Shown piece after piece: positions 1 to 64,000 of a stretch of 64,000 nucleotides of DNA. Location of the stretch: positions 12,276,001 to 12,340,000 of the forward strand of contig NC_091998.1 of NCBI RefSeq assembly GCF_044704955.1. The letters are read 5' to 3'. Below the pieces are notes generated by a model, which saw nothing but the letters and a program-made list of their open reading frames with translations, did no database searches and was not told the origin of the DNA. The position numbers and the translations under genes were made by a program. The DNA comes from Pristiophorus japonicus. Lineage: Eukaryota. Position 1 is the stretch's first letter. The number at the start of each line of letters is the position of its first letter.

Positions 1-345
1 ATGCAAAGAGGATGTTTCCACTCATCGGGGAATGTAGAATTAGGGGTCAGTTTCAGAATAAGGGGTTGCCCATTTAGAACTGAGATGAGGAGGAATTTCT
101 TCTCTCTGAGGGTCGTAAATCTGTGGAATTCTCTGCTCCAGAGAGCTGTGGAGGCTGGGTCATTGAATATATTTACCGTGGAGATAGACAGATTTTTGAA
201 CGATAAGGGAGTCAAGGGTTATAGGGAGCAGGCAGGGAAGTGGAGCTGAGCCCATGATCAGATCAGCCATGATCTTATTAAATGGTGGAGCTGGCTCGAG
301 GGGGCAAATGGCCGACTCCTGCTCCTATTTCTTATGTTCTTATGA
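1..345 (+). mobile_element. CR1 LINE 3' fragment
   Basis: ORF2 C-terminus (FRTEMRRNFFSLRVVNLWNS), CR1 3' UTR hairpin region and (TTCTTATG)n tail; continues off the window edge. Confidence 0.9.
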
Positions 346-624
346 AGAGGGGTGGAAGAAGGCTCGTGTGGAGCATAAACACCGCCATAGACCAGTTGGG
401 CCAAATGGCCTGTTACTGTGCTATGAATTCTATACGTGAGTTAATGTATTATATATGTGTGCGCGCGCGTGTGGAAATGTAATAAATTCTTTTACACAGC
501 TTTAGCAATGCTGCAAAGCAGATTTCATTTCACAGTTAGTTCCTTTACAACACCCGGAGTTAGTGCCCAGCCCTACACTGAGGGGGAAGAGGTGTGAAGT
601 CCCTCCTGGAGAAGACAGTTTCAC

Positions 625-752
625 AGGGTTATGGGGAGCGGGCGGGTAAGTGGAGCTGAGTCCACGGCCAGATCAGCTATGATCTTGTTGAATGGCGGAG
701 CAGGCTCGAGGGGCTAGATGGCCTACTCCTGCTCCTAATTCTTATGTTCTTA
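625..752 (+). mobile_element. CR1 LINE 3' UTR fragment
   Basis: Matches the 3' ends of other CR1 copies in the window (gcaggctcgaggggc...ggcctactcctgctcc, ttcttatgttctt). Confidence 0.85.
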
Positions 753-879
753 TACATCGCTTGGGTTTATCACTGAATTGAAATATAACCCCCAGTCGCC
801 ATCAAACCTGCATTAAAAAGTGCACGGGGAGTCGGAGTGTAACTCTCTGTAAATGTGTACGGAAATAGTATGAGCGAGC

Positions 880-1210
880 AGTTCCTTTGAGACAGAGAGC
901 TGCACTTCAACGAGAGTTGGACCAGATTCTGACTGGGGAGGCGATCACCTTGTACAAAAGGTAATTAACTGCATGACATTAATCAGGGTCAGAGTGATCT
1001 CCTGAGCCAGTTTTTAAAATCACATAATTTCCCAGATTTTCTTTTCTCTAATTCCTCATAGTTTTAATCTGGTTTTTCGCCTCTCCCAGGTGATCACATT
1101 ACTTTGGGTTCGGGTGGGGAGTGTATATATTTTGTGTAACGCAGGGCATCGCAGTCCTGTGGGCCAGGCTGGATGGACCATTGGCTCATTTCCTATCCGT
1201 ATGTCATCAT
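880..1210 (+). mobile_element. Old CR1-type 3' fragment with long 3' UTR
   Basis: Similar to the reverse complement of the long 3' UTR at 9989-10393 and 49703-50092 (gtgatctcctg, ggttttt..cctctcccagg.gatcacat). Confidence 0.6.
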
Positions 1211-1634
1211 AGATTTAAAGATCGCAACAGCAATAAACCCATCATTCAGCCTGTGGTAGCTGCGGTTTTCAGAAGACAGAGGAACTCTTAGGTTACAATT
1301 GAAAAGCGAGATTTTGAGTTTTCAAGTTCAAGGATTGTGGAACCTGATAGCTTTACCAACATTGTCTGGACCAAAAAATGTTATATTTTCACCTGAAATG
1401 GTAGAACTAAAGCTGGATTAACCAGAAGAATGTGCCCCATTATCAGTTCAATATCAGGCCTGTGTTTGCATCTAACTGCAATTGGAAACTTTTCCCCAAA
1501 GCATTATCCTGTGTGACCTGCACACCAGTCACAAGGTGGGTTGTTACTACCATATTTTAAAAAAATGACAACTATTCCCATCTTCATGTGAAAATAATTG
1601 TGCTTGTATGATTCTCTGTCAGCCTAGATTTACA

Positions 1635-1978
1635 GACTTGAACACATAAATCCAGGCTGACTCTCCAGTGCAGTGCTGAGGGAGCGCCGCACTGTCAGAG
1701 GCGCCATCGTTTGGGTGAGACGTAAAGGATCCCATGGCTCCATTTCAAAAGGGGAGTTATCCCCAGTGTCCTGGTCAATATTTATCCCTCAATCAACATA
1801 ACAAAAACAGATTATCTGGTCATTATCACATTGCTGTTTGTGGGAGCTTGCTGTGCGTAAATTGGCTGCCGCGTTTCCCACATTGCAACAGTGACTACAC
1901 GCCAAAAGTACGTCATTGGCTGTAAAGCCCTTTGAGACGTCTGGTGGTCGTAAAAGACGCTATATAAATGCAATTCTT
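1635..1978 (+). mobile_element. Deu-domain SINE (SacSINE1/AmnSINE1-like), 5'-truncated
   Basis: Central tgcagtgctgagggag...aatatttatccctcaatcaac...tgtgggagcttgctgtgcg block and L2-like tail gctatataaatgcaa; six or more further copies in the window. Confidence 0.8.
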
Positions 1979-2149
1979 TCTTTTCTCTCTCTCTAAATTT
2001 AATAAATATATCATTTTAAACATAGTGTTAACTACTCCACTGTTAACATTGAGAATAATTCACTTGGCAATCTTCACAGATACAGCAGTATATCCTGTGG
2101 CACGATTCTGCTGTTACCTGCACTTTTACTCTGAGCCTAGCAGAGATCC

Positions 2150-2394
2150 TAATATGTCCTTACTATACAGTACAAATGTACACGAGGCCCATACTAGAGA
2201 AAAGGTCACTCTGACCAGTAACCTTTATTTGCCAGCACTGAAGTAGAGAAGATGGGTGGAGCTTCCCCTTTTATACCTGAAAGTCCAGGTTAGGAGTGTC
2301 TCCCACAAGTTCACCACCTAGTGATCAGTGTTCTCACGGTGTACAACTTAGGTCAGTTTATACATGGATTACAATGACAGTAGAATACATGACA
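2150..2394 (-). mobile_element. Solo LTR of the Gypsy family at 29244-35912
   Basis: Reverse complement aligns end to end with the LTR at 29244-29477; 5-bp TSD GATCC at 2145-2149 and 2395-2399. Confidence 0.92.
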
Positions 2395-2965
2395 GATCCT
2401 GCTGGGCTCTAATTGGCTGCCTGTACTATTGCAGTCAATAAAAAAAAACAATGGATACTTTACAACAAGTCTTAAATACATCCTTAAATGTGACCGTTTG
2501 TGTTTGCAAATCTACTACAATTTAATGTCCTTTTGTGATTGTATTTCAATCCCTCTCTATGCAGTAGATAGAGACCCCACACCAAAGCAGAACACATTTG
2601 GATTCAAGCAACATCTTGTTGATGTCATGGGAATTCGGTAGACTTGGAATCCGGTGAGGAAGAGATCAAGTGGACCCGAGGAACAACTTCAGCAGAATCT
2701 GGAGTTGGAAAATGCAGTGTCATATTGTAGTCTTTCCCATCACTTCTTCTCTCCTCCCCTTACAAATCCAGCCAACTTTCTGGACTAATTTTTCCGCATT
2801 TACGCAGGGACTGGAGTATGGGCTGTTATTTCTATTCCAGGAGCCAAAGAACAATTGCATTGTGTCTGGACGTACCTTTTACACACTTTTCATAAAGGTC
2901 TTTCACTGGAGATATGTACGCCTCCATCTCCCTCAACCCTTGAACATTGAAGCACTCTCTACCGC

Positions 2966-3013
2966 CACACACACACACACACACACGCGCACGCACACGC
3001 ACACACACACGCA
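2966..3013. repeat. (CA)n/(CACG)n microsatellite
   Basis: Direct reading. Confidence 0.95.
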
Positions 3014-4843
3014 CCATTATCTCTAAATCAATGCCACAGTCTGAGGTTGTGCATTGTGGATTTCCCAGCAGGTATCGGTGCGATTATTTCAACTAATCTC
3101 AGTAACATCTCACCTTGTGTCTTTCCTCAGATTGTAACAAGAATGAAGACTTTTTTTCCCCAAATGATTTAAAACAAGTAAGATCATGAATGACAGAAAC
3201 CTTAGAAACATAAAACATAGAAACATAGAAATTTACAGAACAGAAGGAGGCTATTCCGGCCCATCTTAGAAACATAGACATAGAAATATAGAAAATAGGT
3301 GCAGGAGTAGGCCATTCGGCCAATTCGAGCCTGCACCGTCATTCAATGAGAGTTCATGGCTGAACATGCAACTTCAGTACCCCAGTTCCTCAACAACTTT
3401 CTGTGGTAGAGAATTCCACAGGTTCACCACTCTCTGGGTGAAGAAGTTTCTCCTCATCTCAGTCCTAAATGGCTTACCCCTTATCCTTAGACTGTGACCC
3501 CTGGTTCTGGACTTTCCCAACATTAGGAACATTCTTCCTGCATCTAACCTGTCTAAACCCGTCAGAATTTTAAATGTTATAATGAGATCCCCTCTCATTC
3601 TTCTGAACTCCAGTGAATACAAGCCCAGTTGATCCAGTCTTTCTTGATAGGTCAGTCCCGCTATCCCAGGAATCAGTCTGGTGAACCTTCGCTGCACTCC
3701 TTTAATAACAAGAATGTCCTTCCTCAAGTTAGGAGACCAAAACTGTACACAATACTCACCAAGGCCCTGTACAACTGTAGCAACACCTCCCTGCCCCTGT
3801 ACTCAAATCCCCTTGCTATGAAGGCCAACATGCCATTTGCTTTCTTAATCGCCTGCTGTACCTGCATGCCAACCTTCAGGTGACTGATGTACCATGACAC
3901 CCAGGTCTCATTGCACCTCCTCTTTTCCTAATCTGTCACCATTCAGATAATAGTCTGTCTCTCTGTTTTTACAACCAAAGCGGATAACCTCACATTTATC
4001 CACAATAAACTTCATCTGCCATGCATTTGCCCACTCATCTAACCTATCCAAGTCACTCTGCAGCCTCATAGCATCCTCCTCGCAGCTCACACTGCCACCC
4101 AACTTAGTGTCATCCGCAAACTTGGAGATACTACATTTAATCCCCTCGTCTAAATCATTAATGTACAATGTAAACAGCTGGGGCCCCAGCACAGAACCTT
4201 GCGGTACCCCACTAGTCACTGCCTGCCATTCTGAAAAGTACCAATTTACTTCTACTCTTTGCTTCCTGTCTGCCAACCAGTTCTCAATCCACGTCAGCAC
4301 ACTACCCCCAATCCCATGTGCTTTAACTTTGCACATTAATCTCTTGTGTGGGACCTTGTCGAAAGCCTTCTGAAAGTCCAAATATACCACATCGACTGGT
4401 TCTCCCTTGTCCACTCTACTGGAAACATCCTCAAAAAATTCCAGAAGATTTGTCAAGCATGATTTCCCTTTCACAAATCCATGCTGACTTGGACCTATCA
4501 TATTACCTCTTTCCAAATGCACTGCGATGACATCCTTAATAATTGATTCCATCATTTTACCCACTACCGATGTCAGGCTGACCGGTCTGTAATTCCCTGT
4601 TTTCTCTCTCCCTCCTTTTTTAAAAAGTGGGGTTACATTGGCTACCCTCCACTCCATAGGAACTGATCCAGAGTCAATGGAATGTTGGAAAATGACTGTC
4701 AATGCATCCACTATTTCCAAGGCCACCTCCTTAAGTACTCTGGGATGCAGTCCATCAGGCCCTGGGGATTTATCGGCCTTCAATCCCATCAATTTCCCCA
4801 ACACAATTTCCCGACTAATAAGGATTTCCCTCAGTTCCTCCTT

Positions 4844-5137
4844 CGGCGGCAGTCGGGAGCAGCATCGAGGAGGTGCGTGGAGAGGCCTATAAAAGGCACA
4901 GCAGGGAGTCCGGGGCCCAGAGTCGGCGGCAGTCGGGAGCAGCGTCGAGGAGGTGCGTGGAGAGGCCTATAAAAGGCACAGCAGGGAGTCCGGGGCCCAG
5001 CGTCGGCGGCAGTCGGGAGCAGCGTCGAGGAGGTGGGTGGAGAGGCCTATAAAAGGCACAGCAGGGAGTCCGGGGCCCAGCGTCGGCGGCAGTCGGGAGC
5101 AGCGTCGAGGAGGTGCGTGGAGAGGCCTATAAAAGGC
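4844..5137 (+). repeat. About 3.7 tandem copies of an 80-bp CpG-rich monomer, each with a TATA box (putative CR1 promoter array)
   Basis: Units start at 4844, 4924, 5004 and 5084; each contains GGCCTATAAAAGGC. Confidence 0.92.
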
Positions 5138-5310
5138 GTACTTGTGCAGCTACAGGGAGAAGGCAAAAAAGAAGTAGAAAGAAATCAAAAGGTGACGTCA
5201 CAGCCAAGAGGGTAAGTGATTGGCGAGTAGTTTTTCTTTTTTCTCTTCTATATCAGTGAGTAACTTTTAACACTGTTGTTGCCAATTTAAGTGTATATAA
5301 GGGTTAAGTC

Positions 5311-6258
5311 ATGGCAGGAGAGCTCGGTCGGGTGTTATGCTCCTCCTGTACCATGTGGGAACTCAGGGACACTTCCGGTGTCCCTGACGATTACGTGTGC
5401 GGGAAGTGTATCCGCCTCCAGCTCCTGACAGACCGCGTTGCGGAGTTGGAGCTGAGGGTGGATTCACTCTGGAGCATCCACGATGCTGAGAATGACGTGA
5501 GTATCACGTGTAGCGAGTTGGTCGTACCACAGGGAAAGGGTCCACAGCCAGATAGGGAATGGAAGACCAACAGGAAGAGCAGTGCAAGGAAGGTAGTGCA
5601 GGAGTCCCCTGTGGTCATCCCCCTGCAAAACAGATACACTGCTTTGGGTACTGTTGAGGGGGATGACTCATCAGGGGAGGGCAGCAGCAGCCAAGTTCAT
5701 GGCACCGTGGCTGGCTCTGCTGCACAGGAGGGCAGGAAAAAGAGTGGGAGAGCAATAGTGATTGGGGATTCAATGGTGAGGGGAATAGATAGGCGTTTCT
5801 GCGGCCGCAACCGAGACTCCAGGATGGTATGTTGCCTCCCTGGTGCAAGGGTCAAGGATGTCTCGGAGCGGGTGCAGGACATTCTAAAAAGGGAGGGAGA
5901 ACAGCCAGTTGTCGTGGTGCACATTGGTACCAACGACATAGGTAAAAAGAGGGATGAGGTCCTACGAAACGAATTTAAGGAGCTAGGAGCTAAATTAAAA
6001 AGTAGGACCTCAAAAGTAGTAATCTCGGGATTGCTACCAGTGCCACGTGATAGTCAGAGTAGGAATCGCAGGATAGCGCAGATGAATACGTGGCTCGAGC
6101 AGTGGTGCAACAGGGAGGGATTCAAATTCCTGGGGCATTGGAACCGGTTCTGGGGGAGGTGGGACCAGTACAAACCGGACGGTCTGCACCTGGGCAGGAC
6201 CGGAACCAATGTCCTAGGGGGAGTGTTTGCTAGTGCTGTTGGGGAGGATTTAAACTGA
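5311..6258 (+). CDS. CR1 ORF1p, intact, 315 aa: C4 zinc finger, leucine zipper and SGNH/GDSL esterase domain
   Basis: CSSC...CGKC, LQLLTDRVAELELRVDSL, IGDSMVR, HIGTND and DGLH motifs. Confidence 0.93.
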   Translation: MAGELGRVLCSSCTMWELRDTSGVPDDYVCGKCIRLQLLTDRVAELELRVDSLWSIHDAENDVSITCSELVVPQGKGPQPDREWKTNRKSSARKVVQESPVVIPLQNRYTALGTVEGDDSSGEGSSSQVHGTVAGSAAQEGRKKSGRAIVIGDSMVRGIDRRFCGRNRDSRMVCCLPGARVKDVSERVQDILKREGEQPVVVVHIGTNDIGKKRDEVLRNEFKELGAKLKSRTSKVVISGLLPVPRDSQSRNRRIAQMNTWLEQWCNREGFKFLGHWNRFWGRWDQYKPDGLHLGRTGTNVLGGVFASAVGEDLN

Positions 6259-9240
6259 TATGGCAGGGGGATGGGAACCAATGCAGGGAGACAGAGGGAA
6301 ACAAAAAGGAGGCAAAAGCAAAAGACAGAAAGGAGATGAGGAAAAGTGGAGGGCAGAGAAACCCAAGGCAAAGAACAAAAAGGGCCACTGTACAGCAAAA
6401 TTCTAAAAGGACAAAGGGTGTTAAAAGAACAAGCCTGAAGGCTTTGTGTCTTAATGCAAGGAGTATCCGCAATAAAGTGGATGAATTAACTGTGCAAATA
6501 GATGTTAACAAATATGATGTGATTGGGATTACGGAGACGTGGCTCCAGGATGATCAGGGCTGGGAACTCAACATCCAGGGGTATTCAACATTCAGGAAAG
6601 ATAGAATAAAAGGAAAAGGAGGTGGGGTAGCATTGCTGGTTAAGGAGCAAATTAAGGCAATAGTTCGGAAGGACATTAGCTTGGATGATGTGGAATCTAT
6701 ATGGGTAGAGCTGCAGAATACCAAAGGACAAAAAACGTTAGTGGGAGTTGTGTACAGACCTCCAAACAGTAGTAGTGATGTTGGTGAGGCCATCAAACAG
6801 GAAATTAGGGGTGCGTGCAATAAAGGTGCAGCAGTTATAATGGGTGACTTTAATATGCACATAGATTGGGTTAACCAAACTGGAAGCAATACGGTAGAGG
6901 AGGATTTCCTGGAGTGCATAAGGGATGGTTTTTTAGACCAATATGTCGAGGAACCAACTAGGGGGGAGGCCATCTTAGACTGGGTGTTGTGTAATGAGAG
7001 AGGATTAATTAGCAATCTCGTTGTGCGAGGCCCCTTGGGAAAGAGTGACCATAATATGGTGGAATTCTGCATTAGGATGGAGAATGAAACAGTTAATTCA
7101 TAGACCATGGTCCAGAACTTAAAGAAATGTAACTTTGAAGGTATGAGGCGTGAATTGGCTAGGATAGATTGGCGAATGATACTGAAGGGGTTGACTGTGG
7201 ATGGGCAATGGCAGACATTTAGAGACCGCATGGATGAACTACAACAATTGTACATTCCTGTCTGTCGTAAAAATAAAAAAGGGAAGGTGGCTCAACCGTG
7301 GCTATCAAGGGAAATCAGGGATAGCATTAAAGCCAAGGAAGTGGCATACAAATTGGCCAGAAATAGCAGAGAACCCGGGGACTGGGAGAAATTTAGAACT
7401 CAGCAGAGGAGGACAAAGGGTTTGATTAGGGCAGGGAAAATGGAGTACGAGAAGAAGCTTGCAGGGAACATTAAGACGGATTGCAAAAGTTTCTATAGAT
7501 ATGTAAAGAGAAAAAGGTTAGTAAAGACAAACGTAGGTCCCCTGCAGTCAGAATCAGGGGAAGTCATAACGGGGAACAAAGAAATGGCGGACCAATTGAA
7601 CAAGTACTTTGGTTCGGTATTCACTGAGGAGGACACAAACAACCTTCCGGATATAAAAGGGGTCGGAGGGTCTAGTAAGGAGGAGGAACTGAGGGAAATC
7701 CTTATTAGTCGGGAAATTGTGTTGGGGAAATTGATGGGATTGAAGGCCGATAAATCCCCAGGGCCTGATGGACTGCATCCCAGAGTACTTAAGGAGGTGG
7801 CCTTGGAAATAGTGGATGCATTGACAGTCATTTTCCAACATTCCATTGACTCTGGATCAGTTCCTATGGAGTGGAGGGTAGCCAATGTAACCCCACTTTT
7901 TAAAAAAGGAGGGAGAGAGAAAACAGGGAATTACAGATCGGTCAGCCTGACATCGGTAGTGGGTAAAATGATGGAATCAATTATTAAGGATGTCATCGCA
8001 GTGCATTTGGAAAGAGGTAATATGATAGGTCCAAGTCAGCATGGATTTGTGAAAGGGAAATCATGCTTGACAAATCTTCTGGAATTTTTTGAGGATGTTT
8101 CCAGTAGAGTGGACAAGGGAGAACCAGTCGATGTGGTATATTTGGACTTTCAGAAGGCTTTCGACAAGGTCCCACACAAGAGATTAATGTGCAAAGTTAA
8201 AGCACATGGGATTGGGGGTAGTGTGCTGACATGGATTGAGAACTGGTTGTCAGACAGGAAGCAAAGAGTAGGAGTAAATGGGGACTTTTCAGAATGGCAG
8301 GCAGTGACTAGTGGGGTACCGCAAGGTTCTGTGCTGGGGCCCCAGCTGTTTACACTGTACATTAATGATTTAGACGAGGGGATTAAATGTAGTATCTCCA
8401 AATTTGCGGATGACACTAAGTTGGGTGGCAGTGTGAGCTGCAAGGAGGATTCTATGAGGCTGCAGAGCGACTTGGATAGGTTAGGTGAGTGGGCAAATGC
8501 ATGGCAGATGAAGTATAATGTGGATAAATGTGAGGTTATCCACTTTGGTGGTAAAAACAGAGAGACAGACTATTATCTGAATGGTGACAGATTAGGAAAA
8601 GGAGAGGTGCAACGAGACCTGGGTGTCATGGTACATCAGTCATTGAAGGTTGGCATGCAGGTACAGCAGGCGGTTAAGAAAGCAAATGGCATGTTGGCCT
8701 TCATAGCGAGGGGATTTGAGTACAAGGGCAGGGAGGTGTTGCTACAATTGTACAGGGCCTTGGTGAGGCCACACCTGGAGTATTGTGTACAGTTTTGGTC
8801 TCCTAACCTGAGGAAGGACATTCTTGCTATTGAGGGAGTGCAGCGTAGGTTCACCAGACTGATTCCCGGGATGGCGGGACTGACCTATCAAGAAAGACTG
8901 GATCAACTGGGCTTGTATTCACTGGAGTTCAGAAGAATGAGAGGGGACCTCAGAAACGTTTAAAATTCTGACGGGGTTAGACAGGTTAGATGCAGGAAGA
9001 ATGTTCCCAATGTTGGGGAAGTCCAGAACCAGAGGACACAGTCTAAGGATAAGGGGGAAGCCATTTAGGACTGAGATGAGGAGGAATTTCTTCACCCAGA
9101 GAGTGGTGAACCTGTGGAATTCTCTACCACAGAAAGTTGTTGAGGCCAATTCACTAAATATATTCAAAAAGGAGTTAGATGAAGTCCTTACTACTAGGGG
9201 AATCAAGGGGTATGGTGAGAAAGCAGGAATGGGGTACTGA
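6243..9240 (+). pseudogene. CR1 ORF2p (AP endonuclease + reverse transcriptase) with two lesions
   Basis: LNARS, ITETW, GDFN, SDHN, QGSVLGP and FADD motifs; TAG at 7101-7103 (GAG in the paralog at 9892) and a 2-bp deletion at about 8952. Confidence 0.93.
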
Positions 9241-22083: not shown

Positions 22084-22402
22084 ATCATCATCATCATAGG
22101 CAGTCCCTCGGAATCACAGAAGACTTGCTTCCACTCTTAAAAATGAGTCCTTAGGTGGCTGAACAGTCCAATATGAGAACTACAGTCCGTCACAGGTGGG
22201 ACAAACAGTGGTTGAGGGAAGGGGTGGGAGGGGAGACTGGTTTGCCGCACGCTCTTTCCGCTGTCTGCACTTCATTTCTGCATGCTCTCGGCGATGAGAC
22301 TCGAGGTGCTCAGCGCCCGCCCGGATGCACTTCCTCCACTTAGGGCGGTCTTTGGCCAGGGACTCCCGGGTGCACTTTTTCAGGGAGGCTTTGAGGGTGT
22401 CC
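22084..22402 (-). mobile_element. RTE LINE 3' fragment
   Basis: QRKRYRDTLKASLKKC...DRPKWRKCI...CPTC and a (TGA)n tail. Confidence 0.85.
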
Positions 22403-22849
22403 CTGTAACGTTTCCTCTGCCATAAGGAATTATCATAAGGAATTGACAGGTAAGTGTGCAACATGTGCGCCAATCAAACAAAGAGGCCCAAAAATTTGCT
22501 CTGAGGTTTGTCTTTAATATAGTGCAATGCTGTGCCAGTGGATTTAACTCAGGCTATGAGCTTCCTCCATCTGGTTTGTCAATCAGATCCAATTATTCAA
22601 TGAGCCTAGAACTAGATAACATGAAATGAAAGCATGGAAAAAGCAAAAGATTGAAATTGTATCCAATGCCAAGCTAAATACATAAATCAAATACTAATGG
22701 ATAAGGAGTGTGAACAGAAGCATTCCTTCGGTATGTCTACAGTAAAGCTGGGCCTCTGGAAGTACTGTCTTTGCAGCCTTTGGAAGTACTGGTTTATTTG
22801 ATCAGAATAAAGTTGCAGAGAACATAGCCAGAAATCTGAATTACTGAAA

Positions 22850-23062
22850 AAAAACTTGCATTTATATAGCACCTTTCACGACCACCGGACGTATCAAAGA
22901 GCTTTACAGCCAATGAAGTATTTTGGAGTGTAGGCACTGTTGTAATGTGGGAAACGCGGCAGTCAATTTGCGCACAGCAAGCTCCCACAAACAGCAATGT
23001 GATAATGACCAGATAATCTTTTTTTTTATGTTGATTGAGGGATAAATATTGGCCCAGGACAC
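22850..23062 (-). mobile_element. Deu-domain SINE 3' half
   Basis: Reverse complement of the SINE consensus seen elsewhere in the window. Confidence 0.85.
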
Positions 23063-23810
23063 TATATACTGGGACTATAATACACCCCACATTTTTCACC
23101 CAGGCTCAGATACAACATGAATTACATGTAGAGGAAAGCTACTCTGCCCCTTGGATCGTGCCGTAACCTCAACCTTCTGCTGCACCAATTTAACTTTCTC
23201 TATTTCTCATCCCAGCCGTGCTTGTGGCCTCCGCAAGGAATAGTAAATTTTATGACAAATTGTAGGCTGTCGACTCATCCTCATGAGGAACTGAGCTGGA
23301 CTGATCCAAACTAATTTCACTTCAGACACTTACAAGCATCAGAGAGAGGAAACGGCCTCGGTCTGGGTTTGTTTTAAACCCAAATGCTAGAGGTGAAAGG
23401 GACACGTATGTCTTTCTGGAGTGAAGGATTTATTTTGAACCTTGGGGATAGTGCAATTTAAATTCACAGTAGATGCAGGACAACGTCTCTATTTGGAGCC
23501 AATCCTCATGAAGGGAACAAAGTAATCTACACCAATGCTTGCAAAGCAAGAGCTATTTGTTGATAAATATTATCCTTTAGTGGAAGCGCAGTAACTACCC
23601 TGATAGGCCAACGATGGTGAAAGCTAATATAATATACGACGTGTCATTGACCTGAAACATTAACTCTGTTTCTCTCTCCACAGATGCAGCCTAATCCGCT
23701 GAGATTTCCAGCGTTTTCTGTTTGTATTTCAGACTCCAGCATTCGCATTATTTTACTTTTGTGTTGTGATGGTGAAAGTTACTTCAGTGTCGAGGTACAA
23801 TATTTTTTTA

Positions 23811-24188
23811 CAGCCGGGGCTCAGTGGGTAGCACTCTCTCGTCTCTGATTCAGAAGGTTGTGGGTTCAAGTCCCAGAGACTTAAGTACAGAAATCTAGGC
23901 TGACACTCCCAGTGCAGTGCTGAGGGAGTGCTGCACTGTCGGAGGTGCCGTCTTTCAGATGAGACGTTAAACCGAGGCCCCGGCTGCTCTCTCGGGTGGA
24001 TGTAAAAGATCACATGGCATGATTTTCAAGAAGAGCAGCGGAGTTACCCCCGGTGTCCTGGCCAATATTTATCCCTCAACCAACATCACAAAAAACAGAT
24101 TATCTGGTCATTATCGCAATGCTGTTTGTGGGAGCTTGCTGTGCGCAAATTGGCTGCTGCGCTTTCTACGTTACAACAGTGACTACAA
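23811..24188 (+). mobile_element. Deu-domain SINE with tRNA-derived head, tail missing
   Basis: Box A ggctcagtggg, box B ggttcaagtcc, Deu core. Confidence 0.85.
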
Positions 24189-25050
24189 TCCCTTTATCTT
24201 CTCTCTTTCTCTGCCCACTGCTATCTTTTAACAGAAAATAACCCTGCACGACTCACTCCAAAATTGGCAGCACTCCTGTTTACAAAAGCGTTCCTTTTAA
24301 AATGAAAAACAATTCTCCGAAAGAACAACGATACTTCAAGGCCAGCTTGGAGTTTTACGCGTATTCTCTCAGTACTGCAGTTACAGAATAAAGGCTTTTT
24401 ATTCTTAGCTCAGAACATGCACGTACCTGGCCCTGGCACTTTCTAGGTTTTATACGCACACAACGGTTATTATCAGGGTACAGCCAGCGAACGCCACCAG
24501 CTCAGGTGTATCGGACCCTTGATTAACATCTGGCCTCTTGGGGACTTAGACTATGTGACTTGCCGAGGTGCTGCTAATTCAAATTAAACTACAGAGCCAT
24601 TCGGAAGCCATTCGGCCCAACGTGCCCTTGTTTATGCTCCACACGAGATTCTGCCCACCCTATTTCATCTCAGCCTATCATCACTTCCTTCGATCCCTTT
24701 CTCTCTCATGCTTTTAACTAGCTTCCCCTTAAATGGAACAGCCCCCACGAGCCTGTTCCATCATTCAGTTAGATCTTGGCTGATCTGTAACTTATCTGAT
24801 TTACCTGCCTCAATTCCAAATCCCTCAATGCCCTTGCCTAGCAAAACTCCGAGCAATCTCAGTTTCAAAATTCTTAACTGACCCCCCCAGCCTTGACAGC
24901 TTTTTTGGGGGAAGGTTCCACAGTTGGGCTCGATGAATAAAACCCACTCACCGAAGAGAAATCCGCCAGCTCTAACAACCGGCTGCCCTTGGGGAGTAAG
25001 AGAAGCAGACAGTGCTGCCAGCTATCTCAGCGGACACCTGCCTTTGCTTC

Positions 25051-25610
25051 TGTAATGTACCTGCTTCATGGGTGCCCTTTGCTTAAGAATTCATAGCAAC
25101 ATATTGCTATTAAGAACTAGTTGGTTTATTAACAAAGGTTTAACAATCACACTACACATTACCAGTTCATCCACAAACACCTGCCTCATCGTGGATCCCC
25201 TGAACCCAACTGGCGGGGGTTTTATTGAGTCTTGTGAACATCACATGACCGGCTAAGCCACTCACAACGCAACAGCTCTACAACTATTTAAAAATAACTT
25301 TAAATCAAGTGCCCCTTTTTGTAAGGGCACTAGAAGCCTCAAATTAACTAATTAACTGGGAACTTTGCCAAATTAAATTAAGATTCTGTTGCCGGGGGTG
25401 ATGATGCACTCCAGTCCCTCCGGTGCCCACCCCATATGGAAGGTCGCGAGCTTACCGGTGGACACCGCGTGCTCTATCTCCAGGGACACCCTGGAGCGAA
25501 CGTAACCGCGGAAGAGAGGCAGGCAGTCGGGCTGAACGACCCCCTCGACCGCTCGCTGCCTGGACCGGTTAATGCCACAACAGCTCTACAAACCTGTGAG
25601 CATACTCACA
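25051..25610 (-). mobile_element. Solo LTR (second family) interrupted by a Tx1 fragment
   Basis: TG...CA ends, near-perfect 5-bp TSD GCTTC/GCTGC, two AATAAA motifs on the minus strand. Confidence 0.65.
25284..25577 (-). mobile_element. Tx1-clade LINE 3' fragment
   Basis: Encodes ...LPLFRGYVRSRVSLEIEHAVSTG...WAPEGLECIITPGNRILI*; 14-bp TSD CAACAGCTCTACAA (25270-25283, 25578-25591); homologous to 54690-55010. Confidence 0.8.
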
Positions 25611-25685
25611 GCTGCATACATTACAGCTTCCAGTAGCAGTATACAGAAGCAGACTTTTCCGAGAGGGGTGTTTGTCATTAATAAC

Positions 25686-25790
25686 ACTCACCTCCAACGT
25701 TCCCCCGAATCGATCGCGAGATCCTGCGCAGGCTGCTGGAAGAGATACCGCGCATACGCGGCCGCTGCGTATTTAAAGGCACAAAGAAGG
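25686..25790 (-). promoter_or_regulatory. Putative CpG-rich promoter and short non-coding first exon
   Basis: Minus strand: TTTAAATA about 25 bp before the pyrimidine initiator TCTCTTCC (about 25744), NRF1-like GCGTATGCGC and CTGCGCAG, TCTCGCGAtc motif, strong donor GAG/GTGAGT at 25692/25691. Confidence 0.5.
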
Positions 25791-26079
25791 AACATTGATC
25801 GCCTCTCTAATATGTCGCTCTGTACCTGTGTGATCTGGCAGCCCACCACCTGCTTGTTTTTCTGAGGTTCAAATGTTTTTATTTATTTTCTTAAAGCAGA
25901 GTTCAGAACTGAAAAAAGCTGCAGAGAATCGCTCTTCAATATTACAGTTTGTAAACCCTGGTTAGCAACTCGTGCTACTCAGCATTCCTACTGTTCGTAA
26001 TCTGGACAAGTTAAATTGAAGGAAGTGATAGTTTATATTCAACTGAAACTGAAATAAGAAAAGATTTTAGTTGAAACAT

Positions 26080-26475
26080 TATAGGTCCGTGCCGGTGTTT
26101 ATGCTCCACACGAGCCTCCTCCCACCTCTCTTCATCTCACCCTATTAATATATCCTTCTATTCACTTCTCCCTCATGTGCTCATTCAGCTTCCCCTTAAA
26201 TGCATCTAAGCTACTCACCTCAGCCACTCCCCATGGTAGTGAGTACCACATTCTCTCCACCCTCTGGGTAAAGAGGGTTCTCCTGAATTGCCTATTTACT
26301 TGGTAGTGACAATTTTATATTTATGGACCCTGGTTTTGAACATCCCCACAAGTGGAAATACTCTCTCTACATCTACCCTATCAAACCATTTCATAATCTT
26401 AAAGACCTCTATTAAGTCACCCCTCAGTCTCTTTTCCAGAGCAAAAGATTCCCAGTCTGTTCAGTCTCTCCTGAT
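26080..26475 (-). mobile_element. Old CR1 3' fragment
   Basis: Degenerate ORF2 end and 3' UTR (tttatgctccacacgagcctcc) shared with 345-430 and 24600-24740. Confidence 0.7.
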
Positions 26476-26689
26476 ACTAACAGATCGCCAATGGCATTGC
26501 TTACAATAGGGCACTGGATTTGCTGTTAAATAAGGATAGAAACATTATAAGATATAACTCACAACGTGTTATTCTGTTGCTAAAATGCAGCTGTGTTTGA
26601 CTGGGGGTGATTTTAACCCGACTCAACAATAGAATTTAGGCTGGTAGGCAATTAAAATGCCCCGGATTCCCGTTAGGGGATTCTTACTT

Positions 26690-26960
26690 CATAGAATCAT
26701 AGAATGATTACAGCACAGAAGGAGGCCATTTGGCCCGTCGAGCCCGTGCCAGCTCTCTGCAAGAGCACTTAAACTAATCCCACTCCCCCCACCCCTTTCC
26801 CATAGCCCTGCAAGCATTTTTCCTTCAGGTACTTATCCAATTCCCTTTTGAAAGCCACAATTGAATGTGTCTCCACCACCCTTTCAGGCAGTGCATTCCA
26901 GATCCTAACCCACTTGCTGCATAAAAACGCTTTTCCTCATGTCTTGGGTTCTTCTGTCAA
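26690..26960 (-). mobile_element. CR1 3' fragment, family with (ATAGAATC) tail
   Basis: Same family as 48028-48160, 51664-52005, 55615-56080 and 56208-56300. Confidence 0.75.
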
Positions 26961-29513
26961 TCAATTATTAAATATGTAATAGCAGAGCACTTGGAAAGCA
27001 GTGACAGGATCGGTCCAAGTCAGTATGGATTTATGAAAGGGAAATCATGCTTGACAAATCTTTTAGAATTTTTTGAGGATGTAACTAGTAGAGTGGACAA
27101 GGGAGAACCAGTGGATGTGGTGTATTTGGACTTTCAAAAGGCTTTTGACAAGGTCCCACACAAGAGATTGGTGTGCAAAATTAAAGCACATGGTATTGGA
27201 AGTAATGTATTGACATGGATAGAGAACTGGTTGGCAGACAGGAAGCAAAGAGTAGGAAACATAGAAACATAGAAAATAGGTGCAGGAGTATGCCACTCGG
27301 CCCCTCGAGCCTGCACCGCCATTCAATAAGATCATGGCTGATCATTCCCTCAGTACCCGTTTCCTGCTTTCTCTCCATACCCACTGATCCCCTTAGCCAT
27401 AAGAGCATATCTAACTCCCTCTTGAATATATCCAATGAACTGGCATCAACAACTCTCTGCGGCAGGGAATTCCACAGGTTAACAACTCTCTGAGTGAAGA
27501 AGTTTCTCCTCATCTCAGTCCTAAATGGCCTAACCCTTATCCTAAGACTATGTCACCTGGTTCTGGACTTCCTCAACATTGGGAACATTCTTGCCACATC
27601 TAACCTGTCCAGTCCCGTCAGAATCTTATACGTTTCTATGAGCTCCCCTCTCATCCTTCTAAACTCCAGTGAATAAAGGCCCAGTTGATCCAGTCTCTCC
27701 TCATACGTCAGTCCAGCCATCCCGGGAATCAGTCTGGTGAACCTTCGCTGCACTCCCTCAATAGCAAGAACATCCTTCCTCAGATTAGGAGACCAAAACT
27801 GAACATAATATTCCAGGTTAGGCCTCACTAAGGTCCTGCACAACTGCAGTAAGAGCTCCCTGCTCTTATACTCAAATCCTCTCGCTATGAAGGCCAACAC
27901 ACCATTTGACTTCTTCACCGCCTGCTGTACCTGCATGCCAAACTTCAATGACTGATGAACCATGACACCCAGGTCTCATTGCACCTCCCCTTTTCCTAAT
28001 CTGCCGCCATTCAGATAATATTCTGCCTTCGTGTTTTTGCCCCCAAAATGGATAACCTCACATTTATCCACATTATACTGCATCTGCCATGCATTTGCCC
28101 ACTCACCTAACCTGTCCAAGTCAACCTGCAGCCTCTTAGCATCCTCCTCACAGCTCACACCGCCACCCAGTTTAGTGTCATCTGCAAAGTTGGAGTTATT
28201 ACACTCAATTCCTTCATCTAAATCGTTAATGTATATTGTAAAGAGCTGGGGTCCCAGCACTGAGCCCTGCGGCACTCCACTAGTCACTGCCTGCCGTTCT
28301 GAAAAGGACCCGTTTATCCCGACTCTCTGCTTCCTGTCTGCCAACCAGTTCTCTATCCACGTCAATACATTACCCCCAATACCATGCGCTTTGACTTTGC
28401 ACACCAATCTCTTGTGCGGGAACTTGTCAAAAGCCTTTTGAAAGTCCAAATACACCAAATCCACTGGTTTTCCCTTGTCCAATCTGCTAGTTACATCCTC
28501 AAAAAATTCCAGAAGATTTGTCAAGCATGATTTCCCTTTCATAAATCTATGCTGACTTGGACCGATCCTGCCACTGCTTTCCAAATGCGCTGCTATTTCA
28601 TCCTTAATGATTGATTCCAACATTTTCCCCACTACTGATGTCAGGCTAACCGATCAATAATTACCCGTTTTGTCTCTCCCTCCTTTTTAAAAAAATGGTG
28701 TTACATTAGCTACCCTCCAGTCCATAGGAACTGATCCAGAGTCGCTAGACTGTTGTAAAATAATCACCAATTCATCCACTATTTCTAGTACTCTGGGATG
28801 CAGACTATCAGTCCCCAGGGATATATCAGCCTTCAATCCCATCAAATTCCCTAACATAATTTCCCGTCGAATAAGGATATCCTTCAGTTCCTCCTTCTCA
28901 CTAGACCCACTGTCCCCTCGTACATTCGGAAGGTTACTCGTGTCTTCCTTCGTGAAGACAGAACCGAAGTATTTGTTCAATTGGTCTGCCATTTCTTTGT
29001 TCCCCATTATAAATTCGCCTGAATCTGACTGCAAGGTAACTACATTTGTCTTCACTAATCTTTTTCTCTTCACATATTTATAGAAGCTTTTGCAGTCAGC
29101 TTTTATGTTCCCTGCAAGCTTCCTCTCGTACTCTATTTTGCCCCTCTTAATTAAACCCTTAGTCCTCCTCTGTTGAATTCTAAATTTCTCCCAATCCTCA
29201 GGTTTGTTACTTTTTCTAGCCAATTTATATGCCTCTTCCTTGGTGTCATGTATTCAACCAGTATTGTAATCCATGTATAAACTGACCTAAGTTGTACACC
29301 GTGAGAACACTGACCACTAGGCGGGAGACACTCCTAACCTGGACCTTCAGGTATAAAAGGGAAAGCTCCACCCACCTTCATCACTTGAGTGCTAAGGAAT
29401 AAAGGACAGATCACAGACTGACCTTCTCTCAAGCATGGGCCTCGTGTGCATTTATACTGTGTAGTAAGGACGTATCAATGGCGACAAGAAACTGGGATTT
29501 AAACCACGCGAGC

Positions 29514-32500
29514 ATGGCCACTAGCAGAACAGACGAGAGGTACTGTGTTAAGGAATGGTTGGGACAGAGATTCAACATTGTTAAAGCAGCACACAGTTCT
29601 CCAGGCAGACAAGGGCAGTCAGGCATGCCCCAACATGTAGTCGAACCCAGAGGGGGAGTTCGACAGAGACAATGGCTAGCTGAACAGTGATTCATGCCAT
29701 TGCAAGGGACAATGCGGCCAGTAATGGGGCCATCAACACCTGTTAATGTTGCACTCAAGGACAATAACAGGGGCAGTCAGGGACGATCGACTGGCAAGGG
29801 ACCTTTTGTTTCAAACAGCAACTCATGCTGGAGGTGTGGAGGCACACATTCAGGCGAAGTTTGCAGAGATGAGCAAAATACCTGCAGAAATTGCAGAAAT
29901 GGACACTGGGGGAAATCGCTGGAAGCTGAAGTTCAGCGAGTTCATGTGGAGCACGTATACAGTTCATACACCAGGACGCCACCGATAATGATGAAAGTGC
30001 TCCTCAATGATATCCCAGTATCAATGGAGTTAGACACGGGTGCCAGCCAGTCCCTGATGGGTATCAAACAGTTTGAAAAGTTGTGGGCATCCAAGGCCAG
30101 GAGGCCAAAATTATCGTCGATTGACGCACAGCTACGGACTTACACAAAGCAGATCATTCCGGTGCTAGGCAGCGCCACGGTAGTCGTGACCCACAAAGAT
30201 TCGGAGAACAGGTTGCCACTCTGGATTGTCCCAGGGGACGGTCCCGCACTACTGGGGAGGAGTTGGCTTGCTGTCATGAACTGGAAATGGGGCGATATCA
30301 ATGCAATTTCCTCTGTGGAGAGAGTATCATGCTCACATGTCCTGGACAAATTTGAGTCATTATTTCAACCCGGCATTGGCACTTTCATGGGGGCCAAGGT
30401 AGTGATTCACATAAACCCGGACGCCAGACCAGTACACCACAAGGCCAGAGCGGTGCCATACGTGATGCGGGAAAAGATAGAAGGCGAATTGGACCGCCTG
30501 TTGAGGGAAGGCATCATCTCGCCAGTCGAATTCAGTGACTGGGCGAGCCCGATTGTGCTCAAGGCGGATGGGTCGGTCAGGATATGTGGCGATTACAAGG
30601 CCACCATCAATCGGGTGGCACTCCAAGACCAGTACCCGCTACCGAGAGCGGAGGACCTCTTTGCGACGCTATCCGGTGGCAAACTTTTTTCAAAATTGGA
30701 CCTGACCTCAGCTTACATGACCCAGGAGCTGGCGAGTGAGTCGAAGAAGCTAACCACCATCACGACACACAAGGGGTTGTTTGAGTACAACAGATGTCCG
30801 TTCGGGATTCGCTCGGCCGCCGCGATCTTCCAACGAAATATGGAAAGCCTCCTCAAGTCGATTCCAGGGACGGTGGTTTTTCAGGACGACATCCTCATTA
30901 CGGGTTACGATACTGAAGAACACCTCCACAACCTGGAGGAGGTGCTACGCAGACTGGACCGGGTAGGTCTGCGACTGAAAAAGGCGAAGTGCGTCTTCCT
31001 AGCTCCAGAGGTAGAATTCCTGGGGATGAGGATAGCAGCAGACGGGATCAGCCCTACTGCATCCAAGACAGAAACGATCCAGAGAGCACTCAGACCCCGT
31101 AACACGATGGAGCTGCGTTCGTTCCTGGGGCTCCTGAACTATTTTGGTAACTTTCTTCCCAAATTGAGCACGCTGCTAGAGCCGCTACACGTGCTCCTAC
31201 GCAAAGGTCGCGAATGGGTCTGGGGGGACAGCCAGGAAAGTGGCTTTTAATAGAGCACGCAATTTGTTATGTTCCAACAATCTGTCAACGCTATATGACC
31301 CATGTAAGAAACTTGTGTTAACGTGCGATGCGTCGTCCTATGGTGTCGGGTGTGTGTTGCAGCATGTCAATGCCAAGGGTCAGTTACAGCCGGTAGCTTA
31401 TGCCTCCAGGTGTCTGTCCCAGGCAGAAAGGGGCTACGGGATGGTAGAAAAGGAAGTGCTTGCATGTGTATATGCGGTAAAGAAAATGCACCAGTACCTG
31501 TTTGGCAGGAAATTTGAGCTGGAGACAGATCGCAAACCCCTAACGTCCCTTTTGGCCGACAACAAGGCCATAAATGCAAACGCATCGGCCCGCATACAGA
31601 GGTGGGCACTCAAGTTAGCTGCCTATGACTACACAATTCGGCACAGACTGGGCACTGAAAACTGCGCCGATGCACTCAGCAGGCTCCCACTAGCCACCAC
31701 TGAGGGGGCTACCGAGCATGGTGCTGAGATGGTCATGGCTGTTGAAGCTTTCGGAAGCGAAGGCTCACCCGTGACAGCCCGTCAGATTAAAGTCTGGACA
31801 AATAGAGACCCACTATTGTCTCTAGTCAAGAAATGTGTCCTGAATGGGGACTGGGCAGCCACGTACAGGGCATGCCCTGAGAAATGTAAACCATTTCACA
31901 GGCGCAAGGATGAACTCTCGATTCAGGCCGATTGCCTACTGTGGGGAAACCGCATAGTCATGCCCCAGATGGGCAGAGAGGTGTTCATCAGAGAACTCCA
32001 CAATGGGCACCCGGGCATTGTCACGATGAAGGCAATTGCCAGGTCACACGTTTGGTGGCCAGGGATAGACGCAGATCTGGAACTTTGTGTTCGCAGGTGC
32101 AACACGTGTGCCCAGCTAGGCCATGCGCCCAGGGAAGCCCCCCTTAGCCCCTGGCCATGGCCCGCCAAGCCTTGGTCACGCATCCATGTGGACTACGCAG
32201 GTCCTTTCATGGGGAAAATGTTTTTGGTTGTAGTAGACGCCTACGCCAAATGGATCGAGTGTGATATTTTAAATTCAAGCACATCCTCTGCCACAATAGA
32301 AAGTCTACGGGCAATGTTCGCCGCCCACGATCTACCGGACATCTTGGTCAGCGACAATGGCCCGTGCTTCACAAGCACTGAATTCCAGGACTTCATGGCA
32401 GGCAATGGAATTAACCATGTTAGAACGGCACCGTTCAAGCCGGCCTCAAACGGCCAGGCAGAACGAGCAGTGCAGATAATCAAACAGGAGATGCTCAGAT

Positions 32501-33065
32501 TCCAAGGGGGTTCCCTACAAACCCGCTTATCACGTCTCCTGTTGGCCTATAGATCCCGACCACAATCGCTCACAGGGGTTCCACCCGCAGAGCTACTAAT
32601 GAAAAGGACGCTCAAAACCCGATTATCCCTTATACGCCCCACCATGAAAGAAATTGTCGAGAGCAGGCGCCAGTCACAATATCACTACCATGACAGGAAT
32701 GCAAGGGCGCGACGTATTGATGTAAATGATCCTGTTTTTATCCTCAACTACGCTGCAGGGCCCAAATGGCTCGCAGGCACTGTGGTTGCCAAAGAGGGAA
32801 ATAGGATTCTGGTAGTTAAACTTACCAATTGACAAATCTGCCGCAAACATGTGGATCAAACAAAAAGGAGGTTCAGCAACCCCATAGAAGAAGCAGAGGA
32901 AGAACACGATATAGAGTTCAGTCCACCACAGGTGACCGAACACCAGAACCAAAGGGAGGAGAGCCCAGTCACTGTGGGCAGTCCGGACAGGCCTGAGGCA
33001 CTGCAAACAGCAGACACTCAGGCCAGCGCCCAACAACCGGAGTCCCAACTCAGGCGCTCTACAAG
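29514..33065 (+). pseudogene. Gypsy gag-pol: shortened Gag, protease, RT, RNase H, integrase
   Basis: CWRCGGTH knuckle, LDTGA, FQDD, CDAS, H-H-C-C, VDYAG/SDNG/AER; stops at 29688 and 32830, frameshift at about 31240; last codons (ERKPPERLNL*) displaced to 35615-35648. Confidence 0.93.
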
Positions 33066-35608
33066 AACATAAGAACATAAGAACATAAGAATTAGGAACA
33101 GGAGTAGGCCATCTAGCCCCTCGAGCCTGCTCCGCCATTCAATAAGATCATGGCTGATCTGGTCGTGGACTCAGCTCCACTTACCCGCCCTCTCCCCGTA
33201 ACCCTTAATTCCCTTATTGCTTAAAAATCTATCTATCTTTGACTTGAAAACATTCAATGAGCCAGCCTCAACTGCTTCCTTGGGCAGAGAATTCCACAGA
33301 TTCACAACCCTCTGCGAGAAGAAATTCTTTCTCAACTCGGTTTTAAATTGGCTCCTCCGTATTTTGAGGCTGTGCCCCCTAGTTCTAGTCTCCCCGACCA
33401 GTGGAAACAACCTCTCTGCCTCTATCTTGTCTATCCCTTTCATGATTTTAAATGTTTCTATAAGATCACCCCTCATCCTTCTGAACTCCAACAAGTAAAG
33501 ACCCAGTCTACTCAATCTATCATCATAAGTTAACCCCCTCATTTCTCATATCAGCCTAGTGAATCGTCACTGTACCCCTTCCAAAGCTAGTATATCCTTC
33601 CTTAAGTAAGGTGACCAAAACTGCACGCAGTACTCCAGGTGCGGCCTTACCAATACCTTATACAGTTGCAGCAACCCCTCCCTGCTTTTGTACTCCATCC
33701 CTTTCGCAATGAAGGCCAACATTCCATTTGCCTTCCTGATTACCTGCTGCACCTGCAAACTAACCTTTTGGGATTCATGCACAAGGACCCCCAGGTCCCT
33801 CTGCACCACAGCATGTTGTAATTTCTCCCCATTCAAATAATATTCCCTTTTACTGTTTTTTTTCCCAAGGTGGATGACCTCACACTTTCCGACATTGTAT
33901 TCCATCTGCCAAACCTTAGCCTATTCGCTTAACCTATCCAAATCTCCTTGTAGCCTCTCTGAGTCCTCTACACAACCCGCTTTCCCACTAATCTTAGTGT
34001 CATCTGCAAATTTTGTTGCACTACACTCTGTCCCCTCCTCTAGGTCATCTATGTATATTGTAAACAGTTGTGGTCCCAGCACTGATCCCTGTGGCACTAA
34101 CCACTGATTTCCAACCGGAAAAGGACCCATTTATCCCGACTCTCTGCTTTCTGTTCGCCAGCCAATTCTCTATCCATGCTAATACATTTCCTCTGACTCC
34201 GCGTACCTTTATCTTCTGCAGTAACCTTTTGTGTGGCACCTTATCGAATGCCTTTTGGAAATCTAAATACACCACATCCATCGGTACACCTCTATCCACC
34301 ATGCTCGTTATATCCTCAAAGAATTCCAGTAAGTTAGTTAAACATGATTTCCCTTTCATGAGTCCATGCTGCGTCTGCTTGATTGCACTATTCCTATCCA
34401 GATGTCCCGCTATTTCTTCCTTAATGATAGTTTCAAGCATTTTCCCCACTACAGATGTTAAACTAACCGGCCTATAGTTACCTGCCTTTTGCCTGCCCCC
34501 TTTTTTAAACAGAGGCATTACATTAGCTGCTCTCCAATCCGCTGGTACCTCCCAAGAGTCCAGAGAATTTTCGTAGATTATAACAAATGCATCAGCTATA
34601 ACTTCCGCCATCTCTTTTAATACCCTGGGATGCATTTCATCAGGACCAGGGGACTTGTCTACCTTCAATCCCATTAGTCTGTCCAGCACTACCTCCCTCG
34701 TGATAGTGATCATCTCAAGGTCCTCCCTTCCCACATTCCTATGACCAGCAATTTTTGGATGGTTTTTGTGTCTTCCACTGTGAAGACGGAAGCAAAATAA
34801 TTGTTTAAGGTCTCAGTTATTTCCACATTTCCCATTATTAAATCCCCCTTTTCATCTTCTAAGGGACCAACATTTACTTTAATCACTCTTTTCCGTTTTA
34901 TATATCTGTAAAAGCTTTTACTATCTGTTTTTATGTTTTGCGCATGTTTACCTTCGTAATCTATCTTCCCTTTCTTTATTGCTTTTTTAGTCATTCTTTG
35001 CTGTTGCTTAAAATCTTCCCAATCCTCTAGTTTCCCACTAACCTTGGCCACCTTATACGCATTGGTCTTTGATTTGATACTTTCCTTTATTTCCTTGGTT
35101 ATCCACAGCTGGTTATCTCTTCTCTTGCCGCCCTTCTTTTTCACTGGAATATATTTTTGTTGCGCATTATGAAAGAGCTCCTTAAAAGTCCTCCACTGTT
35201 CCTCAATTGTGCCACCGTTTAGTCCTTGTTTCCAGTCTACTTTAGCCAACTCTGCCCTCATCCCACTGTAGTCCCCTTTGTTTAAGCATAGTACTCTCGT
35301 TTCTGACACAACTTCCTCACTCTCAATCTGTATTACAAATTCAACCATATTGTGATCACTCATTCCGAGAGGATCTTTTACGAGGAGATCGTTTATTTTT
35401 CCTGTCTCGTTACACAGGACCAGATCCAAAATGGCTTGCTCCCTTGTAGGCTCTGTTACATACTGTTCTAAGAAACAATCCCGTATGCATTCTATGAATT
35501 CCTCCTCCAGGCTACCCCCTGCGATTTGATTTGACCAATCGATATGTAGGTTAAAATCCCCCATAACTACTGCCGTTCCTTTTTCACATGCCTCCATTAT
35601 TCCCTTGA
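33066..35608 (-). mobile_element. 5'-truncated CR1 inserted in the Gypsy pol 3' end
   Basis: (AAGAACAT)n tail, RT and partial APE ORFs, 6-bp TSD TACAAG (33060-33065, 35609-35614). Confidence 0.93.
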
Positions 35609-38015
35609 TACAAGGGAGCGTAAACCACCAGAGAGACTCAACCTGTGATCCCAATAAGACTTTGTGGGGGGGAGGTGATGTCATGTATTCAACCAGCATT
35701 GTAACCCATGTATAAACTGACCTAAGTTGTACACTGTGAGAACACTGACCACTAGGTGGGAGCCACTCCTAACCTGGACCCTCAGGTATAAAAGGGGAAG
35801 CTCCACCCACCTTCATCACTTGAGTGCTAAGGAATAAAGGACAGGTCACAGACTGACCTTCTCTCAAGCATGGCCCTCGTGTGCATTTATACTGTGTAGT
35901 AAGGACGTATCACTTGGTTTTAACACTATCCTTAATTTCCCTTGTTAGCCACGGTTGAGCCACTTTCCCCGTTTTATTTTTACTCCAAACAGGGATGTAC
36001 AATTGCTGAAGTTCATCCATATGATCTTTAAATCTTTGCCATTGCTTATCCACCGTCAACCCTTTAAGTATCCTTTGCCAGTCTATTCTAGCTAATTCAC
36101 AAAGTTACCTTTCCTTTAGTTCAGGACCCTAGTTTCCAAATTAACTATGTCACTCTCCATCTTAATAAAGAATTCTACCATATTATGATCACTCTTCCCC
36201 AAGGGGACTCGCACAACAAGATTGCTAATTAGTCCCTTCTCATTACACATCACCCAGTCTTGGATGGCCAGCTCTCTAGTTGGTTCCTCGACATATTGGT
36301 TGAGAAAACCATCCCTAATACACTCCAGGAAATCCTCCTCCACCGCATTGCTACCAGTTTGGTTAGCCCAATCAATATGTAGATTAAAGTCGCCCATAAT
36401 AACTGCTGTACCTTTATTGCACACATCCCTTCTTTCTTGTTTGATGCTGTCCCCAACCTCACTACTACTGTTTGGTGGTCTGTACAACTCCCTCTAGTGT
36501 TTTCTGCCCTTTGGTATTCCGCAGCTCCACCCATACCGATTCCACATCATCCAGGCTAATGTCCCTCCTTACTATTTCCTCTTTAACCAGCAACGCCACC
36601 CCGCCTCCTTTTCCTCTCTGCCTATCCTTCCTAAATGTTAAATACCCCTGGATGTTGAGTTCCCAGCCTTGGTCACCCTGGAGCCATGTCTCCGTGATGC
36701 CAATTACATCATATCCGTTAACTGCTGTCTGCGCAGTTAATTCGTCCACCTTATTCCGAATACTCCTCGCATTGAGGCACAGAGCCTTCAGGCTTGTCTT
36801 TTTAACACACTTTGCCCCTTTAGAATTTTGCTGTAATGTGGCACGTTTTGCTTTTTGCCTTGGGTTTCTCTGCCCTCCACTTTTACTATTCTCCTTTCTA
36901 TCTTTTGCTTCTGCCTCCATTTTATTTCCCTCTGTCTCCCTGCATAGGTTCCCATCCTCCTGCCATGTTAGTTTAACTCCTCCCCAACACTCACCCCAGG
37001 ACATTGGTTCCGGTCCTGTCCAGGTGCAGACCGTCCGATTTCTACTGGTCCCACCTTCCCCAGAACCGGTTCCAATGTCCCAGGAATTTGAATCCCTCCC
37101 TTTTGCACCACTCCTCAAGCCACGTATTCATCTGAGCTACCTGTGATTCCTACTCTGACTAGCACGTGGCACTGGTAGCAATCCTGAGATTATTACTTTT
37201 GAGGTCCTACTTTTTAATTTAGCTCCTCACTCCCTAAATTCGTCTCGTAGGAATTCATCCCGTTTTTTACCTATATCGTTGGTACCTATGTGCACCACGG
37301 CAACTGGCTGTTCACCCTCCCTTTTCAGAAAGTCCTGCACCCGTTCCGAGACATCCTTGACCCTTGCACCAGGGAGGCAACATACTATCCTGGAGTCTCG
37401 GTTGTGGCCGCAGAAACGCCTATCTATTCCCCTTACAATCGAATCCCCTATCACTATATCTCTCCCACTCTTTTTTCTGTCCTCCTGTGCAGCAGAGCCA
37501 CCCACAGCTGCTGCTGCCCTCCCCTGATGAGTCATCCCCCTCAACAGTACCCAAAACGGTGTATCTGTTTTGCAGGGGGATGACCGCAGGGGACCCCTGC
37601 ACTACCTTCCTTGCACTACTCTTCCTGTTGGTCACCCATTTACTATTTGGCTGTGCCCTTTACCTGCGGTGAGACCAACTCGCTGAACGTGCTATTCATG
37701 TCATTCTCAGCATCGTGCATGTTCCAGAGTGAATCCACCCGCAGCTCCAGTGCCGCAATGCGGTCGCACACATAGTCGTCAGGGACACCGGAAAGCGTTT
37801 CTGACTTCCCACATAGTGCAGGAGGAGCATAACATGTGTCCGAGCTGTACTACCATGACTTAACCCCGAGATTAACTTAATTTGGCAACAACAATGCAAA
37901 ATGTTACTTGCTGATATAGAAAAGAAAAAGAAAAACTACTCACCAATCACCAGTCAATCACTTGCTCCCTTGGCTGTGACGTCACCTTTCGATTTCTTTC
38001 TACTTCTTTTTGCCA

Positions 38016-38190
38016 CCCTGCTGCAGCTTATAGGCCTCCGCCGATCCCCGGACTCCCTGTTGCTCACACTCCCGCCTCCCTGCTGCAGCTTATAGGCCTC
38101 CGCCGATCCCCGGACTCCCCGTTGCTCACACTCCCGCCTACCTGCTGCAGCTTATAGGTCTCCGCCAATCCCCGGACTCCCCACTGCTCG
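38016..38190 (-). repeat. Three copies of an about 61-bp CR1 5' monomer
   Basis: cctgctgcagcttataggcctccgccgatccccggactccc... repeated three times; GGCCTATAAG on the minus strand. Confidence 0.85.
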
Positions 38191-38472
38191 CGGGTCCTTT
38201 TCAGATTGGCAGGCAGTGACTAGTGGGGTACTGCAAGGTTCAGTGCTGGGACCCCAGCTATTTACAATATACATTAATGATTTAGCCAAAGGAATTGAAT
38301 GTACTATCGCCAAGTTTGCAGATGACAGTAAGCTGGGTGGCAGTGTGAGCTGTGAGGAGGATGCTACGAGGCTGCAGGTTGACTTGGACAGGTTAGGTGA
38401 GTGGGCAAATGCATGGCAGATGCAGTATAATGTGGATAAATGTGAGGTTATTCACTTTGGTGACAAAATCAG

Positions 38473-40319
38473 GAAACATAGAAACATAGAAACATAGAAA
38501 ATAGGTGCAGGAGTAGGCCATTCGGCCCTTCGAGCCTGCACCGCCATTCAATGAGTTCATGGCTGAACATTCAACTTCAGTACCCCATTCCTGCTTTCTC
38601 GCCATACCCCTTGATCCCCCTAGTAGTAAGGACCTCATCTAACTCCTTTTTGAATATATTTAGTGAATTGGCCTCAACAACTTTCTGTGGTAGAGAATTC
38701 CACAGGTTCACCACTCTCTGGGTGAAGAAGTTCCTCCGCATCTCGGTCCTAAATGGCTTACCCCTTATCCTCAGACTGTGACCCCTGGTTCTGGACTTCG
38801 CCAACATTGGGAACATTCTTCCTGCATCTAACCTGTCTAACCCCGTCAGAATTTTAAATGTTTCTATGAGGTCCCCTCTCATTCTTCTGAACTCCAGTGA
38901 ATACAAGCCCAGTTGATCCAGTCTTTCTTGATAGGTCAGTCCCACCATCCCAGGAATCAGTTTGGTGAACCTTCGCTGCACTCCCTCAATAGCAAGAATG
39001 TCCTTCCTCAGGTTAGGAGACCAAAACTGTACACAATACTCCAGGTGTGGCCTCACCAATGCCCTGTACAACTGTAGCAACACCTCCCTGCCCCTGTACT
39101 CAAATCCCCTTGCTATGAAGGCCAACATGCCATTTGCTTTCTTAACCGCCTGCTGCACCTGCATGCCAACCTTCAATGACTGATGTACCATGACACCCAG
39201 GTCTCTTTGCACCTCCCCTTTTCCTAATCTGTCACCATTCAGATAATAGTCTGTCTCTCTGTTTTTACCACCAAAGTGGATAACCTCACATTTATCCACA
39301 TTATACTTCATCTGCCATGCATTTGCCCACTCACCTAACCTATCCAAGTCGCTCTGCAGCCTCACAGCATCCTCCTCGCAGCTCACACTGCCACCCAACT
39401 TAGTGTCATCCGCAAATTTGGAGATACTACATTTAATCGCCTCATCTAAATCATTAATGTACAGTGTAAACAGCTGGGGCCCCAGCACAGAACCTTGCGG
39501 TACCCCACTAGTCACTGCCTGCCATTCTGAAAAGTACCCATTTACTCCTACTCTTTGCTTCCTGTCTGACAACCAGTTCTCAATCCATGTCAGTACACTA
39601 CCCCCAATCCCATGTGCTCTAACTTTGCACATCAATCTCTTGTGTGGGACCTTGTCGAACGCCTTCTGAAAGTCCAAATATACCACATCAACTGGTTCTC
39701 CCTTATCCACTCTACTGGAAACATCCTCAAAAAATTCCAGAAGATTTGTCAAGCATGATTTCCCTTTCACAAATCCATGCTGACTTGGACCTATCATGTC
39801 ACCTCTTTCCAAATGCACTGCTATGACATCCTTAATAATTGATTCCATCATTTTACCCACTACCGATGTCAGGCTGACCGGTCTATAATTCCCTGTTTTC
39901 TCTCTCCCTCCTTTTTTAAAAAGTGGGGTTACATTGGCTACCCTCCACTCCATAGGAACTGATCCAAAGTCAATGGAATGTTGGAAAATGACTGTCAACG
40001 CATCCACTATTTCCAAGGCCACCTCCTTAAGTACTCTGGGATGCAGTCCATCAGGCCCTGGGGATTTATCGGCCTTCAATCCCATCAATTTCCCCAACAC
40101 AATTTCCTGGCTAATAAGGATTTCCCTCAGTTCCTCCTCCTTACTAGACCCCCCGACCCCTTTTATAACCGGAAGGATGTTCGTGTCCTCCTTCGTGAAT
40201 ACCGAACCAAAGTACTTGTTCAATTGGTCCGCCATTTCTTTGTTCCCCGTTATGACTTCCCCTGATTCTGACTGCAGGGGACCTACGTTTGTCTTTACTA
40301 ACCTTTTTCTCTTTACATA
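38473..40319 (-). mobile_element. Young 5'-truncated CR1, family A, with an uninterrupted RT frame
   Basis: Open frame 40319-38577 nearly identical to ORF2 at 7500-9240; (GAAACATA)3 tail. Confidence 0.95.
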
Positions 40320-41652
40320 AGGCAGAATATTATCTGAATGGTGAAGATTAGGAAAAGAGGAGGTGCAGCGAGACCTGGGTGTCATGGTACATCAGTCATT
40401 GAAAGTTGGCATGCAGGTACAGCAGGTGGAGAGAAGGCAAATGGCATGTTGGCCTTCATAGCTAGGGGATTTGAGTATAGGAGCAAGGAGGTCTTACTGC
40501 AGTTGTACAGGGCCTTAGTGAGGCCAACCTTGAATATTGTGCACAGTTTTGGTCTCCTAATCTGAGGAAGGACATTCTTGCTATTGAGGGAGTGCAGCAA
40601 AGGTTCACCAGACTGATTCCCGGGATGGCAGGACTGACATATGAAGAAAGACTGGGTCAACTAGGCTTATATTCACTGGAATTTAGAAGAATTAGAGGGG
40701 ATCTCATTGAAACATATACAATTCTGACGGGATTGGACAGGTTAAATGCAGGAAGAATGTTCCCGATGTTAGGGAAGTCCAGAACCAGGGGTCACAGTCT
40801 AAGGGGTAGCCATTTAGGACTGAGATGAGGAGAAACTTCTTCACTTCGAGAATTGTGAACCTGTGGAATTCTCTACCACAGAAAGTTGTTGAGGCCAGTT
40901 CGTTAGATATATTCAAAAGGGAGTGAGATGTGGCCCTTACGGCTAAAGGGATCAAGGGGTGGGGAGAGAAAGCAGGAATGGGGTACTGAGGTTGTATGAT
41001 CAGCCATGATCATACTGAATAACGGTGCAGGCTCGAAGGGCTGAATGGCCTACTCCTGCACCTATTTTCTATGTTTCTATGTTGCTAAATATCCATGTGG
41101 AAGGAAGTTTCTCCCTCAGCGATACTGGCCAGATCGGCTTTTATATTAAGCTGAAAAAGCATAGACTTTGGGCTTTCTTTTGTTTGCATTTACAACCACA
41201 AGTCAAGGAGACATTGTTTATACTACTACAGCCGGATCAGAGTGCAGGAACGTGAGGCCTCCAAAAGGAAAAGGAGCTCTCTATTCATGACTCTCTAATT
41301 TTTACTCAAAACCCTTGAATTGTCCATTAGTTAAATAACTGCGTGTCTGCATGTTAATGAAATTAGAATTGTGCATTGCATTTCAATCTCTAACATCTTC
41401 GCTGAAGCCTCACCATGTCAGTTTGAGAATTTGAATTCAGTCTTAAAGATCTGGAAATAAAAAACTGGTATCAGTAAAAGTGACCAGTAAAAGACAGCGT
41501 CCTTTGACATTGCACCAGCCTCAGTACTACACTCTTGAAACATCAGCTTGAACTATGTGCTCAATCCCAAAGTGGGGATTATACCTTAAACCTGGATCAG
41601 AGGCGCTACCAAATGAACTTATGTTTCTTGGAGGAGGGGTGTTAAAAAGGTT

Positions 41653-44600
41653 CATAGAACATAGAAACATAGAAAATAGGTGCAGGAGTAGGCCATTCGG
41701 CCCTTCGAGCCTGCACCGCCATTCAATAAGATCATGGCTGATCATTCCTTAAGTACCCCTTTTCTGCTTTCTCTCCATACCCCTTGATCCCCTTAACTGT
41801 AAGGGCCATATCTAACTCCCTCTTGAATCTATCCAATGAACTGGCATCAACAACTCTCTGCGGCAGGGAATTCCACAGGTTAACAACTCTCTGAGTAAAG
41901 AAGTTTCTCCTCATCTCAGTCCTAAATGGCCTACCCCTTATCCTAAGACTATGTCCCCTGGTTCTGGACTTCCCCAACATCGGGAACATTCCACCCGGAT
42001 CTAACCTGTTCAGTCCTGTCAGAATCTTATATGTTTCTATGAGATCCCCTCTCATCCTTCTAAACGCCCAGTAAATAAAGGCCCAGTTGATCCAGTCTCT
42101 CCTCATATGACAGCCCAGCCATCCCTGGAATCAGTCTGGTGGACCTTCGCTGCACTCCCTCAATAGCAAGAAACTCCTTCCTCAGACTAGGAGACCAAAA
42201 CTGAACACAATATTCCAGGTGAGGCCTCACTAAGGCCCTGTACAACTGCAGTAAGACCTCCCTGCTCCTATATTCAAATCCCCTAGCTATGAAGGCCAAC
42301 ATACCATTTGCCTTCTTTACCGCCTGCTGTATCTGCGTGCCCACCTACAGTGACTGATGAACCATGACACCCAGGTCTCGTTGCACCTACCCATTTTCTA
42401 ATCTGCCGCCATTCAGATAATATTCTGCCTTCGTGTTTTTGCCCCCAAAATGGATAACCTCACATTTATCCACATTATACTGCATCTGCCATGCATTTGC
42501 CCACTCACCTACCCTGTCCACGTCACCCTGCAGCCTCTTAGCGTCCTCCTCACAGCTCACACCGCCACCCAGTTTAGTGTTATCCGCAAACTTGGAGATA
42601 TTACACTCTATTCCTTCATCCAAATCATTAATGTATATTGTGAAGAGCTTTGGCCCCAGCACTGAGCCCAGTGGCACCCCACTAGTCACTGCCTGCCATT
42701 CTGAAAAGGACCCATTTATCCCGACTGTCTGCTTTCTGTCTGCCAACCAGTTTTCTATCCACGCCAGTACATTACCCCCAATACCATGCGCTTTGATTTT
42801 GCACACGAATCTCTTGTGCGGGACCTCATCAAAAGCCTTTTGAAAATCCAAATACACCACATCCACTGGTTCTCCCTTGTCCACTCTGCTAGTTACATCC
42901 TCAAAAAATTGCAGAAGATTCGTCAAGCATGATTTCCCTTTCATAAATCCATGCTGACTTGGTCCGATCCTGTCACTGCTTTCCAAATGCGCTGCTATTT
43001 CATCCTTAATGATTGATTCCAACATTTTCTCCACTACTGATGTCAGGCTAACCGGTCTATAATTACCCGTTTTTTCTCCCTCCTTTTTTAAAAAGTGGTG
43101 TTACATTAGCAATCCTCCAGTCCATAGGAACTGATCTAAGAGTCGATAGACTGTTGTAAAATGGTCACCAATCCATCCACTATTTCTAGGGTCACTTCCT
43201 TAAATACTCTGGGATGCAGACTATCATGCCCCGGGGATTTATCGGCCTTTAATCCCATCAATTTCCCCAAAACAATTTCCTGCCTAATAAGGATATCTTT
43301 CAGTTCCTCCTTCTCACTAGACCCACTGTCCCCTAGTACTTCCGGAAGGTTATTTGTATCTGCCTTTGTGAAGACAGAACCGAAGTATTGGTTCAAATGG
43401 TCTGCCATTTCTTTGTTCCCCATTATAAATTCACCTGAATCCAACTGCATGGGACCGACGTTTGCCTTTACTAATCTTTTTCTCTTCATATATTTATAGA
43501 AGCTTTTGCAGTCAGTTTTTATGTTCCCTGCAAGCTTCCTCTCGTACTCTATTTTGCCCCTCTTAATTAAACCCTTATTCCTCCTCTGTTGAATTCTAAA
43601 TTTCTCCCAGTTTTCCAGTTTGTTGCTTTTTTTAGCCAATTTATATGCCTCTTCCTTGGTTTTAACACTATCCTTAATTTCCCTTGTTAGCCATGGTTGA
43701 GCCACCTTCCCAGTTTTATTTTTACTCCAGACAGGGATGTACAATTGTTGAAGTTCATCCATGTGATATTTAAATCTTTGCCATTGCTTATCCACCGTCA
43801 ATCCTTTAAGTATCCCCTGACAGTCTATTCTAGCCAATTCATGCCTCATACCGTCGAAGTTACCTTTCCTTAAGTTCAGGACCTAGTTTCCGAACTAACT
43901 TTATCACTCTCCATCTTAATAAGGAATTCTACCATATTATGGTCACTTTTCCCCAAGGGGCCTCGCACAACAAGATTGCTAATTAATCCCTTCTCATTAC
44001 ACATCACCCAGTCTAGGATGGCCAGCTCCCTGGTTGGTTCCTCGACATATTGGTCTGGAAAACCATCCCTTATACACTCCAGGAAATCCTCCTCCACTGC
44101 ATTGCTACCAGTTTGGTTAGCCCAATCAATATGTAGATTAACTGCTATACCTTTATTGGACACATCCCTTATTTCTTGTTTGATGCTGTCCCCAACCTCA
44201 CTACTACTGTTTGGTGGTCTGTACACAACTCCCACTGGCGTTTTCTGCCCTTTGGAATTCCGCAGCTCCACCCATATCGATTCCACTTCATCCAGGCTAA
44301 TGTCCTTCCTTACAATTGCATTAATTTCCTCTTTAATCAGCAACGCCACCCCGCCTCCTTTTCCTTTCTGTCTATATCCTTCCTAAATGCTGAATACCCC
44401 TGGATGTTGAGATCCCAGCCTTGGTCCCCCTGGAGCCATGTCTCCGTGATGCCAATCACATCGTATCTGTTAACTGCTATCTGCGCAGTTAATTCATTCA
44501 CCTTATTCCGAATACTCCTCGCATTGAGGCACAGTGCCTTCAGGCTTGTCTTTTTAACACACTTTGCCCCTTTTGAATCTTGCTGTAATGTGGCCCGTTT

Positions 44601-46005
44601 TGCTTTTTGTCTTGGGTTTCTCTGCCCTCTACTTTTACTATTCTTCTTTCTATCTTTTGCTTCTGCCCCCTTCTATTTCCCTCTGTCTCCCTGCATAGGT
44701 TTCCATCCCCCTGCCACATTAGTTTAACTCCTCCCCAACAGCACTAGCAAACACTCCTCCAAGGACATTGGTTCCGATCCTGCCCAGGTGCAGAACGTCC
44801 CGGTTTGTACTGGTCCCACCTGCCCCAAACCGGTTCCAATGTCCCAGGAATTTGAATCCCTCCCTTCTGCACCAGTCCTCAAGCCACATATTCATCTGAG
44901 CTATCCTGCGATTCCTACTCTGACTAGCACGTGGCACTGGTAGCAATCCTGAGATTACTACCTTTGAGGTACTTTTTAATTTAACTCCTAGCTCTCTAAA
45001 TTCGTCTCGTAGGACCTCATCCCGTTTTTTTACCTATATCGTTAGTACCTATGTGCACCACGACAACCGGCTGTTCACCCTCCCTTTTCAGAATGTCCTG
45101 CACCCGCTCCGAGACATCCTTGACCCTTGCACCAGGGAGGCAACATACCATCCTGGAGTCTCGGTTGCGGCTGGAAACGCCTATCTATTCCCCTTACAAT
45201 TGAATCCCCTATCACTATCGCTCTCCCACTCTTTTTCCTGCCCTCCTGTGCAGCAGAGCCAGCCACGGTGCCATGAACTTGTCTGTCGCTGCTCTCCCCT
45301 GATGAGTCATCCCCCTCAACAGTACTCAAAGCAGTGTATCTGTTTTGCAGGGGGATGTCCGCAGGGGACCCCTGCACTACCTTCCTTGCACTGCTCTTCC
45401 TGTTGGTCATCCATTCCCAATCTGGCTGTGGACCCTTTACCTGCGGTATGACCAACTCGCTAAATGTGCTATTCACGTCATTCTCAGCATCATGCATGCT
45501 CCAGAGTGAATCCACCCGCAGCTCCAGTTCCGCAATGCAGTCTGTCAGGAGCTGGAGGCGGACACACTTCCTGCACACATAGTTGTCAGGGACACTGGAA
45601 GCGTCCCTAACTTCCCACATAGTACAGCAGGAGCATAACATGTGTCCGAGCTCTCCTGCCATGACTTAACCCTTAGATACACTTAAATTGGCAACAATAA
45701 TGCTAAAAGTTACTTACTGATATAAAAAAGAAAAAGAAAAACTACTCACAAATCACCAGCCAATCACTTACCCCCTTGGCTGTGACGTCACCTTTTGATT
45801 TCTCTCTAGTTCTTTCTTTCCTCCCTGCTGCAGCTGTACAAGCCACGCCTCCTCGACCCTGGACTCGTGCTGCCCAACTGCCCGAACTCCTCCTCCGATG
45901 AGCCTTTATAGGCCTCTCCGACCCCGGACTCGCACTGACCGAGTGCCCGAACTCCTCCTCCGACGAGCCTTTATAGGCCTCTCCGACTCCGGACTCGCAC
46001 TGACC
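41653..46005 (-). mobile_element. Full-length degenerate CR1
   Basis: ORF1 45662-44719 (frameshifted), ORF2 pieces 44720-41750, two 63-bp 5' monomers at 45880-46005, tail at 41653-41677. Confidence 0.93.
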
Positions 46006-46224
46006 AACTCATTTAGAAGGCAGGGACTGAATTCCGTAAGTGCTATCAATTCACAGATCAGTGTTTCTAACAGTAACACAAGCAGTAACCGCAAGGCTCA
46101 GAAACTAAGGCAGAGATTTTGCGGAGGGGTTAGGGGTGACAGGTCGGGTGGGAAAGTGTTTTCGCTCCCCAGCGGGTCGGGACCCCGCTGTGAATATGTC
46201 GCCACGTGCGTCTTTCCTCGATGC

Positions 46225-46697
46225 ACTGGAGGCAGTTCAGAGAATGTTCACGAGATAGATTCCTGAGATGAAGGGGTTGACTTATGAAGAAAGTTCAAGC
46301 AGGTTGGGCTTATACTCATTGGAGTTTAGAAGAATGAGAGGTGATCTTACTGAAACATATAAGATACTGAGGGGGGGGGGCTTGACAAGGTAGATGCAGA
46401 GAGGATGCTTCCCCTCGCGGGGGAATCTCGAACTAGGGGGCATAGTTTAAGAATAAGGGGTCGCCCATTTAGAACTGAGATGAGGAGGAATTTCTTCTCT
46501 GAGGGTCGCGTAAATCTTTGGAATTATCGGCCCCAGAGAGCTGTGGAAGCTGGGTCATTGAATATATTTAAGGTGGAGATAGACAGATTTTTGAACGATA
46601 AAGGAGTGAAGGGTTATGGGGAGCGGGCAGGAAAGTGGAGCTGAGCCCAGGATCAGATGAGCCATTATCTTATTGAATGGCAGAGCAGGCTCGAGGG
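46225..46697 (+). mobile_element. CR1 3' fragment
   Basis: SRTRGHSLRIRGRPFRTEMRRNFF motif and start of the 3' UTR. Confidence 0.88.
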
Positions 46698-48329
46698 CTC
46701 CCACCCCCCCCGGGATTGGACCACACTCGTATCGGCTCCACCGCTCCCCCACCGCCCCCGCCCCGGTCATGATCGAGCCCACCGTGGTGTCAGGGGTCGG
46801 ACCTCCATTCCCCCCCACCCGGCTCCCAGTAGCAGCTGCAGTCTCTCTACCTGCTCCAGTGTCCTCCCTGCCTGGCTGGAAACCATCCTTCCAATCAGGC
46901 TGTCTTTCGGGCGAGGAACCTGTCAAGGAGAAAGTTGCACAGCTCCGCAGATTTCTGAATTTCCAATCCCAAACTCCACCACCCCCTTCCTCCGCCTACA
47001 CAACCAATCAATATGGGACCATAATATTGTAATGGAACATGTAAGGCAATAGTACCCCATATCTCTGTGCTTCAGCCCCTCCTCTTTAGTCTGAGGTTTG
47101 CCCTTGGGGGCAAATGCTGTTCCATTGTATTGTAACAACAGCAGTCATGAACCACAATGGCTAGAAACGAGTCCAGGATCCGGATACCTAGCCTTGTGCC
47201 AAAGGATCCGCGATGATTTTGCCGGGGGGTGGAGCCTCTGCATGCTCTTACAGGGGCATCATGAGCTTGGGCTGTGGGCGGGAGTCTTAACATTCCCTGC
47301 ACCATAGGCATACAATGGGACCGAGCGAATGGTCACGGTCGGTCCGTCTGGTGATACCAACCAACCAAGGGGTGAATATGGGAACCATGTGGTAGTCCCA
47401 GCATGCATCTGTCCTGGAAGCCAAAGAGGAATTTAATATTGTTGCAAAAAATGTTTTTTTGATATGGCCAAGAGGTTTGCAGGGGTGTGCAGTGAAATCA
47501 TCTTTGTGGACGGAGGGACAAATGCTCTGGCCAGGGTGGCTCACCTCTGCTATTTTCTGCCTTGGGTACAATGGTGGACACCCATGCTGCATCCCTCGTG
47601 TCATGAGCGCCCACTAATGCCAGGCAGATGAAGGGACCCTCCCCCCCCCCCGCACCCCCTCTCCGACCCATGAACTTTGGCAGGGTTAGCGGCAGAGGTC
47701 CAGTGGCAGGGATCGCTACTGAGCATGTAAATTAAGAACAAGGCCCGTCTCTCGCCCCCCACCCCCACCCCCCCCCCCCCCCCAGCTAACTTTCCTTAAC
47801 TCAAGAATGCTGAGTGTTGCTCCGGCTGAGATCCATGTGAAGCACGAGTTCGCAAATTCAGGATAGCTCTCAGAGCAATGCAATCTCAGCTAACTCTGTT
47901 CAAATTCACAAGACATACCAAACTAAAACCGTCCTTATGTTGATCCAGTTCTGACGCCCCAACGTGTGAGTCTCACACTGCACCCGGCAACACCAAAGCC
48001 GGCAACCGGGAAACCTGCTTTTCTACTTATAGAATCATACAGCACAGAAGGGGGCCATTCAGCTCTTCATGCCCATGCCAGCTCTTTGAAGATGCTATCC
48101 AATTAGTCCCACTGCTCCTGCTCTTTCCTCATAGCCCTACACATTTTCTCCCCTTATATATAGTAGAAATTATATATTATCCAATTATATATTATTCAAT
48201 GTGGAGTACACCCTCTCTCCTAGTGCTTACCCAATCCCAGGCAGCTTTGGTCCAAGATTGGCATGAGCCAAGGCTTAGACACCTCTAACTGTGTCCAAAT
48301 GTACGGCTGCAGTTCAGCCTGCTCAAACC

Positions 48330-48558
48330 TCATCATCATAGGCAGTCCCTCGGAGTCGAGAACGACTTGCTTCCACTCTTAAAATGAGTCCTTAGGTGGC
48401 TGAACAGTCCAATACGAGGACCACAGTCCCTGTCACAAAGTGGGACAGCTAGTCGTAGAGGGAAAGGGTGAGTGGGACAGGTTTGCCGCACGCTTTTTCC
48501 GCTGCCTGCGCTTGATTTCTTCATGCTCTCGGCGATGAGACTCGAGGTGCTCAGCGCT
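48330..48558 (-). mobile_element. RTE LINE 3' fragment
   Basis: Homologous to 22084-22320; CDRDCGPRIGLFSHLRTH C2H2-like end. Confidence 0.85.
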
Positions 48559-48736
48559 GCAGTATGATATGCACTGAAATCCAAATTCTACCATACCTTG
48601 TAGTAGAGCAACATCTACTGAGGAATACAGCTCCTAGCAAGCATTTACGTCTTTCAAATATATCCACGTGATGGCAATTGGACTGCATGTGCTCAATAAA
48701 AATTTCCCCAATTCAATTAACAGGAATTTCTTAAAA

Positions 48737-49162
48737 AGACTTGTATTTCTATAGCGACTTTCATGACCTCAGGACGTCCCAAAGCACTTTACAGCCAATG
48801 AAGTACTTTTAAATTGTAGTCACTGTTATAATGTGGGAAATGTACACAGCAAGCTCCCACAAACAGAAATGACCAGATCATCTGTTTTTTTGTGATGCTG
48901 ATTGAGGGATAAATATTGTTGAGGACACCAGGTAGAATTGCACTGTTATTCTTTGAAATAGTACCATGGATCTTTTACGTCCACCTGAGAGAGCAGACGG
49001 GGTTTAATGTCTCATTTGAAAGACGGCACTTCCAACAGTACAGCACTCCCTCAGCACTGCACTGGAGTGTCAGCCTAGATTTTTGTGCTCAAATCTCTGG
49101 AGTGGGACTGGAACCCACAACCTTCTGACTCAGAGGCGAGAGTGCTACCTGCTGAGCCACGA
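48737..49162 (-). mobile_element. Deu-domain SINE, near full length
   Basis: tRNA-like head at 49100-49160, core and tail. Confidence 0.85.
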
Positions 49163-49702
49163 CTAAATGCCACATGGATGTAGCTCAAAGTTCTTTGAGT
49201 AGCATACTAGCTGCAAGTCCTGAGTCGGGAGGGGGAGGGGGTGAAATGCAATGTAACTTTCTACTCAAGCCAACGTTAGTTGAGTCCGGTGTCAGCCCAA
49301 TAAATCATTGCTGCAGCGATTGCGTAGGGCTGTTTTATGGCTAACCTTGTGCCATTTAAAGGAGATGCAACAAATGGTTTGTTTATTCAGTACTTCCCTC
49401 CCTCAACTTAAGGCAGCATGTCTGTGTGAAATGGAGAAAATTTCAATAATTATAGGCTTGCAGTGCAACTCTCCGCAACACAAAGCAGAAACGAAAGCTA
49501 AACAAAATCCTTTCCAGTTCCAGTGCCAAATACACAACTATTACAAAATCCACCAACCTTTATGTGCATTTGATACCATTCATTACAGCAAAGAGTATAT
49601 CTACCAATCATGCACTCTCAGGAGGGAGCTATGCTTCAAGGGAACGTTAGTTGGAGAATTGGTGCTGCACTGTTGTAGCCCTATCTCTAGCCTGTGGTCC
49701 CT

Positions 49703-50092
49703 TTAGAAAAATAGAAAGTTACATCGCAGAAGGAGGCCATTTCGGCCCATCGTGTCCGCACTGGCCGACAAAGAGCCACACAGACCTCGGTCAGTGGCCC
49801 TGAAGGTTACATATAAACCTACGAACAATGAACAATAGCGGAAAGTTAAAGAGCACCCGGCCCAACCAGTCCGCCCCACACAACTGCGCCACCCCTTACA
49901 CTGAAACATTCTACACTCCACCCCAACTGGAGTCATGTGATCTCCTCTGAGAGGCAAAAACCAGATTAAAAACCCAGGCCAATTGGGGGGAAAAAAATCT
50001 GTGAGAATCCCTCTCCAACCCATCCAGGCGATCAAAACTAGTCCAGATCATCACCCTGGCCGTATTTGATTCCATGCAGTACTTACCATCGT
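49703..50092 (-). mobile_element. CR1 family B 3' UTR fragment
   Basis: Aligns with 3200-3265 plus 9989-10310. Confidence 0.85.
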
Positions 50093-50307
50093 TTAAGCTT
50101 GGTTCCTTGCTGGGGTGAATATTTAATGCTTTTGCAGCTTTTAACTACTGATTTAGCAGGGAGGGTATTAAGTCTCTAGCTCTCCTACTGGCCTTGAAAA
50201 CTACTTATCCTCTTCAACCATTTTGAGTGCCTTGTTAAGCAGCCATTGAAATAGCTATGTCCATGTCCAGGATCCTCAGCATTTTCACTTCCCTCCTCTC
50301 TTGTGGT

Positions 50308-50670
50308 AAAATCCTCATCCTTGTTTTCAAATCTCTCCATGGCCTCACCCCCTCCCTATCTCTGTAACCTTCTCCAGCCCTAGAGTCTTCCGAGCTCTCT
50401 GCGCTCCTCCGATTCTGGCCTCTTGAGCATCCCCGATTTTAATCGCTCCACTATTAGCGGCCGTGCCTTCAGCTGCCGAGGCCCCAAGCTGTGGAATTCC
50501 CTCCTAAAACCTCTCGACCTCTCTTTCCTCCTTTAAGAGGCTCCTTAAAACCTACCTCTTTGATTAACCCTTTGGGCAGCTGTCCTAATGTCTCCTTATG
50601 TGGCTCAGTGACAAATATTGTTTGATTACGCTCTTGTGAAACGCCTTGGGACATTTTACTACGTTAAAGG
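50308..50670 (+). mobile_element. L2 LINE 3' fragment
   Basis: KILILVFKSLHGLTPPYL, GGRAFSCRGPKLWNSLP, tail gtgaaacgccttgggac...gttaaagg similar to the Deu-SINE tail. Confidence 0.85.
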
Positions 50671-53600
50671 TTATCTGCCTGTTTGAGGCACTATAGTTGA
50701 ACTCAGCTGACAGAATACAGTGGTGTAAAGCAATTTGTCTTTAAAAAAATATGTGCAAAGCAAAAAAACTGAAAATGCAAGTGATCAAGTTTTATTTATT
50801 TTGTATAATTTCATTTGCAAAAAGAATTAGATCAGCTGTCCACAATCAGCGATGGTAACATTTTTGTTGGTTTTGTCACATTGCCGTACCCTTCCATCTT
50901 CCTTTCCCTCTGTCACAGAACCAAATACAACATGCTTTCTATCCAACCTGCAAGATTCAACAACAACAGACATTAGTAACCACAGAATCCTCCAGTGAAT
51001 AATTGGAGAGAGAATACTAAGTCACCATACACTTACCACTCAGTTTTTTCAGTACATATAAAACTGGGATCCATTCGTATCGGGCCTAGCATTGGCCAGG
51101 CACAGGATACCTGCAGTAAGATGACAAGAAGTAAACATTCCATAAATGTGTTCAGCTTCCTCTCCTGTACAATTTGCACTAAGATGGTGCCTTTCGGGTA
51201 ATGAAATGTAAAAATGCATTTCTGGGCTTGGGAGAAAGAACAGGAGTTGGGGGGGGGAGAGATGACTGACAGTCAGTGAATTAGGTTTGCAGGCAATTTT
51301 GAAAGTGGGTAGAAATACAACAGAAGGATTTTGAAAGCAATAAATCCAAGTAACAAACTCCTCCAAAGCCCCCTTATATTCTTTTCCCTTATTGCTAGCA
51401 TAAAGGCCCAGGTTTGTTATAGGTAAAGATTAAGCTGAACAATTGCTTTTGTTTGCTATTCAAAAATCAGGTTGCTGAATATTTTCACTATATTACCATA
51501 TCTGCACTTCCCAGGTAAACACCCACTATTTGATCCCCAATAGTGGTTCTCACAGGCAAGGTTGAGGTCTACAGCACTGTTGTGATGTTTAGCAAAGATG
51601 GAGCTGTGTTTAAAAACAACAACCATTTAAAACGACTCAGGTACTTGTAAATAGTCAGATTGTCATAGAATGGGTGCAGCACGGAAGGCGGTCATTCGGC
51701 CCATCAAGCCGATGCCAGCTCTCTGCAAGAGCATCTCAGCTAATCCCACTCCCCCGTCCTCTTCCCATAGTCCTTTAAATTATTTTCTCAAGTACTTATC
51801 CAACCCACCTTTGAACGCAGTGATTGAGTCTGCCTCCACCACCCTTACAGGCAGTGCATTCCAGATCCTAACCACTCGCTGTGTAAAAAACGCTTTTTCT
51901 TGTGTTGCCTTTGGTTCTTTTGCCAATCACCTTAAATCTGTGTTCTCTGGTTCTCGACCCCTCCGCCAATGAGGAACAGCTTCTCTATCTACTCTGTCCA
52001 GACCCCAAATTATGAAGTCACATGTACCATTTCCGCAGATTGGTAACTACTTCTAATGCCTGGCTCATACCCTGGGGGGAGGCCAGGTAATGCCAATGAA
52101 AGCCAGCAGAAACCAGATCTCTATTTTCCTCCATTTTTTAATAAAAGAGACCGTTTAGTTGTTTAGTTGAAGTGTGGCATCTCAAGTACAACAGATGCAG
52201 CTTATCCAAAACTTGGGTAAACCTGAAAAGTCCCAAGTCCCAAGACATGGATATATTGGTCATCTACACCTTAGAAACATTATTAGCCCAGCTAAGACTT
52301 GTCATATTTTCAGTAAGTGTAATGAACAGATGATGCCGTTCAAAAATGTAGCGAATGTAGCCACTTAAAACTGAAAGTAACAATTTGATTAGCAGAACTA
52401 TTCATATAGAAATAAAGAGTTGCCTATATATGGCACCTTGTCAGAAATGTCTCAAAAACTATGACTTTGGCTTCAGTATAATTTACTTGGGAATTCTCTA
52501 ATATTTGATAATATTCCATCTCCCTGCCTTCAGCTTCGCACCTCTTCCCTTACCCCCCCACCACCCCCCCCCCCACCTCGTCCTTCACCCCAATGAATCC
52601 AGCCCCTCAACATTCCCTTCCTCCTACCTCCTCCACTCTTCCACCCCACTCCTGAAACACATCATACCAATATGCCAAGCATCCTACTTACCAGGCCCTG
52701 TGTGCTTCAGTGTGAAGTTCTCATCCGCAAACTTGTTCCCGTAGATGGACTTTCCACCCGTGCCGTTGTGATTTGTGAAGTCACCGTCCTGTACAATTGA
52801 AAATGGAACATGTCATTAGTCATTTACAAGCACAGAGACATTCCAAATATTCGCAAAATAAAGTTGCTCCTCACCTGGCACATGAAGTCAGGAATGATTC
52901 TGTGGAATGTGGAGTCCTTGTAACCAAAACCCTTCTCACCGGTGCACAACGTACGGGAGTTTTCTGTAACAAAGCCATTCAGAGTAAGACCAGACATCGA
53001 TACAACTGAGACTTTCTTCAGCTCAACAGTCAGTTCCTGGGACTTACTTGCAGTCTTTGGGACCACATCAGCCCTGAGCTGAAAGAGACAACAGTGCACA
53101 GCTTCAGTATATCGACCACGTACAATAATAACACACTACAGATTTACAGCCGTAATCCCTGTTCAAACATTGTATTGAGAAGATTTGTAAAAGCTAATCA
53201 CACGTACACATGAACAAGTTTTATACAGACCAACAGTAACAATTGTAGCGACACTGTTGCTGGACTTGGATACAATTATTTTACCACATAGCTGATCAAT
53301 AAGCATTTAACAGATTCTTAAACTTGTGTGGGGAAATTCCTGTAATTCCCAACATAATCCTGGGGTCCCTTACAAATATTGTCTGAGATCCGTAATTTCA
53401 CACAGACAATGTCAGCGAGTCAATGGAAAGCAGTGGTATCATTGCAGGAATTACTGGAAATCAAACACATTTTTTGTAGCTGTAAACACATTGGGGGAAG
53501 AGGGAGAACAGTGCAAAAAGGAGAAGCCCAAACCTACAGCTACCCTCTGCCCCCTCCCCCTCTTGGCACTTGCCTAAAGTCCTATCATGGCACTTGTTGC

Positions 53601-53744
53601 TACCTCATGAGTAGCAACCGAACTGCCCCATCAGACGCTCTCACCAACCATCTGTTCCTGGTTCTTGCGCCAGCTGACATTACAAGTGGTTTCCCCTCTC
53701 TTCCGGTTCTGTTCCCACTTCCTTTCATAGCTCATCACACCCCT

Positions 53745-54620
53745 CCTCAAAACTCATCTAATTCTATCAGCACAACCCTCTATTCCCTTGTCCCCCGTGT
53801 GCTTATCCAACCTCCACTTAAATGCATCGATACTATTCGCCTCAACTACTCCCATTGGTAGCGAGTTCCACATTCTCACCACTCTTCAGGTAAAAACGTT
53901 TCTGCTGAATCCCCTATTGGATTTCTTGGTGACTATCTTATATTGATGGCCTCTAGTTTTGCTCTTCCCCACAAGTGGAAACATTCTCTCTGTATTCGCT
54001 CTATCAAAACCTTTCATCATTTTAAATACCTCTATTAGGTCACCCCTCAAGCCTTCTCTTTTCAAGCCTGTTCATCCTTTTTTTTCCAAAAATATACTTT
54101 ATTCATATAAAATGTTCACAATACATTGGAAAATAGTTCAGTATCTTGTGGTCAGCAATTCCATACAATTCGTTTGGATGCTGACAGCAGTTCCATACAA
54201 TGCACCAGAGTGCATTTCATTTCAAGGTACAGTTTAGTACAATCCGTAAATCACGTTACATGTAGTACTGTGCAAATAAGGGTATTACATGGAGCAGGTA
54301 AGAACAGGTTTACATTACATTCCAGGATAGATTTCAATGCCGATCACGAATCACGTTACATGTAGCACTATGCCGATGAAGGCAGTACACGAAACGGATG
54401 AGAATACATTTACATTTCTTTACAAGTTACTAAACAGTACAGAGACTTTCATTATACATGGCACAGCCTGTTCATCCTTTCCTGATAGGTACAACCTAGC
54501 ATTTCTGGTATCATCCTTGTAAATAAATCTTCACTGCACCCTCTCCAGTGCCTCCTATCATTTTTGTAATATGGCGACCAGAACTGTACACAGTGCTCCA
54601 AGTGTGGTCTAACTAGTGTT
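53745..54620 (-). mobile_element. Old CR1 3' fragment in cyclophilin intron 1, interrupted at 54081-54464
   Basis: LVRPHLEHCVQFWSPYY motif and ORF2 end. Confidence 0.75.
54081..54464 (-). mobile_element. Polyadenylated non-coding retro-insert (L1/Tx1-type 3' UTR or retroposed RNA)
   Basis: 16-bp TSD AGCCTGTTCATCCTTT (54065-54080, 54465-54480), short poly(A) and AATAAA on the minus strand. Confidence 0.75.
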
Positions 54621-54689
54621 ACATTAGTGCAATTAATGCTGCACATTTGCACTGCGAGTTTCGAACCCGGTTTTGCAGCGACCCCGCAC

Positions 54690-55000
54690 AACTCTTTTAA
54701 AAGGAGACAAAATTAAGTTAGATCAAGTGCCCCCCCCCCCCCGATCTGGGGGACACTCCAGACACTTTTCAAATGCCCTTTTTTTGGGGGGGGGGTTTTT
54801 GTGTTTTTTTTGGGCTTTAAAATCATATATTTTACAAGTGCCCCCTATAAAAGGGGAGGGGGGACACTAAAATCCGGCAATTAAAGCAAATTAAACTTTA
54901 AATCATATAAAATCAAATAAAAATTTGGTTGCCAGGGGTGATAATGCACTCCAGTCCCTCCGGCGCCCACCTCTCACGGAAGGCCGCGAGCGTACTGCGA
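54690..55000 (-). mobile_element. Tx1-clade LINE 3' fragment
   Basis: TLAAFRERWAPEGLECIITPGNQI plus 3' UTR; homologous to 25284-25577. Confidence 0.75.
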
Positions 55001-55041
55001 CCCCGCACATTCCAGAGACTCCATGCTCAGCTGTTGTTGCA

Positions 55042-55250
55042 GCGCGCAGGCGTACTTGGTCCCCGGGAACAGCTCCGCCAGCCACCGGCCTGCGCAGGCG
55101 CAACTGGTTCCCGGGAACAGCTCCCCCAGCAGCCGCGCCGGCGCAATTGATTCCCGGGAACAGCTCCCACAGCTGCCGCGCCGGCCTGCGCAGGCGCACT
55201 TGGTCTCCGGGAACAGCTCCCCAGCGGCCGGCCCGCGCAGGCGCACTGCG
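55042..55250. repeat. GC-rich minisatellite (about 4 units of 43-54 bp) at the start of cyclophilin intron 1
   Basis: Recurring gcgcaggcgca...(t/c)cccgggaacagctcc units. Confidence 0.8.
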
Positions 55251-55614
55251 AGCCTTCCCTCACCGACGGCTTGGAGTACAGCTCACGTCCATCACCATCG
55301 GGCCCGCCCTTTTTACGTCAAAAATCGATGTCCATGTGAAGCTGGGGATTGCTGCTGGCCATTGCCCCGCAGCGGGTTTCCGGGGTGAGTGAGTGAGAGG
55401 CGCTCGGATAGCTGGCGGAGGGGAGCGGCCTGGGCCTGGGGCTAAAATGGGCCCGGATTCCCTTCAGGCAATTCTCACTGTACACATTCCCATGGTCACA
55501 GCGCAGAGGGAGGCCACCTCCACAATTGGACTTAACTCTGTGCTTCTCTCTCTGCACAGATACAGCCTGGCCTGCTGGGTATTTCCAGTACTTTCTCTTT
55601 TTTTATATTTTATA

Positions 55615-56080
55615 TATAAACCATTCGGCCCATCGAGTCCATGCCCTTTCCCCGTAGCCTGGCAAATTTGATTCCCTCGGGTACTTTATCCAATTCCCTT
55701 TTGAAAGTCACGATTGAGTCTGCCTCCACCACCCTCCAAGGCAGAGCATTCCAGATCCTAAACACTTGCTGCATAAAGCAGTTTTCCTTTGGTTCTTTTG
55801 CCAATTACCTTAAATCTGTGCCCTCTGGTTCCCGACCCTTCTGCCAAGGGGAACAGTTTCTCTCTATCGACTCTGTCCAGACCCCACGTGCTTTTGAACA
55901 CTTGATTAAATCTCCTCTCAACCTTCTCTGCTCTAAGCAATCCCAGCTTCTTCAGTCTGTCCACGTAAACTGAAGTCCCTCATCTCTGGAACCATTCTCC
56001 TAAATCTTTTCTGCACCCTCTCCAAGGCCTTCACATCCTTCCTAAAGTGCGGTGCCCAAAATTGGACACAGTACTCCAGT
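55615..56080 (-). mobile_element. CR1 3' fragment
   Basis: GLDRVDREKLFPLAEGSGTRGHRFKV motif. Confidence 0.8.
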
Positions 56081-56507
56081 TACTTGGGCTTTTGGACAGG
56101 CGGCTCTCTTAAATATTCATCTCATGGTGAAATTTACTTGATTCTGCCCGTGACACGAGATATAAACATTCATCTGCAGAACTAATAGGTAATACTTGGC
56201 CTACGTTCATAGAATCTTACAGCACAGAAGGAGACCATTCAGCCCATCTCTGCTGTCCAGAGCTATCCAATTACTCCCACTTCCCTGCGCTTCCCCCACA
56301 GCTTACCCCGGGGTCAGGGATCGAACCTTAAGACCCACTACCACGCTCCCAGAAGCAGCTACCTGCTCCTGCGGGCTGCTCCAGAGTCCTCCCCACCCGA
56401 CTGGAAGCCAAGCCTTCCAACCAGGCTGACTTCCGAGGGATGATTAAACTAAAATTAATTCTGAAGGCAGCCAAATAGTTTAATCTAAATAGGAATCCCA
56501 GTTATCT

Positions 56508-56957
56508 GTGTCAGCCGCGGCTCAGTGGGTAGCACCCTCACCTCTGAGTCTGAAGGTTGTAGGTTCGGGTCCCACTGCAGAAACTTGAGCACATAAATCT
56601 AGGCTGGCATTTCAGTGCAGTGCTGACGGAGCGCTGCACTGTTGGAGGCGCCATCTTTCGGATGAGACGTTAAACCGAGGCCCCCGTCTGCCCCTCAGGT
56701 GGATGTAAACAAATTCCATGGCAGCATTTTGAAGAGCAGGGGAGTTATCCCCGGTGTCCTGGCCCATATTTATCCCTCAATCAACATAACAAAAACAGAT
56801 TATCTGGTCATTACCACATTGCTGTTTGTGGGATCTTGCTGTCGTGTTTACCACGTTGCAACAGTGACTACACTTCAAAAAGTTCTTCATTGGCTGTAAA
56901 GCGCTTTGGGACTTAGTGTGGTTGTGAAAGGTGCTATATAACTGCAAGTCTTTCTCT
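56508..56957 (+). mobile_element. Full-length Deu-domain SINE
   Basis: Box A ggctcagtggg (56519), box B ggttcgggtcc (56562), Deu core, L2-like tail. Confidence 0.88.
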
Positions 56958-56996
56958 CTAAAAGGCGAGTTGAGGAAGTGCATCTGGTGTAGTGTT

Positions 56997-57015
56997 TTGC
57001 TGCCACCTAGTGGTA
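56997..57015 (-). promoter_or_regulatory. Candidate CTCF site
   Basis: Minus strand CCACTAGGTGGCAGCA matches the CTCF core consensus; motif match only. Confidence 0.35.
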
Positions 57016-59639
57016 ATTTATTCATCACCATGCTGTCACCCAAAATAGGGGTACGAATGCATGTTTTACATCCACAGTGATTCATCGCAAGAACACATAC
57101 ACTGTAAATTTATCAGTTGACTTCAGCACTTTGTTCAGACTCAATTAAAATTCCTCAATTTCAGTACTTTTCACATTTTCTTGAAGTACAGTTCCGGAGT
57201 GCGATTCAGAACAGGTATCTGCTAAATTGAGATTATACCAGCCAGGGTACAGGGGATACACCACAACTGATCTTAGCGAGCATGAGGCAAATGAACGATC
57301 GCTGAGGGATTCTGCTGCTCACTGCTATCCAGCACCTCACCTTGATAAGACGACGGGCAAGGACAGGCCTAGGAATGGATGCCATCCCCTTGTTGAGCAG
57401 CTTCCACTATTAAATCATACCTGTGAAGAATGGGCCCGAGGTAACAGAGGTCTGACATCACTTTCAGGAGAGGATGCTGAGAGAAAAGTGGTTTCCCTCT
57501 CCCAAAATAATGTGCCACCATATTAGGAAAGAGAATGTAGATTAGCTGCCTTGTAGGGTCTTGGCCATTATTTAAAAGGAAACATCCTTCATACACTGCA
57601 AAAGGGCAGGTTCATATAGGGCTGATCACTGCAGATGAGGCCTTTCCAATTTCAGATATTTGATCTTCTCTGGATAACACCACCTCTCCTAGGCTGCAAG
57701 TTAAATCTTTTCCTAGCTTGCAATACTACAGTACCACAATGAATGCAGTATCTGTTTATAGGTTATATCCCCAACTACTGCTGGGGAAGCTGAACAAGTG
57801 CTTCACAAATGATGCTTGCAATTGAAGATTGAAAATAAGATCTACAAGATAGTTAATAAAAGCTGATTGATTTCAAGCATGCTACAAGGAGTGCCATCCA
57901 CTGGCTGAGGGATACCTCTACCTGTGGTTATTACCCCAGCCCCTGATACCATTACTGTCACTTGCTCCTTGCACAGGCATTTTATATACATCAAAAGAGA
58001 AGCTATGCTTTCCTGATACTTCCAAGCCACCCTGTTTATAATGGAATGTCTATTGCTCCATGATACCAAGAGGTTCAACTGTCAATCCTTTAACTCTCCA
58101 CGTTGTCCAACATACACCTCCAGGGTGTCCAACACTGGAGTCTGACTCTGATGCACTGCAAGGGGGGGGGGGAAAGAAAGGAGGATGATATTTGTTCCCC
58201 TGAGCATTACAATACGGTCACTGCAGCAATAGACAGCAGCTTGAAATCATCAAATCCATCCATTGTCTAGCATCTAAATGAAGTGAGAATTCGTGCTTCA
58301 GTGAGCACAAGTCCTAAACTCTTGATTGTCTTCAAACAAATTGGAGAACTCTCAGATTCTGCCCTAGAGACAATCCCAAAAGTACCTTCCCTCCTGTACT
58401 GAAAGTGCTGCCTGAAATACCCATCCGTCATGTTGGTCGGTCCTCGAACAGACAGTTGCAGGAAATCTAGCTGATTCCATCTGGCCTCTAGCATAATTGC
58501 ATAAACCCCACTGCCGAACAGCAGCTGAGCACAGAATGGGGATCAAACCGGAGCATTTCTCATCTGCCGGATATTATGCGCCAAGCAGCACTTACCCATA
58601 TGCCATTGAAGCTTGCAGGCTAATGAAGCACCTGACACACCACATGGTCAGTGGTGAAGACGACCCCAGCTCATGCACGGTAATGTGGGTCGTGCATGTC
58701 TAACCCTTCCGTAGGATCTACATCCATGTGCCATGACTAGTATATGGACAACGTAATTACATAAAATTGGGAGCCCCCAATAACCAATTGAATGCCCCCC
58801 CCCCCCCCCCAATTGAAACAAAAATCATTGAACGTACAGATACCAGAAAATCCATCCCTCCCCATACACCAATAATCACATTTCTCCTGCACAAATGGAT
58901 TTGGTGCCTCCGCTGCCTTTCCCTCCAATCCCATTATTGCCTCGAAGACCGTCTGCAACTGCCTCGGTGTTTGTGTCTACCATTATACCTGCTGTTGCTA
59001 CGCCAATTAAAAGAGAATATTTGGTTCTATGTTCTACCGCAAGTCCAGGGTCTGTCTACCTACACCACTCAGCATTGGGGAGTGAAGGTTCACCAACTAT
59101 CACAGTAGGATCCAGTTGCCAAAACGTTGGTTCCATCATCAAACCAGATGAGGAAAGACAGGAGACTCGAGTGGAGCATAAAGACCAGCATGGACTGACT
59201 GGGACAAATGGCCTGTCTGTGTCAAATATCCCATGTACACCAAAAACAGGTAGACAGTGTTGAGAAGAACAGATGCCAATAATGAAGGACTGGCTGGCAA
59301 ATGGCATTGAACACCAGGCATTTAGCTCGGATCTGGGCTTGAAGCCAAATGCATCATAGAGTCAAGCCTTTTATTATTTTCTGTACTTGTCCATGACATT
59401 TTAATGATCCATGTATGTGGACCACCACTGTTTCTAGCTTTCCACCATTCAGAAAGCACACTGATCTATCCTTTTTTGGTCCAACATGAATGACCTCACG
59501 CTTGCCTATGTTGAAATCCATTTTCCAGTTTTGCTCACTTAATCTTTGTAATTTTATGTTTCCATCTTTGTGTACCCGCCCAATATCCTTACTCACTGTC
59601 TCCTGCCACTCAGCCAATTTCCTAACCTCCCCTGGATAG

Positions 59640-60070
59640 GTACAGCTGCAATACTAAAGAAGCTCGACACCAACCAGGATAAAGCAGTCTTATTTAATAG
59701 GCTGCCGCCCCAGCACTTTAAATATCCACTCACTCACTCTGCTGCCAGCACACTGTGGCTAGTGTGTGTTAGCCATAGGATTGACTGCAATACACCAAGG
59801 CTTCTGCAACAACACCTCCCGGACCCACAATCTCTAAAAAATAAATACATGGGCAGCAGGAGTCTGGGAACACCATCACCTCCACTTTTCCCTGCACATC
59901 ACATCATCCTCACTTGGACATATACCACTGTTATACTTCACAGTAGCTGGGTCAAAATCCCAGATCTCCCTACCCAACAGTAGGGAGTACTTGATTGCAG
60001 CAATTCAAGATGGCAGTTCCACCATCACCTTCTGACCTTGCTAGCGACACCCATATCCAAAGAATAAAAT
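59640..60070 (+). mobile_element. Old CR1/L2-group LINE 3' fragment
   Basis: LKKLDTNQDKA...PRLLQQHLP remains; tail shared with the SINE at 19545-19690. Confidence 0.6.
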
Positions 60071-60279
60071 TTTTTTTAAACTTGGAGAACCTTTTTCTCA
60101 AGTGACGCTCCTCAGGTTATCTGCCTGTTTGACACATTTGAGTTGAATTCAGCTGAGAGAATACAGTGATCTTAAGCAATTAGTCATTAATATGAAATAC
60201 TACAGTGCAAAGCAAAAAAAACTAGAAATGCAAGTGATCAAGTTTTATTTAAATTCTATAATTTCATTTGGAAAAATAA

Positions 60280-60579
60280 TTAGTCCAGCTGTCCACAATC
60301 AGCGATGGTAACTTTTTTTTTGGTTTTGCCACTTGAATCGCCCAACGCTTCCATCTTCTTCACAACTTCATCATACCCCTCTGTCACAGATCCAAATACA
60401 ACATGCTTTCCATCCAACCTTCAAGATTCAACAACAGACATTAGTGACCACAGAATCGTGCAGTGAATCATGGAGAGAGAATACTAAGTCACCATACACT
60501 TACCACGAAGTTTTTGCAGTGCATAAAAAAAACTGGGATCCATTCGTATTTGGCCCAGCATTGGCCATGGACAGGATAC
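60280..60579 (-). CDS. Second cyclophilin A/D-type gene, last two exons (60579-60504 and 60418-60280), intact; earlier exons not in window
   Basis: [26 protein letters not shown] + [45 protein letters not shown]; GT-AG boundaries, 76-nt exon 5, AATAAA at 60244-60249. Confidence 0.88.
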
Positions 60580-60869
60580 CTGCAACAGTAAGGTGACAAG
60601 TAGTAAACATTCCATAAATATGTTCAGCGTCCTCTCCTGTATAACTTGCACTTAGGTGGTGCCTTTCATGTAATGAAAATGTTAAAATGCATTTCTGGGC
60701 CTGGGAGAAAGAACAGGGTGAGACAAGTTGGGAGGGAGAGATGACTGAAGGTGACCGAGGTAGGTTTGGAGGCAATTTTGAAAGCGAGTAGAAATGCAAC
60801 AGAAGCAGCCAAGCAACACATTCCTCCACAGCTACATTATGGATTCTGTCATCCGTATTGTACGGATAT

Positions 60870-62879
60870 AGACCTCTGGGGAGGCGTAGGGTTAGGGAAA
60901 GCCAACTCCAGCGGTACCTTGCTCCTGACAAAATCCTGGAACACAACAGTGTCATCAACAGTGTTTCTCCAGAAGGACAAGTACAAGGCATCGTGGCAAC
61001 ACAATCGCTCCACGCAATGGCACCTGCTCGACTAAGTCATCGTCCGAGCGAGGGACGCACACATCACCTGCGCCATGACAGAAGTCAACGACTGCTGGAC
61101 GGACCATCGCCTAATCCATTCCGTCATCAACATTAATATAGCCCCAAAGCGAAGGCGGCAACAAAAGCAATGCCGCAGAAAAATCAACGTCGGGGCACTC
61201 AAAGACCCAGTTGAGAGCCCTATACAGCCAGCGTCTCACTGCCAAACTGGCAACCCCCAATGACCAAGATGCAGAATATCCACAGCACTTGGTCTGCCCT
61301 CCAGGCCACCATAACCAGTGCCTGCGAAGAGGCGCTCGGTCATTCAACCAGGAAACACCAGAACTGGTCTGATGAGAATGAGCAGGAGATCCAAGAGCTA
61401 ATAAACCGCAAGCGCAGAGCATTTCTGAACCTAAAGCAACAACCCAACTCGGGAGCAGCAAAGCAGCTCTACGGACAGCTGAAGGCCGAGGTTCAATAAA
61501 AAACACGCAATCTAAAGAATAGATGGTGGGTGGAGAAAGCACAGGAGATTCAGCAGTTGGCCGACAGCCATGATGTGCAACGATTCTTCACCGCAGTTAA
61601 GTCCACCCACAGCCCTCGCACCCAAGGCCCCACCCCACTGCTGGCCAAGAATGGGGAGACACACATCAAGGACACCGAGGCAGTCAGGGCCTGTTGAAAG
61701 GAGTAATTCGAAGATCTCCTTAATTGAGACTCCGTCTGACACGAGTGTCCGACTCCAGCCCGCAGCATGCTATCCGCCACCATCTCAGCAAAACCCCAGC
61801 CCTGCACGAGGTAGAAAAGGCCATCTGTCAGCTCAAGAACAAAGCATCAGGAGCAGATGGAATCCCTGCTGAGGCACTAAAGTATGCTGGAGAGGCACTA
61901 TTGGTGTGAATGCATGACCTCATCTCGCTCATCTGGAAGGAGGAGTGCATACCTAGAGATCTAAGATATGCCGTTATAATAACCATCTTTAAAAGGGGGA
62001 GGCAAGTCCGACTGTGGCAACTGCAGAGAAATCATCCTGTTGTCGGCCACTGGGAAAGTCATCGCTAGAATCCTCCTCAACCGCCTTCTCCCTGTGGCTG
62101 AGGAGCTTCTCGCAGAGTCACAATGTGGACTCCATCCACTACGGGGTACAACGGACACGATCGTCATGGTGCAAGAGAAATGCAGGGAACAGCACCAACC
62201 CTTGTACATGGCCGCCTTTGACCTCACAAAGGCCTTTGACACTTAACCGCGAGGGACTATGGAGCATCCTTCTCCATTTCAGCTGCCCCCAAAAGGTTGT
62301 CGACATCCTCCACCTGCTCCACGACGACATCCAAGCAGTGATCCTGACCAATGGATCCACCACAGACCCAATCCAAGTTCGGACCGGGGTGAAGCAGGGC
62401 TGAGTCATCATGCCAACCCTCTTAATCTTCCTCGCTGCAATGCTCCATCTCACGCCCAACAAGTTCCCTGCTGGAGTGGAACTAAGCTATAGAACCAGTG
62501 GAAACCTGTTCAACCGTAGTCGCCTCCAGACTAGATCTTCGGTCATCAAACTACAATACGTGGATGCGCTTGCATCTGTGCAGAGGCTGAACTCCAAGCC
62601 ATCGTCAACATCTTGACCGAGGCATAAGAAAGCATGGGCCTTACACTAAACATCTGTAAGACAAAGGTCCTCCACCAACCTGACCCCTGCCACACAGCAC
62701 TGCTCCCCAGTCATCAAAATCCACATCAAAATTGGACAAAGTGGACCACCTTCCATACCGAGAGCCTACTATCAACAAGGGCAGACATCGATGTCTAGGT
62801 CCAACACTGCCTCCAGTGCGCCAGCGCAGCCTTCGGTAGTGTTTGAAGACCAGGACCTCAAATCTGGCACCAAGCTTAC
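60870..62879 (+). mobile_element. Degenerate RTE LINE (endonuclease end + RT) in cyclophilin intron 4
   Basis: WHLLD, CWTDHRLI, KASGADGIPAE, GKVIARILLNRL, DLTKAFD and GVKQG motifs with many frameshifts. Confidence 0.88.
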
Positions 62880-64000
62880 GGGGACGTCGGAGCGGCCTAT
62901 AAAAGGCCAGCTGGTGCAGCTGCAGCAGGGAGAGAAGGCAAAAAAGTAGAAAGAAATCAAAAGGTGACATCACAGTCAAGGAGGTAAGTGATTGGTGAGT
63001 AGTTTTTCTTTTTCTTTATCAGTAAGTAACCTTTAGCATTGTTGTTGCCAAATTAATGGGCTAGGAGCTAAATTAAAAAGTAGGACCTCAAAAGTAGTAA
63101 TCTCAGGATTGTTACCAGTGCCACGTGCTAGTCAGAGTAGGAATTGCAGGATTGCTCAGTGAATACGTGGCTTGAGGAGTGATGCACAAGGGAGGGATTC
63201 AAATTCCTGGGACATTGGAACCGGTTCTGGGGGAGGTGGGACCAGTACAAACCGGACGGTCTACACCTGGGCAGGATCGGAACCAGTGTCCTAGGGGGAA
63301 TATTTGCTTGTGCTGTTGGGGAGGGGTTAAACTAATGTGGCAGGGGGATGGGAACCTATGCAGGGAAACAGAGGGAAGTAGAATTGGGGCAGAAGCAAAA
63401 GATAGAAAGGAGAATAGTAAAAGTGGTGGGCAGAGAAACCCAAGGCAAAAAGCAAAGAGGACCACATTACAGCAAAATTCTAAAAGGGCAAAGGGTGTTA
63501 AAAAGTCAAGCCTGAAGGCTCTGAGCATTCGCAATAAAGTGGACGAATTAACTGCGTAGATAGCAGTCAACGGATATGATGCAATTGGCATCACGTAGAC
63601 AAGACTCCAGGGTGACCAAGGCTCAACATCCAGGGGTATTCAACATTTAGGAAGGATAGACAGAAAGGAACAGGAGGCAGGGTGGCGTTGCTGGTTAAAG
63701 AGGAAATTAATGCAATAGTAAGGAAGGACATTAGCTTGGATGATGTGGAATCGGTATGGGTGGAGCTACAGAATACGCTAGTGGGAGTTGTGTACAGACC
63801 ACCAAACAGTAGTGAGGTTGGGAACAGCATCAAGCAAGAAATTAGGGATGCATGCAATAAAGGGACAGCAGTCATCATAGGCGACTTTAATCTACATATT
63901 GATTGGGCTAACCAAACTGGTAGCAATGCGGTGGAGGAAGATTTCCTGGAGTGCATTAGGGATGGTTTTCTAGACCAATATGTCGAGGAGCCAACGATAG
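62880..64000 (+). mobile_element. CR1 5' portion with most of ORF1 deleted; runs off the window
   Basis: GGCCTATAAAAGG 5' end and UTR cassette, then a jump at about 63057 to the ORF1 3' third, followed by degenerate APE. Confidence 0.9.

Follow-up and report, generated by a model that had tools for sequence, protein, structure and literature searches.

The reverse transcriptase of CR1 retrotransposons with an esterase-type ORF1 is likely made by ribosomes slipping back one base, and junction sequences compared across families make it probable that ORF2 of these elements is reached by a -1 frameshift at a heptamer. ORF1 ends in X_UUA_AAC plus a stop, and ORF2 is open one base back. Most ribosomes would terminate at this stop and release ORF1p, while a minority would slip by -1 at the heptamer and yield an ORF1-ORF2 fusion, predicted at about 1310 aa in family A. 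The Leu and Asn tRNAs would slip in tandem, fixing the ORF1p:ORF2p ratio as with Gag-Pol, and the basic linker would tether the esterase to the apurinic endonuclease (APE). The stimulator may be a G-run 8-10 nt downstream, perhaps together with the adjacent stop, which might work as linear RNA, by binding a protein or by folding into a two-tier G-quadruplex (G4).

In most vertebrates, CR1-group elements are described as the prevailing retrotransposons (PMC13343379), and the translation mode of LINE ORF2 has been called unclear (PMC3708506) or unknown (PMC5009743). Frameshifting would be a directly testable answer to this question, and we found no earlier report of a -1 frameshift in CR1 in the literature searched. 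If true, the product of CR1 ORF2 would have to be seen as an esterase-APE-RT fusion, and both the annotation of intact CR1s and the constructs used in their retrotransposition assays would change. The CR1 G-run may also provide a natural G-rich stimulator, of which a 2016 review stated that none was yet known.

The element and its ORF1/ORF2 junction

The window (the whole 64,000-nt stretch analysed) contains a shark CR1 LINE of the esterase-ORF1 type, young but no longer intact, together with four further junctions:

4843..5310, + strand: CR1 5' UTR, with no ATG between 4846 and 5310
4843-5137, + strand: 80-bp unit in 3.7 tandem copies, at the start of the 5' UTR
5311..6258, + strand: ORF1, 315 aa, with a C-terminal SGNH/GDSL esterase and a D-L-N-stop end
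6234..9240, + strand: ORF2 (APE and RT), in the -1 frame
6234..6258, + strand: ORF1/ORF2 overlap, 25 nt, AUG-free
6249..6255, + strand: putative slippery heptamer T_TTA_AAC, in ORF1 phase
6256..6258, + strand: ORF1 stop TGA, directly 3' of the heptamer
6255..6452, + strand: linker in the -1 frame, basic and rich in purines
6263..6284, + strand: weak hairpin of family A (-7.4 kcal/mol), 7 nt past the heptamer
6266..6275, + strand: two conserved G-runs, 10 nt downstream of the heptamer, which may act as 3' stimulator
63326..63335, + strand: second junction, G_TTA_AAC-TAA, with UAAUG overlap
44719..44728, - strand: third junction, G_TTA_AAC-TAA, with UAAUG overlap
36968..36977, - strand: fourth junction, G_TTA_AAC-TAA
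12694..12703, - strand: family B junction, T_TTA_AAC-TAG

The ORF1 reading frame spans 5308-6258, and its esterase domain matches PF13472 (E 1.9e-13), with ORF1 also matching PDB 4c1b (E 1.2e-30); this SGNH esterase places it in type IVB, the ORF1 class so defined (PMC4120745). ORF2 matches PF03372, PF14529 and PF00078, so that APE and RT are both present, and shares 36% identity with that of a bird-type element. The ORF2 of this copy carries a stop at 7101-7103 and its frame breaks near 8950; another copy keeps an intact ORF2 frame of 1002 codons. By eye, the junction is nearly identical to that of the published ScyCan_CR1-1a. A copy listed with a frame of 1146 codons is no in-frame fusion: its junction is of the usual kind, and its ORF2 has a frame of its own, 1002 codons long.

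An earlier note on this DNA had claimed a phased T_TTA_AAC at the end of ORF1 and an ORF2 open across it in the -1 frame, and both are present: the heptamer is followed at once by TGA, and the -1 frame is open from 6234 on, its preceding stop lying at 6231-6233. The recurrence that it described was equally found, namely G_TTA_AAC-TAA three times and T_TTA_AAC-TAG in family B, each followed by a cagg(g/a)ggatgg(g/a)aacc block; in other lineages the ORF1 stop is TAA or TAG. The linker runs for 66 codons up to the N-A-R-S motif of APE, with an in-frame AUG at 6336 and +1-frame AUGs at 6260 and 6281.

Conservation of the heptamer and of the -1 frame

In a junction-blind sample of 100 random 10-kb stretches (1 Mb), all 12 ORF1 ends carried X_TTA_AAC-stop, with T as first base in 3/12 and G in 9/12; the commoner form in the shark genome is thus the imperfect-XXX G_TTA_AAC, which counts against frameshifting. 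As a chance level, the window has 5869 stop triplets, of which 29 (0.5%) directly follow a canonical X_XXY_YYZ. X_TTA_AAC plus stop was found in 21/24 family B junctions (with a junction-blind query), 20/25 of family C, 25/30 of older A and 2/2 bird-type elements; three divergent host families share it with two bird-type CR1s (30% identity). The motif is present, too, in published CR1 consensuses from further sharks and from rays, coelacanth, frog, lizard and crocodilians, matches mostly obtained by searching with the motif itself. Weak genome-contig matches (L073-L076) were excluded from all counts, the P0005 search returned only family A variants, and viral scans gave no matches. A DNA search of the shark's own genome gave no match either, nor did two protein searches run at very strict E-value limits. 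In contigs of four runs, the rows listed show either T or G at 6249 and a TAA stop.

The synonymous constraint that the earlier note proposed to check is strict between lineages: the final Leu codon is TTA and the final Asn codon AAC in every one of six lineage sets. Of 12 other degenerate residues that are invariant within the final 54 codons, by contrast, 11 are written with two or three codons, and TTA accounts for 9-17% of Leu codons in the compared ORFs. The distance from heptamer to APE varies (197, 209, 164 and 110 nt), and the frame is -1 in all; the mode in family C is likewise -1 (9/23). In the family B majority no in-frame AUG occurs before or within the first part of APE, and the other two frames (0 and +1) are closed by many stops.

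At the protein level, 41 of 69 ORF1 homologues end in LN, preceded by ten different residues, each encodable with a final T. None of 34 dereplicated proteins has E, Q, K, M or W before LN, whereas these residues make up 17% nearby (P 0.0016; Fisher p 0.0005), values to be read with the E-L-N form having been absorbed by dereplication and with kin not independent. In a clade with crab members, placed on a quick tree, the ends are mostly Q/S/A-G-N, with S-K-N as sister to S-G-N. Such Gly-Asn ends would fit encoding by G_GGA_AAC, as judged from amino acids only, and point to an apparent switching of heptamers in distant relatives; longer, fused proteins of the crab type were looked for and none turned up, a result of little weight.

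The proposal of the earlier note that ORF2 is made as an ORF1-ORF2 fusion by programmed frameshifting thus gains strong comparative support, because the codons are invariant, the frame is kept across linker lengths, family B lacks an AUG and the heptamer has apparently been switched; of its arguments, the G4 as drawn is not supported and that from the missing AUG is weakened. The features of a -1 frameshift cassette found here are the phased heptamer, an open -1 ORF without a start in the overlap, and synonymous constraint.

Candidate downstream stimulator and possible other routes to ORF2

The four G-runs reported after the heptamer, the first 10 nt downstream, do occur in the window copy (6266-70, 6273-75, 6286-88 and 6296-98). 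The quadruplex drawn from them did not hold up: only the first two runs are conserved, runs 3 and 4 being absent or shifted in families B, C and bird-type elements, a G4 is predicted in 2 of 7 copies folded, and no conserved three-tier G4 was found across families A, B, C and bird-type. The conserved downstream feature is only a G-run about 8-10 nt past the heptamer, whose local G-richness ranks in the top 0.4-0.8% of windows in A, C and bird-type elements and at 6.6% in B. The conserved base-paired 3' stimulator of a frameshift cassette was not found, folding of the families giving no conserved stem-loop or pseudoknot 5-9 nt downstream; no counterpart of the family-A hairpin was seen in families B and C or in the bird-type elements, folding z-scores are -2.8 in family A and -0.25 to +0.67 in the other four, and an Rfam search at the junction gave no match. 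A long-range duplex was also considered: 6263-6273 can pair perfectly over 11 nt with ORF1 5616-5626, which is the best partner in 26/30 young A and 24/26 older A copies but in neither B nor C nor the bird-type elements, and the duplex was rejected as conserved stimulator. The broadest reading, in which a fusion RT is made by a -1 shift from sharks to birds, and in crustaceans with swapped heptamers (G_GGA_AAC, A_AAA_AAC), driven without a pseudoknot by a natural G-quadruplex- or protein-dependent G-run stimulator conserved since the jawed-vertebrate ancestor, we regard as doubtful.

The AUGs of the linker bear on the main alternative, in which ribosomes stop at the end of ORF1 and restart at a nearby -1-frame AUG or non-AUG codon, as in SART1 (UAAUG) or L1, where reinitiation is already established (PMC2881922; PMC3708506) and, for L1, ORF2 initiation is described as AUG-independent. 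The ATG at 6336 is, as claimed, absent from the other three family-A copies of the window, but each has another in-frame AUG, two as a UAAUG stop-start and one about 19 codons in. The argument from a lacking conserved AUG is weaker than it was made, since most lineages have an in-frame AUG somewhere in the linker (28/28 open copies of young A, 12/20 of C, both bird-type elements), which also counts against frameshifting; only family B has none. In element L071 the in-frame AUG lies 2 nt past the stop. The right-frame UAAUG occurs in 2/5 window copies, 2/30 older A and the published catshark consensus, but in 0/12 random junctions, and a conserved stop-start coupling of SART1 type was accordingly not found among these copies. 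Furthermore, AUG positions are non-homologous between lineages, family B is without any, and young A has its two +1-frame AUGs upstream of the in-frame one. UGGGA, which we take to be a TURBS-like motif, has no common offset and is missing from both bird-type elements. Reinitiation, which leaves the TTA/AAC invariance and the preceding T or G unexplained, seems to us unlikely.

Both routes might coexist, with an ancestral frameshift and some lineages also reinitiating at a linker AUG. Linker AUGs do recur in several lineages with the heptamer retained, although chance alone predicts scattered AUGs in a fast-evolving linker; we give this little probability as a separate account, and it is compatible with frameshifting, in whose estimate it is partly counted.

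Equally improbable is an account in which selection on ORF1p function preserves the terminal Leu-Asn and the heptamer simply follows from it. Alignment A1 does show L314 and N315 without variation, and the catalytic D-x-x-H usually lies 26 residues from the ORF1 end in vertebrates; but A1 was drawn from LN-ending proteins, and protein selection can fix neither synonymous codons nor the third base of a preceding, freely varying residue, so that codon invariance largely refutes this account. Nor does the esterase fold need LN, since the crystallised ZfL2-1 homologue and its 7-member clade end without it.

CURAY is the branch-point consensus, and a spliced mRNA bringing ORF2 to an AUG, with the junction motif as branch point or other splicing signal, is barely credible: family A junctions are CURAY-like across the stop and donor-like sites lie near 5211 in the 5' UTR, but the TAG lineages (B, bird-type) break the pattern and the best polypyrimidine tract ahead of any AG has a median of 7-9 pyrimidines in 15 nt. 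The contigs have at least 7 joints, none GT..AG among those listed, and cannot test splicing. Transcriptional slippage was set aside by reasoning, there being no long homopolymer.

Comparison with known systems

PMC5009743 counts U_UUA_AAC, G_GGA_AAC and A_AAA_AAC with the heptamers that shift most readily, and lists G_UU as an XXX that is tolerated. The retroviral, coronaviral (IBV U_UUA_AAC) and equine arteritis virus (G_UUA) sites which it describes share with CR1 the heptamers, their phase and a polymerase ORF downstream in the -1 frame. In contrast to them, CR1 is a non-LTR element and has a purine-rich G-run instead of a conserved pseudoknot or stem-loop 5-9 nt downstream. In this respect it recalls the protein-stimulated or unstructured 3' signals of arterivirus (nsp1beta/PCBP), Semliki Forest virus and Ty3, with a linear-RNA stimulator sometimes farther out than a pseudoknot; the CR1 candidate is G-rich, and the likeness is an analogy only.

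Among APE-type non-LTR elements, Dictyostelium TRE5-A and TRE3-A are stated in a review to need a -1 frameshift for ORF2 translation (PMC5911963), although their ORF1 and clade are unrelated to those of CR1. SART1 and L1 share a bicistronic LINE mRNA with ORF2 dependent on ORF1 translation; they make a separate ORF2p, whereas CR1 has a conserved putative slip site and no conserved start. Finally, 2A/StopGo sequences in invertebrate CR1, L2 and Crack LINEs are a virus-like recoding within the CR1 group itself (PMC3708506); 2A splits one ORF, whereas the CR1 signal would join two.

The window element and its junction

The junction under study belongs to a young family A element, annotated as follows.

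4843-9340, plus strand: CR1-type LINE
5311-6258, plus strand: ORF1, 315 aa, with an SGNH esterase domain match (PDB 4c1b, E 1.2e-30)
Plus strand, downstream of ORF1: ORF2, with APE and RT domains (domain match), disrupted here at two points, a stop (7101-7103) and a break in the frame near 8950

A sawshark protein is the closest named match in the protein search (96% identical). The C-terminal half of ORF1 gave 171,900 first-look candidates in the 5.9 Gb genome and, since the top 93 among the matches listed are identical, this is a young family. A sister copy with an intact ORF2 (L157, G000:C24) has a 1002-codon frame in -1, and its ORF1 frame is reported open over 1146 codons, extending far upstream; a shift at the heptamer would yield, by arithmetic, a predicted product of 315 + 995 = 1310 aa. 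At the 5' end (4843-5137), an 80-bp unit is repeated 3.7 times with a TATAAAA box in each, possibly a monomer-type promoter, and the 5' UTR (5208-5265) holds a splice-donor-like site, a pyrimidine tract and an AG. The element is inserted, with little or no target-site duplication, into an older minus-strand CR1 (3908-4845 and 9338-9530). The window also contains a Gypsy-type LTR retroelement pol (29691-32832; RT, RNase H and integrase across two frames by domain match) and a minus-strand open frame (60500-61036), whose terminal stretch we take to be cyclophilin-like.

The earlier note placed a slippery heptamer, T_TTA_AAC (6249-6255), directly before the ORF1 stop and proposed that ORF2 is made by -1 frameshifting; all the junction features it named were located in the window at their positions. 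A -1-frame stop at 6231-6233 limits the ORF1/ORF2 overlap to 25 nt, within which there is no AUG. Such a stop a few codons upstream is also present in families B and C and in the bird-type element L072; in L071, also bird-type, the -1 frame is open further upstream, and Met is absent from the 15 codons displayed. A second T_TTA_AAC-TAG (13648-13657, minus strand) lies in the 5' UTR of a family B element directly ahead of ORF1, and the same string occurs in the CR1 5' UTR of two dogfish consensus sequences, among the published material accessible.

Conservation of the heptamer

The junction signal is real and deeply conserved. Using a junction-blind profile without the last seven ORF1 residues on a random sample of 100 evenly spaced 10-kb stretches, X_TTA_AAC plus a stop was found at 12/12 ORF1 ends (9 with G, 3 with T). 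T_TTA_AAC-TGA was present in 30/30 young A copies, near-clones retrieved with a query containing L-N, and among 30 older A copies the heptamer carried G in 23 and T in 2. It was retained in 21/24 family B copies (query lacking the junction, window copy excluded), 20/25 family C copies and both bird-type elements (two metagenome contigs, ORF1 identity ~30%). Copies missing it mostly bear one change each, of differing kinds, as expected for dead copies; the stop that follows varies among TAA, TAG and TGA. A comparison of lineage-majority codons, covering the final 54 positions of ORF1 (26 in the bird-type pair), gave TTA for the terminal Leu and AAC for the Asn in every lineage. By contrast, of the 12 remaining invariant residues with degenerate codons, 11 are written with two or three different ones; the synonymous-site comparison suggested in the earlier note upheld the heptamer. 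Among all Leu codons of these ORFs, TTA makes up 9-17%.

Between the heptamer and the N-A-R-S motif of APE lie 197 or 209 nt in A, 164 nt in B (14/24) and 110 nt in the bird-type pair, in each case in the -1 frame, which is also that of the modal heptamer-to-APE spacing in C (9/23); the remaining C spacings deviate because the G-run is unstable. Among the family C copies, G-run length differs, frequently breaking the frame, and a donor-like CAG/GTGAG comes after it. Another copy, L068, has a T_TTA_AAC-TAA junction and a long G-run with unrelated sequence beyond, possibly a fourth family or a truncation.

Published consensus sequences (PMC13343379 supplement, at most 400 characters each in the part accessible, judged by eye) carry matches at ORF1-end-like places in 11/12 TAG-form, 6/8 TAA-form and 1/2 TGA-form cases among the matches listed, a search that is circular in using the motif itself. 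The families are those of alligator, crocodile, bearded dragon, frog, coelacanth, bowfin, elephant shark, sawfish, stingray, catshark and dogfish, and most such matches have a G-run 6-10 nt downstream. Anchoring on APE codons gave nine rows, with the heptamer in 3/3 showing the ORF1 end and a fourth row starting within it; the rows contain gaps, so reading frames are not derivable from them. AldAff_Crack-2, a consensus carrying the Crack label, has the same combination of heptamer and stop at what resembles the end of an esterase ORF1; in the portion available, the authors report finding no ORF1 in vertebrate Crack (PMC13343379).

Proposed frameshifting and its alternatives

Judged from sequence, a minor ORF1-ORF2 fusion is probably produced by ribosomes that would slip -1 in tandem at X_UUA_AAC. 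Downstream, the four G-runs of the earlier note all exist in the window, but the third and fourth are not conserved; what is conserved begins 8-10 nt past the heptamer, where a tract of roughly five G or longer is separated by 1-2 nt from a second tract of three or four. Ranked by G4 score against 25-nt windows, this feature is among the top 0.4-0.8% in family A, family C and the bird-type pair, and within the top 6.6% in family B. RNA folding gave a weak hairpin in A only (z -2.8; others -0.25 to +0.67), and positions 5616-5626, whose 11 nt are perfectly complementary to the region of the G-run, would allow a long-range duplex in family A only. The G-run is a candidate stimulator, whether linear, protein-bound or as a two-tier G4.

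Reinitiation at a linker start codon is an unlikely source of ORF2, feasible as it is in most lineages taken singly: an in-frame AUG stands at codon 27 in young A (after two +1-frame AUGs), near codon 19 in several of the older A copies, in 12/20 family C copies and in both bird-type linkers, at positions non-homologous between lineages, and a UAAUG overlap occurs in a minority of copies. The family B majority lacks an in-frame AUG in the linker and early APE (8/10 open copies; 14/24 are not open), which reinitiation leaves unexplained unless initiation is non-AUG, as it does the codon invariance. Frameshifting plus reinitiation is very improbable, and so, equally, is protein constraint; splicing is the least credible of all.

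Traces in ORF1 proteins and known systems

L-N terminates 41/69 ORF1 homologues, those with names including swallow and common lizard; the others mostly look truncated or continue in another frame. Dereplication at 70% left 85 representatives from the 180/268 proteins having a readable tail, where the residue before L-N has ten identities, every one encodable with a final T. E/Q/K/M/W never precede L-N (0/34 vs 17% nearby, P 0.0016; 0/24 at 60%, P 0.005), and pyrimidine- versus purine-ending two-codon residues are 11:0 there and 32:43 nearby (p 0.0005). In these statistics the known E-L-N form drops out at dereplication, and the proteins, being related, are non-independent. A quick tree of 66 rows groups 20 of them in one clade (support 98), with relatives assigned by name to snow crab and swimming crab; its tails are G-N (9), F-F-x (3), K-N (1), L-N (1) or something else (6), S-G-N and S-K-N being sisters. 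No ending of this kind occurs in the 7-row clade (support 100) to which the solved ZfL2-1 esterase belongs.

Our literature search, whose partly accessible sources include PMC11835228, PMC2881922, PMC13405545, PMC4120745, PMC5006619, PMC3905857, PMC4255032 and PMC3708506, found no proposal of CR1 -1 frameshifting, although an older suggestion may exist; in the accessible parts, PMC5009743 does not mention CR1 and the PMC13343379 text and supplement lack the word "frameshift". The four heptamers rated most shifty include G_GGA_AAC, A_AAA_AAC and U_UUA_AAC (PMC5009743, accessible part), which encode G-N, K-N and L-N, respectively; the crab-type endings may, from their amino acids, reflect these heptamers. 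Among known systems, -1 frameshifting is stated for the Dictyostelium elements TRE5-A and TRE3-A (PMC5911963, in the part available).
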